From contig JAYENL010000130.1 of NCBI GenBank assembly GCA_034722055.1, positions 3,772 to 67,771 of the forward strand: a stretch of 64,000 bases of DNA. The letters are read 5' to 3'. Made by a program: the position numbers and the translations under genes. Shown one piece after another: positions 1 to 64,000 of this stretch; within the stretch, counting starts at the first letter, position 1, and each line of letters starts with the position of its first letter. The notes beneath the pieces were generated by a model, which worked only from the letters and a program-made list of their open reading frames with translations, made no database searches and was not told the DNA's origin. Origin of the DNA: Armatimonadota bacterium (GTDB lineage Bacteria; Armatimonadota; Zipacnadia; Zipacnadales; UBA5352).

Positions 1-228
1 GGCCGGCCACTCCAGGAGCTGCCGCGAGGTCAGGGGGCAGCCCACGAACCATCCCGTCGTCTCGGCGCCGGTGGCCGAGCGCACGCCGGTGATCTCGCTG
101 ACGCTCTTCGCGGGCGTCCGCGCAATGGCGATCTCCACCAGACGGTCGGGCAGGTGCCGCGTGAAGGGGTACTTGCGCGCCACATCTGCGGCCGTCAGGG
201 GGTGCACGACGAAGGCGAAGCGGGTCAC
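1..228 (-). CDS. 5' part of a putative NAD(P)-dependent dehydrogenase (family often labelled shikimate dehydrogenase-like); runs off the window edge
   Basis: Manual translation MTRFAFVVHPLTAADVARKYP...ITGVRSATGAETTGWFVGCPLT; its GTG start overlaps the upstream stop (GTGA at 225-228). Confidence 0.65.
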   Translation of the reverse strand, partial: MTRFAFVVHPLTAADVARKYPFTRHLPDRLVEIAIARTPAKSVSEITGVRSATGAETTGWFVGCPLTSRQLLEWPA

Positions 229-1151
229 GGGCTCATCTCCTCAGCGGCTCCTCTCAGATCCCGCACGGTCGGCTGCCAGCCGATCTGGTCGGCCACACGC
301 TGATAGTCCTCCGGGCCCAGCTCCTGCGGCGGCCGACCGAGCAGGCACACGAAGACGCCCTCCATGACATTCGTGGCGTAGGACCGTCCCTCGATCACCG
401 GGGTGCTCGTAATCAGCAGCGCAACGCCCCGGCTGCGCAGCTCCCTGACGTCCTCCTGGGTGGTGCTGTTGGTTATCACGATCTTTCCCGGCAGGCTCTC
501 GGGCAGGTGCCGCCGGATGACCAGGAAGTCGCCCACGATCACATCCGCCCAGTGGTACCAGCGACGGTACTTGGGCACGATCTGGTCCTGCTTCCCGCCG
601 GTCGGATAGAGCCAGCGGAAGGGCAGGTTCACGATCAGCGGCAGCAGCACCCGGCCCAGCAGGTGCAGCCACCGCAGTGACGGCAGCGCGATGGGCAGGC
701 CGACGTTGAACATCAGATCGCCCAGGACCAGGTTGGCGCCCATCTCGTCGAGCGTCTCCGCCATCCCGAAGCGGTCCACGGCGCAGGCGACCAGCACCTT
801 GGCGCTGAGCAGGTCCACGATGCCCTCATCCTGCAGCCACCGCACAGTCTGCCGCTCCAGCGAGTTCTTCAGCCCCCCGCCGTCCACCAGCGGCGTCTGC
901 GTCACATTGCGCGTCAGGCGCGCGATCTCCCGGAATGGGTAGAAGCGGCCGGCGCAGTGCAGCCCCAGGTTGGTGCCGCCCACGCACAGGCAGTCCACGA
1001 CGCCGTCGTTGGCCGTCAGCAGCCGCTCGAAGCGCTCCAGCGAGCCGTCCGTGCCTCTGCGTTCCAGCAGGAACCGCTCGCCGAGCAGCTCCACCTCCGC
1101 GGAGCTGTCGCGTTTCGACGAGCCCAGGCTGATGCTCAGCACGTGCTTCAT
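225..1151 (-). CDS. Conserved protein of the family often labelled quinate 5-dehydrogenase (function uncertain)
   Basis: N-terminus MKHVLSISLGSSKRD; motifs VDGGGLKNSLER, VDRFGMA, WLYPTG, GRSYATNVMEG. Confidence 0.7.
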   Translation of the reverse strand: MKHVLSISLGSSKRDSSAEVELLGERFLLERRGTDGSLERFERLLTANDGVVDCLCVGGTNLGLHCAGRFYPFREIARLTRNVTQTPLVDGGGLKNSLERQTVRWLQDEGIVDLLSAKVLVACAVDRFGMAETLDEMGANLVLGDLMFNVGLPIALPSLRWLHLLGRVLLPLIVNLPFRWLYPTGGKQDQIVPKYRRWYHWADVIVGDFLVIRRHLPESLPGKIVITNSTTQEDVRELRSRGVALLITSTPVIEGRSYATNVMEGVFVCLLGRPPQELGPEDYQRVADQIGWQPTVRDLRGAAEEMSP

Positions 1152-1163
1152 GGTCGGTCCCCG

Positions 1164-2219
1164 TCAGGTCGGCCCGGCGCACACGCTCTCGCCCACGAGC
1201 CTGCCATCGCCCGCCTGCAGTGCGGCGACGTAGTCCTCCACCAGCTCTCGCAGCTCACCCAGCGTTGAGATCCGATTGACCTGCCGGCGGAAGTGACTGG
1301 CGCTGGGCAGACCCGCGACATAGTGGTGCATCTGCGTGCGCATCTGGTGGAGGGCGATGCGCTGCTCCAGGTCCTGCACCAGCATCTGCGCGTGCAGCAG
1401 GGCCACGCCCAGCCGCCCGGCCACGTCGGGCTCGGGCGGGACCGGTTCGCCCCGCAGCGCCGCGGCGGCGCGCGAGAAGACCCACGGCCTCCCCCACGCC
1501 CCCCGCGCCATCATAACCGCCTGACAGCCGGTCTGTCGCATCATCCCCGCGGCGTCCGCGGGCGCAATGACGTCGCCGTTGCCGATCACCGGCACGTCCA
1601 GGGCGTCCACCAGCCGCCCGATGTGCGACCAGTCGGCTCGACCGCCAAAGCCCTGGCAGGCCGGCCGGGCGTGGATGGACACCGCCACGGCGCCGGCGTC
1701 CTGGAGGCGCCGGGCGGTCGCCGGGTAGCTGTCATCGTCCTCGGTCAGGCCGGCGCGCATCTTGACGGTGACCGGGACGCTGGCCGCCTGTGCGGCCGCG
1801 GCCGTGACGGTCGCGGCCCGCTCCGGCTCGGCCAGCAGCGCCGCGCCCGCACCGCTGCGCCGGACCTTGGGCACCGAGCAGCCCATGTTGATGTCGATCA
1901 GGTCCGCCCCGGCCTCCTCAGCCGCGGGCACGGCGTCGGCCATGACCCCCGGCTCGGAGCCGAAGAGCTGCATGGAGACCGGATGCTCGTCCTCGAAGAC
2001 GCGCATCATGCGGAGGGTGCGCTGGTTGTCCCGCACGATGGCGTTGATCGAGATCATCTCGGAGCAGACCAGCCCCGCACCACCGCGGCGGCACAGCAGG
2101 CGGTAGGCGCGCCCGGTGGTGCCCGCCATCGGCCCCAGCACCAGCGGCGGATCGACCGTCACACCGCCGATCCGCATCGGCCGGGCCGGCGCCACGGGCC
2201 CATCACCGCCGCTCGTCAA
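1164..2219 (-). CDS. dusB: tRNA dihydrouridine synthase DusB family (start may be ~2177)
   Basis: LGPMAG, QLFGSEP, IDINMGCSVPKV, GAGAALL, PVTVKMR, IPVIGNGD-like motifs. Confidence 0.9.
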   Translation of the reverse strand: MTSGGDGPVAPARPMRIGGVTVDPPLVLGPMAGTTGRAYRLLCRRGGAGLVCSEMISINAIVRDNQRTLRMMRVFEDEHPVSMQLFGSEPGVMADAVPAAEEAGADLIDINMGCSVPKVRRSGAGAALLAEPERAATVTAAAAQAASVPVTVKMRAGLTEDDDSYPATARRLQDAGAVAVSIHARPACQGFGGRADWSHIGRLVDALDVPVIGNGDVIAPADAAGMMRQTGCQAVMMARGAWGRPWVFSRAAAALRGEPVPPEPDVAGRLGVALLHAQMLVQDLEQRIALHQMRTQMHHYVAGLPSASHFRRQVNRISTLGELRELVEDYVAALQAGDGRLVGESVCAGPT

Positions 2220-2994
2220 CGGCCCTCAGCCCCTCCAGGATCAGCAGCGGCTCCTCGTGATCGAAGCCCACGCCCGCCGCCCGCGCGGCAGGCAGGTCGC
2301 CGCCGGTGGCGATGACCGGCGCCGGTGCGGGCGTGACCTCGCCCATGGCCTCCACCAGCGCCTCCACGGTGCCCCGCAGCGAGGCTGCCAGGCCCAGCGT
2401 CAGGTTCTCGATCGTGGAGTGGCCCGCCCCGGGGATGGCGCGTCCTGCCCGGAGGTTCGCCAGCGCGTGCTCTACGGGCTCCCGCAGGTGCGGAACCGCG
2501 GCCTCGATGCCCGCCGCCTGGGCCTCCATCCCAGCGGCGATCGCTCCGCCGACGACTCGGCCGGACCTGTCCAGCGCCTGGGCGGTGATGCAGGTGCCCA
2601 GGGTGATGACCACCGCCGGCGCCCCGTGCAGTGCCAGCGCGCCCTCAGCCGCCGCCAGCCGGTCCTGGCCGAACTCGGCCGGATCGTAGTATCCGACCTC
2701 CACCCGCGCCTGCAGATCCCGGCCCATCAGCGCCACCTCCGCCCCGGTGGCCTCCGCCAGCGCCGCCACCATCTCGTCCGCCACGGAGGGCCTGCTGCTC
2801 ACCAGCGCCACGCGCAGGCAATCCGATGGCGCCAGCCCGGCCGACTCGAGCGTCTCCCGGACCACCGCTGACCCGGCGGTGAGCTCCTCGACACCCACGC
2901 GCCCCTCGGCGATCCAGTCGTCGCCATCGTGCGCCGCCCAGTTGAGGGCGGTGTTGCCCACGTCCGCATACACTCGCCACTGTTCGGAGTTCAT
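2203..2994 (-). CDS. coaX: Type III pantothenate kinase
   Basis: DVGNT, FGQDR, VITLGTCIT, GGAIAAG, VIATGGD motifs; ATG at 2994 overlaps the upstream stop (ATGA). Confidence 0.85.
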   Translation of the reverse strand: MNSEQWRVYADVGNTALNWAAHDGDDWIAEGRVGVEELTAGSAVVRETLESAGLAPSDCLRVALVSSRPSVADEMVAALAEATGAEVALMGRDLQARVEVGYYDPAEFGQDRLAAAEGALALHGAPAVVITLGTCITAQALDRSGRVVGGAIAAGMEAQAAGIEAAVPHLREPVEHALANLRAGRAIPGAGHSTIENLTLGLAASLRGTVEALVEAMGEVTPAPAPVIATGGDLPAARAAGVGFDHEEPLLILEGLRAVDERR

Positions 2995-3716
2995 GTCATC
3001 TCCATGAGCTGCGCCGCGAAGCGATTGTGGCCCACCTCGTCCCGCTGGGCCCTGATGACCGTGGCCGTGCGCCCATGATGCCCGGCGTGTGAGACCAGCG
3101 TCGGCCGCGATCCCACCAGATGATCGCCCTGACTGTGGCTGTGCCCGCCCAGGATCAGGTCGATCTCCGGGCACAGCTCCGCCAGCGCCAGATCGTCCTC
3201 CGCCCCGCGGTGGCTCAGCGCCACCAGCCACTCGACCTCGCCCCGCAGGGCCTCGACGGCCTCGCGGGCGGCCCTTCGCCAGTCCACGAACCGCAGGTCC
3301 GAGAAGCGCTCCCAGAAGCTGCCGGGCTCGATCATCGTCGGCGCCAGCCCGAACGCGCCCACAGCTAGGTCGTCACGCTTCAGAACCGCCCAGCGCCGAA
3401 TATGTCCCATCCCGCCCTCACGGGGCAGCACGTTGGCGCACAGCACCGGAAAGCGCGCCTGGCGAGTCTTGTACACCATCCCGCGCTTGCGGGGGAAGTA
3501 CTCCCGGTTGCCCACCGCCATGGCGTCGTAGCCGGCGGCGTTCATCAGCTCCAGCACGGGCTCGGACGGCCGCACGTAGAGGTTCCCGGCAGCGATGGCG
3601 TCGCCGCTGTCGAGCAGTAGCCCGCCCCCTTCCTCGCGCATGAAGCTCAGCGCCTCGGCACGCGCGTCGTCCAGGCGGTTGTGCAGATCGGACGTATGAA
3701 CGATCGTCAGAGCCAT
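2991..3716 (-). CDS. Calcineurin-like metallophosphoesterase (5'-nucleotidase N-terminal domain only)
   Basis: HTSDLH, LDSGD, GNRE, LSHRG, GGHSH motifs. Confidence 0.85.
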   Translation of the reverse strand: MALTIVHTSDLHNRLDDARAEALSFMREEGGGLLLDSGDAIAAGNLYVRPSEPVLELMNAAGYDAMAVGNREYFPRKRGMVYKTRQARFPVLCANVLPREGGMGHIRRWAVLKRDDLAVGAFGLAPTMIEPGSFWERFSDLRFVDWRRAAREAVEALRGEVEWLVALSHRGAEDDLALAELCPEIDLILGGHSHSQGDHLVGSRPTLVSHAGHHGRTATVIRAQRDEVGHNRFAAQLMEMT

Positions 3717-3724
3717 CGCTGCCG

Positions 3725-4720
3725 TCAGACCAGCCCGGCCTTCGTGAGGTCCTGGATGTCGAGCATCCCCACCGCGCGACCCTGGCCATCGACCACCGGC
3801 ATGTTGTCGAACTCCCGCTGGTCCATGAGGTTCAAAGCCTCGATGGCCATGGTGCCCACGCGCACCACGGTGGGGGTGGTGGTCATGACGTCCGCGATGG
3901 GCCCGCGCATGACGGCATCACGGTCGGTCTCCCTCTGCATCACGCGGCGGAAGTCCCCGTCGGTGAACAGCCCGCGCAGCGTGCCGTCGTCATCGATGAT
4001 GGACACCGCTCCGCGCACGGCGGCGTTGGTCATGGTCAGCAGCGCCTCTTCCACGGTGGCGTCGAGGCCCACGACCGGGTTGTCGTCGCCGCCGTGCATG
4101 AGGTCCTCGACCCTCAGCAACACGCGCTTGCCGAGCTGCCCGCCGGGGTGGGTCTGCCCGAAGTCCTCCGCCGAAAAGCCCCTGGCGCGCATCAGGGCCA
4201 TGGCCAGGGCGTCGCCGAGAGCCTGCTCGGCGATGGCGCTGGAGGTTGGCACCAGGTTCAGGGGGCAGGCCTCGCGCTCCACGGAGGCGTCGAGAAGCAC
4301 GTCGGCGGCCCGCCCCACGGTGGAGTCGGCCTCCCCGCAGATGGCGATGATCTCCGCCCCCCGGCGCTTGATGATGGGCAGCAGCCGCACCAGCTCCTCC
4401 GTCTCCCCGGAGTTGGTGATGAGGATGGCGGTGTCCTCGTCGTTGACCATCCCCAGGTCGCCGTGCACGGCCTCGGCGGCGTGCATGAAGTAGGCCGGCG
4501 TCCCGGTGCTGGCGAGCGTGGCGGCCAGCTTCCGGCCTACCGCCCCGGACTTGCCGATGCCGCAGACGATGGCGCGTCCGCGCATGGCAAGCAGCAGCTC
4601 CACCGCCCGCACGAGGCGCTCGTCGAGCCGGTCCCGGACGCACTCGATGGCCCGGCTCTCGATGTCGAGCGTCTCACGCGCCTGCTGCAGTACCGCCTCG
4701 GCGTCGATCATCGGGGTCAT
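3725..4720 (-). CDS. kdsD: Arabinose-5-phosphate isomerase (KpsF/GutQ; SIS plus CBS domains)
   Basis: GIGKSG, LASTGTPA, EAVHGDLG, NSGETEE, HPGGQLG, FTDGDFRR. Confidence 0.93.
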   Translation of the reverse strand: MTPMIDAEAVLQQARETLDIESRAIECVRDRLDERLVRAVELLLAMRGRAIVCGIGKSGAVGRKLAATLASTGTPAYFMHAAEAVHGDLGMVNDEDTAILITNSGETEELVRLLPIIKRRGAEIIAICGEADSTVGRAADVLLDASVEREACPLNLVPTSSAIAEQALGDALAMALMRARGFSAEDFGQTHPGGQLGKRVLLRVEDLMHGGDDNPVVGLDATVEEALLTMTNAAVRGAVSIIDDDGTLRGLFTDGDFRRVMQRETDRDAVMRGPIADVMTTTPTVVRVGTMAIEALNLMDQREFDNMPVVDGQGRAVGMLDIQDLTKAGLV

Positions 4721-4724
4721 TGCC

Positions 4725-5558
4725 TCAGATGGCGTGTACGGCCCGCCGGACCGCCAGGAGCGTCTCGAGGACCTCCCGCACCTCCGCCAGCGGGATCATG
4801 TTGGGCCCATCGCAGGGCGCTGTCTCCGGCGCCGGGTGCACCTCCATGAAGATGGCATCTACGCCCACCGCCACCGCCGCCCGCGCCAGCGGCGCCGCGA
4901 ACTGCCGCTGCCCGCCCGACTCCCCGCACCCCCCGCCGGGAAGCTGCACCGAGTGCGTGCAGTCGAAGACCACCGGATGCCCGAAGCCCCGCATGATCAC
5001 CAGCCCGCGCATGTCCACCACCAGATTGTGATAGCCGAAGGTGGACCCCCGCTCGGTGACCATCACCTGCTGATTGCCCGTGGACGTCACCTTGGCGATG
5101 GCATGCTCCATGTCCTCCGGCGCCATGAACTGGCCCTTCTTGATGTTCACCGGCAGCTCCGTCTCCCCGGCGGCCACCAGCAGATCCGTCTGCCGGCACA
5201 GGAAGGCCGGAATCTGCAGCGCGTCCAGGGCCTGCATGGCCATGGGCACCTGCAGAGTCTCGTGCACGTCAGAGAGCACCGGCACCCCCAGCTCGTCGCG
5301 GAGCCTCGCCAGCAGCTCCAGGCCCTCCTGCCAGCCCGGGCCGCGCTCGGAGTCGATGGAGGTGCGATTCGCCTTGTCGTAGGAGGCCTTGAAGACGAAG
5401 GGCGCCCCCAGGTCGGCGCACAGCTCCGCCAGGTCCCCGGCGATATGCTCGGTGGTGTCGTAATCCTCCGCCAGGCAGGGCCCGGCGATGACGGCCAGGT
5501 CGCGCTGTCCGATGACGCAGTCCGGCTCCCGGATGGTGATGGACCTCACGTCACGCAT
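4725..5558 (-). CDS. kdsA: KDO-8-phosphate synthase
   Basis: IAGPC, FKASYDKANRTS, QIPAFLCRQTDL, NIKKGQF, TERGSTFGY, DCTHSVQLPG; start MRDVRS at 5558. Confidence 0.96.
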   Translation of the reverse strand: MRDVRSITIREPDCVIGQRDLAVIAGPCLAEDYDTTEHIAGDLAELCADLGAPFVFKASYDKANRTSIDSERGPGWQEGLELLARLRDELGVPVLSDVHETLQVPMAMQALDALQIPAFLCRQTDLLVAAGETELPVNIKKGQFMAPEDMEHAIAKVTSTGNQQVMVTERGSTFGYHNLVVDMRGLVIMRGFGHPVVFDCTHSVQLPGGGCGESGGQRQFAAPLARAAVAVGVDAIFMEVHPAPETAPCDGPNMIPLAEVREVLETLLAVRRAVHAI

Positions 5559-6339
5559 GTGTCTCTTCCCTCGCAAGCAGCTCCCGCACCCGCGCCAGGT
5601 CCTCCGGGGTGTCCACGCCGATGGGGGAGTAGTCCACCTGCACCACGCGAATGCGCCGGCCGGCCTCCAGCACCCGAAGCTGCTCCAACTTCTCCGTCCG
5701 CTCCAGCAGCGACGGCCGCTGCCGGGAGTACCACAGGAGCATCTCCCGGCGGTAGACATACAGCCCGATGTGCTTGAGGGGCATCAGGCCCGAGTCCGGG
5801 TGCCGCCGTGGCGCGTCGGGCTGCTGGGCGCCGGGTTCGAGGCGGAAGTGTGGGATGGGCGAGCGGGAGAAGTAGAGCGCCCAGCCGTCGGCGTCGGTCA
5901 CCACCTTCACGGTCGCCGGATCCAGGTGCTCCTGCAGTGTCTCGATGGGCGTAGCAATGGTGCCCATCTGCAACTGCGGGTCGTCCAGGAAGGGCTGCAC
6001 GGCGGCGTCGATGGCCTCCGGCGCAATCATGGGCTCATCGCCCTGCACGTTGCAGATGACGTCGCAGTCGCGCCGGCCGGCCACCTCCGCCAGCCGGTCG
6101 GTGCCGGAGCGATGCTCGGGGCTGGTCATCTCCACCCGGCCGCCGAACGCCTCTACCGCCTGCCGCACTCGCTCGTCGTCGGTGGCCACCAGCACCTCAT
6201 CGAGCAGCTCCGCCCCGCAGCAGCGCTCGTAGACGCGCTGAATCATGGGCTTGCCGGCCAGGTCCAGGAGGACCTTGCCGGGCAGGCGCGTGGACTTGTA
6301 GCGCGCCGGGATCATGCCAATGACGGACGCAGCGGACAT
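5551..6339 (-). CDS. kdsB: CMP-KDO synthetase
   Basis: IPARYKSTRLPGK, SGTDR, NVQGDEP, YFSRSPIP, HIGLYVY, EKLEQLR, GVDTPEDL. Confidence 0.96.
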   Translation of the reverse strand: MSAASVIGMIPARYKSTRLPGKVLLDLAGKPMIQRVYERCCGAELLDEVLVATDDERVRQAVEAFGGRVEMTSPEHRSGTDRLAEVAGRRDCDVICNVQGDEPMIAPEAIDAAVQPFLDDPQLQMGTIATPIETLQEHLDPATVKVVTDADGWALYFSRSPIPHFRLEPGAQQPDAPRRHPDSGLMPLKHIGLYVYRREMLLWYSRQRPSLLERTEKLEQLRVLEAGRRIRVVQVDYSPIGVDTPEDLARVRELLAREETHA

Positions 6340-6355
6340 CGGCGACCTCCAGGTC

Positions 6356-6832
6356 TCACTCCTCGGCCTCCAGCAGGTTCGTGACGGCGCGAAAGCCGGC
6401 GTAGACGGGCACGGCCACGATGGCGCTGTAGGGGGCGGCGATGGCGGTCTTCAACAGCCACGGAGTGGGGCTGGGCGGCGCGGAGAAGAGCATCCGGACC
6501 AACTCCACCAGCGGAACCGCCACCAGCACGACCAGGACGGCCACCAGCATCCGCTCCGCCAATAGCGTCCCGCGCATCACCCCCACGGCGACGCCCAGGC
6601 CCATGTAGGCGACGAGCGTCCCGCCCAGCCACCCGCCCTCCACGCCACCGAGCAGCAGCGCCCCCACCAGGCCCCCGAAGCAACCGGCCACCGGTCCGGC
6701 GCTGAGCCCGATGCTCACCACCGCCGCCACCACGACCTCCGGCCCCTGGTCCCGAATCAGCAGCCAGCCCGGCCAGGTCCGCTGGATGCCGACCGTCAGC
6801 ACCAGCAGGATGGTGTATGCGATGTAGAGCAC
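6356..6832 (-). CDS. mreD: Rod shape-determining membrane protein MreD
   Basis: Hydrophobic protein with about 5 TM segments directly after mreC. Confidence 0.7.
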   Translation of the reverse strand: MLYIAYTILLVLTVGIQRTWPGWLLIRDQGPEVVVAAVVSIGLSAGPVAGCFGGLVGALLLGGVEGGWLGGTLVAYMGLGVAVGVMRGTLLAERMLVAVLVVLVAVPLVELVRMLFSAPPSPTPWLLKTAIAAPYSAIVAVPVYAGFRAVTNLLEAEE

Positions 6833-6865
6833 GTCGTCAACCGTCCTCTGTGCCGACCGGTGCCC

Positions 6866-7720
6866 CTACTCGCCTTTGCGGGCTACGCGCACGAAGTTCA
6901 GATGGTCGAAGTCCGCGTAGGGCCGCAGGTAGGCGATGATCGACACGGCCTCGACCGGTGAGCTCTCCACCCGCTCCACCACCCCAATGGGCAACCCCTT
7001 CGGATACACCCCGCCCAGGCCCGAGCTGATGACCGCGTCCCCCACGCGCACATCTGCGCCGGGACGGAGCTTGCTGAGCATCAGCACCTGCTCTCCGCCG
7101 GCGGCCTCCGGCGCCGGATAGACCATGCCGTGGTCGCCGTCCGCCCGCAGTATCTTGGCGGCCACGGCGCTCCGGGCGTCCAGCAGCAGGATTACCTCTC
7201 CGCGCCGCCCCTCCGCCTCAATCACCCGGCCCACCAGCCCCGCATCGGTCTTCACGATGTTCCCGGGCTCCAACTCCCGGTTGGCCTCGATGGTGATGCT
7301 CTTACGCTGGGGACCTGAGGCCCAGTCGATGACCCGCGCCGCCGTCCAATCCGGCGACTCTAACCCGTCCCACCCGAGCTTCCGCTTCAGGTCGCGGTTC
7401 TCGTGGTAGTAGGTCTTCATCCACAGCTTCTCGGCCTCAAGCTCCGCCACACGCCGCCGCAGCTCCTGGTTCTCCCGCACCAGCGCCCGGCCGCGCCAGG
7501 CCGCGGTCGCCACGTCCTCCAGCACGTCGCCGCCCCTCACCAGCGCCGACTGCACCGGCCACACGGCCGCGTGCGCGGCGCGTTCGGGGAGGCTCAGGTC
7601 GCCGCCATTGCGAGCCCGGTGCTGGGCGACCGTCACCGCGATGGCCACCACAGCCATCAGCGCGATCGGCCCCCAGCCATACTCGTAGCGCGGTGGGTAA
7701 GTGCGCCGCACCCTGCTCAC
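6866..7720 (-). CDS. mreC: Rod shape-determining protein MreC
   Basis: N-terminal TM, coiled coil (ENQELRRRVAEL), GLVGRV, SSGLGGVYPKGLPIG. Confidence 0.92.
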   Translation of the reverse strand: MSRVRRTYPPRYEYGWGPIALMAVVAIAVTVAQHRARNGGDLSLPERAAHAAVWPVQSALVRGGDVLEDVATAAWRGRALVRENQELRRRVAELEAEKLWMKTYYHENRDLKRKLGWDGLESPDWTAARVIDWASGPQRKSITIEANRELEPGNIVKTDAGLVGRVIEAEGRRGEVILLLDARSAVAAKILRADGDHGMVYPAPEAAGGEQVLMLSKLRPGADVRVGDAVISSGLGGVYPKGLPIGVVERVESSPVEAVSIIAYLRPYADFDHLNFVRVARKGE

Positions 7721-8862
7721 CTGCGCATCGGGAATCCGTCGAGCTCGTCGAGATAGCGCGCCGTGCCCATCACCACGGCCGTGAGGGGATCCTCGGCCAC
7801 GTAGACGGGCACGTCGGTCTCGGCGCTGATGAGCTGGTCCAGACCCCGCAGCAGCGCCACGCCGCCGGCCAGCACGATGCCGCGGTTCATGACGTCCGCC
7901 GCCAGCTCTGGCGGCGTCTCGTCCAAAGCCTCCTTCACCAGCTCCACGATGATGCCCAGCGGCTCACGGATAGCCTCCCGCACCTGCTGGGAGGTCAGCC
8001 GGACGCTCTTGGGCAGGCCGGAGACGAGGTCCTTGCCCCGGATCATCATCTCCTGCTCCTCGGCGAGCGGGAAGGCGGAGCCGATGTTGATCTTGATCTC
8101 CTCCGCGGTGCTCTCGCCGATGTAGAGGCTCAGCTCATGGCGGACGTAGGCTGCGATGGCCTCATCCATCTCCTCGCCGGCCACCCGCACCGACCGCTCG
8201 GTGCAGACACCGCCCAGGGAGATGACCGCCACTTCAGTGGTCCCCCCGCCGATGTCCACGATCATGCTACCGACCGGGTCGCCGACGGGCATGCCCGCGC
8301 CGATGGCCGCCGCCATGGGCTCATCGATGACCAGCGTTGACCAGGCTCCCGCCCTGCGGGACGCCTCCTCCACCGCCCTTCGCTCCACCTCCGTGATGCC
8401 CGAGGGGACCCCGATGACCACCCGGGGATGCTCCCACAGGCGCCTGCTGAGCACCTTGTCGATGAAGTGGTGCAGCATGGCCTCGGTGGTGTCGAAGTCG
8501 GCGATCACCCCGTCGCGCAGCGGCCGCACCGCCCGTATCTGCGCCGGGGTGCGGCCCACCATGCGCTTGGCGTCCTCCCCCACCGCCAGCGTCCGGCCGT
8601 TGGCGGTGTCCACAGCCACGACGGAGGGCTCGCGCAGCATGATGCCCCGACCCTTGACGTGCACCAGCGTGTTCGCGGTGCCCAGGTCGATGCCCATGTC
8701 GCGCGAGAAGCGCCCCATCAGACGCCCCAGGTGGCGAGTAAGGCCCGTGAACGTCCTTCGCGTAAGCATCGCGCTTCGGGGCCGCACCACACTCCCCGCC
8801 TCCGCCCCCGGCGGCCTCTCCTCACGGTCTGCCATAATGTCGGCCTGCTCGTCTGCCGTCAA
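7717..8862 (-). CDS. mreB: Rod shape-determining protein MreB (true start uncertain, probably downstream)
   Basis: GIDLGTANT, PLRDGVIADF, EPMAAAIGA, DIGGGTTE, LAGGVALL. Confidence 0.96.
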   Translation of the reverse strand: MTADEQADIMADREERPPGAEAGSVVRPRSAMLTRRTFTGLTRHLGRLMGRFSRDMGIDLGTANTLVHVKGRGIMLREPSVVAVDTANGRTLAVGEDAKRMVGRTPAQIRAVRPLRDGVIADFDTTEAMLHHFIDKVLSRRLWEHPRVVIGVPSGITEVERRAVEEASRRAGAWSTLVIDEPMAAAIGAGMPVGDPVGSMIVDIGGGTTEVAVISLGGVCTERSVRVAGEEMDEAIAAYVRHELSLYIGESTAEEIKINIGSAFPLAEEQEMMIRGKDLVSGLPKSVRLTSQQVREAIREPLGIIVELVKEALDETPPELAADVMNRGIVLAGGVALLRGLDQLISAETDVPVYVAEDPLTAVVMGTARYLDELDGFPMRR

Positions 8863-8869
8863 AGTCGCC

Positions 8870-9544
8870 CTACACCCCTGGCCCCCTCGTCTCCGGGAAG
8901 CCTTCCCCGCTCAGACTCTGCAGCATCTCCCACATCAGGCTCAGCGGGAGCCCCACGACATTGAAGTAGCAGCCGTGAATCTCCCGAACCAGCAGCGCGC
9001 CGCGGCCCTGGATGCCATAGGCCCCCGCCTTGTCCATGGGCTCGCCGCTCGCCACGTAGTGCTCGATCTCGACCTCCGACAGCTCCCGGAAGATCACCCT
9101 CGTGCGGGCATGATCCTCCGCCAGCGCCCGCGCCGTCCCGTCGCGGCCCAGCGCCAGAGCCACGGCGGTGATCACCTGGTGCTCCCGGCCCGACAGCGCC
9201 CGCAGCATCCCTCCCGCCTGGTCAGCATCACCCGGCTTGCCCAGCACGCTCCCGCCCAGCACCACTACGGTGTCGGCCCCGAGCACGACTCGCCCCGGCA
9301 CCCCGGCGGCCACGGTCATGGCCTTGCGGCGCGCGTGCCGCGCCGCGACGGCAGCCGGCACAAGGTCGGACTCCTCGGCGTCCTCCTCTACGTTCGAGAC
9401 CCTGACTTCGAAGTCCAGCCCCGCCTGCTGCAGCAGGTCCCTCCGCCGCGGCGACGCCGAGGCCAGAACCAGCGGCCTCTTCAGCGCCGCCGCCAACGCC
9501 GCCTCCCACTCCTCCGCGTCCGGTCCCCTCTGCAACCGCTCCAT
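8870..9544 (-). CDS. maf: Maf family nucleoside triphosphate pyrophosphatase
   Basis: LVLASASPRRR, GADTVV, KPGD, DKAGAYGIQG, NVVGLP. Confidence 0.93.
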   Translation of the reverse strand: MERLQRGPDAEEWEAALAAALKRPLVLASASPRRRDLLQQAGLDFEVRVSNVEEDAEESDLVPAAVAARHARRKAMTVAAGVPGRVVLGADTVVVLGGSVLGKPGDADQAGGMLRALSGREHQVITAVALALGRDGTARALAEDHARTRVIFRELSEVEIEHYVASGEPMDKAGAYGIQGRGALLVREIHGCYFNVVGLPLSLMWEMLQSLSGEGFPETRGPGV

Positions 9545-9643
9545 GGCAATCGGGACGCCACCCGGTCGCCCGTTAACATCGAAGCGGGCGCCGCCGGGGC
9601 GCCAGCCGGTTCTGTCATCCTCCCGTGCGCCTGCGGGCGGCCG

Positions 9644-11344
9644 TCACAGCCGGCCTGAGCGGATGATCGAGATCAGCAGCCACGCCCCGAGCACCACGCC
9701 CAGCACCACGTAGGCGATGGAGAGCAGCCGCCCCGGGCCCGCCGACACCAGCGGCGCCGTCTCGCTCGTGAAGATAATGGCCGAGGCGAGGATGATGGCA
9801 CCCACCACCAGCGCGAACGACAGGCGATTCACCATGGTGTCAAAGCGGCGCATCATCTTCTCCACGCCCGTGGGCCGGAACTTCACCGTCAGCCCGCCCG
9901 CCAGCCCCTGCGCCAGTACATTGCTTACCTGCCTGGGCAGTCGCATCGAGTATCGGCGCAGCATCCGCACCGCGTCCAGGATCTCCGACATCACGTGCCG
10001 GGGCGTCAACCAGTCGCGATAGACGATCCGCGCGGTGCTGTCAGCCGCTGCACCGAACTCGAAGTCCGGGTTGAGGCCGATGCACACCCCCTCCGTGACG
10101 CCCAGCGAGCGCGTGAGCTGCGGGAAGATCGCGGGCATCCGAATGCGATGCTCGAAGATGATGCCCATAATCTCCTCGAGCATGTTCCCCAGCTCGCCGG
10201 CCGCCGACAGCCGCTGACCGTAGTGGCTGATCAGCCCCTCCATGTCCGCCTCCAGGTCCTGGAGGTTCGTATCATCGCTGATGGTGCCGATGACGATGAG
10301 CTGGTCGAAGACGGCCTGGGCGTCCCGGTCGATGACCGCGATCAGCAGGCGGATGAAGGCGTCGCGCATCCGCTTGCCCATCTGCCCCACATTCCCGCAG
10401 TCCAGGAAGGCGATCTTGCCGTCCGAGGTGTAGCGCAGATTCCCCGGGTGCGGGTCGGCGTGAAAGTAGCCGTCGTAGAAGATCTGCCGCAGCATCAGCT
10501 CCGCGAAGTCGTCGGCCAGCGTCCGGAGATCGACGTCCGCCTCCTCGAGGGCATCCAGGTCATCCAGCCGGATGCCCTCGATCCACTCGAAGGTGATCAC
10601 CTGCCGGCGCGTGATCGACCAGTGCACGCGCGGCACCTTCGCCCGCTCGTCGTCGAGCAGGTTCTCCCGGAGAACCTCCGTGGAGCGGGCCTCGGTGAGG
10701 AAGTTCAGCTCGTCGCGGAGCGTATGCGCGAACTCCTCGGCGACGTCCGCGACGTTGTGCCGGCGGCACCACTCGCTGTAGCGCTCCGCCCGCCGCGCCC
10801 CTCGCACCAGGATGTCAAGGTCGGTCTCCACCTGAGTCTCGATTCCCGGCTTCTGCACCTTCACGGCCACCTGCTCGCCGCTGCGCGTTACCGCCCGATG
10901 CACCTGGCTCAGCGACGCCGAGGCCACCGGCTTGGGATCAAACTCCAGGAACAGCTCGTCCAGCGGCTGCCCCAGCTCCTCCTCCACCACCCGCCGGATC
11001 TGGTCGAAGCTGACCGGCGGCACCTCCTCCTGCAGCTTGCGCAGCTCGCGGGCGTAGGACAGGGGCAGGATGTCAGTGCGCGCGCTCAGCGCCTGGCCCA
11101 GCTTGATGGCGGTGGCGCCGATCTCCTCGAGCATCATGCGCAGGCGCACCGCCGGGTCCAGGGCGGCCTTCTCAACCTCATCGGGACGCTTCCATCGCGC
11201 CGGCAGCAGGCGATCCAGGCCCGCCATCTGCATGAAGGAGCCGAAGCCGAAGCGGACCAGCACGCTGCCGACCTGCCGGGCGCGCCGCATCCAGTTGCCC
11301 GCGCGGCGGTGGATGCTCAGAAAGCCCAGGTCAGATGACGACAT
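9644..11344 (-). CDS. ABC1/UbiB (AarF) family atypical kinase
   Basis: [31 protein letters not shown], two C-terminal TM helices. Confidence 0.9.
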
Positions 11345-12353
11345 TGATGCTGCTCCCGCACTTCGGACAGGTCGCCTCGTCGGTCAGCGTGCTGGTGGTG
11401 CTGTAGCCGTGACGCCGCACCACGACCTCCCCGCACTGGGGGCAGACCGTCTCGCCCCCACCGTCAACCATCACGTTGCCTACGTAGACGTAGTTGAGCT
11501 TCTCCCGAGCGATCTCGGCCGCCCGGTGGATCCGCTCCATGGGCGTGGGGGGCGCGCTGAACTTGTAGGCCGGCCGGTACCGCGACAGATGCAGTGGCAG
11601 GTCCGGCGAGACGCCCGCCGCCCACTCCACCAGCTCCCGGACGTCCTCCTCGCTGTCGTTCTCGTCGGTGACCAGCAGGTTGGTGATCTCTACCGCGCAG
11701 CGGTCGATCGACAGCTCCACCGTCCGCCGCGCCTGCGCCCCCGAGCGGATGCCGCACAGCCTCCGGTAGAAGTCGTCGTCCATGGCCTTTATGTCAACGT
11801 TCATCGCGTCGATCAGCGGCAGAAGCTCCTCCAGCGGCTCCTGTTGGATCAGCCCGTTGGTCACCAGGACGTTCTTGAGCCCCTCCTGGTGGGCGAGCTG
11901 AGCGGTGTCGCGCACGTACTCGTACCATATGATGGGCTCGTTGTAGGTGTAGGCGATGCCGATGTTCCCGCGGCCTCGAGCGTCAAGGGCCGACTGCACC
12001 ACCTCCTTCGGCCGCAGCGTCTGAGTCGCTGGTTGGCCCTGCGAGATGGTGTAGTTCTGGCAGAACTGGCAGGTCAGGTTGCACCCGAACGTGCCCAGCG
12101 ACAGGATCATGGTGCCCGGGTGGAAGTGATACAGGGGCTTCTTCTCGATGGGGTCCATCGCCGCCGAGGTCACCTGCGCGTAGTTGATCGGCCGGAGCGT
12201 CCCCTCCATGTTCCTGCGCACCCGGCAGATTCCCACGCGGCCCTCGGCGATCCGGCAGTCGTGGGGGCAGAGCAGGCAGTGCACCCGCTCCTCCTCTACT
12301 TCCCACCAGTCGGCCTCCCTGGCGATTGCCTCGGTTGCCTGATCGTCCTCCAT
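11331..12353 (-). CDS. AmmeMemoRadiSam system radical SAM enzyme
   Basis: N-terminal [40 protein letters not shown]-terminal CxxC pairs. Confidence 0.9.
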
Positions 12354-12379
12354 CCCCGTCGCTCCTCCCGCTGCCTCAG

Positions 12380-13153
12380 TTACTGCTGGGCGTAGTCCAG
12401 CATCTCGGGCTCGCCCCGGACGTCCTCGACCACAGCCTGGACCCGCTCTATCTGCTCCGCCGAGCCCATGGCCGTGATCCAGGTCGCCCCCTCGGCGCCC
12501 ATGACGCCGCCGGCGGCGATCTGCATGGCCTCAGCGCCCGTCAGCAGCCTGATGGCCTCCAGCTCCGTGCACATCTGTGCCGGGATTACCCACAGGCTCG
12601 GCCCCTCCAGCAGCTCCCCGCCCTCGCTCAGCCTGGCCGAAGCCTCCAGCAGGTTCCCCACAACCTGCTTCTCCAGCCCGCACGGGGCGACGAAGTGCAC
12701 GTGCCTGCCGTGGCACAGCCCCAGATACTTGCCCACCGTCCCGCCGCTGGGAGCACCGATGAGCACGCCCACCACCCCACGCTCGTAGTCCAGCGCGTTG
12801 GCGGACTTGATGACCACGTCGCCGGCCTTCAGCTCATCAACGATGGTATCCGGATCGGCGCTCTCGTCGAGCCGGCCGTTCCGGAAGACCATCTCCGGCA
12901 GATTGGCGCTGAGCATGTCCCCCCGCTCGGGGTGGGCGCTGGGCAGCGTCCGGCCGGTGACGAAGCGGCAGCGGTCGATCTCCTCCCCCAGCAGCTCCTC
13001 CAGCACGTAACCGGAGGTCGTGCTGCGCGTCACCACCACGATGCCCCCCTCCATGGCCCTCCGCACGCAGGGCATGGCCGCCACGCCCTTCCCGATAAGC
13101 CGCTTGCCCTCCGCCACGGTCAGCGAGAACGTATGGTAGGCCTCCACCGCCAT
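12380..13153 (-). CDS. Conserved hypothetical protein
   Basis: Start MAVEAY after GGGAGG; SLTVAEGKRLIGKGV, KSANALD, GGTVG, GLEKQV, AAGGVMGAEG; GC-rich codon usage. Confidence 0.75.
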   Translation of the reverse strand: MAVEAYHTFSLTVAEGKRLIGKGVAAMPCVRRAMEGGIVVVTRSTTSGYVLEELLGEEIDRCRFVTGRTLPSAHPERGDMLSANLPEMVFRNGRLDESADPDTIVDELKAGDVVIKSANALDYERGVVGVLIGAPSGGTVGKYLGLCHGRHVHFVAPCGLEKQVVGNLLEASARLSEGGELLEGPSLWVIPAQMCTELEAIRLLTGAEAMQIAAGGVMGAEGATWITAMGSAEQIERVQAVVEDVRGEPEMLDYAQQ

Positions 13154-13247
13154 CGTCGCCCTCCCACTGTGCCATGGACATGGCCCCGCCACGGCCGTAC
13201 ACACACAATCAGCCGGCCCGCAGAGCCCGCTATCCGGGGTCTTCGGC

Positions 13248-13276
13248 AGTATATCAAGAATGCAGGGGGCTGACAA
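13248..13276 (-). promoter_or_regulatory. Putative sigma70-type promoter
   Basis: TTGTCA-17 nt-TATACT with an extended TG, about 95 nt upstream of the start at 13153. Confidence 0.6.
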
Positions 13277-13380
13277 GCGGCCAGAGGCCGGGGACGAATC
13301 CGCGGCATCGGCAGAACGCGCGGGCGAGGGCGGCCACAGGCGCCAGTGCGCCCTGGCAGGAACTGCCATCTCCATGTGGA

Positions 13381-13624
13381 AAGCCGGCGCCCTCGCCGGC
13401 TTGTGGCGCGCAGCGCCACTCGAGCGCGCCCTCAAGGGCCCGCCAAACGGCGCACGCACAGGAGTGTGCGTGCCACGGAACGGCAAATGCCCCCCACCTG
13501 TCCGGAAAGACGCGCCGGTCCGGACGACGACGATCGCGGGTCTCCTCGCCGGAAACAGCGATCGCAGGCTGGAAGCCTGCGCCACGGTAGGTCGGCCGCA
13601 CCCGGAAGCCTGCGCCACGGTAGG
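13381..13624. repeat. Cluster of REP-like palindromes plus a 21-bp direct repeat
   Basis: Hairpins AAGCCGGCG/CGCCGGCTT (13381-13402), GCACGCACA/TGTGCGTGC (13452-13473) and GCAGGCT/AGCCTGC (13564-13580); GGAAGCCTGCGCCACGGTAGG at 13571-13591 and 13604-13624. Confidence 0.65.
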
Positions 13625-13744
13625 CCGTCCATACCAGGATCGGCGCCAGCGAGACGCCGAGCCCTCGTCAGGCCGCCGCCTCCCCGTACATGCGCGCGGC
13701 GCGCCGGATCGGCGCGCCGCGCAGGTTCCAGCCGCTCCCTCCGG

Positions 13745-14527
13745 CTAGCTGTCGATGATGCACTGCAGGTGCGCGGCCGTGTCGTATACGAACTGCTCCG
13801 GGAATTGCGAGTAGCGCGCAAGCTCCGCCGTCAGCCACCCATCGTAGCCCACTCCGCGCAGAGCGTTGATCACCCGCGGGTAATCCACGCTGCCCGTCAG
13901 CAGCGCCACGAACTGCCTCGTATCCACATTGAAGTCCTTGATGTGCACCCGCACGATGCGCTCCGCCAGCACCTCAATCCAGTGTACCGGATAGCCGTAG
14001 AGCAGGATGTTGCCCACGTCGAAATACGCCCGCACGTTGGGGCTGTCGAACTGGTCGATGAAGTCTCGCATCTCCAGCGGGCTGAGCAGGAACTTGTTCC
14101 ACACGTTCTCCAGGGCCATGACGATGCCCAGGCCCTCGGCGGTGGGCAGCAGCTCCCGGATGCTCTTGGTGGCCAGGTCCATCGCCGCGTGATACTGGGT
14201 GTTCTCGTCCACCACCCCTGGAACCACCAGCACCACGTCGGTGCCGGCCGAATCGGCGACGCGCAGGGACTGCTCCACGCCCTTCACGCCCTCCACCCGC
14301 ACCGCCTCATCCGTGCTCGACAGCGGCAGCCGCCAGTGCGAGGTGGCCATGACGGATGCGATCTCTATGCCGGCCGCATCCGCCGCCGCCCGCGCCTCCT
14401 CCGCCTCCGCCTGACTCTCCACGCCGGTCAGCTCCAGCCCCTCCAGCCCCGCCTCGGCGGCCAGGGCGAACCTCTCGCTCAGGGACATCTCCGGCGGCAT
14501 GGAGCCCAGGGTCATCGCCTTCTTCAC
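13745..14527 (-). CDS. Sugar phosphate isomerase/epimerase (xylose isomerase-like TIM barrel)
   Basis: LVVPG, ALENVWNKFLLSPLE, YFDVGN, VHIKDF, GYDGWLTAE; GTG start after AGGAGG. Confidence 0.88.
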   Translation of the reverse strand: MKKAMTLGSMPPEMSLSERFALAAEAGLEGLELTGVESQAEAEEARAAADAAGIEIASVMATSHWRLPLSSTDEAVRVEGVKGVEQSLRVADSAGTDVVLVVPGVVDENTQYHAAMDLATKSIRELLPTAEGLGIVMALENVWNKFLLSPLEMRDFIDQFDSPNVRAYFDVGNILLYGYPVHWIEVLAERIVRVHIKDFNVDTRQFVALLTGSVDYPRVINALRGVGYDGWLTAELARYSQFPEQFVYDTAAHLQCIIDS

Positions 14528-14685
14528 AGCACAACCTCCTCGTGTCAATGACGGTATCATCTCGCCGGGGTGTCGGCCCCCCGCGCGGTCGCTGGCACCT
14601 TCCGAGGGCCAAGGACTTTTCCCTTCTCGCGCAGAATCTTTTTGCCGAGAGCGTCCCTATACGCCTTCAGGAGGGAGCGCCACTG

Positions 14686-15525
14686 ATGAAGCTGTGCGGC
14701 CATACCATGGGCATGCCGAACAGGGACATCTTCCAGTCCATCTCCCTGTGCGCCGAGATCGGCTACGACGGGATTGAGGTCCGCTGCGCCGAGAACGGGC
14801 AGATGCACCTGGAGGAGCTGAGCCCCGACGAGGTGCAGCGCATCGGGGAGCACGCCGAGGAGCAGGGCGTGGAGATCGCCTGCCTCACGCCCTACTACCG
14901 TGACTTCATGACTGAGGAGACCACCGCCGCCACCCTCGACGGCTATCGGCTGGCCTGCGGCATCGCCCGGGAGCTGGACTGCCCGCTCGTCCGCGCCATC
15001 TCCGGCACCTGGCCCGACGAGAACTTCAGCCGCGAGGAGGTCTTTGCCAGGACCGTCTCGGGCATGAAGGAGGCGGCGCTGATCGCCGATCACAACGGCG
15101 TCCGGCTGGCGGTGGAGACGCATCGGGGGCAGCTCGCCTGGAGCGCCACGGAGGCGCTGGAGTTCGTGGAGGCCGTCGATCACCCGGCGGTGGGGGTCCT
15201 CTACGACGCCTACTGGGTGCAGGTGCGCGGTGAGGAGGACCTGGGGCAGCAGATCAGCATGCTCTCGCCATGGATCATCCACGTGCACGCCAAGAACGTG
15301 CGCTACGACGACGAGGGCAGGGCCCACGCGACCCTCCTGGATGAGGGCGAGATGGACTGGTGCCAGATCATCACGCTGCTTGACGCCATCGGCTATGAGG
15401 GCTACATCTCCGACGAGTACGAGAAGTTCTGGCGCCCGGCCGAGTTCCCGGAGCCGGAGGTGGGGATGAAGCGCAACTGCGAGGTCCTCCGGGAGTGCCT
15501 CATCGAGCTCGGAGCGCTGGAGTAG
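14686..15525 (+). CDS. Sugar phosphate isomerase/epimerase family protein
   Basis: GYDGIEV, LAVETH, VLYD, HVHAKN, GYEGYISDEYEK; AGGAGG upstream. Confidence 0.85.
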   Translation: MKLCGHTMGMPNRDIFQSISLCAEIGYDGIEVRCAENGQMHLEELSPDEVQRIGEHAEEQGVEIACLTPYYRDFMTEETTAATLDGYRLACGIARELDCPLVRAISGTWPDENFSREEVFARTVSGMKEAALIADHNGVRLAVETHRGQLAWSATEALEFVEAVDHPAVGVLYDAYWVQVRGEEDLGQQISMLSPWIIHVHAKNVRYDDEGRAHATLLDEGEMDWCQIITLLDAIGYEGYISDEYEKFWRPAEFPEPEVGMKRNCEVLRECLIELGALE

Positions 15526-15569
15526 GCGGTACGCTACCCTTGTCTGCGGGTGGAGGCCCCCTCAGCCGC

Positions 15570-16697
15570 TCAGCCGCCCTGAGGACGGCTTGGCGACCTG
15601 TCGGCCTGCAGACTCTGCTGCAGGTCCTGGGGGATATCCCCGCCGACCTGGGGGTTCCATCGCGTGGTCTTGAAGATGTCGTTCCACAGGGCTGTGAAGT
15701 TCGGGCGCCCCTCACCCACCATCCGCAGCGTCTTCCGGTTCGTGTTGCCGCGGAAGACCATCACGTGCTCCCCGTTGGGCGCCGTCATCACCATCTGAAC
15801 CGTGAGGGCCTCAACGGCCTCATCCGCCCGGACGGTAGCGAGGGCTATACGGTAGGCCTGGCGTACAACTCGCTCCACCAGATGCCCTCTCGGCAGCGAT
15901 TGGGGGACGGTGGCGCGGACGACGGCGTAGCCCGTGTAGGGATCAACCATGGCGGTGACCTTCCCGGTCATGGGGCGATCGTCGCCCCATGTCAGGGAGC
16001 TGACGGCGTCGATGACCGCGCGATCGTGGTCGGTCACCGGCTCGGAGATCTCCTCCTGCCGGGTGCGGGAGATGGGCCTGCGCGGAGCCCGGCGCGGCGC
16101 CTGCCGGGCAGCCCAGTGCTGCTGCGGGTTCTCGCGGGCCGTGGGGATCTCCACCCCCCCCCGCTGCGGCGCCGGCGCGGACCGAGTGCCGCGCACGGTG
16201 CTGGGCGCGGTGAGGCCCGGGGAGCGCTGCGGCCGGCCGGTCTCGGCGGTCGTCGCGCGCGGCGTCGGCGGCGGCTCGACCTCCACGCGGCCCGCCGTCA
16301 GGCCGACGATTACCAGGATCACGACCACCACCATCGCCGCCGCACCGATCGCCAGCCAGATCAGCCGCCGGCGGCCGGCCTCGGCCTCCTCCACCAGCTC
16401 CGGCTCCGGGCCGGTGCGGGCCTCGCGGGCCTGCTCCTCAGCATCCTCGAGCTTGGCGCGAAGCTCCGGGGTGTCCGCAAGCTGGATGGCCAGGTCGTAC
16501 CACTCCGCGGCGTCCTCCCACAGCTCCCGCCGGTACATGATGTCGCCCATCTTCTCGTGGGCGGCGGCGCTGGTGGGATGGCGCTGCAGCAGCTCCTTGC
16601 ACGCCCGCTGGGCGGGGCGGAGATTCCCGTCGTGGATCAGATGGTCGATGCCCCGCAGGTCCGCCTGAATCTCGCTCCCCCCGGTGGACTCGCTCAT
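15570..16697 (-). CDS. Single-pass membrane protein with an N-terminal TPR-like region
   Basis: AAAHEKMGDIMYRRELWEDAAEWYDLA (TPR-like), one TM, Pro/Arg-rich linker, globular C-terminus. Confidence 0.65.
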   Translation of the reverse strand: MSESTGGSEIQADLRGIDHLIHDGNLRPAQRACKELLQRHPTSAAAHEKMGDIMYRRELWEDAAEWYDLAIQLADTPELRAKLEDAEEQAREARTGPEPELVEEAEAGRRRLIWLAIGAAAMVVVVILVIVGLTAGRVEVEPPPTPRATTAETGRPQRSPGLTAPSTVRGTRSAPAPQRGGVEIPTARENPQQHWAARQAPRRAPRRPISRTRQEEISEPVTDHDRAVIDAVSSLTWGDDRPMTGKVTAMVDPYTGYAVVRATVPQSLPRGHLVERVVRQAYRIALATVRADEAVEALTVQMVMTAPNGEHVMVFRGNTNRKTLRMVGEGRPNFTALWNDIFKTTRWNPQVGGDIPQDLQQSLQADRSPSRPQGG

Positions 16698-16710
16698 TTC
16701 TGCTCCTATC

Positions 16711-17226
16711 TCAGCTCCGTAACTGCTCCGGTGGCTCCGGCCGCTTGACCATGCGCACCCGCTCAACCTCGTAGCCCATCTTGCGGTAGAAGGCCACGGC
16801 TCGCTCGTTGACCACGCTGGCGTCGAGCATGATCTTCTCGACGCCCTGGTCGAACAGCCACTGCTCAACGACCCGCATCAGCCGCTGAGCCGCTCCCGTG
16901 CCGCGAAGGTGCGGCGCCACGTATACGTTCTTAATATACCCCACTCGCGGGTCCACCAACGTTGACATCAGCGAACCCCAGATGAATCCGCAAAGCTGCC
17001 GGTCCTGTTCCATCACGAACATGATCTCGTTGGGGTCCCGCGCCGCCCGCCTCAGGTCCCGGCTGTAGTCCTCCCGGAAGGCCCCATCCACCTGGAAGCC
17101 GGGGAAGTTCCCCTCGTAGATCTCGTACTGGAACTCCAGCACGGCGTCCAGATCGCGCCGCAGGTTGAGGCGCCGCAGCTTCGGCTCGCCACGGGGCGCG
17201 TTGCGCTCGGCCCGTATCGCAGCCAT
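16711..17226 (-). CDS. GNAT family N-acetyltransferase
   Basis: YVAPHLRGTGAAQRLM, NERAVAFYRKMGY. Confidence 0.85.
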   Translation of the reverse strand: MAAIRAERNAPRGEPKLRRLNLRRDLDAVLEFQYEIYEGNFPGFQVDGAFREDYSRDLRRAARDPNEIMFVMEQDRQLCGFIWGSLMSTLVDPRVGYIKNVYVAPHLRGTGAAQRLMRVVEQWLFDQGVEKIMLDASVVNERAVAFYRKMGYEVERVRMVKRPEPPEQLRS

Positions 17227-17227
17227 C

Positions 17228-17542
17228 TCAGCCGCCCTGGTCGATGATCTCCACGTGCTCCTGCACGATCCGGCGGGGGCAGAGCTTGATGAACGACCAC
17301 AGCGCGCCGATGGCCACCGCCGAGTCATCCACCCACCCCAGCGGGATGAGCAGGTCCGGCATCAGATCCGACGGCAGGGCCACGTAGGCCAGGCCCAGCA
17401 CCAGCACCGCCTTCGGCAGCCAGCTCACCCGCTTGTCCTGGAACAGCCGCACGTAGAGCTTGGCGAAGTTGGGCAGGTGCACCAGCATGCGCAGGGTGTT
17501 CATCTGCCCGGGATTGAAGCCAATTCCCGATGGCTCTCGCAT
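17228..17542 (-). CDS. YkvA/DUF1232 family membrane protein
   Basis: YVALPSDLMPDLLIPLGWVDD motif. Confidence 0.8.
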   Translation of the reverse strand: MREPSGIGFNPGQMNTLRMLVHLPNFAKLYVRLFQDKRVSWLPKAVLVLGLAYVALPSDLMPDLLIPLGWVDDSAVAIGALWSFIKLCPRRIVQEHVEIIDQGG

Positions 17543-17614
17543 CTCTCTCTCCTTCGGCGTGCGCCGGGCCACTCTCCCCTTGTACAGTCGCTCTCGGACC
17601 GGGGATTGTTCCCG

Positions 17615-18664
17615 CTATCCGCCACGCAGCTCGTCCAGGACCTGCTCGGTCACGTCCTGGTCGATGCTGGCCGCGAACCCCTCCCTCGTGGCCTTCTCGG
17701 CCACCTCCTGCACGAAGGCCGGGTCCACATCCGCCTTATCGAGGCCCAGCGCCACCATGATGGCGTCGGCGTTGGCCTCGCCCACCGCCTGATCCAGCGC
17801 CACCATGATCTCCAGGATCGTCGCATAAAGCTGCGCGTCCATCTCCGCCTCCATGGGCTGGTCCACGGCCGGGTCCGGCACCACGCCGCGTCGCACCGCC
17901 GCGATCAGCACCGGCACCAGCTCCCACCTCCCGGCCTCCACCAGCTCGCCGCCCAGCCGCCCCACGTTGGGCCAGTTGGGCAGCGCTGAGACCGCATGCA
18001 GGCGCGTGAAGGGTGGCTCCTCCGCCGTCAGGTCCATCCGCCAGGCGACGCGACCGGGGCCGACCAGCTCCCCGGTGCTCTCCACGACCTCCCCGGGGAG
18101 CTGCACCGAGAAGCGCAGGCCGGCGTCACCACTGGACATCATCATGGTCATCATCTGGCCGAAGGCCTCCTGCATCTGCTCGTTGATCTCCATCTGCATC
18201 TCGTCCTCGGCCTGCTCGTCCTCCTCCTCGGTCTCGCCCTCGGCCTGCTCGCCCTCGGCCTCACCTGCAGCCGGGGGGCCGCTGCTGAAGGCGGCCTCCA
18301 GCTTCTCCTCCGGGAACTGCATGGCGAACTCGTAGCGGGTGGTCAGCAGATGAGTGGTGCTTGAGAACTCGGGCGCTACCTCGGCGTCCTCGGTGAAGAG
18401 GCTCTCGCCGGGGCCGGCATGGCCGACCATGGCCTTCACGTGCCACTGGCCGCGATCGTACTCCTCCTCCTGCCACTTCCCCTCCGCCAGCTCACTGCCC
18501 AGATCAGTAGTGAAGTCGCCCTCGCCCCGCTCCGCCATGGACTTGAGCACGCCGGCCTCCAGGCGCGCGTCCACACTGCCGTCGGGAGCCATCGCGAACT
18601 GACCGTCGATGAACATGCAGCCACCCAGCAGCGCCAGCGCCGTGAGGGCCGCCGCTGCGACCAT
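17615..18664 (-). CDS. Putative lipoprotein (LppM-like N-terminal half)
   Basis: Lipobox LALLGGC; FSVQLPGEVVESTG...WR pattern; acidic linker. Confidence 0.6.
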   Translation of the reverse strand: MVAAAALTALALLGGCMFIDGQFAMAPDGSVDARLEAGVLKSMAERGEGDFTTDLGSELAEGKWQEEEYDRGQWHVKAMVGHAGPGESLFTEDAEVAPEFSSTTHLLTTRYEFAMQFPEEKLEAAFSSGPPAAGEAEGEQAEGETEEEDEQAEDEMQMEINEQMQEAFGQMMTMMMSSGDAGLRFSVQLPGEVVESTGELVGPGRVAWRMDLTAEEPPFTRLHAVSALPNWPNVGRLGGELVEAGRWELVPVLIAAVRRGVVPDPAVDQPMEAEMDAQLYATILEIMVALDQAVGEANADAIMVALGLDKADVDPAFVQEVAEKATREGFAASIDQDVTEQVLDELRGG

Positions 18665-18668
18665 GATC

Positions 18669-19739
18669 CTACTCGTAGACGCCATACTCGTCCACCGCCT
18701 CGAAGAGCGCCTCGATGTTCTCCCAGGGTACATCCGGCTCCAGCACGTGCGTGGGTGCCACCAGCAGGCCCCCACCGGCTCCCACAGTGTCGATCGTCCA
18801 CTTCACGGCCTCCCCAACCTCTTCGGGAGTGCCGAAGGGCATCGTCGTCTGCGTTCCGATGCAGCCCCAGAACGCCAGCCGGTCCCCGTACCGGCGCTTC
18901 AGGGCCGCCGGGTCCATACACTCCGGCTGCACCGGGTTGAGGATGTCGAAGCCGATCTCGATGAGGTCCTCAATGACCTCCCGCACGTCCCCGTCACTAT
19001 GATACCATGCCAGGATGTCCGGGTTGACGTCCTTCGCGGCTCGGATGACCCTCCGCCAGCGAGGCTTGAGCCACTCCCGCCACATCTCCGGGCTCATCAT
19101 CAGCCGGTCCTGCATGCCGATGTCATCGCCGCAGTGGATCATGTCCGCGCCGGCTTGGGCGTAGCGGCGCGCCATGAAGGCGCGATCCTCGGTGATCCTA
19201 TCGAATATGTACCCCGCGAACGCCCGGTTCAACACCATGTCCTGCATCAGCTTCTCCATGCGGGTGAGCGCCCAGGCGTTCTCCCAGATGTGGCCCACGC
19301 CCCCGGAGACGAACCACTCGTCCTGGTGCAGGGCCGCCACGGTTTCCTCCAGGTGGGCGTGCCGGCGCTCGGGCGTGTAGTCCGGCCAGGGATACTCCTC
19401 CAGCTCCTCCACCGTCTCAGCGCGCTCCAGGGGATAGATGCGGGAGGTGAAGTGATAGAAGTCGCTGGGCACGCGCCCGGAGCCGTACTCGTTGATGCTG
19501 GTGCCCTCCGGGATCCCGTCGGGGTAGTAGAGCGAGAAGTCCTGCGGCTCCTGGGGGCCTCTGAAGCCCACTCCGCGGCGCTCGAAGCCGAAGTACTCTG
19601 CGGCGTTGGTAGCCCCGGTGTTCTCCTCGAAGGCCGCCTGGATGGCCGGCGTGAAGCCGGCCTCCTTGGGCACCCGGTCCGGCACCTCCCGCCGCATGGT
19701 GGTGATCACCCGCTGGCGCGGCGACATCTCTGTGCGCAC
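18669..19739 (-). CDS. Uroporphyrinogen decarboxylase (URO-D)-fold protein
   Basis: PDRVP, GDDIGMQ, YHSDG, ILNPVQPECMDP, FWGCIGTQ, PFGTPEEV, PTHVLEPDVPWEN. Confidence 0.88.
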   Translation of the reverse strand: MRTEMSPRQRVITTMRREVPDRVPKEAGFTPAIQAAFEENTGATNAAEYFGFERRGVGFRGPQEPQDFSLYYPDGIPEGTSINEYGSGRVPSDFYHFTSRIYPLERAETVEELEEYPWPDYTPERRHAHLEETVAALHQDEWFVSGGVGHIWENAWALTRMEKLMQDMVLNRAFAGYIFDRITEDRAFMARRYAQAGADMIHCGDDIGMQDRLMMSPEMWREWLKPRWRRVIRAAKDVNPDILAWYHSDGDVREVIEDLIEIGFDILNPVQPECMDPAALKRRYGDRLAFWGCIGTQTTMPFGTPEEVGEAVKWTIDTVGAGGGLLVAPTHVLEPDVPWENIEALFEAVDEYGVYE

Positions 19740-19750
19740 GGGCACCTCCC

Positions 19751-20506
19751 TCAGCCGCGCATGCGGCCGAAGATGAAGAAGATGGTGGCGACGATGCTCA
19801 CTGCCAGCATGATCAGACTGACCATCGGCGGAATCCACTCCGCCAGCAGCCCGATGACCACTGCGGGGACCAGAAAGACCACGATCAGCCACTTCCACAG
19901 CCGCATCATCTCCGGCGTGGTCAGCGTCTCGATGATCTCCACGGAGCCCTTCAGGTACATTCCGCACTCCGTGCAGCGCACCGCGTCCTGGGGGCTGTAG
20001 GCGCCACAGACAGGACACCGCTGCATGTGCATGTCCCGCCGGCGCCTGGCATCCAGGCAACGCTCCAGCCGCCGCTGGATGTCGGCGCTCCCGGAATGTA
20101 TCTCCACGTAGGCCTGGTAGTGCTCGATGGCCCGGTCCAGGTCCCCACGCTGCTCGTAGATCTCGCCCAGCTTCCGATGGGGGAAGGGCACATCCGGCTG
20201 CCGCTCAAGGGCCTCGTAGTACCTGGCGATGTCCTGGGCCTCCAGCCGGCGCGTGCCGACCTCCTGCGTCGCCAGCGGCATGACGGTGATGAGCAGGCAC
20301 ACCACCATGAGCAGCAGGAAGAGCCCTATCGCCACCGGCCCGCCCATCAGTGTGCCGCCCAACAGCGCCAGCATCAGCGACAGTATCAGCACGAACTCCC
20401 AGCCGCTGATCACCTTATCGGTGATCCACATCCCGAAGAGGCGGAAGATGGCCCAGCCAAACAGAGCAATGCACCCGAGGATCAGAAGCGCGAGTATGGC
20501 GCCCAC
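19751..20506 (-). CDS. Membrane protein with TPR and a double zinc ribbon
   Basis: Three N-terminal TMs, TPR (HRKLGEIYEQRGDLDRAIEHYQ), CPVCG...CTECG, two C-terminal TMs. Confidence 0.75.
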   Translation of the reverse strand: MGAILALLILGCIALFGWAIFRLFGMWITDKVISGWEFVLILSLMLALLGGTLMGGPVAIGLFLLLMVVCLLITVMPLATQEVGTRRLEAQDIARYYEALERQPDVPFPHRKLGEIYEQRGDLDRAIEHYQAYVEIHSGSADIQRRLERCLDARRRRDMHMQRCPVCGAYSPQDAVRCTECGMYLKGSVEIIETLTTPEMMRLWKWLIVVFLVPAVVIGLLAEWIPPMVSLIMLAVSIVATIFFIFGRMRG

Positions 20507-20541
20507 GACTTGAATCCCCCTTCTCGCCGGTTCCGGACACG

Positions 20542-21837
20542 TCAGCGCTCATCCGACAGCCCGTGGATGCTCGCCCCCCGCTGGTGCAGCCGCAGGCGAA
20601 GCTGGTCCGCGTCCACGGCGCGCACGTCACCCGTCGCCAGCGCCATCTGCGCCGCGCAGCCGGCCGCCTCGCCGATGGCCATTACGATGGGCATCACGCG
20701 CAGCGAGCTGTGCGCCCCGTGGTCGCACGAGACGCAGCGGGCGGCGATGAGCAGGTTCTCGAAGCCACGCGGCGTCAGGCAGCGGTACGGGATGTCGTAG
20801 GCCTCGCCCGGCGGCAGCCGCTTGATGACCGTCCCGCTGCCCGCCGGGTTGTGGATGTCCACGCAGTACGAGCCGCGGGCGATGCCGTCATCGAAGGTGC
20901 GCGCCGCCAGCACGTCCTCGGTGGTCAGCACGTAGTCGCCCATCACCCGCCGGCTCTCGCGCACGCCGATCTGCGGCGCGATCTCCTGCAGCCAGGCCTC
21001 CTCGAAGCCCGACACCTCCCGGGTGAGGAAGCGCACCATCTCGCGCACCTGCCGCCGCGCCTGCAGCTCCGCGTGGGTCATGTCCTCGGCGTTGGTGGGA
21101 TCATGCTTCACTATCCGTGTAGTGTTGAGATGCACCTCGTTTTCGTGCGTCGTGAAGAAAAAAAGGACGTTCTCGCGCGGGTTGTCGATCTCCCCGCGCT
21201 CCCTGGCGGCGTCGTAGAGCTCAGTGATGTCGCCGCGCGAGGGCACGCGGTCGAGGTCCACATTCACCATGCGGAAGCACAGCGTCATGGGCTGGCAGAG
21301 GCCGTCCTCCTCCCGGCCGATCTCGACCTCCGCCCCGGCCCGGGCCGCCAGATCGCCGTCGCCCGTGGCGTCGATGAACACCTCGCCCTTGACCTGCTGC
21401 AGCCCGGACTTGCTCAGCGTGGCGATCCTGCTTACTCGACCGTCGCGGGTGTCTACGTGCGCCAGCATGGTGTGCAGACGCAGCCGCACGTCCGCCTCCT
21501 CGCACAGATCATCGGCCACCAACTTGAGCAGCTCGTCGTCGAAGGCGCTGCCCTGCCGGGGGCCCGCCCAGCCGCCGTAGTCGTCGAGCCGCTCGATGAT
21601 GCGCTCGAACAGCCCCCGGATGATGGGCTTGCCGCCCGCGTGCCAGGTCATGAAGGGGTTGACCAGCCCTGCTGTGGCCATCCCGCCCAGGAAGCCGTAG
21701 CGCTCGATCAGCAGCGTGTCAGCGCCCTCCTCAGCGGCGGCCACCGCCGCGCACAATCCACCCGGCCCACCGCCCACCACCACGACCTCGGCCTCCGCTG
21801 CCACCTCAAGGGCGTCGAAGCTCACGGCGTCGCTCAT
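20542..21837 (-). CDS. FAD-dependent oxidoreductase
   Basis: VVVGGGPGG, LGGMATAG, IDATGDGDL, GVRESRR, YDIPYRCL; start overlaps the MNT stop (ATGA). Confidence 0.9.
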   Translation of the reverse strand: MSDAVSFDALEVAAEAEVVVVGGGPGGLCAAVAAAEEGADTLLIERYGFLGGMATAGLVNPFMTWHAGGKPIIRGLFERIIERLDDYGGWAGPRQGSAFDDELLKLVADDLCEEADVRLRLHTMLAHVDTRDGRVSRIATLSKSGLQQVKGEVFIDATGDGDLAARAGAEVEIGREEDGLCQPMTLCFRMVNVDLDRVPSRGDITELYDAARERGEIDNPRENVLFFFTTHENEVHLNTTRIVKHDPTNAEDMTHAELQARRQVREMVRFLTREVSGFEEAWLQEIAPQIGVRESRRVMGDYVLTTEDVLAARTFDDGIARGSYCVDIHNPAGSGTVIKRLPPGEAYDIPYRCLTPRGFENLLIAARCVSCDHGAHSSLRVMPIVMAIGEAAGCAAQMALATGDVRAVDADQLRLRLHQRGASIHGLSDER

Positions 21838-22184
21838 GTCTGGGGCTCCTCGCATTCGAGATCAACGTGAATGCGTATTCCGCGCTCTGCCGCCTCGCGT
21901 GCCAGCGAGTTCCACTCCTGCATCTCCTCGAAGTGCTGAGGCGTGCAGGGCAGCAGCTCGAGCTGCAGGTCCAGCTTCCACTCCCGCTGCAGCTCCGGGA
22001 GCAGCTTGCCCAGCGGGCGCCCCTCGAAGCTCTCGGAGAGCAGCACCAGGTTCAGGTCCGAGTGCGGGCGCTCGTCCCCGCGCGCCCGTGAGCCGAAGAA
22101 GATGGCGTCCTCCACACCCACCCGGCGCAGGAACCGCCGAATCTCCTCGATCAGCTCTTCGCGTTGTACTGTGTCTCGATCCAC
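21834..22184 (-). CDS. Minimal nucleotidyltransferase (MNT, MntA-like antitoxin) with a DxN motif
   Basis: FGSRARGDERPHSDLN (GSx10DxD variant). Confidence 0.85.
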   Translation of the reverse strand: MDRDTVQREELIEEIRRFLRRVGVEDAIFFGSRARGDERPHSDLNLVLLSESFEGRPLGKLLPELQREWKLDLQLELLPCTPQHFEEMQEWNSLAREAAERGIRIHVDLECEEPQT

Positions 22185-22549
22185 TCGAAGGCCTCCTGAG
22201 CCATCGCCACGGCCTCGCGCGCATCCTCGGGCTCGAAGCGCTCCGAGGGCGGCCCGCCGGCGGCGTCCACGTAGCGGGTGGACATGTAGAAGGGGTTCAG
22301 CCTCTTAATGATTGCCCACATGTCGTCGGGTATCCTGCCGAACACGTCGTGAACCATCGCCTGCAGGGAGTGCTCGTGGGGCATGGGGCGGTCCTTGAGG
22401 ATGGGGTAGCCGCACTTGAGGAGCTTCTCAACGGCCTGCCGGGCGTGGAAGATGGCGTGGCTGGGGATGTCGTGCCGGGAGAGCAGCCGGGCCGCCTCCA
22501 GGTCGATCCGCGCATCGGCGATCCACGACCGCTCCCGCTCGGAGAGCAT
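22151..22549 (-). CDS. HEPN domain protein
   Basis: AIFHARQAVEKLLK, HEHSL, FYMSTRY motifs. Confidence 0.88.
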   Translation of the reverse strand: MLSERERSWIADARIDLEAARLLSRHDIPSHAIFHARQAVEKLLKCGYPILKDRPMPHEHSLQAMVHDVFGRIPDDMWAIIKRLNPFYMSTRYVDAAGGPPSERFEPEDAREAVAMAQEAFEWIETQYNAKS

Positions 22550-22552
22550 CCC

Positions 22553-23640
22553 TCACGCGTCCTCGCCGGCTCCACCGACCGCTTCCCCGCCGCTCGCGCA
22601 GCCGGGCTTCCGCCGTGTCATCGACAGCCCGAAGGCGTCGGCCGATACCGTCGCGTCCGCCAGCGCGGTCTTCGGCAGCATCTCCTGGAGCTTCACCACC
22701 GTGTAGGCCGCTTTCAGCGAGCTGGCGAAGCCCGCCTTCAGCTCCCGGCTGGTCATCAGCTTCATGAACCAAGCGATCACCGGGTTGATGTCGCACCGCA
22801 GGTCGCCGAGGCAGTACGCACCGCCCGGCTTGAGCCCCCGCGCGATCTCGTCGAAGACGCGCTCCGGCTCGGCCCACTCATGCGGCGACCCGTTGCTGAA
22901 CGCGCCATCGAAGGTGGCGTCCTCGAAGGGCATCGCCAGGGCATTCCCCTCCATGAACTCGGCGCGCTTAGTGATCCCGTACTCCTGGGCGTTGCGCTGC
23001 GCGACGGCGATCATCGCCGGGCTGATCTCCAAACCGTGCAGACGCGTCCCGTCCGTCGCCTTCAGCCACTCCAGGCCCAGGTAGCCCGGCCCGGGGCCGA
23101 CCTCCAGCACGAGGCTCGAATCTACGCCCGCGCCGATGGTCTCCCGGGTGTGCATTAGCCCCCGGTCACGCATGCTGCGCTGGAAGCGGTCTGCCCTCGT
23201 CGGTCTCCACTAGTGCTCACTTCCGCAATTCCGCGTACCTTGACGACGGGCACAGTCGGCGCTCGGTTGCCTCAAAAACCCACCGGCTCCGGTGGAGGGG
23301 CCGCCGGGCGCGCAGCGCCCGGTGAGGCCTGTGACTGAGACTTCGTAGAAGTCTCCCAGCGAATAGGCCTCAGGTTCCACCCCGGCCCGGTGGATAGCTC
23401 TACCCAGGGGCTGAACGGCGCGCAGGCGGGGGCGCCCGCGCTGATGGTCGGGCTGGAAGCCCGTGAGACCGAAGGTCTCCAGTGGGCCGGGGTGGAACCT
23501 GCGCGGTCAGTCGCTACCGCTCCTGATCGCGCCCCGCTCGCTTCGCTCGCGGCGGCCCCTCCATGGCGGGCACGCCTCTTGTCGGGACGTAGGAAGCTAC
23601 GCGAACTTCTGCGACTTAGCACTAAACGCGGCTTGATCAT
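22553..23640 (-). pseudogene. Class I SAM-dependent methyltransferase split by a MITE-like insertion and frameshifted
   Basis: The body (22553-23173) has VLEVGPGPG, GNALAMPF, LKPGG. The 5' end GGAGG-ATG MIKPRL (23640-23623) lies across the 23211-23624 element. Removing the element gives MIKPRLVETDEG, which is out of frame with the body. Confidence 0.75.
23211..23624. mobile_element. MITE-like non-autonomous element, copy 1
   Basis: Ends TAGTGCT...AGCACTA; flanking TA duplication; nested perfect inverted repeats; homologous copy at 28910-29271. Confidence 0.75.
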
Positions 23641-23684
23641 CGCTACGCCTCCCCGCTGTGAGTGTCACATCGCCGCCTATGCCT

Positions 23685-24548
23685 TCAGCCGTCATCGTCA
23701 GAGGTGTCCTCGTCGCCCGGCTCGTCATCGAGACCGGCGTCCTCAGGGACGTCGCCCGCAGTTGGCAGCCCGCTCTCAGGCAGCTGCTCGCCCACCCATT
23801 CGAGGACGCTCTCCATCGCCACGAGCGCGCTCTCCGCGTCAAGCTCGTTGTAGTATGTCGTCGGCGACGGAATGACCTCCGTTGGGTACCGGGTCAGGAT
23901 GTAGTACGCCTCAAGCTCCCTGAGTGGGCCCTTGACCTCGCCTGGGACATCGCCGAACGCGGTCTCCGCCAGCTCGTGCAGCGCGTGGGTTCGAGGAGGT
24001 TCCTCAGCGCGCAGCTCGACACAGGCCGCCTTCAGGGCGGCCTCCACTGCCTGTCGCGCATGATAGATTGCCTGGCTGAAGACGTTGGCTTCACTCAGTA
24101 GCCGTGCTACCCGCCGGTTCGTGCCAGCTTCCGTCAGCCAGTTCTTTGTCTCTGGCCGCATTCTCTCACCTCCCGGCTCGGGCGGTGGCTGGTGCTCCAC
24201 AATGGCGCCGTCACCGTCACCACGCAACGTGATGTGGATACCGGTCCTGGCCGCGGCTCGTTCGATGCCAAGGCCCCTTTTCGCCCGCTCGAACTCCTCG
24301 GGCGTGTAGGCGAGGACTTCCAGGAAGGGTAGCTCCGGGTCCCACTCGGAATGCAGAGGCGCGAGGCGCCGGTGAGGAGGCGTATCCGCGAACCGCGGCG
24401 AGATCACCATCAGGTCCACGTCGCTGCTCTTGATGTGATCCCCACGCGCTCGCGACCCGTAGAGGATGGCCTCAGTGACGCCGACGCGCCGCATGAACTC
24501 CTGCACGACCTCGATCAGCTCGTCTCGAGTAAGCGTCCGGACAGGCAC
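23685..24548 (-). CDS. Fused MNT-HEPN protein
   Basis: N-terminal YGSRARGDHIKSSDVD; C-terminal AIYHARQAVEAALK, RTHAL, YILTRYP; acidic tail. Confidence 0.88.
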   Translation of the reverse strand: MPVRTLTRDELIEVVQEFMRRVGVTEAILYGSRARGDHIKSSDVDLMVISPRFADTPPHRRLAPLHSEWDPELPFLEVLAYTPEEFERAKRGLGIERAAARTGIHITLRGDGDGAIVEHQPPPEPGGERMRPETKNWLTEAGTNRRVARLLSEANVFSQAIYHARQAVEAALKAACVELRAEEPPRTHALHELAETAFGDVPGEVKGPLRELEAYYILTRYPTEVIPSPTTYYNELDAESALVAMESVLEWVGEQLPESGLPTAGDVPEDAGLDDEPGDEDTSDDDG

Positions 24549-24591
24549 GCGAGCACCTCCCGCGCATCCTCGATGGCTCGCTGAATCACTG

Positions 24592-26034
24592 TCACTGCAG
24601 CTTCTCCCGCATGATCTCGTTGACCATCTGCGGGTTCGCCTGGCCCTGCGTGGCCTTCATGACCTGGCCGATGAGGAAGCCGATGGCCTTGTCCTTGCCG
24701 CTGCGGAACTGCTCCGCCGGCCCGGGGTTGTCGGCGATCACCTGCTCGATGATCCCCTCCAGCTCGCCGGCGTCGGAGATCTGCTCCAGCCCCTCCTCCT
24801 CCACGATCTCCCGCGGGCCCCTGCCGGTCTCGAACATCGTCGCCAGCACGTCCTTGGCGATCTTCCCGGAGATGACGTCCTCCTCTATCAGCGTCAGCAG
24901 CTCTGCCAGGCCCTGGGAGGAGATGGGACTCTCGGTGATGCTTACGCCGGCCTCGTTGAGCAGGCTCATGACATCGCCCATCAGCCAGTTGCTGACGGTC
25001 TTGGCCGCTCCCTGGAAGTGCTCGCAGGTATCCTCGAAGAAGTCGGCCAGCTCCCGGCTCTCGGTGAGCACCTCAGCGTCATACTCAGGCAGACCATACT
25101 GCTCGCACAGCCGCCTGCAGCGCTCGGCGGGCAACTCCGGGCAGCTCTCGATGATCTCCTGCACCCACTCCGGATCCGGCTCCAGCGGCACCAGGTCCGG
25201 CTCCGGGAAGTACATGTAGTCGTCGGAGGTCTCCTTGCGCCGCATCAGCGTCGTCACGCCCTTATCCTCATCCCAGCGCCGCGTCTGCTGGAACAGCTCC
25301 TCCTCCCGGCCCTCCCGCACCGCACGCCGCTGGCGCTCGATCTCGTACTTCACGGCCTCGTAGACCGAGCGGATGGAGTTGAGGTTCTTGATCTCCACCT
25401 TCGGCGTGGCCTCACCGGTCTGGGGATCACGCAGGTTGACGGTGGGCTCGGCGCGCATGGCGCCCTCCTCCATGTTCGCGTTCGAGACCCCGAGGCAGCG
25501 CAGGATCAGCCGAAGCTGCGTGAGGTACTCCCGGCACTGCTCGGCGGTGGTGAAATCCGGCTCCGTCACCACCTCCATCAGCGGGATGCCGCAGCGGTTG
25601 TACTCCACCAGCGACGAGCCGCTGGGCAGGTGGATGTTCTTGCCGGTGTCCTCCTCCAGATGCGCCCGGCGGATGCCGATGCGCACCTCCTCCCCGTCCA
25701 CGGTCAGGTCGATGTAGCCGTCATGCGTCAGCGGCTCATCATACTGCGAGATCTGGAAATTCTTGGGCAGGTCGGGGTAGAAGTAGTTCTTGCGCGCGAA
25801 GCGGCAGCGCTCCGCCACCTGGCAGTGCAGCGCCACCCCGGTGCGGATGGTGTACTCCACCGCAGTGCGGTTCGGCACCGGCAGCGAGCCGGGCAGCCCC
25901 AGGCAGGTAGGGCACACGTTGGAGTTCGGCTCAGCCCCGAACTCCGTCGAGCACTGGCAGAACATCTTCGACTTGGTGTCGAGCTGAGCGTGCACCTCAA
26001 GGCCGATCATGGGCTCAAGCGCCATGCCTATCAC
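24592..26034 (-). CDS. gatB: Asp-tRNA(Asn)/Glu-tRNA(Gln) amidotransferase subunit B
   Basis: IGLEVHAQL, RKNYFYPDLPK, HLEEDTGK, EVVTEPD, VEIKNLNS, YFPEPDL, GQVMK. Confidence 0.97.
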   Translation of the reverse strand: MIGMALEPMIGLEVHAQLDTKSKMFCQCSTEFGAEPNSNVCPTCLGLPGSLPVPNRTAVEYTIRTGVALHCQVAERCRFARKNYFYPDLPKNFQISQYDEPLTHDGYIDLTVDGEEVRIGIRRAHLEEDTGKNIHLPSGSSLVEYNRCGIPLMEVVTEPDFTTAEQCREYLTQLRLILRCLGVSNANMEEGAMRAEPTVNLRDPQTGEATPKVEIKNLNSIRSVYEAVKYEIERQRRAVREGREEELFQQTRRWDEDKGVTTLMRRKETSDDYMYFPEPDLVPLEPDPEWVQEIIESCPELPAERCRRLCEQYGLPEYDAEVLTESRELADFFEDTCEHFQGAAKTVSNWLMGDVMSLLNEAGVSITESPISSQGLAELLTLIEEDVISGKIAKDVLATMFETGRGPREIVEEEGLEQISDAGELEGIIEQVIADNPGPAEQFRSGKDKAIGFLIGQVMKATQGQANPQMVNEIMREKLQ

Positions 26035-26181
26035 CTGCGAAGGGCAGCAATTGGGAATGCGCGGCGCTCGCGTTCCGAGCGCAACACGAGTAGCAGTCTA
26101 CAACGTGCGCGACCGATCATTCGGCTGCCTGGTATGATACACCGCGGGAGGGAGGGTTGTCGAGGGAGCGGTCCGCTGCGA

Positions 26182-27768
26182 CTATTCCCCGCCCTTGGGC
26201 CCTCCGTATTCCCGCGCCACGTGTATCGGCGGGTCCGTGCCGATCTGCTCGATGCTCTCGAAGCGGAACTCGCGCTGCCAGTCCTCCGGCGTCTTGAGCA
26301 CCAGCACCGCCGGACGGCCCAGCAGCTTCGGGTCCGTCAGGTCCGTGTCCTCGAAGTAGTCGTACTGCGAGCCCCGGCGGCCCACATAGCGGCCCGCGCC
26401 GTAGACCGTCGGCCTTCCCGGCAGATAGTAGGCGAGCTGGCTGGCCCTCCCGTATGAGGCCGCCGCCACGAAGGGCTGCTCCCCCGTGCGCTCCCGCAGC
26501 AGCGCCATCGCATCCTCCACCCGCCCGGCCAGGCGTCTCGCGCCCACGATGCGATACATCGGCACATACTCGCCGAGCACCGGCAGCTTCGCGTAGACCT
26601 GCGGGAACATCAGCAGGCTCAGCGTGAAGAGCCCGAAGCCGATCGTCCAGCGCCAGGCGCTGATGAGCCGCGGTCGCGGCCCCTCGATGACCGTCAGCTC
26701 CGCCGCCAGCACCACCAGCGTGGCGTAGCCGGCGACCGGCCAGTTCGCCTCCACTCGCGAGACCAGCGACACCGCGAACATGAAGCCCAGCATCACCAGC
26801 CCGCAGCAGAGCATAAGGAGCCGGTGCGGCCATTTCCCGGGCTCATCCCACCGCGAGCGGACGGCCCGGAGCGCGGCCATGACGATGAGCACCAGCGCAG
26901 GGGGCCCCACGACGCCGATCTGTGACAGGAGCAGATCCGCCGCCGAGAAGCCGCCGAAGGGCCACGTCCACTGGGTGGGCACATCCCCGCCCGGCGCGCC
27001 GAGGTGCCCCAGCTCGTGCCTCACCGCCGGCCAGCCGTGGCGCGCATTCCAGATGAAGAAGGGGCTCATGGCCGCCAGCATGACCGCGGCCGTCAGCACC
27101 GCGCCCGCCGTCAGCCGCCGGTCCCAGGGCAGCTCCCGGCGGCGCAGTGCGCCGTAGATGATGAATCCCGGCGGCAGCAGCAGCATGGTGTATTTGAAGA
27201 GGAAGCCCACGCCAAGCGCCAGGCCCGTCAGCGCCCACAGGCCCCACGGCCTGTCCCCGGCCTCGTGCCGGGCGAAAGCGCGCCAGCCCCCCCAGGCTGC
27301 CAGCACCCAGCAGGCCACGAAAGGCCCGTCGATGGTCATGATCTGTGCCTCGGCCTGGTAGATGGGCACCAGGCACCAGGCCGCGGCGGCCAGGAGGCCG
27401 GCCCGCTCGTCGGAGGTCACGTCGATGGTCAGCCGAGCCAGCGCCAGGGCGCCGATGCCGGAGAAGATCGCGGCCGGCAGGCGGATCGCCCACTCCTCAT
27501 GGCCGAAGACGGTCGTGCTCAGCCAGACCGACCACGCTACGCCCGGCCCCTTAGAGTAGTAGGACAGCGCCGGGCGTCGCGCCCACTCCCAGTAGTGCGC
27601 CTCGTCCTGCACCAGATCCCACTCGCACAGGAAGATCAGATAAGTGACGCGCAGGGCCAGCAGGCCCAGCACCAGCACCAGCGTGGCCCGCCAGTCGGCC
27701 CACGCCAGCCAGGGCCGCTCAAGCGCGTTCTCCTCCTGTGGCGTTGTCCGCACCTTGTGCTGCCGCAT
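26182..27768 (-). CDS. ArnT/PMT-like glycosyltransferase family 39 membrane protein
   Basis: QDEAHYWEW, YYSKGPG, IRLPA, KYTM, EANWP; multiple TMs; start uncertain. Confidence 0.85.
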   Translation of the reverse strand: MRQHKVRTTPQEENALERPWLAWADWRATLVLVLGLLALRVTYLIFLCEWDLVQDEAHYWEWARRPALSYYSKGPGVAWSVWLSTTVFGHEEWAIRLPAAIFSGIGALALARLTIDVTSDERAGLLAAAAWCLVPIYQAEAQIMTIDGPFVACWVLAAWGGWRAFARHEAGDRPWGLWALTGLALGVGFLFKYTMLLLPPGFIIYGALRRRELPWDRRLTAGAVLTAAVMLAAMSPFFIWNARHGWPAVRHELGHLGAPGGDVPTQWTWPFGGFSAADLLLSQIGVVGPPALVLIVMAALRAVRSRWDEPGKWPHRLLMLCCGLVMLGFMFAVSLVSRVEANWPVAGYATLVVLAAELTVIEGPRPRLISAWRWTIGFGLFTLSLLMFPQVYAKLPVLGEYVPMYRIVGARRLAGRVEDAMALLRERTGEQPFVAAASYGRASQLAYYLPGRPTVYGAGRYVGRRGSQYDYFEDTDLTDPKLLGRPAVLVLKTPEDWQREFRFESIEQIGTDPPIHVAREYGGPKGGE

Positions 27769-27928
27769 CAGCCGGCGTCCACCCGTCTCAGCCGCTCCGT
27801 CGCTCCGGACAGACAGATTACGCGCAACTGAGGCCGGGCGCAAGGCCAACACACGCGGCGCGGAGGCTCTGCGGCGGCCGACGGCGAAGTCAAACGTGAG
27901 TGCGCGACGCCACCCGAGGAGCGCGACC

Positions 27929-28912
27929 ATGCAGCAGCTCAGTTCGGGCGCCGAGGCCGCGCCCGACGTCTCCATCGTCATCCCGGTCTACAACGAGGAG
28001 GAGGCCATCCGCCCTCTGCACCAAGCGCTCGTGGACGCCCTCGATGACCTCGAGTGCGGATGGGAGGTCATCCTCGTCAACGATGGCAGCAGCGATGGCA
28101 GCGCCGAGCGCCTTGACGAGGTCGCGCAGGGCGATGCACGGTTCGTGGCCATCCACCTGCGCCGTAACTTCGGCCAGACAGCGGCCATGGCGGCCGGCTT
28201 CGATCACGCCCGCGGCCAGATCATCGTGGCCATGGACGCGGACCTGCAGAACGACCCTGCGGACATCCCCAGGCTGCTGGCGAAGATCGACGAGGCCTAC
28301 GATGTTGTCAGCGGCTGGCGGAAGAGCCGCAAGGACTCTTTCCTCACGCGCATCCTCCCCTCCAGGATCGCCAACTGGCTGATCTCCGCTGTCACGGGCG
28401 TGCGCCTGCATGACTACGGCTGCTCCCTGAAGGCTTATCGCCGCGAGATCCTTGAGGACGTGCAGCTTTATGGGGAGATGCACCGCTTCATCCCCGCCCT
28501 GGCGCACTGGGCGGGCGCACGCATCGCGGAGGTGGAGGTGGCGCATCACCCGCGGCAGTTCGGCGCCAGCAAGTATGGCCTCGCGCGGACCATCCGGGTC
28601 TTCCTGGACCTGCTGACGGTGAAGTTCCTGCTCAGCTACGCCACCCGGCCGATCCAGGTCTTCGGCAGGTGGGGGCTGCTCTCCGGCGCCATCGGCTTCA
28701 TCATGGCGGCCTGGCTGAGCTTCCGGAAGTTCTACTTCAGCGAGGACATCGGCAACCGTCCCGCGCTGCTGCTGGCGGTGCTGCTGATGCTGGTGGGGCT
28801 GCAGTTCATCACCATGGGCCTGCTGGCGGAGCTGCAGGCCCGCACCTACTACGAGGCCCAGGGCAAGCCCATCTACGCCATCCGCAGGATCACTCGCGAC
28901 GACGGACGCTAG
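27929..28912 (+). CDS. Glycosyltransferase family 2 (ArnC/GtrB-like polyprenyl-phosphate transferase)
   Basis: IPVYNEE, NDGSSD, RNFGQTAA, DADLQNDP, DYGCSLK, two C-terminal TMs; GAGGAG RBS. Confidence 0.92.
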   Translation: MQQLSSGAEAAPDVSIVIPVYNEEEAIRPLHQALVDALDDLECGWEVILVNDGSSDGSAERLDEVAQGDARFVAIHLRRNFGQTAAMAAGFDHARGQIIVAMDADLQNDPADIPRLLAKIDEAYDVVSGWRKSRKDSFLTRILPSRIANWLISAVTGVRLHDYGCSLKAYRREILEDVQLYGEMHRFIPALAHWAGARIAEVEVAHHPRQFGASKYGLARTIRVFLDLLTVKFLLSYATRPIQVFGRWGLLSGAIGFIMAAWLSFRKFYFSEDIGNRPALLLAVLLMLVGLQFITMGLLAELQARTYYEAQGKPIYAIRRITRDDGR

Positions 28913-29271
28913 TGGTGACTTGCGCAATTCCGCGTGCGTTGACGACGAGAAGCCTCGGCGCTTGGTTGCCTTGGAGATGAGCGGCTTGCTTGGTGGAGGG
29001 GCCGCCGGGCGCGCAGCGCCCGGCGAGACCCAGGGTCTCCGAAGGTTCCATGAACGGCGTGCAGGCGAGGGCGCCTGCACTACTTGACGGTTGGGCCGGG
29101 GTGGAACCTGAGCGGTGCGTTACAGAACGCATCGCTCCCCGGAGACGCTACGCGTCTCTCCCCGCCCCCACACCCCGCCCGCTCGCTTCGCTCGCGGCGG
29201 CCCCTCCATCGGGGGCGGAAGCGTGGCATCCTGGCGCCAGAAGATGCGCGAGCTTCCGCCACTGAGCGCTA
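28910..29271. mobile_element. MITE-like non-autonomous element, copy 2
   Basis: First 40 nt match copy 1 at 34 positions; 32-nt identical block GGTGGAGGGGCCGCCGGGCGCGCAGCGCCCGG; bounded by TA. Confidence 0.72.
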
Positions 29272-30588
29272 CTCCCACCGCAGCGCGCCCAGCTCTCGCT
29301 GAAGCTGCTCCTCCAGCCGATCAACCTCCTGCGGGAACTCGTGCGCAACATCGTGCTGCTCCGCCGGGTCCTGCTCCCGGTCATACAGCTCACGCTGGCC
29401 GCTGGCCCCCGGCAGCAGCAGGCTCCAGCGGCCGTCGCGGATCGCGGCGCTGCGGCTGTGTATGCCCGTGATGGCGTAGTCGCGCACCCAGTCGGTCTCC
29501 CCGCGCACCAGCGGCAGCAGGCTGGTGCCATGGATGCCGGGCTGCCGATCCACGCCCACGGCGTCGCAGATGGTGGGGGCGATGTCCGAGAGGCGCACCA
29601 GCGCCTCCCGCCTCTGCCCGGCTCCCGCCCCGTCGGGCAGGCGCACAAGCAGCGGCACCGCCGCCAGCTCCTCGTAGAGCCACGGCCGGGCCTTCCGCAC
29701 GATGCCATGGTCGTCGAGCGGCTCCCCGTGGTCGCTGGTGAATACAATCACCGAGCTGTCGAGAAAGCCCATCTCCCGCGCGGCGTCCAGCAGCCTGCCA
29801 ACCCATCGATCCACCAGCGTCACCTCGCCGGCATACAGGGCGCGGACGTTCTGCATCTCCTCCGGCGTGAGATAGCCCTCCACCTCCGAGGGCACCGGGT
29901 CGATGATCTCCAGACCCTCGTAGCCGGGGTTGTAGGGCTCCTTGAGCTCCAGCGGGGGGTCCCAGGGCTCGTGCGGGTCGAACATGTCCAGCCACAGGAA
30001 GAGGCGGTCCTGCCCCCGGTGTCGCTCCAGCCAGTCGATGCCCTTCAGGCACACCTGAGCGCAGAAGTAGTCCTCCTCGCTCTCGCGCCCGGAGATGTTG
30101 CGGAGGTAGTGGCGGAAGCGCGCCGCGAAGTCCTCGCTGCGCTCCGCATCGCCAGTGGGCTTGAAGTGGCGCTCGAGCCCGGCGTCGATCTCAGCGGGAT
30201 CCACATCCGAGGGCCGCACCCACGGGTCGTACTCCTGCCCGCGGACAAAGAGCGTCTCGTCGAAGCCCCGGCCCATGTTGTAGCCGGGCTTGTGCATGTG
30301 ATAGACGTCGGTGATCAGGGCCGAGGTGTAGCCCTTGTCCCACAGCCACTCCGCGATGGGCAGGTCCTCCTGCTCCAGCGGCTGCCAGGGCCGGAAGGGG
30401 AAGCAGATGCGTCCGGTCCACATGGAGGTGCGGCAGGGGATGGTATTGAGCGAGTCCGCGTAGGCGCCGTCGATGACGCAGCTCTCGGCCGCCAGGCGGT
30501 CCAGGTTCGGCGTCCGTATCCAATCGTTGCCGTAGCAACCCAGGTGGTCTTTGCGCAAGCTGTCCGCGACGATCACGATGACGTTCAC
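29269..30588 (-). CDS. Sulfatase-like hydrolase (alkaline phosphatase superfamily)
   Basis: ADSLRKDH, RTPNLD, TIPCR, FDPHEPW, TSDHG; GTG start after AAGGAGG. Confidence 0.88.
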   Translation of the reverse strand: MNVIVIVADSLRKDHLGCYGNDWIRTPNLDRLAAESCVIDGAYADSLNTIPCRTSMWTGRICFPFRPWQPLEQEDLPIAEWLWDKGYTSALITDVYHMHKPGYNMGRGFDETLFVRGQEYDPWVRPSDVDPAEIDAGLERHFKPTGDAERSEDFAARFRHYLRNISGRESEEDYFCAQVCLKGIDWLERHRGQDRLFLWLDMFDPHEPWDPPLELKEPYNPGYEGLEIIDPVPSEVEGYLTPEEMQNVRALYAGEVTLVDRWVGRLLDAAREMGFLDSSVIVFTSDHGEPLDDHGIVRKARPWLYEELAAVPLLVRLPDGAGAGQRREALVRLSDIAPTICDAVGVDRQPGIHGTSLLPLVRGETDWVRDYAITGIHSRSAAIRDGRWSLLLPGASGQRELYDREQDPAEQHDVAHEFPQEVDRLEEQLQRELGALRWE

Positions 30589-30754
30589 TGTGTGGCCTCC
30601 TTCGATTGGCCTGAGCGGCCGCGCTGGCCTCTGTCTCGTGATGACAGCTTCATCGCATCCACCGCGTGTCCTCCCCGAGGATGGCGCTTGCAGGAGCCCC
30701 GGCGCGTGTGGTTGAATAGAAGGGCGACTGCTGGCCGCGAGGTGGCGGTGCGAG

Positions 30755-31270
30755 ATGAAGCGCATCGAGGATACGGAGCGCTGGACCTGCCCCGTCTGCG
30801 GCACAGAGCTGCCCGACGACGAGCACCTGAGACGTTGCCCCCGCTGCGGGGCGAAGGCGCTCTGGCGGCGCCGGGAGCCGGCTGTGGCGTATGGCGTGGT
30901 GCTTTTCAACGCCCGGCTGTGCGGCATCATGGCGGGCATCCAGGCGGGGATGATTGCAGTGCTGGTGGCCGGCTACCGCCTGCCCATCCCCTGGGGGGTT
31001 GCGCTGGCGGTGGCGGCGCTTCCCGTCCTGGGCTATTGGCTGGCGGGATTCGTCGCCCAGCGGGTGCCGCGGTCATGGCGCACGGGCCTGCTGGTGTGGG
31101 TGCTGGCGCTCAACGCCGGGCTGCTGGCAGCGCTTATCGTGGCGGTGCTGGGGTACATGGACCCTTTGGCACTGGCCGCCATCACCGTTGGCGTGGCAGC
31201 GGTGCTCTCACACACCATCCGCAAGGCCGTCACCCACCACGCCAGCCAGAGGGACACCACCGCGGGCTAG
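30755..31270 (+). CDS. Membrane protein with an N-terminal zinc ribbon
   Basis: CPVCG...CPRCG followed by four hydrophobic segments. Confidence 0.65.
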   Translation: MKRIEDTERWTCPVCGTELPDDEHLRRCPRCGAKALWRRREPAVAYGVVLFNARLCGIMAGIQAGMIAVLVAGYRLPIPWGVALAVAALPVLGYWLAGFVAQRVPRSWRTGLLVWVLALNAGLLAALIVAVLGYMDPLALAAITVGVAAVLSHTIRKAVTHHASQRDTTAG

Positions 31271-31315
31271 GAGCCCGTCGTTGGCGTACGGAACCGCGGC
31301 GCGCTCGCAAACGGC

Positions 31316-31342
31316 GGGCGGGCTGGGCAGCCCGCCCCTCCA
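31316..31342. repeat. REP-like hairpin
   Basis: GGGCGGGCTG-GG-CAGCCCGCCC followed by CTCCA, intergenic. Confidence 0.4.
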
Positions 31343-31436
31343 TACGGCATTCGTGCGCCGCGCCCTCCACGGGGTGCGCGTCGCTTGCGTCGTTCCGCCG
31401 CACGGAGTGCAACAGAGAGCCGTCGGAGGTCTGCCA

Positions 31437-32690
31437 ATGTCGATCCAGGATCAGGTGCTCCACGCCGCGCGCAACGCCCGCCAGGCCAGCCGCTCGCTGG
31501 GCAGCATCAGCGGCGTGAAGAGAGCCGAGGCCCTGCGCGCCATGGCCGCCGCCGTTCGCGACAACACCGAGGCCATCACGCGCGAGAACCACAAGGACAT
31601 GGAGGCGGGCGAGAGCAGCGGCCTCTCCTCGGCCATGCTCGACCGCCTGCTGCTCACCGACGAGCGCATCGAGGACATCGCGGTGGCGCTGGAGGAGATC
31701 GCGGAGCTGCCCGACCCGGTGGGCCGCGTCCTGAAGGAGTGGACCATCGACAGCGGCCTGCACATCCAGCGCGTGGCGGTTCCCATCGGCGTCATCGGCA
31801 TCATCTACGAGTCTCGCCCCAACGTCACGGCCGACGCCGCCGGCCTGTGCATCAAGTCCGGGAACGCCTGCGTCCTCCGTGGCGGATCGGAGGCCATCAA
31901 CTCCAACCTGGCGCTGGCCGGCGTTCTCTCGGCTGCCGCCACCGAGGCGGGGCTGCCCGAGGGCTGCATCTCCATGATCCCGATCACGGATCGGGAGGCG
32001 GTGGGGATGATGTGCCGCATGCCGGAGCACATCGATCTCATCGTCCCTCGCGGTGGTGAGGGCCTCATCCGCGCTGTCACCGAGAACGCCCAGGTCCCGG
32101 TCCTCAAGCACTATCGCGGCATGACGCAGATCTATGTTGACGAGCACGCCGACCTGGACCTGGCCGTGAAGCTGGTTCACAACGCCAAGGTCCAGCGGCC
32201 TGGGGTGTGCAACGCCGTCGAGAATCTGTTCGTGCACCAGGGCGCCGGCGACCTGCTGGCGGCGATCGTGGCGGACCTGCAGGAGGCGGGCGTGGAGATC
32301 CGCGGCTGCCCCCGGACGGTGGAGATGGTGGAGGGGATCAACCCGGCCACCGACGAGGACTTCGACACAGAGTACCTGGACCTGATCCTGTCGGTGATGA
32401 TCGTGGACACGCTGGACGAGGCCCTGGAGAAGATCGCCGAGCATACCTCGGGGCTGACTGAGGCCGTCATCACAGAGGACAAGGAGGTCGCCGAGCGCTT
32501 CCTGAGCGAGGTGGACTCCGCGGCGGTCTACCACAACGCCTCGACGCGGCTGACTGACGGCGGCGTCTTCGGCCTGGGCGCCGAGATCGGGGTCTCGACT
32601 GACAAGATCCACGCCCGCGGGCCGGTGGGAGCGGCGGAGCTGACCATCTACAAGTACGTCTGCCGCGGCGACGGACAGGTGCGCACCTGA
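31437..32690 (+). CDS. proA: Gamma-glutamyl phosphate reductase
   Basis: IIYESRPNVT, KSGNA, RGGSEA, VPRGG, GVCNAVE, NASTR, GLGAEIGVST. Confidence 0.96.
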   Translation: MSIQDQVLHAARNARQASRSLGSISGVKRAEALRAMAAAVRDNTEAITRENHKDMEAGESSGLSSAMLDRLLLTDERIEDIAVALEEIAELPDPVGRVLKEWTIDSGLHIQRVAVPIGVIGIIYESRPNVTADAAGLCIKSGNACVLRGGSEAINSNLALAGVLSAAATEAGLPEGCISMIPITDREAVGMMCRMPEHIDLIVPRGGEGLIRAVTENAQVPVLKHYRGMTQIYVDEHADLDLAVKLVHNAKVQRPGVCNAVENLFVHQGAGDLLAAIVADLQEAGVEIRGCPRTVEMVEGINPATDEDFDTEYLDLILSVMIVDTLDEALEKIAEHTSGLTEAVITEDKEVAERFLSEVDSAAVYHNASTRLTDGGVFGLGAEIGVSTDKIHARGPVGAAELTIYKYVCRGDGQVRT

Positions 32691-32699
32691 GGGATACCC

Positions 32700-33833
32700 G
32701 TGAGCGCCGAGAGCGATCACAGCAGGCCCGGCCGCGTGGTGGCGAAGATCGGCACGCGGCTGGTTATCGACTCCCAGGGAGAGCCCCGCCGCGACTTCCT
32801 CCGGCGCATGGCGCGGCAGGTCCGCGAGCTCATCGACGACGGCGTCGAGGTCGTGCTGGTCACCTCCGGGGCCGTTGGTGTCGGCCGCCGCATGATCTTC
32901 GAGGCCGGCAAGCACCTGCGGCCGAATGAGCGCCCGTCCGCGGCCGCCGTGGGCCAGCCCACCCTGATGCGCTACTGGGCGGAGGCCCTGGGGGAGGTGG
33001 ACCTCGTCCCCGCCCAGGTGCTGCTGACCCAGGACGACGTCATCAACCGCGGGCGCTGCATCCGCCTCCGGGAGACCCTCGAGGACCTGCTGGGCTGGGG
33101 CGTGGTGCCGGTGCTCAATGAGAACGACTCCGTCTCCGTGGAGAGCGTGACCTTCGGCGAGAACGACCTGCTGGCGGCCATGGTCGCCGTCGCCATCGCC
33201 CCGGCGGAGCTGCTGGTGATTCTCTCCGACCAGGAGGGCCTGTACACGGCGGACCCTCGCAGCGATGAGACCGCGGAGTTGATCCGTGAGGTCGCCCCCG
33301 ACGAGGACGTGAGTCGCTACGCGTCCGGCGCCGGAGGCCCGGATTCGCTGGGCGGGATGGCGAAGAAGATCGAGGCCGCCCGCCGCGCCACGGACTGTGG
33401 CATCCGAGTGGTCATCGCGGACGGCAACTGCGATGGGGTGCTGAGTCGGATCGTGGCCGGCGAGGAGATCGGCACCCACATGATGGCGAGGCCTCGCCTG
33501 CCCTCCCGCAAGGCCTGGCTGGCCGTGCACGGCATGCCCCGAGGGAGCCTGGTGGTTGATGAGGGCGCCCGTCAGGCGCTGCTGCAGAGCGACGGGTCCA
33601 GCCTGCTGCCCAGCGGGATCGTGGAGGTGCGCGGCGACTTCCAGGTCGGCGACCTGGTGACCATCCGCGACGCGCAGGGACGGGAGATCGCGCGGGGGCT
33701 GGCCGCCTACTCCTCCGCGGAGACTGAGACGATCCGGGGCGAGCACTCCTCGCGCATCCCGGACCTGCTGGGGCGGGAGGGCTCAGCGGAGGTCATCCAC
33801 CGCGACGACATGGTCATCACCGCGGACCAATAG
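32700..33833 (+). CDS. proB: Glutamate 5-kinase with PUA domain
   Basis: VTSGAV, AAVGQ, PVLNEND, FGENDLL, GGMAKK, SLLPSGI, VIHRDD. Confidence 0.95.
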   Translation: MSAESDHSRPGRVVAKIGTRLVIDSQGEPRRDFLRRMARQVRELIDDGVEVVLVTSGAVGVGRRMIFEAGKHLRPNERPSAAAVGQPTLMRYWAEALGEVDLVPAQVLLTQDDVINRGRCIRLRETLEDLLGWGVVPVLNENDSVSVESVTFGENDLLAAMVAVAIAPAELLVILSDQEGLYTADPRSDETAELIREVAPDEDVSRYASGAGGPDSLGGMAKKIEAARRATDCGIRVVIADGNCDGVLSRIVAGEEIGTHMMARPRLPSRKAWLAVHGMPRGSLVVDEGARQALLQSDGSSLLPSGIVEVRGDFQVGDLVTIRDAQGREIARGLAAYSSAETETIRGEHSSRIPDLLGREGSAEVIHRDDMVITADQ

Positions 33834-33892
33834 ACAATAGCCATCACAGCCGGCACCCAGCCGTGGGCTGCATGAGCGGGGACACGGCAGGA

Positions 33893-33918
33893 ACAGGATA
33901 GACAGGATACACAGGATA
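33893..33918. repeat. Short tandem repeat, ACAGGATA x3 at a 9-bp period
   Basis: Copies at 33893, 33902 and 33911. Confidence 0.7.
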
Positions 33919-33998
33919 ACGACTGACCTCGAAGGCGGTGCGCGATAACCTGCCCTGCCGTCATCCTGCCGGTCCCCGGCGCCGGGACCCTGGTCGCG

Positions 33999-34034
33999 GA
34001 AAAACTAAGGCCCCCGCGATCGTCTGCGGGGGCC
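33999..34034 (-). terminator. Putative intrinsic terminator
   Basis: GGCCCCCGC/GCGGGGGCC stem followed by TTAGTTTTT on the minus strand, downstream of 34083. Confidence 0.6.
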
Positions 34035-34082
34035 AGTGCACTATGCTTCGACCGCCCTCAGGCGGCCTCGCATCGTCGCGTG

Positions 34083-34379
34083 CTACTCAGGTTCGGCAGG
34101 CGGTACCTCAGGAGCCTCGGGCTCGCCCTCGGGTGCCTCAACCTCGCCCTCGGGTGCCTCCTCCTCGGTGACCTCTTCCTCTGGCGCCTCTTCCTCGGGC
34201 ACCTCCTCCTCAACACCGGGCGGCCCCATCCCGGGTTCGGGCATGGGCTCCTCACCCTCCAGCATCATGGGCTCCTCGATCGGCTCCTCCTTCTTTGGGC
34301 AACCGCTGATGGCGAGTACCGTCAGCAGCAGCGCGACGATCAGGACGACCATCGCAACTATGCCCCAGTTGCTTCGCAT
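34083..34379 (-). CDS. Small Glu/Pro-rich lipoprotein
   Basis: Signal peptide with LAISGC lipobox; low-complexity acidic tail; AAGGAGG RBS. Confidence 0.65.
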   Translation of the reverse strand: MRSNWGIVAMVVLIVALLLTVLAISGCPKKEEPIEEPMMLEGEEPMPEPGMGPPGVEEEVPEEEAPEEEVTEEEAPEGEVEAPEGEPEAPEVPPAEPE

Positions 34380-34486
34380 CGATGCAGCCTCCTTTGTCCT
34401 GGTACTGCGCACCCACACGCAGTTGTCTCGCGCCGCCGTTGCCGGCGACGGAACCTCAAGCCCCGGACGAGCCGGGGCACGCAACC

Positions 34487-35356
34487 CTATTCGTCAAGGA
34501 TGTCCGATGCCGAGTAGCTGCGGCGCAGCAACTGCGCCGCCTGGTGCACCTCATCCTCGGTGATCGGACCTCGTTCCTCCCTATCTTGGTACTCGTAATC
34601 GGCCTCCACGTCAAGGCCCAGGACGATGCCTTGGTCGCCTTCCTCGTCGAAAGCGCCCGGTCGGGCGAAGATCTCCGCGGCCTTCTCGAAGCTCGCCTGG
34701 GCGGGCTCCTCAAAGCCCGCCGCCTGCAGGATGTTGCCGATCCACCAGTGCAGATGGCCGTCGAAGACCCCGCCGGTCAGGCCGTCCTGGAAGGCACCGA
34801 CGGCGCTGAGGCAGGCCAGGCGAAAGCGATCGATGTCATCCACCACGCGGCTACCGCTCTGCGGGTCGTAGCGCGTGAAGGCCTGTGTCGCCAGCTCGTA
34901 GCGGTTGTAGCCCAGCGCGAACTGAACCAGGGGATGGTCGGCGCCGGCGGCCGCTGCCGCCTCCAGCCGCTCCACCACACGATCCACCAGTCCGAGCTGG
35001 TAGTAGCACTCCGCCGACAGCAGCAGACGGCCGATCTCGGGCTCGCCTTCAGCCTGGTCCACGTTGAGCTGCTCCAGCAGCACGCGCACGCCGATATCCC
35101 GCTTCTCAGCCGAGGAGCGCACGTTGCCCAGAGTCACCTGCTCCTCAACAGTGAAGACCTGCATGGCGCGATGATAGCGCTCCAGGACCTCCAGGAACTC
35201 CCCGAGCCGCAGCCGCAAGCCCTGTGCCGCCCGCCCCTCCCCGGAGAGGTATTCGGCGATCAGCTCATAGTAGCTGACCGCGAAGGCGGAGACGGTGTCA
35301 TACTCGCTCAGCCGGTCAAGGCGCTCCCAGATTTCCTCCTCGTCGGCATAGGACAT
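34487..35356 (-). CDS. Hypothetical protein with TPR-like helices
   Basis: 289-aa ORF with coding-like codon usage; SAECYYQLG and WIGNILQAAG helices. Confidence 0.7.
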   Translation of the reverse strand: MSYADEEEIWERLDRLSEYDTVSAFAVSYYELIAEYLSGEGRAAQGLRLRLGEFLEVLERYHRAMQVFTVEEQVTLGNVRSSAEKRDIGVRVLLEQLNVDQAEGEPEIGRLLLSAECYYQLGLVDRVVERLEAAAAAGADHPLVQFALGYNRYELATQAFTRYDPQSGSRVVDDIDRFRLACLSAVGAFQDGLTGGVFDGHLHWWIGNILQAAGFEEPAQASFEKAAEIFARPGAFDEEGDQGIVLGLDVEADYEYQDREERGPITEDEVHQAAQLLRRSYSASDILDE

Positions 35357-35513
35357 GTCCTGCCTGCTGCCCTCACTTGGACGAATTCTGGCCTCACGGT
35401 GAGGTACTTCCGCACTGGCCGCAGAACTCCTCTTCGCTTTTCCACGAATTCGCGGCCATCACGCCGCGGGGCCGAACGCTGCCGCCGGCCCCGGCTGCGG
35501 GCTCCTCGGGCGG

Positions 35514-35894
35514 CTATCGGAGCTCGACCGACGCGCCGGCCTCCTCCAGCCGCTGCTTCATCTGCTCGGCCTCCTCCTTGGGCACCGCCTCCGACAGCAC
35601 GGCGTCCGGCGCCGACTCCACGAGCTCCTTGGCCTCCTTCAGACCCAGAGAGGTGCTCACCTCGCGGACGGCCTTGATAACCTTGATCTTCTCCGCGCCG
35701 GCGTCGGCGATGACCACGTCGAACTCCGTCTTCTCCTCCTCTTCGGCCCCGGCGGCCTCGGCCCCCGGCGCACCGGCCGCCGCCACGGGCGCGGCCGCGG
35801 TCACACCGTACTTCTCCTGCAGCTTGTCCTTGAGCTCCACAAGCTCCAGGACGGTGAGTCCGTCTACGGCCTCAATGATCTCGTCAACGGTCAC
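35514..35894 (-). CDS. rplL: 50S ribosomal protein L7/L12
   Basis: [36 protein letters not shown]. Confidence 0.97.
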
Positions 35895-35934
35895 TCGCGA
35901 TCTTCCCTTCAGTTGAGCTGTATTCTCTGCTCGC

Positions 35935-36462
35935 TCAGGCCGCATCCTCGCCGCGCTCGTCGGCGAGGGCCTGAAGCGTGAACACCAGGTCCGACACTAC
36001 GGCGTTGAGCGTGAACACCAGACCGCTCACAGGCCCGGCGAATGCGCCCACGACCTCGGCCATGAGCTGATCGGCCGTCGGCACCTTCGCAAGCTGCTCG
36101 ATCTCCTCGGGGGCCAGCCGCCGCCCCTCCACCACCCCCGCCTTCACGGGCGGCTGCTCGTGCTCCTCGGCGAAATCCGTGAGGACCTTCAGCGGCTCGA
36201 TGGGGTCCTCCCCGCAGTACGTCAGCGCGTTGGGCCCTGTCAGCAGCTCCCTCAGGCATTCGTAGTCCGTTCCCTCGATCGCGATCATCAGCAGGCGGTT
36301 CTTGATCACCTGCATCTCGCCGCCCGCATCGATGAGCTGGCCTCGCAGCTCGTTGGCCTCAGCCACGGTCAGGCCCTCGAAGGACGTCAGATAGACGCTC
36401 TGGGCCTCCCGGAGACGCTCCCGCATCTCCCGGACCATCTGCTTCTTCGCCTCAGTGGGAAT
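35935..36462 (-). CDS. rplJ: 50S ribosomal protein L10 (probable ATT start at 36462; alternative GTG at 36471)
   Basis: [30 protein letters not shown]; lies between rplA and rplL. Confidence 0.93.
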
Positions 36463-36499
36463 CTCGTTCACCTCCTCGGCCCGGTGCCCGCCAACGCCA

Positions 36500-36625
36500 A
36501 GCGGGAGCGCCCAGGACAGGACGCTCCCGCGAAAGCACAAAGCTCACTTGGTCGCTCCTGGCCTCGGCAGGCGGAGCGTGCAGCTCCATTACGCCCCGGA
36601 GGGCACCGGCTGTCTTCAGCCTGGA
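36500..36625 (-). promoter_or_regulatory. Ribosomal protein L10 leader RNA (bounds approximate)
   Basis: GAAGACAGCCGG...CGTAAT...CCTGCCGAGG signature upstream of rplJ. Confidence 0.65.
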
Positions 36626-36656
36626 CTGACGCGTTCGATTGTGTGCAGGCAGCGCC

Positions 36657-37361
36657 TCAGGCGGCGCGCCGGCTGACGACGTCGGAGACCAGCACCTTCA
36701 CCCCCGGGCCCATGGTGGCGGAGAGAGTGATGCTCTTGATGTAGCGGCCGGAGAAGGACGCCGGCCGGGCCGCCACCACGGCCTCAATCAGGGTCTCGAA
36801 GTTCTCGCGAAGCTGCTCCTTGTCGAAGGAGGCCAGGCCCAGCGGGACGTGCAGGACGGCGCCGCGGTCCATCTTGAATTCCACCTTCCCGGCCTTCAAC
36901 GACTCCACCGCACTGCCCACGTCCTCGGTGATGTTCCCGGCCTTCTTGGAGGGCATCCTAGGGCCGAGCTGCTTGCCCAGCGGTCCCACGATGCGCATCA
37001 TCTGCGGCTGGGCCACCAGCACGTCGAACTCGTCCCAGCCATTGCGTATGTCCTCCACCAGGTCCTCATCGCCGACGCGGTCGGCGCCTGCGGCCTCCGC
37101 CTCGCGGACCGCCTCCCCCTCAGCGAAGACGGCCACCCGGGGGACCTTGCCGGTCCCGTGCGGCAGCACCACCGTGCCGCGCACGTTCTCGTCGCCCCTG
37201 CCGGCGGCCACCCCCAGCTTGATGGCGCAGTCCACGGTCTCGTCGAAGTCCGCCGTCGCGGTCTCCTTCACCAGGTCCAGGGCCTCGTCCAGCGGGTAGT
37301 AGCGCTGGACATCCACCCTCTCCCTGGCCTCCTCGTATCGCCTGCTGTTGTTCCTGGCCAT
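36657..37361 (-). CDS. rplA: 50S ribosomal protein L1
   Basis: FDETVD, VRGTVVLPHGTGK, LGPRMPS, SATMGPG. Confidence 0.97.
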   Translation of the reverse strand: MARNNSRRYEEARERVDVQRYYPLDEALDLVKETATADFDETVDCAIKLGVAAGRGDENVRGTVVLPHGTGKVPRVAVFAEGEAVREAEAAGADRVGDEDLVEDIRNGWDEFDVLVAQPQMMRIVGPLGKQLGPRMPSKKAGNITEDVGSAVESLKAGKVEFKMDRGAVLHVPLGLASFDKEQLRENFETLIEAVVAARPASFSGRYIKSITLSATMGPGVKVLVSDVVSRRAA

Positions 37362-37409
37362 GCGGCTCACCTCAGTGCGCCACGGATGCTGTCACGCCCG
37401 CGTACCGAG

Positions 37410-37994
37410 TCACTGCTCGTCCGCCTCCACGGGCTCCTCGGCGCCCTCCTCCGCCACGGGCACCTCCTCCGCCACGGGTACCTCCTCCGCCACGGGTACC
37501 TCCTCCACCGCGGGCCTCTCGGTCACCACGACGGTCTCCTCGGGAGCCACGTACTCGGTGTCCGTGGCCTCCTCCACCACCTTCAGGCCCATGCTGCGAG
37601 CGGTGCCCGCCACGATGCGGGAGGCGGCGTCCAGGTCCCGGGCGTTCAGGTCCTCCATCTTCGCCTCTGCGATCTCCCGCACCTGGTCCCAGGTCACCTC
37701 GCCCACGAACATCTTCCCCGCCTGGCCGCTGGCGGTCTGCAGCCCAGCGGCCTTCTTGAGCAGGCTCGACGCCGGCGGGCTCTTGCAGATGAAGTCGAAG
37801 CTCCGGTCCTGGTAGACCGTGATCTCCACCGGAACGATGTCCCCCATCTGCTGGGCGGTCTCGGCGTTGAAGGCCTTGCAGAAGTCCATGATGTTCAGAC
37901 CGTGCTGGCCCAACGCAGGTCCAACCGGCGGCGCGGGCGTGGCCTTCCCCGCTGGAACCTGCAGCTTGATGATCGTCATTACCTTCTTTGCCAT
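37410..37994 (-). CDS. rplK: 50S ribosomal protein L11 with a C-terminal acidic extension
   Basis: [36 protein letters not shown]. Confidence 0.97.
37445..37506. repeat. 18-bp tandem repeat (about 3.4 copies) inside the rplK tail
   Basis: CCTCCTCCGCCACGGG(C/T)A at 37445, 37463 and 37481; encodes EEVPVA. Confidence 0.85.
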
Positions 37995-38033
37995 GTCGGG
38001 TGCTCCTCATACCGCCGCCATCCGGCGCACCGG

Positions 38034-38558
38034 TTACAGCTTCTCCACCTGCGTGAAGTCCAGCTCCACAGGCGTGTCGCGGCCGAAGATGGAGATGAGA
38101 ACCTTCAGCGTCTCTCGCTCGGGATTGACCTCGATGATCTTCCCGGTGAACTCGCTGAACGGCCCCTCGGTGACGCGCAGGCTCTGGCCCACCGACCACA
38201 CGCTCTTGGGCTTCTGGCTCTCCTCCCCCACGACCTCCAGGATGTTCTTCACCTCGTCGGGCCGCAGCGGGACGGGCTCATTGGACGAGCCCACGAAGTG
38301 GGTCACCCCGTTGGTCTGGGTGATGAGCTGGCGCATCTCATCGGTCGCGTCCAGCTCGATGAGCACGTAGCCGGGGTACAGCTTGCGCTTGACCTCCCGC
38401 CGCTGGCCCCCGGACGACCGAATCTCGGTCTCCGTGGGGACCAGGATGCGGCCCAGCAGGTGTGAGAGGTCCTTGGCAGCAGCCATCTTCTCGATGCTGG
38501 CCTTGACCCTGTTCTCCTTGCCTGTCAGCGTGTGAACGACATACCACTGCTTGGCCAT
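38034..38558 (-). CDS. nusG: Transcription termination/antitermination factor NusG
   Basis: WYVVHT, YPGYVL, GVTHFVG, EGPFSEF, IFGRDTPVELDF. Confidence 0.97.
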   Translation of the reverse strand: MAKQWYVVHTLTGKENRVKASIEKMAAAKDLSHLLGRILVPTETEIRSSGGQRREVKRKLYPGYVLIELDATDEMRQLITQTNGVTHFVGSSNEPVPLRPDEVKNILEVVGEESQKPKSVWSVGQSLRVTEGPFSEFTGKIIEVNPERETLKVLISIFGRDTPVELDFTQVEKL

Positions 38559-38586
38559 GAGCCCTGCCTCTGCGTGATGCGCCTCA

Positions 38587-38799
38587 CTATTCGTAGAGGC
38601 GCATTGCCCCTACGATTTGCGTGAAGATCAGGTCCAACAGCCCCATCCAGGCGGCCACGATGGCCACGGCCACGATGACCACGCCGGTGAAGGCGTAGGT
38701 CTCCTCGTGGCTGGGCCACACCACCCGCTGCAGCTCCATCCAGACGTCCTTGAGGAAGCTGGCAACCGACTGGAATGGGCGCTTGATGCGATCTATCAT
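38587..38799 (-). CDS. secE: Preprotein translocase subunit SecE
   Basis: FLKDVWMELQRVVWPS plus a TM helix, upstream of nusG. Confidence 0.92.
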   Translation of the reverse strand: MIDRIKRPFQSVASFLKDVWMELQRVVWPSHEETYAFTGVVIVAVAIVAAWMGLLDLIFTQIVGAMRLYE

Positions 38800-38952
38800 T
38801 CAGAACCTTTCCTGGCGGTGCCCCGCAGCAGGGTCGCTTAGGCCGCCGCGCACTCCCCGCCCCAGGAGGCGAACGACGGGCGCCACTCAGCGCGCCCGCG
38901 TCGTGCTCGGCGTCCCGGGTTGTCCATGCTGCGGGCACCTGAATCGGCTGGC

Positions 38953-39029
38953 TGGCAGGGGCAGCGGGACTCGAACCCACAACCGCCGGTTTTGGAGACC
39001 GGTGCTCTGCCAAATTGAGCTATGCCCCT
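38953..39029 (-). tRNA. tRNA-Trp (CCA)
   Basis: Cloverleaf AGGGGCA...CCGGT-CTCCAAA-ACCGG...GGTTCGAGTCC...TGCCCCTGCCA. Confidence 0.96.
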
Positions 39030-39060
39030 GCCCACGACTTCTGGGGCGAATGCGACTGTG

Positions 39061-39222
39061 CTATCTGCGCAGCCGCGTCTCCTCGTGCTCCGTATGCTTG
39101 CGGCAATGCGGGCAGTGCTTACGCAGCGTCAGCGTATCAGGGCTGTTCTGACGGTTCTTCTGCGTGTAGTAGTTGTGTTCGCCGCACTCGCTGCAGCGAA
39201 GGATTATCTTCGTTGCCGGCAT
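39061..39222 (-). CDS. rpmG: 50S ribosomal protein L33 (zinc-binding form)
   Basis: Manual translation [53 protein letters not shown]. Confidence 0.93.
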
Positions 39223-39239
39223 CTGTCACATCCGCCCCA

Positions 39240-40442
39240 TTACTCGACGACCTCGGTTACGACACCGGCGCCCACCGTCAGGCCACCCTCGCGGATCGCG
39301 AAGCGAACGCCCTCCTCCATCGCAATCGGCTGGATGAGCTCCACGGTCATATTGACGTTGTCGCCGGGCATGACCATCTCAGTGCCCTCCGGCAGCGTCA
39401 CGTCGCCGGTGACGTCGGTGGTGCGGAAGTAGAACTGCGGCCGATAGCCGGTGAAGAACGGCTTGTGCCGGCCGCCCTCGGACTGGGTCAGCACGTAGAC
39501 CTCGCCCTGGAACTTCGTGTGGGGCGTGATGGTGGCGGGGGCGGCAACCACCTGGCCGCGCTCGATCTCATCACGCTCGATGCCTCGCAGCAGCACGCCG
39601 ATGTTGTCGCCGGCGCGCCCCTCGTCGAGGGTCTTGCGGAACATCTCCACACCGGTCACAACCGACGTCTGCGTCTCCCGCAGGCCCACGATCTCCACCT
39701 CGTCGCCGGTCACCACTCTCCCGCGCTCCACCCGGCCGGTGGCAACCGTGCCGCGGCCGGAGATGCTGAAGACATCCTCCACCGGCATCAGGAACGGCTG
39801 GTCGATGGGCCGCTGCGGGGTGGGGATGTACTCGTCCACGGCGTCGAGCAGCTCGAATATGGGGCCGCACTTCTCGCAGTCCCGGCCGCCGCAGCCGCAC
39901 TCCATGGCCTCCAGCGCTGAGCCGGAGATCACCGGCGTGTCGTCGCCGGGGAACTCATAGCTGTCCAGCAGCTCCCGCACCTCAAGCTCCACCAGCTCCA
40001 GCAGCTCCGGGTCGGCGATGTCAACCTTGTTGAGGAACACCACCATGGCCGGAACGTCAACCTGGCGGGCCAGCAGAACGTGCTCGTTGGTCTGCGGCAT
40101 GGGGCCGTCGGTCGCCGCCACCACCAGGATGGAGCCGTCCATCTGCGCCGCGCCAGTGATCATGTTCTTGATGTAGTCCCTGTGGCCGGGGCAGTCCACG
40201 TGAGCGTAGTGGCGATTCTTCGTCTCGTACTCAGCGTGGAAGGTCGCGATGGTCAGGCCACGCTCCCGCTCCTCCGGAGCGGCGTCGATCTGGTCGAACT
40301 CCAGCGGATCAGCCCAGCCCTCGTCGCTGTTGGACAGGCACTTGGTGATCGCTGAGGTCAGCGTTGTCTTGCCGTGATCGACGTGACCGATGGTCCCGAC
40401 ATTGACGTGCGGCTTGGTCCTCTCGAACTGCTCCCTCGCCAT
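39240..40442 (-). CDS. tuf: Elongation factor Tu
   Basis: [39 protein letters not shown]. Confidence 0.98.
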
Positions 40443-40562
40443 GGTACTTCCTGCCTCCTAGCACCCTCACGCTGCCCAGCAAATCCGGGCAGTGGCCGGC
40501 GGGCGCCGGCCGGTCCGGTGGTTGAACATGCACCCGGATGTCACCGGGCCGCTACAAAGCTC

Positions 40563-40637
40563 TGGAGCCCACGACGGGACTTGAACCCGTGACCTTGTCC
40601 TTACCAAGGACACGCTCTACCACTGAGCTACGTGGGC
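40563..40637 (-). tRNA. tRNA-Thr (GGT)
   Basis: GCCCACG...TGTCC-TTGGTAA-GGACA...GGTTCAAGTCC...CGTGGGCTCCA. Confidence 0.96.
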
Positions 40638-40647
40638 GACGTCTCTA

Positions 40648-40733
40648 TGGTGGAGGGGGGAGGATTCGAACCCCCGAAGGCATTCGCCGGCAGATTTACA
40701 GTCTGCTCCCTTTGGCCGCTCGGGCACCCCTCC
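40648..40733 (-). tRNA. tRNA-Tyr (GTA)
   Basis: GGAGGGG...GCAGA-CTGTAAA-TCTGC, long variable arm, GGTTCGAATCC, CCA end. Confidence 0.96.
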
Positions 40734-40791
40734 ACCGATCACCTGCTGTCACACGTCCATCCTGCGGCCGTCGCCGCAGCTCACTATCTTC

Positions 40792-40866
40792 TGGAGCCGG
40801 CGGCCCGATTCGAACGGACGACCTGCTCATTACAAGTGAGCTGCTCTACCGCTGAGCTACGCCGGC
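40792..40866 (-). tRNA. tRNA-Thr (TGT)
   Basis: GCCGGCG...GCTCA-CTTGTAA-TGAGC...GTTCGAATC...CGCCGGCTCCA. Confidence 0.95.
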
Positions 40867-40907
40867 TCTATGGCGCGCCCACCGAGGCTCACCCCGGCGG
40901 GCGCATT

Positions 40908-40936
40908 ATCATACATGACGGCCGCTCCGCTGTCGA
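40908..40936 (-). promoter_or_regulatory. Putative sigma70 promoter of the tRNA-tuf operon
   Basis: TCGACA-17 nt-TATGAT followed by a GC-rich stretch. Confidence 0.55.
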
Positions 40937-40951
40937 GTCTCTTTTCCCCCG

Positions 40952-41590
40952 CTACCCGGCGCCGAGCGCCACGTGCTCCTCCAGCTTCTTCTTCGCCCGC
41001 TGCAGGGCGTTATCCACCTGCTTGACGTTCGTTCCCAGGCCCTCGGCGATCTCCCGGTAGGAGTGGCCGTAGAGGTACTCCCGCAGTACCTCCCGCTCCA
41101 GATCCGACAGCGACCGGTCCATCTCCGTCCTGACCTTCCGCTGCAACTCCCTGCCGATCACAGCCGCTTCGGGGCTATCCGGCTCCTCGGAGACCAGGAC
41201 CTCCTCCAGGACCCCCTCCTCCTCGCTATCGGCGGGGGCGGCGTCCATCGACACGTAGGAGTTCAGGGCCTCGTGCTTCTGCCTGCTGGCGCACTTGACC
41301 GCGCTGATGATCTGCCTGGTGACGCACAGGGCCGCGAATTTCCGAAAGCCCCCGAACTTGTGCGCTGAGAAGTCCCGGATGGCCTTGAAGAGACCGATCA
41401 TCCCCTCTTGAATGACGTCCTCTCGCTCGGCACCCATCAGGAAGTAACTCTTGGCCTTGGCCTCGACCAGGCCCTGGTACTTCCGCAGGAGGTATTCTGT
41501 CGCGTCTCCGCTGCCCTGCTTGGCGAGGGCGATGACCTCATCCTCCGCCATGCCCTTCAGCGGACGGCTGGTCCTCACCGACCCCTGCAT
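40952..41590 (-). CDS. sigH: RNA polymerase sigma factor, SigH family
   Basis: YFLMGAEREDVIQEGMIGLFKAIRDF, RQKHEALNSYVS, SYREIAE, VDNALQRAKKKL. Confidence 0.92.
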   Translation of the reverse strand: MQGSVRTSRPLKGMAEDEVIALAKQGSGDATEYLLRKYQGLVEAKAKSYFLMGAEREDVIQEGMIGLFKAIRDFSAHKFGGFRKFAALCVTRQIISAVKCASRQKHEALNSYVSMDAAPADSEEEGVLEEVLVSEEPDSPEAAVIGRELQRKVRTEMDRSLSDLEREVLREYLYGHSYREIAEGLGTNVKQVDNALQRAKKKLEEHVALGAG

Positions 41591-41780
41591 GCGACCCCAC
41601 CTCCACGGGATGCGACTTCTCGTGTCTCCACCTCATCGGCCCCCCTTTGCGGTCGCATTGCTGACCCGCCAGCCGTTACGGCGCGTCTCAGCGCGCCGTC
41701 CCGCACTGCCGGAGTCATCACGGTAAGCTCCATTCCAATGAGCGCTCGTGCGCGGATGTTCCGCGCTACGGTAGACAAAA

Positions 41781-41809
41781 AGTATACCGCACTTCCCGCC
41801 CGGAGTCAA
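41781..41809 (-). promoter_or_regulatory. Putative sigma70 promoter for sigH
   Basis: TTGACT-17 nt-TATACT. Confidence 0.65.
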
Positions 41810-41824
41810 ACTCACCATGTCGCG

Positions 41825-42058
41825 TCAATGACTGTAGTACCAGATGACGGTGCCAACCGAGACCGAGACGATCCAGGCGATGGCGAAGTACTTGGTCAGC
41901 CGCGCCAGCAGCTCCTCACGCGTCCCCTTCCGGAACTGGCTGGCGTCGGTCCCTCCCATCGCCGCGGAGAAGCTCTCGGCCTTCGACGTCTGCAGCACGA
42001 CGGATACGATGAGCCCCAGTGCCGTGACCGCGGATGTGACCTCAAGAGCGAGTAGCAT
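41825..42058 (-). CDS. secG: Preprotein translocase subunit SecG
   Basis: 77 aa, TM-VVLQTSK-loop-LARLTK-TM. Confidence 0.85.
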   Translation of the reverse strand: MLLALEVTSAVTALGLIVSVVLQTSKAESFSAAMGGTDASQFRKGTREELLARLTKYFAIAWIVSVSVGTVIWYYSH

Positions 42059-42088
42059 GGCTGTACTCGACCTCTCACGTAAGGGCGT

Positions 42089-43015
42089 TCAGTTCGTCGG
42101 CGCCTCGACCAGCGCGAGGCGCGTCGCGATCCACTCCACCACCCGCTGCAGCGTCTCCGGCGGCATGCCCACGTGGCCGCCCTCGTACCAGAGGACCTCC
42201 TTGGGCTGCCGCGCCGCCTCATGCAGCGCTTCAGCGGCCTGCGGGGGGATGACGCGATCCTGCGTGCCGTTGACCATGAGCACAGGGCGAGGGCTGATAT
42301 GGCCGACGAAGTGCACCGGGTCCATCTGTCCCAGCGACCTGTCGCGGGACAGCCCCGCGTCGCGCAGGGCGGCCGCCGCGGGGTGCTCGGAGGACTCCAG
42401 GATGGTCGTCCACCCCCCGCCTCCCACCAGGAGCGCCGCGGCGTCGATGCGCTCATCTACGGCCGCCACGATGGAGCCGAGGATCGCGCCCATGCTGGCT
42501 CCCACCAGCACCAGGCGATCCGCGTCCAGATCGCCTCGTATATGAATGTAGTCGATCGCACGCCGGTTGTCAATCACGGTGCGGACCAGCGCCTGCGGGT
42601 CGGCAGCGAGCTGCCTGCCGATGCCCGGGCCCTCCACGGCCCGGTCGCCGTGCAGCGCCGCGTCGATCGCCACCACCGCCACCCCCTGCGGCGCCAACAG
42701 CATCGCCACCAGCCGGGCCTGTCCCTTATCGCCGCCCAGCCCGTGCAGGAACAGCACCACCGGCGGCTCCTGAACCTCCGTCGGCCGCATGACCACCGCC
42801 GGCACCCGCTCCCCACCTGCGCCGGCGAAGGTTAGCTCCTCGACCCGGAAGGCGCCCAGGTCGCGGACCTGTCCGGCCGAGATCTCCAGCGGCGCCTCGG
42901 CGTCATAATCATAGACGGCGCGCAGCGACTGCCAGTCGTCAGCAGTCTGCGCCGATGCCGTTGCGCCTGCAAGCAGGAGCAGTCCGACCAGAAAACAGGT
43001 CGCAGTTCGCCTCAT
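42089..43015 (-). CDS. Secreted alpha/beta hydrolase
   Basis: Signal peptide, LHGLGG, GASMG nucleophile elbow, GTQD, GGH. Confidence 0.87.
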   Translation of the reverse strand: MRRTATCFLVGLLLLAGATASAQTADDWQSLRAVYDYDAEAPLEISAGQVRDLGAFRVEELTFAGAGGERVPAVVMRPTEVQEPPVVLFLHGLGGDKGQARLVAMLLAPQGVAVVAIDAALHGDRAVEGPGIGRQLAADPQALVRTVIDNRRAIDYIHIRGDLDADRLVLVGASMGAILGSIVAAVDERIDAAALLVGGGGWTTILESSEHPAAAALRDAGLSRDRSLGQMDPVHFVGHISPRPVLMVNGTQDRVIPPQAAEALHEAARQPKEVLWYEGGHVGMPPETLQRVVEWIATRLALVEAPTN

Positions 43016-43083
43016 GGCGCCTCGCCGGAGCCGTATGCATCCAATGTAAGCTCCGGCGCCGGTCGGGCGCCGGAGTCACATAG

Positions 43084-43112
43084 AGTCTACACGATACGCC
43101 CGCGCCAGTCAA
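43084..43112 (-). promoter_or_regulatory. Putative sigma70 promoter
   Basis: TTGACT-17 nt-TAGACT. Confidence 0.55.
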
Positions 43113-43238
43113 CCCGTCAATCGCTGATCGCCGGGCGCCGGGATGCCGACTCCAGGTGTCTGCGCAACGACGGAGGCAGACGACCGGCGGGTCTAAAGAC
43201 GCCGCCGCTCCCGACGACGGCGGGTGCCTTCGCCCGCC

Positions 43239-44333
43239 CTACTCCTCATAGAACCACTCCACGCCAATGCGGGCGACGTGCAGGCCGTCGCGCTGGTGGT
43301 AGCTGAGGATCACCATGTCATCGACGAAGTCCACGCTCTGGTAGCCATAGTCGCCGTCGGGCTCGCCGAAGAGGACGCGCTCGTGCTCCCAGGTCTCGCC
43401 CTCGTCGGTGGAGATGGCGGAGACCAGTGGCGTCCGCGCGCGCTCGCCCTGCCCCAGCCCCCGGCAGCGGATCAGCAGCAGGTCGCCGGTGCTGGGGATG
43501 CGATCGACGGTGATGGCCGAGGCGCGCGGGGTCATGGGCACGTCCTCCAGGGCCTCCGGCTCCGACCAAGTCTGGCCGCGGTCGTCGGAGTAGGACCTGC
43601 CGCAGAAGCCGCTGTAGGTGCGGAACATCATCATCAGCCGGCCGTCGCGCAGCTCCACCACGTGCGGCTCCTGCACCTCGTAGTTGGCCTTGACGATGCT
43701 GGAGCTCATCCGCCACGCGTAGCCGTTGTTGTCGGAGTAGTAGGCGGTCGCCACGTAGTTCCGATGGCTGCCCTTCTCGGCGCCCGGCGAGAACTCGGCA
43801 GGGGCGATGATGCGCCCGTCCGACAGCAGCACCAGCTTGTCGTTGTGCACCAGCATGCGCTCGGGGTGGGGGGTGACGATGAACTGGTCGCTCCAGGTCT
43901 CGCCGTCGTCATCGGAGCGCCGGTAGTAGGTGTGGCCGTAGCCGGGATCGACGCTCACGTCGTAGATGTAGGACATCAGCAGGTCGCCGTCCGGCAGCCT
44001 CAGGAAGCTGGGATGCGCGTAGCGGCCGTTCTCGGACGGCGGCCGGGGGTCGGGCAGCAGCGGATACTCCTCGCTCCACGTCTGGCCCCTGTCGTCGGAG
44101 GTCCGCGCCCAGATTCCTGTCTCCTTCCCGCCCGCGACGTAGCCGTAGCGGGTGTAGGCCAGCAGCAGGCGCCCGTCGGTCAGCTCGATGATATCTCCGG
44201 GCATCCCGCGGGGCCCATGCCAGGTCTCCGGCACGGGCACGATGAGCTGATCCTCAAACAGCGCCTCAGCGCAGGCTGCCACTGGCAACAGCAGCAGCAT
44301 CGCCCCGATGAACTCGGTGGTGCTCACGGTCAT
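43239..44333 (-). CDS. BNR-repeat sialidase-like beta-propeller protein
   Basis: Asp-boxes SDDRGQTW, SDDDGETW, SDNNGYAW, STDEGETW; signal peptide. Confidence 0.87.
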   Translation of the reverse strand: MTVSTTEFIGAMLLLLPVAACAEALFEDQLIVPVPETWHGPRGMPGDIIELTDGRLLLAYTRYGYVAGGKETGIWARTSDDRGQTWSEEYPLLPDPRPPSENGRYAHPSFLRLPDGDLLMSYIYDVSVDPGYGHTYYRRSDDDGETWSDQFIVTPHPERMLVHNDKLVLLSDGRIIAPAEFSPGAEKGSHRNYVATAYYSDNNGYAWRMSSSIVKANYEVQEPHVVELRDGRLMMMFRTYSGFCGRSYSDDRGQTWSEPEALEDVPMTPRASAITVDRIPSTGDLLLIRCRGLGQGERARTPLVSAISTDEGETWEHERVLFGEPDGDYGYQSVDFVDDMVILSYHQRDGLHVARIGVEWFYEE

Positions 44334-44436
44334 CGCCTCCCTCTGGAGTGCTCAACGCGCGCACGGCGGCTGGGAACGGCCGGCAACGACCGTGAGCCGT
44401 TCCCCTCGCTGTGCGGGCCTCCGTCCGATCCGCCGC

Positions 44437-44466
44437 TTGTCGCTGACGGCCAGCGTGTGCTAAGCT
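44437..44466 (+). promoter_or_regulatory. Possible extended -10 promoter
   Basis: TTGTCG-18 nt-TAAGCT with TG, just before the GTG at 44478. Confidence 0.4.
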
Positions 44467-44477
44467 GCCAGCGACGG

Positions 44478-46067
44478 GTGCCATCTTCGCTCCCGAGGGA
44501 TCGTTTGCCTGCCTACCGCAGAGAGATACTGGCCGACGAGGTCCACGTGCACGGGCCGCCCGCCGCCAGCGGGCGCGTGCGGGTGGCGCTGCTGTTCCCC
44601 TCCGACTACGCCGTGGGCACGGCCAACCTGGCGCTGCAGGGCCTCTATCGGCTGTTGAACGCGCGTGCCGACGTGCTGTGCGAGCGCGTCTTCTACCCGG
44701 GCATCCGCGAGCGAGGCCGCCAGCGCGATGGCACGCTGCGCTCCCTGGAGCACGCCACGGCTCTCGGCGGCTTTGACGTCGTCGCCATCACCTCGTCGTT
44801 CGAGCTGGACTGGCTCAACATCCCCCCGGCCATGCGAGAGGGCGGCGTGCCGCCGCTGGCCGAGGAGCGCGCGCCGCAGTCCCCGCTGGTCATCGCGGGC
44901 GGGCCGGCCGTTACCGCCAACCCCGAGCCCCTGGTGGGCCTGGCCGACGCTCTGTTCATCGGCGAGGTCGAGCCGGTGGCGAACGATCTCCTGGACGCCC
45001 TGGTGGAGACGGACCTCCGCTCCCGATCCGGACGGCAGGAGCTTCTGGAGCGGCTGGCGGCGCTTCCCGGCTTCTATGTTCCGGCGCTCCCGCCGGACGG
45101 GAGTATCGACCGGGTGCTTCTCGATGATCTGGATGCGGTGCCCACGACCACGGAGGTCCTCACGCCCCGCTCCGAGTTCTCGCGCACCTTCCTCATCCAG
45201 ACAGGCCGGGGGTGCCCCCGAAGCTGCAGGTTCTGCCTGGCGCGCCAGATCTACCACCCCCTGCGGACGCGTAGCGAGCAGTGCATCCTCGACAGCGCCG
45301 GGGTGGGCCTGCAGTTCACCGACCGCATCGGCCTGGTGGGTGCGGCGGTGGCGGACCATCCGCGGATCGAGGAGATCGCCGGGGAGATCGTCGCCATGGG
45401 GGGCCGGATCTCGACGTCCTCTCTTCGCGCCGAGGGCGTGACCCCGGCGCTGATCGAGGCGCTCGCGGCCAGCGGCCAGCGCAGCATTGCCCTGGCGCCA
45501 GAGACCGCAGACGAGCGCCTCGCGGAGGTTCTCGGCAAGCGCGTTCCCTATGAAGCGGTGCGGTATGCCGTGGCACTCGCCAGCGAGGCCGGCCTCACCG
45601 ACGTGAAGCTCTACTTCATGCTGGGGGTCCCCGGCGAGACGGACGAGGCTGCGGATCGGATCGCGGACTACGTGCAGGCGCTGGAGAGCGACGTCGGCGG
45701 CATACATGTGAGCGTGGCGGCGGGCGCCCTGGTCCCTAAGCCGCACACCGAGCTCGCGCGCGCCGCCGTCCCACACCCCGACACGGTGGGCCGGCGGCTG
45801 AGGCGGCTGCGGGGCGAGCTTCGCGCGCGCACCGGCGCAGACCTCCGCAGCTCGTCGGCCCGCTGGAGCGGAGTGCAGACGGCGCTGAGCCGCGGCGGCC
45901 GGGAGCTGGCAGGGGTGATCCTGGCTGCGGGCGGAGGCGGGCCGGACGAGTTCGAGCGCGCGCTGCGCCAGGAGGGCCTGGCTCTGGAGGACTACCTTGC
46001 CGAGCAGACGGGCCCGGTGCCCTGGGAGGTTGTGGGGGAGTGCCAGAGGATGGGGGTGGGCCCATGA
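44478..46067 (+). CDS. Radical SAM protein with an N-terminal B12-binding-like domain
   Basis: VIAGGPAVTANPEP, GRGCPRSCRFC, LAPETADERL, KLYFMLGVPGET, VPKPHT; start uncertain. Confidence 0.87.
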   Translation: MPSSLPRDRLPAYRREILADEVHVHGPPAASGRVRVALLFPSDYAVGTANLALQGLYRLLNARADVLCERVFYPGIRERGRQRDGTLRSLEHATALGGFDVVAITSSFELDWLNIPPAMREGGVPPLAEERAPQSPLVIAGGPAVTANPEPLVGLADALFIGEVEPVANDLLDALVETDLRSRSGRQELLERLAALPGFYVPALPPDGSIDRVLLDDLDAVPTTTEVLTPRSEFSRTFLIQTGRGCPRSCRFCLARQIYHPLRTRSEQCILDSAGVGLQFTDRIGLVGAAVADHPRIEEIAGEIVAMGGRISTSSLRAEGVTPALIEALAASGQRSIALAPETADERLAEVLGKRVPYEAVRYAVALASEAGLTDVKLYFMLGVPGETDEAADRIADYVQALESDVGGIHVSVAAGALVPKPHTELARAAVPHPDTVGRRLRRLRGELRARTGADLRSSSARWSGVQTALSRGGRELAGVILAAGGGGPDEFERALRQEGLALEDYLAEQTGPVPWEVVGECQRMGVGP

Positions 46068-47056
46068 TCGACGCCCCTCTCCCCTACTTCTACCGCCTGT
46101 CGCCGCCCACGGGCTACTACGAGCTGGCGGCCCTGGAGTTCGAGGCCCTGACCGGCGACCCGGCGCCCCAGGCCCAGCCCTGGGAGCAGCGCGAGCAGCC
46201 CACCGATGTCCCGCGCATCGCGTGGTCGCGCGTGGGAGCGGACATCCAGCGCGCGGCCTACCTCGCGCAGTGCTGTCGGCTGCTGGCGAGTGCCGACGGG
46301 CTCGAAGGATTGCTGTCGGCGGCGGAGAAGCTTCACCTGCGACGGGAGCGCTTCCGGGTGCGCGTGCGCAAGACAGGCGGCGTGCAGGCCCCCCGCTCCC
46401 AGCACATCGAGCGCATGATCGCCGACACCATCGATGGCTCGCCGGACCTGTCGCGGCCCGTTGTGCAGATCGTCATCATGGCGCGTCCGGAGCGCTGGCT
46501 GATGGGTGAGCTGGTCTCGCGCACGGACAGTGGCTGGCGAGGCCACGAGCAGCGGCCCTACCAGTACTCCAGCGCGCTGCCGCCGAGGCTGGCGCGGGCG
46601 CTGGTGAATCTGGTGGCGCGCCCGGGCGATCGCCTGATGGACCCGTGCTGCGGCGTGGGAACGGTCCTGGTGGAGGCCGCGCACATGGGCGTCGAGGCCT
46701 TCGGCTGGGACACCAACCGGCGAGTCGTGGAACACGCGGCGTCGAATCTCTGTCATCATGGCTTGGGGGCCTGGCTCGTGGTGGGCGACGGGCGCAGTGT
46801 CCGTGGCCGTTTCGACGGCGCGGTCCTGGACCTGCCCTACGGCCAGTCCACCCCGCGGGTCGAGAGCGTTTGCCGCGGACTCGTTGAGCGCGCGCTCCAG
46901 GTCGCGCGGCATGTGGCCGTAGTCGCCATCGAGGACATGCGCGAGCTGCTCGGTGACATGGGGGCGGAGGTCCTGGGGTGCGCCGCTCTGACCAAGGGGA
47001 ACCTGATCCGCCGGGTACACTGGGCCCGCGCACCGTCCGCTGGCAAGGACGCCTGA
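46064..47056 (+). CDS. Putative RNA methyltransferase (THUMP/Trm11-like)
   Basis: YSSALPPRLARALVN, DPCCGVGT, DLPYG; ATGA overlap with the upstream gene. Confidence 0.8.
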   Translation: MIDAPLPYFYRLSPPTGYYELAALEFEALTGDPAPQAQPWEQREQPTDVPRIAWSRVGADIQRAAYLAQCCRLLASADGLEGLLSAAEKLHLRRERFRVRVRKTGGVQAPRSQHIERMIADTIDGSPDLSRPVVQIVIMARPERWLMGELVSRTDSGWRGHEQRPYQYSSALPPRLARALVNLVARPGDRLMDPCCGVGTVLVEAAHMGVEAFGWDTNRRVVEHAASNLCHHGLGAWLVVGDGRSVRGRFDGAVLDLPYGQSTPRVESVCRGLVERALQVARHVAVVAIEDMRELLGDMGAEVLGCAALTKGNLIRRVHWARAPSAGKDA

Positions 47057-47070
47057 AAGGGGAGGAAACC

Positions 47071-47946
47071 GTGGAGCTGTGGCAGCGTTTCACACAGCGG
47101 GCGCGGCGGTCGATCCTGACCGCCCACTCAGAGAGCAGCGAGATGCGGCAGGACGCTATCGGGACGGAGCACCTGCTGCTGGGGCTGCTGCGACTTGGCG
47201 CGGGCACGGCGCACGGGATCCTCCAGGACCTGGGCGTCGATACCAGCGCGCTGGAGGCGGACGTCCGAAGCACTGCGGAGCAGGGCTCCGGTGAGGGCGT
47301 CCCGGATCAAATCAGCTTCACGCTGACCGCTCAGCGGGTGCTCCAGACGGCCTATGCCACGGCCGGGGAGATGGCCGATCAGCACATCGGGACCGAGCAC
47401 ATACTGCTGGCGCTGGCGCAGGAGGGGGAGGGCATGACGCATGGGATTCTGCGCCAGCACAATGTGTCAGCCGACAGAGTCGGGCCCGCTCTCAGGAAGC
47501 TCAGAGACGAGGGCGAGCCGGTCGAACCTGCGGCTGCCCAGGGGTCCGACCTTCAGCGACCACGGACGGGTATCGAGGCGCTGTCCAGCGACCGCATCCC
47601 GCCGGCCGTGGGGCCCTACTCCCAGGCCATCCGCGCCGGCGACCTTATCTTCTGCTCCGGTGTAATCGGGCTCTCGCCGGAGACGAAGAAGCTGGTGGAG
47701 GGTCCGTTCGAGGACGAGGTGCGGCAGGTCATGAGCAACCTCAAGGCCCTGCTGGAGGACTGCGGCAGCGGCCTCAACCGCGTGGTGAAGACGACCGTCT
47801 TCCTGGCGGACATCGAGCAGTTCCCGGCCTTCAACGAGATCTATGCCGAGTACTTCGACGAGGCGCCCCCGGCGCGGTCCACCGTGCAGGTGGCGGCGCT
47901 GCCCCTGGGCGCCCGACTGGAAGTGGAGGCGATAGCCATTGCTTAG
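47071..47946 (+). CDS. Clp N-terminal domain fused to a RidA/YjgF domain
   Basis: WQRFTQRARR, two GTEHLLL/GTEHILL repeats; then PPAVGPYSQAI, VVKTTVFL, PPARSTVQVAALP, EVEAIA; GGAGG RBS. Confidence 0.88.
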   Translation: MELWQRFTQRARRSILTAHSESSEMRQDAIGTEHLLLGLLRLGAGTAHGILQDLGVDTSALEADVRSTAEQGSGEGVPDQISFTLTAQRVLQTAYATAGEMADQHIGTEHILLALAQEGEGMTHGILRQHNVSADRVGPALRKLRDEGEPVEPAAAQGSDLQRPRTGIEALSSDRIPPAVGPYSQAIRAGDLIFCSGVIGLSPETKKLVEGPFEDEVRQVMSNLKALLEDCGSGLNRVVKTTVFLADIEQFPAFNEIYAEYFDEAPPARSTVQVAALPLGARLEVEAIAIA

Positions 47947-50215
47947 GCGAGGACACGCTGCGATACTGGCGGGACTGCTGGCCGCTACCGTGGCCGGCGT
48001 TCCCTCGTCCGCCCGGGCCCAGAACCTGCTGCGCAACGGCAGCTTCGAGGGCCCCGTGGCGGGCACCGTTCCCGAGAGCTGGTCGTTCCACGACTTCCAG
48101 GGTGATGAGCTGGCCAGCGGCGAGGTGGACCGCGGCGGGCGCGTCGGTCCGCACTGCCTCAAGCTGACATCCCCCGTCTTCCCCGTGGACTATGTCGCCT
48201 ACTGCCGGCCGATAGATGTTGAGGACCTGGACAGCGACGAACTCATCTTCTCATGCTTCTTCCGCACAAAGGACCATCCGCAGGCGCAGGTCACCCTCGC
48301 AACCTACGGCGAGGACTTCACCGAGAGGGAGTTCGCCACTCCCGACCTCCTCACAGAGTCCCATCCCCTGGGCGAGACCAGGCGGTGGGTCCTCTACACC
48401 ACGCACCTGCAGCTCCGGCCGGGCACCAAGCAGCTCGTGGTGATGCTGCGGGTGATGGGCGAGGGCACCGTCTACTGGGACGGCGCCTCGGTGCGAGAGG
48501 TCGGTGGGCAGGTGGAGGCGGAGCTGCAGGAGGCCGGCACGCTCGTGGACCTGCCCGGGCGCCGCATCGTGCAGTGTAGGGTGCGCAACGCCACCGAACG
48601 CGAGCTGCCCCTGCGGCTGGAGCTGGAGGCCAGCGACGAAAAGCATCGGCCCCGGCGCCGAGCCACCCCGTGCACCCTGGTGCCGGGCCAGCGCGAGTCG
48701 CTTCAGGTCGTCTACCCATTCGATTTCCGCCAGCCCCACAGGCTGTTCGTGGCCGTGGTCGGCGACAGCCCTGACGAGGTGCACGAGGCCTGGCGGCTGC
48801 AGGTGCCCGGCCTGGTGGATGCCCGCATCGTGGAGCCCGCCTTCCGCTCCATGGTGCTCTCCACCGTCCCTACCGAGCAGATCGTCGTGCAGGGGGAGCT
48901 CAACGCCCTGGCGGAGATCGCCAGGCGGGCGGAGATCTCCGGCCACCTGGTGGGCACCGGGGCGCGTGCGGAGCAGCCGGAGCTGCTGTCGGATGAGGGG
49001 CTGACCGGCCCCTGGCTGGTGCGGCTGTCAACGGAGGGCATGCTCACCGAGGAGTACGAGGTCGCCGTCACCGCCCGCGTGGACAACCATGAGCACACCC
49101 TCAGCCTTCCGCTGCAGCGCGCGCCGCGCGCCGAGGCGGAGGTGGCCTATGACGCCCGCCATCGGCTGTGGGTCAACGGCCAGCAGACCTTCCCGCTGGG
49201 CATCTACCGTGTCGTTGAGGAGACCGACCTGCCCAGGATCTCGGAGGCGGGCTTCAACTTCACCATCACCCCGTCGCGGTCGGTAAGCTGGCGCTACGCC
49301 AACGCCGCCCGCGATGAGGGGCTGCACGTCGCCATCGGCTCGCCGACCCTGCAGGGCCTGTTCTGGACGAACATCACGGAGACCTACTCCGGTCGCGAGG
49401 CGCTTCTGGGCTGGTACGGGCTGGAGCTTCCCGACGCCCAGGCCGCCACCACTCAGGTCCTCGAGCAGGCCTACGTGCGCTCCACGGAGGGGCCGTATAA
49501 GGCCATCGCTCAGCTCGATCCTCACCATCCGGTGATCCTCGCCCTGCGGCCCAACGGCACCATGGACGAGTTCGCACGGGTCGCCGACATCGTGCTGGCC
49601 TGGAGCGAGCCGCTGCCGAAGTGGAGCATCACCATGGTCTCGGAGGCCGTGCGCCGCGCCCACGAGGCCGTGGACGGCCGCAAGCCCGTCTGGGCGGTCA
49701 TCCAGTCCACAGGCCATCTCTGGACCACCGATCCCAGGCCGGGGCCGGAGGATCTGACCCGTCCGCCCACGCCCGCCGAGCATCGCGCCATGGTCTATCT
49801 GGCGCTGATGGAGGGCGCCGAGGGGCTGGCCTACTACGCTTACAGCCTGCCCTCGGTGGGCGAGCGGCCGTCCTACCGCATGGAGGCGGACGCGCCGGAG
49901 CTGTGGGAGTCCATCCAGGAGACCAACCGCCAGGTGCTGTCCCTGGAGCCGGTGCTGCTGGCGGCCGACCCCGCGCCCCTGGACCTCGGCGAGGGTCCCA
50001 TCCGGGCGGCGCAGTGGGAACACGAGGGCAGCCGCTACGTGATAGCCGTCAATGCCGACGAGGCGGCCACCGCGGCGGTGCTGGACATCGGGGCCGAGCC
50101 GGGCGAGGAGATCGATGTCCTCTTCGAGCAGCGCACCACCATCGCGACCGACTCCGGGGCCGTCGGGGAGGCCTTCGAGCCCTACGGCGTGCACGTCTAC
50201 ATGCTGAGCGGATGA
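47939..50215 (+). CDS. Secreted protein with a carbohydrate-binding-like N-domain and a glycoside hydrolase-like C-terminal region
   Basis: Signal peptide, NLLRNGSFE, VNGQQTFPLGIY, AGFNF, DPHHP, KPVWAVIQ. Confidence 0.65.
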   Translation: MLRRGHAAILAGLLAATVAGVPSSARAQNLLRNGSFEGPVAGTVPESWSFHDFQGDELASGEVDRGGRVGPHCLKLTSPVFPVDYVAYCRPIDVEDLDSDELIFSCFFRTKDHPQAQVTLATYGEDFTEREFATPDLLTESHPLGETRRWVLYTTHLQLRPGTKQLVVMLRVMGEGTVYWDGASVREVGGQVEAELQEAGTLVDLPGRRIVQCRVRNATERELPLRLELEASDEKHRPRRRATPCTLVPGQRESLQVVYPFDFRQPHRLFVAVVGDSPDEVHEAWRLQVPGLVDARIVEPAFRSMVLSTVPTEQIVVQGELNALAEIARRAEISGHLVGTGARAEQPELLSDEGLTGPWLVRLSTEGMLTEEYEVAVTARVDNHEHTLSLPLQRAPRAEAEVAYDARHRLWVNGQQTFPLGIYRVVEETDLPRISEAGFNFTITPSRSVSWRYANAARDEGLHVAIGSPTLQGLFWTNITETYSGREALLGWYGLELPDAQAATTQVLEQAYVRSTEGPYKAIAQLDPHHPVILALRPNGTMDEFARVADIVLAWSEPLPKWSITMVSEAVRRAHEAVDGRKPVWAVIQSTGHLWTTDPRPGPEDLTRPPTPAEHRAMVYLALMEGAEGLAYYAYSLPSVGERPSYRMEADAPELWESIQETNRQVLSLEPVLLAADPAPLDLGEGPIRAAQWEHEGSRYVIAVNADEAATAAVLDIGAEPGEEIDVLFEQRTTIATDSGAVGEAFEPYGVHVYMLSG

Positions 50216-50251
50216 CGCAAGCGCGCGCCGCTATCGACGGGAGGCGATCCG

Positions 50252-51808
50252 GTGGCGGGGCCTGAGATGACCAACATCGTGCAGTACTGGCGCGCCACCG
50301 TGGCACGCTTCCCTCACAAGCCGGCCGCGGTCTTCGAGGGACGGGAGTTCTCCTACCGGGAGGCCGATCGTCTCTCGGCCAGCCTTGCGATGGCCCTGCG
50401 GGATCGGTTCGAGGTCGATGAGGGCCACACCGTCGCCATCGCCATGCCCAACTGCATCGAGTTCCTGCTGGCATACTGGGCGGTGATTCGCGCCGGGGCG
50501 GTGGTGGCCGCTGTCAACTGCCGGCTGGGCGAGGAGGAGATGGCGCACGTCCTGACCGACACCAAGGCCAGGGTGCTCATCACCCACGGTCGCGTGCAGC
50601 GGCAGGTTGAGGCGGGGCTGCGCGAGGCCGACAGCGTCGAGCGCATCATCGTCGCCCATCCGCAGCAGGAGCGCAGCGCCCGCTTCGCCGAGCTGTGCGA
50701 CAGTAGCGCCTCAGGCACCGCAGGCGGTCTGCAGGCCTTCGAGGACGCCAACCCCCGCACCGACGCCCTGGCCGTCATCGCCTACACCTCCGGGACCACA
50801 GGCAAGCCCAAGGGCGCCATGATGCGCCACTGCGACCTGCTTTTCAATGTCAAGAACTGCCTGGTGGCCCACAGCTTCCGCCACGAGGACGTGCACATGC
50901 TGGCTCTGCCCATGTTCCACTGCACGGCGCTGTACAGCCTGCTGCCGTCCTCGGCCTACCTGGGCAGCACGCTGGCCATCGCGCCGCGGCCCGATCGCGG
51001 GGAGCTGCTGGACCTCATCGAAGGCGCCCGCGTGACCACCTTCCTGGGCCCGCCCACGCTCTTCGCCATGCTCGCCCAGGGCGAGGAGCTGGCCCACCGC
51101 GACACAGCCTCCCTGCGGCTGATCGCCTACGCCGGCTCCCCCATGCACCCCGACACCATCCGCAGGCTCCGGGAGCTTGTGCCCCACGTGGACCTGCGCA
51201 ACTTCTTCGGCCTCACCGAGACCACGTCCGTCACCCATGTGCTGCCCAGCGCCGAGGCCCTCAGTCACGCCGAGTCGGTGGGAAAGCCGCTGCCCGAGGT
51301 CCGCGCCATCGTCGCGAATGAGGAGGGCGAGGAGCTGCCCACCGGCGAGACCGGAGAGCTGTGTATCCACCGCGACAACGTCATCTCCGGCTACTGGAAT
51401 CAGCCCAACCGCCTGGAGGAGGACATCCGCGGAAGCTGGTTCCGCACCGGCGACCTGGCGCACATAGACGAGGACGGCTATCTCTACGTGCACGGCCGCG
51501 AGAAGGACGTCATCATCGTGGGCGGCGAGAATGTGGTGGCCGGCGAGGTGGAGGAGGTCATCGCTGAGCTGGAGGGCCTGCGCGAGGTGGCCGTGGTGGG
51601 CGTCGAGGCGACCGGCATTCGCTCCTACCTGGGGGAGCTGGTGAAGGCCGTGGTTGTGGTGGAGCCGGACGCGGAGATCGAGGAGAGAGAGATCAAGCGC
51701 CATTGCATGCAGCGGCTGGCCAGCTACCAGGTGCCGCAGACGATCGAGTTTCGCGACGAGTTGCCCCGCAATCCGGCCGGGAAGGTCCTCAAGCGAGAGC
51801 TGAAGTAA
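50252..51808 (+). CDS. Acyl-CoA synthetase / AMP-binding enzyme
   Basis: YTSGTTGKPKG, FGLTET, FRTGD, GREKD, LPRNPAGKVLK. Confidence 0.92.
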   Translation: MAGPEMTNIVQYWRATVARFPHKPAAVFEGREFSYREADRLSASLAMALRDRFEVDEGHTVAIAMPNCIEFLLAYWAVIRAGAVVAAVNCRLGEEEMAHVLTDTKARVLITHGRVQRQVEAGLREADSVERIIVAHPQQERSARFAELCDSSASGTAGGLQAFEDANPRTDALAVIAYTSGTTGKPKGAMMRHCDLLFNVKNCLVAHSFRHEDVHMLALPMFHCTALYSLLPSSAYLGSTLAIAPRPDRGELLDLIEGARVTTFLGPPTLFAMLAQGEELAHRDTASLRLIAYAGSPMHPDTIRRLRELVPHVDLRNFFGLTETTSVTHVLPSAEALSHAESVGKPLPEVRAIVANEEGEELPTGETGELCIHRDNVISGYWNQPNRLEEDIRGSWFRTGDLAHIDEDGYLYVHGREKDVIIVGGENVVAGEVEEVIAELEGLREVAVVGVEATGIRSYLGELVKAVVVVEPDAEIEEREIKRHCMQRLASYQVPQTIEFRDELPRNPAGKVLKRELK

Positions 51809-51826
51809 CGCGCCCCGGCGCTGCCA

Positions 51827-52075
51827 TTAATCCCCGCCACCGGCCGCATCGCCGAGCCCTGCAGCGCCCGCGCCCCCCTCGCCGGTCAGCCGTCCCAGCC
51901 CCTCCGTGCCGGCAGTGACACTGTCCTGCGCCACCCTCGCCAAAGCCTGATAGGCAATCACAGCCGAAAGCGCCATGACCGCCAGCATGAGAGCGTACTC
52001 TACCGTCGTGGCCGCCTCCTCGTCACGCCACAGCCGGGAGACCCCTTCGACGATGCACCGACCGACGCGTCCCAC
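51827..52075 (-). CDS. Flp family type IVb pilin
   Basis: RLWRDEEAATTVEYALMLA plus a hydrophobic helix; GTG start after AGGAG. Confidence 0.75.
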   Translation of the reverse strand: MGRVGRCIVEGVSRLWRDEEAATTVEYALMLAVMALSAVIAYQALARVAQDSVTAGTEGLGRLTGEGGAGAAGLGDAAGGGD

Positions 52076-52300
52076 CCTCTCCTGCCTGTCCCCACCCATA
52101 CCCTTACCCGCACGCCCCTCCAGCAGCGTCAGCACGGACGCCGAGAGCTCGATGGTGTAGTCGGGCGACCCGCTGATCCCAAAGCGGAGCATCTATCCGA
52201 CCATCGGCGGATGGCAATTGCTGAGGGCGACGCTCCACTTGTCGCCCTCCTGCGCGCTCTTCTCACAATGTACTTGGGATGACATCCGTCACGATCCAGC

Positions 52301-53563
52301 CTACTGAACGAGCTTCACCTCGGTGCATTCGTATCCGCTGTCGGCGCTGGCGGGGCCCTCGTGCGTGCTGGCCGAGCCGGTCAGCTCCACGATCTCGGCG
52401 ACCAGGCCCACTTCGTACATGTGCTCGCTGGATCCGTCGAAGTAGAGGCTGCCGCCCGGAGCGTAGAGGATCCCGCTGGCCTGACAGTTGGAGGCGTCCA
52501 CCCATATCGCGTCGGCGGCAGTTCCCGCCCCGCCCATGGTGCTGAAGGCGGTGAGGTCGCGGACGAACGGTGAGAAGCTGCTGTAGACGCCGTTGACGTA
52601 GATCTGGCCGCCCGCCACCATGGTGACGCGGTCGAAGATCGTATCTGAGCCGTTGATGAAGATGTCGCCGTCCACGACGAAGAGAGCATCCTGGCACTGG
52701 CAGCCGTTGGCATTGATGATCATGTCCCCGCGCACGCGCCAGCGGCCTGAGGCCAGCGAGGCATCGGACTGGTCGATGTAGATGCTGCTCACCTCGTGGT
52801 CCCACGGCCCTTGGTCGAAGTCCTGCCACATGAAGTCCACCGGGTACTCCTCGATGTCCGCGGCCACTGTCTGACCGCCGACCGAGAAGCCGGAGCCGGA
52901 AATGTCCAGGTCATTGCGGTACTCGACATCACCGGTGACCGAGAGGTTCGAGCCATTGATGTAGACGCCAGTGTTGGAGTGGATACTCCCATTGAGGGTG
53001 TTGCCGGAGCCGTTCAGGGTAATACCGTCAACACCGGGATCGGTGGAGGCGGCGAAGATGAAGCTGTCGGAGAGGCCATTTCGCCACAGCTCAGCGCGGG
53101 CGAGCGCCCCGCGCTCCAGTGTCACCTGCTCGGCGCCGAGGGCCTTGGCGAAGGAGAACTCGAACTCCGCCTGCCCCACCACTTCGGCAGCGTACTGCCG
53201 GTGCCCGAGAGTCCCGCAGCCGGGCACCTCATCGCCCGGAACGTAGTAATGGACCGTGGAGGTGACCTGCCAAGGCGAGGCGTTGTTGTTGGCGGCGACT
53301 GTTTCGGAGACTGCGACGTCCCGGCTGCCCAGCTCCGCCGTGTTCGCCGCGCCGGCCAGCGCCGCGGCATCGGTGACGTCCTGCACGCGCTGGACGGCCA
53401 GGGTCATGGCCCCGATGTCGAAGACCAGCGCCGCCACGCCCATCAGCACGGGAAGGGCTGCGACGGTGAGAGAGGAGACGGAACCGCGGCGACCCCCGCG
53501 GCGATCCAGAGTGGGATGCGTCAAGAACGCCAATAGCCGCCGACTGCTCGCACGCTGACCCAT
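52301..53563 (-). CDS. TadG-like pseudopilin with a C-terminal beta-helix-like region
   Basis: RRGSV+TM, LVFDIG...QDVTDAAALAGA; repeated ING(S) beta-strand motifs; AGGAG RBS. Confidence 0.75.
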   Translation of the reverse strand: MGQRASSRRLLAFLTHPTLDRRGGRRGSVSSLTVAALPVLMGVAALVFDIGAMTLAVQRVQDVTDAAALAGAANTAELGSRDVAVSETVAANNNASPWQVTSTVHYYVPGDEVPGCGTLGHRQYAAEVVGQAEFEFSFAKALGAEQVTLERGALARAELWRNGLSDSFIFAASTDPGVDGITLNGSGNTLNGSIHSNTGVYINGSNLSVTGDVEYRNDLDISGSGFSVGGQTVAADIEEYPVDFMWQDFDQGPWDHEVSSIYIDQSDASLASGRWRVRGDMIINANGCQCQDALFVVDGDIFINGSDTIFDRVTMVAGGQIYVNGVYSSFSPFVRDLTAFSTMGGAGTAADAIWVDASNCQASGILYAPGGSLYFDGSSEHMYEVGLVAEIVELTGSASTHEGPASADSGYECTEVKLVQ

Positions 53564-53859
53564 CGGTCTCACTCCTGCGTGTGTTGCCGGCGGTGCCACC
53601 AACTTTACTACATGCCTGCCGCAATGACCCTCTGGAAGCAGTCAATTCTTCCTCAAGATACGCTCAAACGAAGCCGCCCCGAAATAGCGCCTTTGCAGTC
53701 TGCCTCCCGCGCTGGGACGCTGTTCGCGGCTCTGTCACCAACCAGGGGCCGCAAAGTGATCTGCCCCGAAGCATTGACGCGAAGGGCCCTCCTGTGGCAT
53801 CATATTCGCGCCGCGTGAGGCGTGCCTGGGCGCCATTGAGATGAGGAGGCACCGCTGCC

Positions 53860-54474
53860 ATGCATCGAGCAGCCGTCTGTGTCACGATCACCGTGGCCCT
53901 GGCGCTCGCCTGTGGAGTGGCCTGGGCACAGGACTACATCACCGATACGGTGGACCCGCTTGCCCCCTACATGCATGACCTTGAGCGGGTGTACGCACTG
54001 GGAATCATGGAGGGCTATCAGGACGACACCTTCCGGCCTGACCAGAACGTGGAGCGTGGCGAGCTGTGGGTGGCCTTCAACCGCCTCATCGACGTGCTGC
54101 GGATGAAGGGGATGGAGCTGCCCGAGGACTACAAGCCATATCTGGCGACGTATGGCCGGGGCGTCCGCGACCACTGGGGCATGGAGGCCTGGGAGCGGAT
54201 GACCAAGACCCACCTCATCGACCGTCGTCCGGTAGCGCTGGTGATGGACCTCGATGCCGAGATCAAGCGCATCGAGTTCGCCGAGCTTGCGGTGGGTGTC
54301 CTACGGGGGTACGGCATGCTGCAGGCCGACCTCGCACCCGCCGAGGTCGCCATCGGCGAGGAGATCATGGTCCGCCAGGAGGATGGGCACTTCCACTTCC
54401 AGGGGGCGATGCCCCGCTGGGAGATGGCGGTGGCACTGTCGAGGCTCCTGAACCGAGTCGCTCCCGACCTCTGA
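53860..54474 (+). CDS. S-layer homology (SLH) domain protein
   Basis: Signal peptide; LGIMEGYQDDTFRPDQNVERGE, DHWG, PRWEMAVALSRLL. Confidence 0.8.
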   Translation: MHRAAVCVTITVALALACGVAWAQDYITDTVDPLAPYMHDLERVYALGIMEGYQDDTFRPDQNVERGELWVAFNRLIDVLRMKGMELPEDYKPYLATYGRGVRDHWGMEAWERMTKTHLIDRRPVALVMDLDAEIKRIEFAELAVGVLRGYGMLQADLAPAEVAIGEEIMVRQEDGHFHFQGAMPRWEMAVALSRLLNRVAPDL

Positions 54475-54633
54475 GCCGCCAGCGCACTCGTCCCGCCAGG
54501 CCCGGCGCCCGCTGCGCCGGGCCTTCTGCGCGCAGGGCTGCTACCGGCATGGGCAGGCGAAGGCGGCCTGAGGCGCGTCTTTCAGGTGGACGGTTCGGAG
54601 GTGCGGGAGAGCGTCCGACTGAACTGCGCGCGG

Positions 54634-55011
54634 CTACGAGACACGCACCCCGCACTCGGGGCAGAAGCTGGCCTCCGCCGGCAGCGTCGCGCCGCACTCG
54701 GGACAGGTGGGCTGTGTCTGCGCCTCGTCGGACTGCTCGTCCGCGCGCAGGTCCTTGATCTGGGCGCGTATCTCCATCATCTGGGCCTCGATCTCCCTGG
54801 CGCGCTCGATGAGCACGGCCAGCTCCTCGTCGTGGACCTGCCGCATGGTCAGCAGCTCCCTGGCGCGCTTGCCGGCCTCCTCGTACGCCCGATCAAGGTC
54901 GTTCTCCAGCGCCCCCATCTTGGTCTGCAGCTTCAGGATCTCCGCCTCTCGGCCGGCGGAGCCGGCAAGATCCCCTATCGCCTCTCTGGCCTTCCTCAGG
55001 AAGTCATCCAT
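54634..55011 (-). CDS. Coiled-coil protein with a C-terminal zinc ribbon
   Basis: TCPECGATLPAEASFCPECG. Confidence 0.8.
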   Translation of the reverse strand: MDDFLRKAREAIGDLAGSAGREAEILKLQTKMGALENDLDRAYEEAGKRARELLTMRQVHDEELAVLIERAREIEAQMMEIRAQIKDLRADEQSDEAQTQPTCPECGATLPAEASFCPECGVRVS

Positions 55012-55152
55012 GCTGGCACTCCGAGCCGCTTCCGTGATCTCGCATTCGATTCTTCGGCCCACGCCAGCCGAACACCTGCATGCGGGGAGGACGCCGCGGC
55101 CGGCGACGCGAAGATGAACCTGCAGACAGCCACTCGAGGAGGTGCTCGGAGG

Positions 55153-56544
55153 ATGCTGCTCAGAGCCGCCGTCATGTTAGTCATGATCGCCGTCTGCCTG
55201 GCCGCCCACGCCCAGGCGCCGAAGCTGCTGCTGCGCGCCGCCTTCGACGGCTCGACCGATCTCGAGCCCGGCGGCGAGGGCGAGCTGGTGGCCGCCGAGT
55301 TCGCCGATGGACGCGACGGCCAGGCCATCCGCGCCACCGCCGCGGACCAGCCCGCCGCGCGCATCCCACTGGACGTCGCCAGCGCAGACGAGGGCACGCT
55401 GATGTTCTGGTTCCGCTGCGACGAGCCCAACCCGCCCGACCGCTCGGAGCGGGTTCACTGGACGCCGGTCACCACCGGCGGCGAGCCCGGGCCGCGCATC
55501 GACGTCCACCAGATGTACCACCAGGCCCAGATCCAGGCCCGCAATCCCTGGGGGGAGGACCACTCCGGCGGCGCCCGGGCCGTCTACAGCCACCTCATCC
55601 CCGGCAAGTGGTACCACCTCGCCTACACCTGGCGGAAGGCCGGCAACGACGTCTGCTACTGGCTCTTCGGCGAGGCTCAGAGCGACACTCTCGGCAAGTG
55701 GAATGAGCTGGAACACACCGACGCCCAGTGGGCGGACACGCTCCAGGTCGGCTCCGCGCTCGGCAGCATCGACGATCTGCGCATCTACGATCGCGCCATG
55801 ACCGGCGAGGAAATCCAGGCCGCCGGCGAGTACCGCGACGGGGAGGCCATGTACGATGAGGGCAAGGTCTTCTTCGACACCGTTCTCGACATCGACGCCC
55901 TGAAGGGCGAGCTGATCGCGGAGGACACTTTCGACGAGCCCTGGCAGGGAAACTGGACGCTGGAGGGACCCGGCATCCTGACGCAGGAGGACGGCCGGCT
56001 GCGCCTCCAGGAGCCCGAGCCCGGCACCGAGGGCGCCAACCACATCGTGCTGTGGAACGACACGCCGACGCCCAAGGACTTCATCGCGCAGTGGGACTTC
56101 ACGCCCAATGACGTCGCCGGCCTGTGCATCGTGTTCTTCTCCGCCAAGGGACTGGGCGGGGAGAGGATCTTCGACCCCGGACTGGAGGAGCGCGATGGGA
56201 CCTTCAGCCAGTATCACTCCGGGGATATCAACTGCTACCACATCTCCTACTTCCGCAACACCTGCTCGCGCTCACCCAACACCGCCCTGCGCAAGAACAA
56301 GGGCTTCTGGCGCTGCTCCGCGGGGTATGATTACATTCCGCTGGAGACGGGCGTGACCAGCACCATCACGCTGGTCAAGCGCGGCGCGCACATCCAGTTC
56401 GCCATCAACGATCGCGTCTCCATCGACTGGGTGGACGACGGGGTCAGCCGCGGCCCGGTCTGGGGCGGAGGGCACATCGGCCTCCGCCAGATGATGACCA
56501 CCGATGGCTGGTACGACAACTTCCGCGTGTGGGCGATCAAGTAG
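55153..56544 (+). CDS. Secreted LamG-like plus YesU/DUF1961 family protein
   Basis: Signal peptide; WYHLAYTW...IDDLRIYDRA; GLCIVFF, YHSGDINCYHISYFR, LRKNKGF, GGHIGLRQM. Confidence 0.8.
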   Translation: MLLRAAVMLVMIAVCLAAHAQAPKLLLRAAFDGSTDLEPGGEGELVAAEFADGRDGQAIRATAADQPAARIPLDVASADEGTLMFWFRCDEPNPPDRSERVHWTPVTTGGEPGPRIDVHQMYHQAQIQARNPWGEDHSGGARAVYSHLIPGKWYHLAYTWRKAGNDVCYWLFGEAQSDTLGKWNELEHTDAQWADTLQVGSALGSIDDLRIYDRAMTGEEIQAAGEYRDGEAMYDEGKVFFDTVLDIDALKGELIAEDTFDEPWQGNWTLEGPGILTQEDGRLRLQEPEPGTEGANHIVLWNDTPTPKDFIAQWDFTPNDVAGLCIVFFSAKGLGGERIFDPGLEERDGTFSQYHSGDINCYHISYFRNTCSRSPNTALRKNKGFWRCSAGYDYIPLETGVTSTITLVKRGAHIQFAINDRVSIDWVDDGVSRGPVWGGGHIGLRQMMTTDGWYDNFRVWAIK

Positions 56545-56563
56545 CGCCGGGGAGACCAGGAAC

Positions 56564-56881
56564 ATGGACCTCGACGAGGCGCTGCGACAACTGAGGGCGG
56601 AGCTCGAGGAGCTCTACGGCGAGCGCCTCAAGGGCCTGTATCTGTTCGGCTCCCGCGCCCGCGGCGACGCCGAGCCGGACTCGGACGTGGACGTGGCCGT
56701 GGTGCTGGACGACTTCGAGTACGAGTCAGACGAGCTCACGCGCATGGCGCCGGTGCTGAACAGGCTGTCGCTTGAATGTGACCTGGTCTTCGCTGCGGTC
56801 CCGATCCGCGCCAGCGAATGGGCAGGTGGCGGCAGCCCCCTGATGCTGAATCTCCGTCGCGAGGGAGTGCCGCTGCCATGA
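56564..56881 (+). CDS. MNT nucleotidyltransferase, array copy 1
   Basis: LFGSRARGDAEPDSDVD. Confidence 0.9.
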   Translation: MDLDEALRQLRAELEELYGERLKGLYLFGSRARGDAEPDSDVDVAVVLDDFEYESDELTRMAPVLNRLSLECDLVFAAVPIRASEWAGGGSPLMLNLRREGVPLP

Positions 56882-57267
56882 CCGAGGAGATGCGCGTACT
56901 GCTGGCCGACGCAAGGCGGAATGCGTCGGCCGCACGTGACTTGCTGGATCGGGGAGACTCGGACGACATCGCGGCCTCTCGAGCCTACTACGCCATGTTC
57001 TACGTCGCTGAGGCCGCCCTGCTCAGCCTCGACCTGTCCTACAGCAAGCACCAGGCCGTGGTGTCGGCGTTCGGCAGGGAGTTCGCCAAGGGCGGGATAC
57101 TCCCCCGGGAGCTTCACGGCCACCTTCGGGAAGCGTTTGGGCTGCGCCAGACGGCCGACTACGCCACGGGGGCGAGCGTGTCCCGCGCTGCTGCGGAGGA
57201 AGTCGTTGACCGCGCCGAGCAGTTCATCGACGCCATCGAGGATTACCTGCGGCAGCAGACAGAGTAG
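56878..57267 (+). CDS. HEPN domain protein, array copy 1
   Basis: SRAYYAMF, SKH, FGREF, LRQTADY; ATGA overlap. Confidence 0.88.
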   Translation: MTEEMRVLLADARRNASAARDLLDRGDSDDIAASRAYYAMFYVAEAALLSLDLSYSKHQAVVSAFGREFAKGGILPRELHGHLREAFGLRQTADYATGASVSRAAAEEVVDRAEQFIDAIEDYLRQQTE

Positions 57268-57459
57268 CTCGGAACCTCGCGCTCCAGGCCGGTTGGTGAG
57301 GTAGATGGACCTTCACGAGGCGCTGCGACAACTGAGGGCGGAGCTTGAGGAGCTCTACGGTGAGCGCCTCAAGGGTCTGTATCTGTTCGGCTCCCGCGCC
57401 CGCGGCGACGCCGAGCCGGACTCGGACGTGGACGTGGCCGTGGTGCTGGACGACTTCGA
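57214..57459 (+). repeat. 246-bp direct repeat (HEPN 3' end, spacer, MNT 5' half)
   Basis: Near-identical to 57952-58197; partial copies at 56564-56718 and 58690-58726. Confidence 0.9.
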
Positions 57460-57622
57460 CTCGGCATTCGAGGAGATCGACCGGATGGCTGAGGTCGGGA
57501 CCCGGATCTCGCTGGCGGCGGATCTCGCTATCACCAAGATACCTCTCACCGAGGCCCAGTGGCGAGATAAGCAGACGGCGTTCCTGCGCAACGCCCGCCG
57601 GGAGGCGGTGAGCATCGAGTGA
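57305..57622 (+). CDS. MNT nucleotidyltransferase, array copy 2
   Basis: LFGSRARGDAEPDSDVD; GAGGT RBS. Confidence 0.9.
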   Translation: MDLHEALRQLRAELEELYGERLKGLYLFGSRARGDAEPDSDVDVAVVLDDFDSAFEEIDRMAEVGTRISLAADLAITKIPLTEAQWRDKQTAFLRNARREAVSIE

Positions 57623-58005
57623 ATGAAGAGCAGGCGGCAATGGTGGGAAGGGCACGCAGCGCACTCAGGCTGGCGCGTGTCGCCCTGCGCGAGGATGAGG
57701 CGAATGCCGCCGCATCGCAGGCGTACTACGCCATGTTCCACGCGGCCAATGCTGCCCTGGCATCACTGGGTCTTGGCTTCTCGAAGCACTCGGCGGTCCA
57801 GAGCGCCTTCGGTCGCGAATTCGCCAAGACTGGCCGCCTGCCCCGGCAACTGCATCGCTGGCTGATCTCCGCCTTCGAGAAGCGGGTCATAGCAAACTAC
57901 GACTACACGTCGCATGTCGAGGACGAAGAGGCGAGCGAAGTCGTCGAGCAGGCCGAGCAGTTCATCGCCGCCATCGAGGATTACCTGCGGGAGCAGACAG
58001 AGTAG
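57619..58005 (+). CDS. HEPN domain protein, array copy 2
   Basis: QAYYAMFH, SKHSAV, FGREF, KRVIANY; GTGA overlap. Confidence 0.88.
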   Translation: MNEEQAAMVGRARSALRLARVALREDEANAAASQAYYAMFHAANAALASLGLGFSKHSAVQSAFGREFAKTGRLPRQLHRWLISAFEKRVIANYDYTSHVEDEEASEVVEQAEQFIAAIEDYLREQTE

Positions 58006-58197
58006 CTCGGACCCTCGTGCTCCAGGCCGGTCGGTGAGGTACATGGACCTTGACGAGGCGCTGCGACAACTGAGGGCGGAGCTCGAGGAGCTCTACGGCG
58101 AACGCCTCAGAGGCCTGTATCTGTTCGGCTCCCGCGCACGCGGCGACGCCGAGCCGGACTCGGACGTGGACGTGGCGGTTGTGCTGGACGACTTCGA
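57952..58197 (+). repeat. 246-bp direct repeat, second full copy
   Basis: Near-identical to 57214-57459. Confidence 0.9.
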
Positions 58198-58360
58198 GTC
58201 GGTCTACACGGAGATCAGGCGCATGTCGGAGGTCGGCGCCCGGACATCTCTCGATCTCGACCTGCACGTTAGCCTCATCCCGGTGCGTGAGGCCGACTGG
58301 CGTGAAGGGACGAGTATATTCCTCCGCAACGTCGCTCGGGAAGGAGTCTCGGTCCATTGA
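58043..58360 (+). CDS. MNT nucleotidyltransferase, array copy 3
   Basis: LFGSRARGDAEPDSDVD; GAGGT RBS. Confidence 0.9.
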   Translation: MDLDEALRQLRAELEELYGERLRGLYLFGSRARGDAEPDSDVDVAVVLDDFESVYTEIRRMSEVGARTSLDLDLHVSLIPVREADWREGTSIFLRNVAREGVSVH

Positions 58361-58737
58361 ACCCCGAGGTGCGCGGCAAGCTTGATCGCGCTGGATCATC
58401 ATTGGAGGCGGCGCGCGTCCTGGCGGCTGAGGATCTGGCCAACCAGGCGGCTGCCGAGGCGTATTACGCGATGTTCCACGCCGCGACCGCGGCCCTGGCC
58501 GCACGTGACCAAAGCTACTCCAAGCACTCAGCGGTGATAAGCGCCTTCGGCCGCGAGTTCGCGAAGACCGGCGAACTGCCGGCGGAACTGCACCGGCGAC
58601 TCCGGGAGGCCTTTGAGACCCGCCTCTCGGCGACGTATGACTACACCCACCAAGTGACCGTTGCCGAGGCCGTCGCTCTCTGCGACGAGGCCGAGCAGTT
58701 CATCGCCGCCATCGAGCACTACCTGCAGCGGCGATAG
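58357..58737 (+). CDS. HEPN domain protein, array copy 3
   Basis: EAYYAMFH, SKHSAV, FGREF, TRLSATY; TTGA overlap. Confidence 0.88.
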   Translation: MNPEVRGKLDRAGSSLEAARVLAAEDLANQAAAEAYYAMFHAATAALAARDQSYSKHSAVISAFGREFAKTGELPAELHRRLREAFETRLSATYDYTHQVTVAEAVALCDEAEQFIAAIEHYLQRR

Positions 58738-58740
58738 CCA

Positions 58741-59181
58741 TCATGACTGCGCCTGGGAGGGAACGTCCTCTTCGCGCTTGAGCCCAGGGACGGAAGAGAG
58801 CTTGCGGTCGAAGGAGTAGAGCCGCCCCTCGCACTCCTCCAGCGCTGCCGCACAGGCGCAGGCGTCTCCGAAGTGCTTCACCGTGTCCCTGAAGAGCCGC
58901 AAGGCGCGCAAATACCGCGGCGTATCGGTCATCAAGAAGCCATCGGTCTGGAGAAGGGGAATGAGCCCGTCGCTGATTTCCTCGTTGGGCAGTTCGTAAT
59001 AGGAGGAGGGCACGTAGACTACCTCAGCAAGCGTCACAGGGTCGCAGACTACTGCAGCCTTCCCCCGCTGCGCGCTGCGGAGAATCGTGGCCGCCTTGGC
59101 TGCCAGGGCTTCCTCGTCTCGCAGCAGGAAGCGCAGAATCACGTTGGCGTCGATTACCCACAGTTCCCGCGTGTTACTCAT
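58741..59181 (-). CDS. PIN domain (VapC-like) toxin
   Basis: VIDANVILR, TLAEVV, FGDA, YSFD. Confidence 0.87.
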   Translation of the reverse strand: MSNTRELWVIDANVILRFLLRDEEALAAKAATILRSAQRGKAAVVCDPVTLAEVVYVPSSYYELPNEEISDGLIPLLQTDGFLMTDTPRYLRALRLFRDTVKHFGDACACAAALEECEGRLYSFDRKLSSVPGLKREEDVPSQAQS

Positions 59182-59425
59182 CCGCCACCTGCTTGGCTAC
59201 AGCTTCCTGCGCCTCACGCCGGACGGTGTCCCACTCGGCATCCCTGCCCTGCGCGTACTCGTGGAAGATCCCGAACAGCTCGTCAACCGATCTGAGAGGC
59301 CACAGCACTGCCTCATCCTCGCGGGCCTCCAGTGCCAACTCGTCCCCGGGCTGTATACCCAGCTTCCGACGAACATCGGCAGGTATCGTGATGCGGCCCT
59401 GTTCCGAGACCCTGACCTTTGTCAT
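59174..59425 (-). CDS. AbrB/MazE-type antitoxin
   Basis: VSEQGRITIPADVRRKLGIQPGD; AGGAGGT RBS; overlaps the PIN start. Confidence 0.88.
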   Translation of the reverse strand: MTKVRVSEQGRITIPADVRRKLGIQPGDELALEAREDEAVLWPLRSVDELFGIFHEYAQGRDAEWDTVRREAQEAVAKQVADE

Positions 59426-59609
59426 GTCGGCGTACCTCCTGCTCTCCATCTTACCCATGTTCCCAGGACCGCACAAGACGCCGCATGGGCCCCGAAACTC
59501 GGAGGCTCCAAGACCGCTCCGACCAGGACGAGCTTTCAGCCCGCCAGGCAGCGAACGCCCGAGAGGTCCGGAGGGTGATTCCTCACGCCGGATCGAGGCG
59601 GGAGCCGAC

Positions 59610-61265
59610 TCAGGAGCGGTCAGTTCGGCGCAGCAGCACGCCGCCGTCGTCGAAGCGCTTGACGATCTCGAATCCCGGCAGCGGCTGCTCCCCCGCCATG
59701 ATCGGCTCCCAGGCGACGGTCATCCCCCGGTTGCCGGGGCGGTGCTTGATATGCACCCAGTCCGCGGGCACCATCTGCTCGTGCATGCGGAGGAACTGCT
59801 CCGGCGTCAGCGGCAGGCCGATGGCGTACATCCCCGGGCTCCACGCCACCAGCGCGTGGTGCGTGGACACCACCACGTCGTCCTGCGAGCCGTGGGAGGA
59901 GAGGTATCCCGCCAGCGTCCGGGCCCGCTCGAGCGCCTCCTGGTGATAGGGCCCGACGGCCAGGTCGAACAGCGTCGGGACGGCCATGAGGGCCACGATG
60001 AGCCCCAGGGGGATCACCGCCAGCCGCATGGAGGCGCCGTAGCGGCGCAGCAGCTCGAAGCCGAAGGCCGCGCCCAGCGTAGCGCAGAGCGGCCCCAGCG
60101 GGTCCAGATAGCGGTTCACCGAGACCCCGCCGTGCCCGTAGGACGCCAGCGGCAGCAGCAGCAGTTGCTCGGCCGCCAGAGCGTAGACCAGCCAGTGCAG
60201 GCGCACTCGCTTCCCGCCCGCCAGCACCACCACCATCTCCGCCACGAACAGCGCCACCAGCAGGGCCATGCCGCCCATGGTCACGAAGTCCGGCCACGCC
60301 CGTTCCGCGATCCGGGCGTACTTGCGGGCCATCACGCCCGGGTGCGCGCGGATGAACTCCAGCGTCCCCCAGCTCTCCAGCACGTGTGAGGAGCCCCGGC
60401 CGGGATACAGGCCCGTGTCGCGCCGAGTGCTGATGTCCTGCTGCGCCGAGTAGCCGAACTCCCCGGCCAGATGCTGCATCTGCAGCCCCCACCAGACCAT
60501 CGCGATAATCAGCGGGATGCAGAACATCAGCGCGCGGCCTACGGCTCGGAGCCAGCCGGCGTCCCAGGAGCGCCACAGGACGAACAGGACCATCAGCGGC
60601 GCCCACAGCATCATCGTCGAGCGCCCCAGATAGCCGATGCCCACCGCCCCTCCCGCGGCCAGGGCCACCGGCCAGGTCAGCCGGAACGTGAAGAGGTAGG
60701 CCACGGCCGCCAGCGCGAAGATGGTGCTGCTCTCCGTCAGGCCCGTGACGCCGTACCATAGCCCGGCCGGTGAGAGAGTGTAGCCGCAGGCCGCCAGGGC
60801 TCCGGCGCCTCGTCCCCCAAGCCGGTCGCCGAGGAGGAACACCAGGGGCACCGAGAGCACGAAGAAGACCCCGGACGAGAGCGCCACCGCCGTGGGCTCG
60901 GAGGTCACGTGCGTCAGCGCAGCGATGGCCATCACGGGGAGCGGGGCACGCGTGGCGCTGGGCCAGGGCGGGTCCTCCCTCCCCCGCTCGGCCAGGCCGG
61001 CGACCATCGACGGAACGGCCGCTCGGGTGGTGAAGCCCCTCCCGGCCGCCAGCTCCCGCGCCGCCGCCACCGCCTCCATGGTGTCCTCGCGAGGCAACAC
61101 GTGGAAGTCGGTCCGCGCCAGGTAGGCTGCATAGACGGCGGCGGCCAGCACCAGCACGATGAGCGCTGCTCGCGCCGGCGGGCGAGCCGGGCCCTCCTGC
61201 CCGCCGGCGCCTTCCCCGCCCTCTCCGCCCGGGCCGGACCTCCGCTCATCGACCACCCTGGTCAC
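59610..61265 (-). CDS. GT-C (PMT/ArnT-like) membrane glycosyltransferase
   Basis: Multi-TM; ED..EAVAAARELAAGRGF, RAPL, GLTES, NRYLDP. Confidence 0.75.
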   Translation of the reverse strand: MTRVVDERRSGPGGEGGEGAGGQEGPARPPARAALIVLVLAAAVYAAYLARTDFHVLPREDTMEAVAAARELAAGRGFTTRAAVPSMVAGLAERGREDPPWPSATRAPLPVMAIAALTHVTSEPTAVALSSGVFFVLSVPLVFLLGDRLGGRGAGALAACGYTLSPAGLWYGVTGLTESSTIFALAAVAYLFTFRLTWPVALAAGGAVGIGYLGRSTMMLWAPLMVLFVLWRSWDAGWLRAVGRALMFCIPLIIAMVWWGLQMQHLAGEFGYSAQQDISTRRDTGLYPGRGSSHVLESWGTLEFIRAHPGVMARKYARIAERAWPDFVTMGGMALLVALFVAEMVVVLAGGKRVRLHWLVYALAAEQLLLLPLASYGHGGVSVNRYLDPLGPLCATLGAAFGFELLRRYGASMRLAVIPLGLIVALMAVPTLFDLAVGPYHQEALERARTLAGYLSSHGSQDDVVVSTHHALVAWSPGMYAIGLPLTPEQFLRMHEQMVPADWVHIKHRPGNRGMTVAWEPIMAGEQPLPGFEIVKRFDDGGVLLRRTDRS

Positions 61266-61298
61266 CTCCGGGCGCGTACCCGGTCGCCCGAGCCATGC

Positions 61299-62318
61299 CT
61301 ACCGCGCGTCCTCTCCACGCTCGGGGGCTTCGCTGGTACGGGAGGGAGGCACCGCCTCGCGGCTGCGGCGCTCGTTCTCCGACATGAGCTGCAGCTCCTT
61401 GACGCGCTGCAGCGTGTCCTGCACCAGCTTGCGGTTGGCCCCAATGAGGTCCGCCAGCACCCCCACCACCACGCTCAGCGCCCCCACCATCACCAGCATG
61501 GCGCCCACAATGACTGACTGCACGTGGCCGGTGCCCTCGCCGATGGCCATGAAGTACAGGTAACGGATGCCCAGCGCCACGCCCAGGCCGGCGAACACCG
61601 CCCCCACGATGTTGAAGAAGACCCCCGGCTGGTAGAGGGCGTAGATGCGCAGGATGGTGCCGACCGACCGGCGGATATACTCCGGGATGCTGCGGAAGAG
61701 GCGGGACTCTCGCGTCGTGGGGTTGGTCCGGATGGGCACCTCGGCGACGGCCAGCCCGCTGCGCCCCGCCTGGATCAGCGTCTCGTGGGTGTAGGTGAAG
61801 TCCGAGACGACCGTCAGCCCCATGGCCGCGGCACGGCTGTAGGCCCGAAAGCCGCTGGTGGCGTCAGAGATGTCGGTGGCCGAGACCTTGCGCACCACCC
61901 AGCTTCCCAGCCGCTGCAGCCGCCTCTTGGCCCAGGAGAACTCCTCGATCTCATCGATGGGCCGCGCCCCCACCACCATGTCGGCCTCGCGGGCCACGAT
62001 GGGCCGCACCAGATCCGGGATGCACTCGCCGCCGTACTGGTTGTCGGCATCGGTGTTGACGATGACGTCGGCGCCCAGCCGCAGGGCCGCCTCGATCCCG
62101 GCGCTCCAGGCGGCTGCGAGGCCGCGGTTCTGGGCGAAGCTGACGATGTGGTGGGCGCCGGCCTCCCGCGCCGCCTTCACCGTGTCGTCGGTGGACCCGT
62201 CGTCGATGATGAGGATCTGGACCTCGTCCACGCCCGCGATCTCGCGGGGGATATCCGCGATGGTCTCGCCGATGGTCTGCTCCTCATTCAGACACGGGAT
62301 CTGGACGATGAGCTTCAT
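61299..62318 (-). CDS. Glycosyltransferase family 2
   Basis: MKLIVQIPCLNEE, DDGSTD, NTDADNQY, DATSGFRAY, two C-terminal TMs. Confidence 0.92.
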   Translation of the reverse strand: MKLIVQIPCLNEEQTIGETIADIPREIAGVDEVQILIIDDGSTDDTVKAAREAGAHHIVSFAQNRGLAAAWSAGIEAALRLGADVIVNTDADNQYGGECIPDLVRPIVAREADMVVGARPIDEIEEFSWAKRRLQRLGSWVVRKVSATDISDATSGFRAYSRAAAMGLTVVSDFTYTHETLIQAGRSGLAVAEVPIRTNPTTRESRLFRSIPEYIRRSVGTILRIYALYQPGVFFNIVGAVFAGLGVALGIRYLYFMAIGEGTGHVQSVIVGAMLVMVGALSVVVGVLADLIGANRKLVQDTLQRVKELQLMSENERRSREAVPPSRTSEAPERGEDAR

Positions 62319-62410
62319 CTCGGCCCCCGTGGCAGAGCGTCGCTGAGCGTGGCTCCGGGACTCTACGGCATCACCGAGTGTTGCGCCAACGGCGGGTCGC
62401 CGCGCCGGCC

Positions 62411-62439
62411 AGTATACACGATGCCTACCGCACTCGCAA
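62411..62439 (-). promoter_or_regulatory. Putative sigma70 promoter
   Basis: TTGCGA-17 nt-TATACT upstream of the GT2 gene. Confidence 0.55.
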
Positions 62440-62455
62440 TAGCGTGAGGACCGCG

Positions 62456-63439
62456 TCAGGGCCGCTCGGCGGGCGCCTCGGCCTCCTCCAGCGACTTCGG
62501 CCCGGGGACGCCTGCGGGCAACACCCACGCCAGGCCGATAGCCGACATCTCCGCCAGGGTGCGCCACACCCGCGCCACCAGCGCAAGCACACCCGGGCCG
62601 GGCACCGCTCCCGTCAGCGCCAGCACGCCCGCCAGCGTGGCATCGGAGACGCCCAGGCCGACCGGCGCGAAGACGGTCAGCGTGCTGCCTATCTGGGAGA
62701 TCATCAGCGAGATGGCCAGCCCCGGGAAGTCCCACAGCGGCGCCCCCAGCGTGCCCCGGGTGAGCAGGTAGAAGCCTGACGTGTAGAGCGCCCAGAAGAC
62801 CAGGTAGCCCGCCAGCAGCGCCGCGATCCTTCCCGCTCCCAGCTCGCGAGGCAGCTCGGGCCTGCCGAGCGTGCGCAGCACGAAGTTCCCGAGGCGGTTG
62901 AAGACCGCCGGATGCGCCACCACCGCCGAGACCAGCAGCATCATTGCCAGCGCCGCCATGTAGGACTGCCCCACTCCCATGTGGTACAGTCCCAGCCCCG
63001 CCAGCAGCGCCGCCACCAGATTCCGCAGCAGCGTCTCCAGGACCACGCTGCCCGCCACCGGCACCTTGGGGACACCATAGCGGCCCGCGATCTCGGCCCG
63101 GAAGATGAGAATCACCACCTTCCCGGGCACGTAGTTCCCCAGCAGCGAGACAACCGCCGCCCTCATGCCGACCGCGGCGCCGATCGTGTAGCCCAGACCC
63201 CGGATCATCACCACCCACAGCAGCCCCTGCCAGAAGAAGGCCACCACCACGCACAGCACCGACAGGGCGATCAGGCGGGGGCTGACCTCCAGCTCTGCCC
63301 ACTGGATGCGCCCAACGTCGTGCCATGCCCGCCAGCCCACCCATGCCAGCAGGGCCAGCACCGCCAGCATCGCCGCGATCCGCTTCAGCAGCGATCGCAC
63401 CGGGCGGCCAGATTGTGCGCGGTTGTGCGTGTCCGCCAT
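62456..63439 (-). CDS. Lysylphosphatidylglycerol synthase TM region / flippase-like membrane protein
   Basis: Multi-TM; LGNYVPGK, APVGLGVSD, ARVW motifs. Confidence 0.8.
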   Translation of the reverse strand: MADTHNRAQSGRPVRSLLKRIAAMLAVLALLAWVGWRAWHDVGRIQWAELEVSPRLIALSVLCVVVAFFWQGLLWVVMIRGLGYTIGAAVGMRAAVVSLLGNYVPGKVVILIFRAEIAGRYGVPKVPVAGSVVLETLLRNLVAALLAGLGLYHMGVGQSYMAALAMMLLVSAVVAHPAVFNRLGNFVLRTLGRPELPRELGAGRIAALLAGYLVFWALYTSGFYLLTRGTLGAPLWDFPGLAISLMISQIGSTLTVFAPVGLGVSDATLAGVLALTGAVPGPGVLALVARVWRTLAEMSAIGLAWVLPAGVPGPKSLEEAEAPAERP

Positions 63440-63676
63440 CAGCTCACCCGGGGCATTCGGAGGATGAAGAGCCCGCAGCCTCGATAGGCCTCGCAGCGGC
63501 TGCGCAGCGTCCGGCCGCTCGTTCGTCGCCTCCCACGTCCCCACCTTCCGCGTCCTGCAAGGGCTTCGATGCTCCCGTCCTCGGGGGCCCCCTCGGTCAG
63601 CACCGCGCCTACCTCGGTCTTGCCTCAGGGTCACACAGGTCCCGGTCCCGCCGGCGGTGAATGCCCTCTGACAGCT

Positions 63677-64000
63677 ATGAGAGTCGACGATGACGCCACA
63701 GCCGAGGGCGACGAGGCCAGTACCTGGTCGATCGGCCACAGCAACCGCGATCTGGCGGAGTTCATCGAGGCCCTGCGTGACGCGAACATCGAGGTGCTCG
63801 TGGACGTGCGGCGCTGGCCCACCAGCCGCTTCCCGCACTTCAACCGGGAGGAGCTGGCCGACGCCCTCGCCGAGCACGGTATCGAGTACCGATGGATGGG
63901 CGAGAGCCTGGGCGGGTATCGCAGCGGCGGCTATGCGCGGCACATGGAGAGCGAGGAGTTCGCAGAGGCTATCGAGGAGCTGCAGGAACTGGGCCGGCGT
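63677..64000 (+). CDS. DUF488 family protein (5' part; runs off the window edge)
   Basis: Manual translation ...WSIGHSNR...LVDVRRWPTSRFPHFNRE...LGGYR. Confidence 0.85.
   Translation, partial: MRVDDDATAEGDEASTWSIGHSNRDLAEFIEALRDANIEVLVDVRRWPTSRFPHFNREELADALAEHGIEYRWMGESLGGYRSGGYARHMESEEFAEAIEELQELGRR

Follow-up and report, generated by a model that had tools for sequence, protein, structure and literature searches.

A tandem MNT-HEPN array of an Armatimonadota bacterium whose antitoxin-like genes are probably homogenised in their 5' halves by gene conversion between neighbours

How can three neighbouring gene pairs be nearly alike in one short segment and deeply diverged everywhere else? This question is raised by an array of three MNT-HEPN pairs (PF01909 followed by PF05168) lying head to tail in the window, the 64,000-nucleotide stretch of an Armatimonadota genome (G000) analysed here. 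The sequence-only reading of this DNA had given the repeat periods of the pairs as 741 and 738 nt, and we measured the same spacing. We refer to them as units U1, U2 and U3 of the G000 array. All six genes are on the forward strand, and within each pair the two genes share 4 nt, where the MNT stops and the HEPN starts. U1 consists of MNT1 (56564..56881, 105 aa; PF01909, 3.6e-14) and HEPN1 (56878..57267, 129 aa, ATG start; PF05168, 3e-16), U2 of MNT2 (57305..57622, 105 aa; 9e-13) and HEPN2 (57619..58005, 128 aa, GTG start; 1.1e-15), and U3 of MNT3 (58043..58360, 105 aa; 5.6e-13) and HEPN3 (58357..58737, 126 aa, TTG start; 2e-13). The three MNTs reach 48.9-53.4 bits on PF01909 and the three HEPNs 51-60 bits on PF05168 (gathering cut-offs 21 and 22, respectively). 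Each unit is thus a two-gene module, with a small MNT directly upstream of a small HEPN and both above the Pfam cut-offs. In two of four sequencing runs, the contigs have a 1-nt deletion in HEPN1 at position 57102.

The array occupies a syntenic slot. On its upstream side the slot is anchored by a DUF1961/LamG-like gene (54586..56544, forward strand; PF09224 1e-48, PF13385 5e-8), the conserved portion of which is 55099-56541, its long N-terminal ORF extension being doubtful; an orthologue is found in 13 of 18 genomes of the family, G000 included. Downstream, on the reverse strand and convergent with the array, lie a PIN-domain (VapC-like) gene (58741..59181; PF01850 2.4e-10) and its partner, an AbrB/MazE-type antitoxin-like gene (59174..59476; PF04014 6.5e-11, TIGR01439 1.3e-13). 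The PIN gene is a variable neighbour, present in G000, G007 and G010, whereas the slots of G001 and G008 showed no copy. The slot ends at a conserved gene for a large membrane PMT_2-like glycosyltransferase (59610..61265, reverse strand; PF13231 at 2.7e-4, below the cut-off), orthologues of which adjoin the slot in G001, G007, G008, G009 and G010 (tblastn).

The MNTs carry the GSX10DXD motif, with G29, S30, D41 and D43 invariant in all 11 aligned sequences. In the HEPNs the corresponding motif is R89-x4-Y94, with tyrosine at the canonical histidine position in 11 of 11 aligned sequences and a second tyrosine at position 96 in seven of them. The RX4HXY motif of HepT is therefore absent, its canonical histidine being replaced, and two other histidines (H57 and H79) are invariant; together with the PF05168 match, these features assign the proteins to the HEPN-T class. 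The NCBIfam model for the MntA antitoxin (NF047752) gives 43.0-45.2 bits, below its cut-off of 60, and no NCBIfam HepT model matches at E values up to 0.001. Against PADLOC, the MNTs hit a candidate-defence model, PDC-S09 (3e-28 to 3e-31). The closest PDB matches are 9xbd_A for HEPN2 (E 1.4e-19) and 9xbd_E for MNT2 (E 2.3e-9); the tyrosine of the R-x4-Y motif is Y in 9xbd_A and F in 9xbc_A, which hints that this residue is important. The earlier statement that MNT-HEPN pairs are established toxin-antitoxin modules holds for the DUF86/HepT type, but the present HEPNs are of the PF05168 type and lack the histidine of RX4H. By analogy with the HepT type, we suggest that the pairs act as toxin and antitoxin and that the MNTs AMPylate the invariant tyrosine of their HEPNs.

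Divergence among the three units is strongly non-uniform, as originally noted. Nucleotides 1-153 of the MNT genes are 97% (U1/U2), 95% (U1/U3) and 93% (U2/U3) identical; the near identity first noted for the block is thus to be read as 93-97% and not as complete identity. Nucleotides 154-315 are only 49-57% identical, and over the remaining ~490 nt of the units, outside MNT codons 1-51, identity is 35-70%. The step is sharp. Identity in 30-nt windows falls from 0.93-1.00 to 0.57-0.77 within ~30 nt, after MNT codon ~51 as a sliding-window check had been expected to show, and in each of the three pairwise comparisons the mismatch strings locate the 3' edge of the block to MNT nt ~150-156. The first copy of the constant block (56559..56718, edges from mismatch strings) comprises ~5 nt upstream and MNT1 codons 1-51. 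The second (57214..57459) includes the 3' end of HEPN1, a 37-nt spacer with the RBS and MNT2 codons 1-51, and the third (57952..58197; window identity, genome search and mismatch strings) the corresponding end of HEPN2, the spacer and MNT3 codons 1-51; these two are 93% identical over a 246-nt query. The HEPN 3' end and spacer are common to the two internal junctions only, 75 of 80 nt being identical upstream of MNT2 and MNT3. The 3' end of HEPN3 (58666-58726) resembles those of the other HEPN genes at 80-84%, which largely reflects conservation at the protein level. TRF reported no tandem repeat across the array because the units are too diverged overall. A search of the 6.14-Mb genome for further block copies, which the earlier reading had proposed as a check, returned none beyond the array, only four short matches (80-96% over 26-60 nt).

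The contrast between the two parts resides at synonymous sites. Within genomes, dS over MNT codons 2-51 is 0.11, 0.17 and 0.24 among the three units of G000, 0.25 in G015 and 0.31 in G013, whereas for codons 52-105 the values start at 1.24 and reach saturation (infinity). The sequence-only reading had named equal synonymous divergence in the two parts as evidence against it, and the two parts clearly differ (Fisher tests of N-half vs C-half synonymous differences, p 2e-7 to 5e-4 for five pairs), although the individual dS values are noisy since the segments are short (50-54 codons), all genomes are MAGs and the relatives are not independent. Between genomes, N-half dS is 0.42-1.09. For comparison, the flanking DUF1961 gene of G000 has a dS of 0.35 relative to the congeneric G001 and of 0.54-1.05 relative to other genera. 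The synonymous sites of the block are thus unconstrained across genomes and homogenised within genomes only. The pooled N-half synonymous difference is 0.19 within genomes vs 0.47 for units of the same cassette type from different genomes; for U2/U3 (8 of 38.5 sites) it is not significantly lower than that of type-2 units compared across genomes (15 of 38; p 0.13).

The two halves of the MNT genes also tell conflicting histories: N-halves cluster by genome, while C-halves and HEPNs cluster by cassette type across genera. In the N-half DNA tree, the three G000 units group with the G001 unit (89/94) and G013 Ua groups with G013 Ub (91/99). In the C-half tree, type 1 unites G000_U1, G010_Ua and G015_Ub (100/99), type 3 unites G000_U3 with G001_Ua (99/99), the MNT3 C-half being 91% identical to that of G001_Ua, and G015_Ua pairs with G003_Ua (97/97). 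The HEPN protein tree again recovers the type clades, with HEPN1 in the type-1 clade (100/99) and HEPN3 grouped with the HEPN of G010 contig C172 (98/98), so that each variable MNT C-half has been inherited as one unit with its own HEPN, as previously proposed. In AU tests, the groups of which were chosen after the trees had been seen, the C-half data reject a clade of G000 U1, U2 and U3 (p 2e-44) and of G015 Ua and Ub (p 9e-6) but not of G013 Ua and Ub (p 0.08), the N-half data reject the type-1 (p 7e-50) and type-2 (p 7e-5) clades, and the HEPN data reject the G000 trio (p 8e-33). Segments within a genome are therefore closer to each other than to their orthologues in other genomes and the segment trees conflict, as expected under concerted evolution.

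Taken together, these data lead us to favour, with a probability of roughly three in four, the view that the array consists of anciently diverged paralogous pairs in which the MNT 5' halves have been homogenised by conversion between neighbours. The array would be an operon-like set of HEPN-T/PF05168-type pairs in a variable slot bounded by the DUF1961 gene and a membrane glycosyltransferase cluster. Through non-reciprocal conversion, neighbouring units would repeatedly overwrite one another's MNT 5' halves, with some tracts also taking in the adjacent upstream sequence, and because of this repeated overwriting the catalytic half (a1, b1, GSX10DXD loop and b2) would evolve in concert within a genome. 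Conversion tracts would end in the loop that follows b2; beyond it, the MNT C-half (a2-b3-a3-a4) and the downstream HEPN would have diverged to ~50% identity. Two causes are likely to set this edge: the heteroduplex would be unable to extend into such divergence, and selection would act against a longer tract, which would join a recognition half to a HEPN not its own. The outcome would be a single common enzyme core with three private, co-inherited pairs of recognition half and toxin. As a by-product, the common block would permit loss or duplication of whole units by unequal crossing-over, which fits the presence of 0-3 units at the slot in relatives. We infer conversion, rather than another form of recombination, from the pattern, and the sharp edge fits both selection for insulated pairs, which may well set it, and a purely mechanical homology cliff.

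The position of the edge is consistent with such a division of labour. In an AF2 model of MNT2 (pLDDT 84), a1 (3-21), b1 (22-28), the G-loop and b2 (42-48) are followed by a2 (54-72), b3 (76-82), a3 (83-88) and a4 (92-100). The edge falls in the b2-a2 loop, after the catalytic strand, and the whole GSX10DXD motif is inside the block, in line with the earlier suggestion that the constant part is the catalytic half. According to the relevant part of PMC11586414, the MNT a2 helix and a2-b3 loop form the HEPN interface in the Legionella pneumophila complex, and the C-terminal a4 helix does so in the complexes of Shewanella oneidensis and Aphanizomenon flos-aquae. By analogy, the variable MNT part would be the counterpart of the HEPN-contacting elements of these solved complexes, and it probably decides which toxin is matched. 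A complex predicted for two copies of HEPN2 with MNT2 residues 52-105 scored 0.01, the fold of the fragment itself being uncertain, and speaks neither for nor against this assignment.

The mosaic is not confined to this array. It recurs in three relatives (G010, G013 and G015) and in a second array of G000 (C324). In G010, which belongs to a third genus, the N-half is identical at 91 of 93 nt between type-1 and type-3 units and the C-half at 72 of 159. The C324 array belongs to a different, unrelated MNT-HEPN subfamily; ~190 nt, made up of 22 nt upstream and MNT nt 1-~170, are 100% identical, and the rest is 33-87% identical per 30-nt window, mostly 35-70%. All mosaic arrays agree in the structural position of the 3' edge, which is nt ~150-156 (~180 in C324, where the MNT is longer). 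Their 5' edges do not agree and are found at -5, at least -80, -56, ~0 and -22. An adjacent pair of b-type MNTs on G013:C49 has 20-67% identity per 30-nt window throughout, with no homogenisation. Outside the family, we surveyed 80 loci with HEPN relatives from other phyla; five have at least two MNT/HEPN hits within ~4 kb and none has the block, the sole true tandem (L110, Deinococcota) showing only a peak of 67-83% at the catalytic motif.

Slot content is variable too. Between the DUF1961 and glycosyltransferase genes, relatives carry from none to three units along with decaying toxin genes. Among the 12 relatives with the DUF1961 gene, we found 0, 1, 2 or at least two units, fragments only, or another gene, and none has the same three units on one contig, which agrees with the variation in cassette content predicted from the sequence. 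G015 has a type-2 unit followed by a type-1 unit and G000 has the order 1-2-3; MNT 5' fragments are left at the array ends in G001 and G016. We also considered whether the single unit of G001 is a deletion product recombined from U1 and U3. This was unsupported, with one informative site: of the seven N-half sites that separate U1 from U3 in G000, G001 has the U1 state at six, five of which are U3-specific changes.

The same variability could suggest a different reading, originally put forward for this locus, in which the block is kept as an anchor for recombination that adds, swaps or shuffles cassettes of MNT C-half and HEPN, inside one strain or from strain to strain, and so varies a defence or toxin repertoire. 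The differing slot content and unit order, the leftover 5' fragments, the presence of internal blocks on both sides of each variable part and the match to PDC-S09 all agree with it. However, no recombinase or integrase was found among the neighbouring ORFs scanned, there are no attC-like sites (no inverted repeats of 20 nt or more between 55500 and 60000), promoterless orphan cassettes are absent as every unit is complete, and in the G000 genome the block is confined to the array. The cassette types are common to several genera without sign of recent import, which fits vertical descent with loss, and in G015 and G013 the block lacks the HEPN 3' end, so that cassettes there are not flanked on both sides. 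As ordinary conversion between tandem paralogues suffices for the pattern, we consider an exchange locus of this kind unlikely, and the block is better read as a product of conversion than as a selected anchor. It is likewise doubtful that the block is maintained to make the slot expandable in brine Armatimonadota populations, with cassettes gained, lost and reordered; were this so, strains would share a single optimised AMPylase core and differ in a HEPN RNase repertoire directed, for example, at phages.

Three further explanations can be considered. Purifying selection on the nucleotides of the block, as RNA structure, antisense target or common operator, could have been envisaged since the block holds the RBS and spacer, both units of G015 share a further 56 nt upstream in which a repeat can form a hairpin, and the units within the array showed no promoters or terminators of their own (no promoter-like site, and one terminator-like site not above shuffled sequences). 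Yet between genomes the block is as divergent at synonymous sites as the flanking gene, its 5' edge is not the same from array to array, and its RNA fold is ordinary (z -1.1; 26 of 200 shuffles fold as well), with no Rfam match at E values up to 0.1; such constraint is very improbable as the cause. Still less credible is the idea that the units arose by recent tandem duplication and that diversifying selection then changed the MNT C-half and HEPN very fast, leaving the block as the part not yet diverged. The dN of the variable part is indeed high among the G000 paralogues (0.50-0.69), but its dS is saturated, each G000 cassette is closer to a counterpart in another genus than to its own array (100/99, 99/99 and 98/98), and the G000 trio is rejected as a clade on both the C-half and HEPN data. 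An assembly artefact also had to be weighed, since in short-read metagenome assembly a conserved segment that had collapsed could join cassettes from different strains, or repeat collapse could raise the apparent identity of the blocks. The genome is a MAG of 330 contigs, Logan contigs from four of four runs (all of one study) break at the blocks, the contig break that divides a related array of G010 in two falls exactly at a block, and collapse could account for part of the 100% identity of the C324 block. Nevertheless, independent Logan contigs of the four runs recover copy-specific block variants with no differences (for example 56593-56665, 57316-57399 and 58072-58144 in run X1), the depths of the variable parts are near those of the single-copy flanks in the four runs (in X1 18.7, 18.4 and 16.5 vs 16.8 and 16.5, contig depth being a crude measure), and G015 and G013 have multi-unit arrays with the same mosaic inside single contigs. 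An artefact thus seems highly improbable, while the order U1-U2-U3 rests on the MAG assembly, given that the Logan contigs break at the blocks.

If gene conversion between neighbours is indeed responsible, a 105-residue antitoxin-like enzyme would be split into a part before the b2-a2 loop that is interchangeable among three co-resident systems and a part after it that is private and travels with its HEPN. This split makes a precise prediction of the site of partner specificity in HEPN-T/MNT pairs, and the arrays offer a natural chimera set for studying how paralogous toxin-antitoxin pairs are insulated. The locus further suggests that conversion can persist for a long time in part of a toxin-antitoxin gene and that tandem arrays lose their toxin genes first. 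It also carries a warning for annotation, since blocks of this kind fragment short-read assemblies and can lead MNT phylogenies astray.

In polymorphic toxin and orphan CT-immunity arrays (CDI, Rhs) and in hsdS shufflons, constant sequence surrounds variable toxin-specificity modules, which can be exchanged there by homologous recombination. An orphan-cassette array would show a single full-length delivered toxin and, behind it, 5'-truncated modules of toxin tip and immunity gene. The resemblance to polymorphic toxin arrays that was initially perceived does not extend far. Here each unit is a complete, full-length pair with its own start and RBS spacer, presumably expressed, and there are no delivery domains or truncated orphans; moreover, the constant part is in the antitoxin-like enzyme rather than in the toxin, and no invertase or recombinase was found. 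Unlike integron cassette arrays, the locus has no attC-like inverted repeats (at least 20 nt, 55500-60000) and no integrase in the neighbouring ORFs scanned.

The array is closer to the Type VII HepT/MntA systems of S. oneidensis (SO_3166/3165), A. flos-aquae and L. pneumophila, with which it shares a small MNT gene upstream of and overlapping a small HEPN gene, GSX10DXD in the MNT, and an invariant arginine and tyrosine in the corresponding HEPN loop. As far as the pertinent parts of PMC7641770 and PMC11586414 describe them, in the solved systems the MNT AMPylates the HEPN tyrosine and C-terminal MNT elements bind the HEPN. The present pairs, putative toxin-antitoxin systems, differ in having PF05168 (HEPN-T) proteins instead of DUF86, with tyrosine for the catalytic histidine in R-x4-Y, and in falling below the MntA equivalog cut-off and matching no HepT model. 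HEPN-T (PF05168/COG2250)-MNT pairs, in which the histidine is often replaced and another histidine conserved, are listed in Table 1 of Anantharaman et al. (2013; PMC3710099), and solved relatives, namely 9xbd (a complex of HEPN and nucleotidyltransferase) and 9xbc, are the PDB matches found here; segmental homogenisation of tandem units goes unmentioned in the portion of that survey devoted to these pairs. Our literature search returned no functional study of the HEPN-T/MNT subtype and no publication that connects HEPN/MNT arrays to gene conversion. Partial gene conversion and concerted evolution of prokaryotic paralogues have been described for duplicated mtrA in methanogens (PMC4632066), long-lasting concerted evolution has been surveyed (PMC6053082), and conversion among toxin-antitoxin paralogues is reported for vapBC25 and vapBC31 of Mycobacterium tuberculosis (PMC13061034). 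In the relevant parts of these accounts, as here, paralogues within a genome are closer than orthologues between genomes, and in part of the gene only. What sets the present case apart is that the tract edge coincides with a functional boundary inside the antitoxin domain, between catalytic core and recognition half, and that two unrelated MNT subfamilies and three genera have this edge at an equivalent point of the structure.

The interval 56564-58737 holds three MNT-HEPN gene pairs arranged head-to-tail on the + strand: MNT1 (56564-56881) and HEPN1 (56878-57267, ATG start) form unit U1, MNT2 (57305-57622) and HEPN2 (57619-58005, GTG start) unit U2, and MNT3 (58043-58360) and HEPN3 (58357-58737, TTG start) unit U3. 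The three MNTs (105 aa each, Pfam NTP_transf_2) and the three HEPNs (126-129 aa, Pfam HEPN PF05168) all score far over the gathering thresholds. MNT stop and HEPN start overlap by 4 nt in each pair, and 37-nt spacers separate the units. Neither the array nor its surroundings yielded a promoter-like site. The opposite strand has just one terminator-like site, which does not exceed the count in shuffled sequences; the three pairs probably share one transcript. A DUF1961/LamG gene (Pfam) flanks the array upstream and a PMT_2-like large membrane protein downstream, while a convergent PIN (VapC-like) and AbrB/MazE-type pair (58741-59476, - strand) abuts it. The window belongs to contig C130 of a 6.14-Mb genome in 330 contigs.

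The 741- and 738-nt unit periods and the near-identical block against a divergent remainder, both claimed by the sequence-only reading, were recovered: the repeats lie 741 and 738 nt apart, and MNT nt 1-153 are 97, 95 and 93% identical between units vs 49-57% for nt 154-315. Identity in 30-nt sliding windows drops from 0.93-1.00 to ~0.6 within ~30 nt and ranges from 0.33 to 0.80 over the rest of MNT and HEPN; for every pair of units the 3' edge falls at MNT nt ~150-156. The proposed inclusion of the HEPN 3' end and spacer in the block holds at the two internal junctions (75/80 nt identical) but not elsewhere, and a search for further block copies in the 6.14-Mb genome found none outside the array.

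Synonymous sites follow the same division. Among the three units, dS (Nei-Gojobori) is 0.11, 0.17 and 0.24 over codons 2-51, far under the 1.24-1.84 of codons 52-105 (Fisher tests of synonymous differences between N-half and C-half, p 2e-7 to 5e-4). This low synonymous divergence, found in the N-half only, rules out protein constraint as the source of block identity. The adjacent single-copy DUF1961 gene has a dS of 0.35 between this genome and its congener G001, and of 0.54-1.05 against other genera. The N-halves, with their lower values, were thus last equalised after the species split in the genus, and the variable parts predate the genera. A hidden RNA or operator constraint is disfavoured, since N-half dS between genomes (0.42-1.09) is not below that of the flanking DUF1961 gene, the RNA fold of the block is ordinary (z -1.1) and no Rfam family matches it.

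The family comprises 18 genomes in our collection, of which 13, this one included, have a DUF1961 orthologue; in the relatives we fetched and annotated the slot 3' of it, up to the glycosyltransferase cluster. In two-unit slots the N-halves are always alike within a genome and carry genome-specific substitutions, a pattern of concerted evolution. Identity is 93% in the N-half vs 46% in the C-half in G015 (N-half dS 0.25), 93% vs 49% in G013 (0.31), and 91/93 vs 72/159 nt in G010, whose units lie on two contigs. The N-half DNA tree clusters sequences per genome or genus, and the C-half tree per cassette type. In the latter, type 1 unites U1 with G010_Ua and G015_Ub (support 100/99), type 3 unites U3 with G001_Ua (99/99), and G015_Ua groups with G003_Ua (97/97). 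The HEPN protein tree again yields a type-1 clade (100/99); in it U3 also joins the HEPN of G010 contig C172 as type 3 (98/98). AU tests, on groups chosen after the trees were known, reject a clade of the three window units with C-half (p 2e-44) and HEPN data (p 8e-33), and the type-1 clade with N-half data (p 7e-50); a G013 clade is not rejected with C-half data (p 0.08).

Both G015 units are preceded by a common ~56-nt segment (L013:1446-1501 and L013:2250-2305) bearing a GC-rich hairpin-forming repeat (GCACGGGCG ... CGCCCGTGC); the homogenised block there takes in the intergenic element, not the HEPN 3' end.

A genome census located a second array outside the window (contig C324, 29176-30700; L116:1555-3076), with two MNT-HEPN pairs of another subfamily (29-39% protein identity to the window array). 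Its units share ~190 nt of 100% identity (MNT nt 1-~170 and the preceding 22 nt), beyond which 30-nt windows give 33-87%, mostly 35-70%. After correction for 8 extra N-terminal residues, the edge has the same position relative to the DxD strand, and this array is an independent replicate of the mosaic. No homogenisation was found in an adjacent b-type MNT pair on G013 contig C49. Among 80 loci with HEPN relatives in other phyla, 5 had at least two MNT or HEPN matches within ~4 kb and one was a true tandem (L110, Deinococcota), which has no block and whose identity peaks, at 67-83%, over the catalytic motif only. The mosaic therefore recurs in the family but is not general to tandem MNT-HEPN genes.

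Slot contents vary. U1-U2-U3 and the PIN/AbrB pair occupy it here; G010 has type 1 and, beyond a contig break, type 3 with PIN/AbrB; G007, one unit with PIN/AbrB; G015, type 2 then type 1; G013, a solo MNT and one unit; G016, nothing but an MNT fragment; G014 and G012, no units; in G017 the contig ends within the first MNT. The PIN/AbrB pair was not seen at the slot in G001 and G008. In the type-3 unit of G001 the HEPN (L010:1487-1869) is broken by both a premature stop and a frameshift, and a 22-codon MNT fragment follows the unit; G003 carries a type-2 unit with a frameshifted HEPN (L014:1492-1870); the MNT genes of both single units are intact, and the leftover fragments in G001 and G016 are MNT 5' parts. 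Array DNA is present in four brine-metagenome runs (X1-X4), all from one study; the HEPN1 contig lacks one base at 57102 (~codon 75) in X2 and X4, where the type-1 HEPN would be frameshifted, and matches the window in X1 and X3. The differing contents and broken HEPNs indicate that units are gained or lost and that toxin genes decay first.

In G008, the slot holds a HEPN and an MNT nucleotidyltransferase fused to an N-terminal HTH_17 domain (L032:1619-2134; PF12728, 8e-16), which may be an autoregulating form. In G009 an N6/N4 DNA methylase gene (L026:1528-2424; PF01555, 1.6e-47) replaces the units, so the site takes different accessory genes. The type-1 HEPN on G010 contig C271 is followed, after ~100 nt, by the contig end (L034:1-44), where 44 nt are 91% identical to part of the DUF1961 gene 3' region, either a partial flank duplication or a between-strain join.

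G29, S30, D41 and D43 are invariant in 11/11 MNTs, and the whole GSX10DXD motif sits in the constant half. The AlphaFold2 model of MNT2 (pLDDT 84) comprises a1 (3-21), b1 (22-28), a loop, b2 (42-48), a2 (54-72), b3 (76-82), a3 (83-88) and a4 (92-100), which places the block edge in the b2-a2 loop. In PMC11586414, the MNT a2 helix and a2-b3 loop contact HEPN in the L. pneumophila complex, and the C-terminal a4 helix does so in both the S. oneidensis and the A. flos-aquae complexes; these solved complexes are of MNT-HEPN types other than the array's. By topology, the HEPN-contacting elements would all map to the variable half. PDB 9xbd is the complex closest to the array proteins.

We consider it about 75% probable that the units are ancient tandem paralogues in which segmental gene conversion would equalise the catalytic MNT half, while the edge of the conversion tract would be fixed by how far the recognition half and its toxin have diverged, an effect probably strengthened by selection for insulated pairs. 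That the block is instead a recombination anchor with a selected function seems improbable, as no recombinase, attC-like repeats or orphan cassettes were found at the array or in neighbouring ORFs; an anchor role is plausible as a side effect. An assembly error behind the array is unlikely because copy-specific block variants recur in independent contigs and the three cassettes and the flanks have matching depths; the unit order U1-U2-U3, however, is taken from the MAG assembly.

The array HEPNs resemble the HEPN-T/PF05168 class: R89 and Y94 (R-x4-Y), H57 and H79 are invariant in 11/11 aligned sequences, and His occupies the RX4H position in 0/11. Members of this class frequently have a different residue in place of that His and conserve a second one elsewhere, according to Anantharaman et al. 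(PMC3710099). For DUF86-type HepT, AMPylation by MNT of a Tyr in the RX4H-region loop is established (PMC7641770); by analogy, MNTs may AMPylate the loop Tyr of PF05168-type HEPNs. The array MNTs score under the cut-off of the NCBIfam MntA model and match the PADLOC candidate model PDC-S09. The main value of the array lies in sharply predicting the site of MNT-HEPN specificity; toxin-antitoxin modules and concerted evolution are both already known, and the array is a variant of both.
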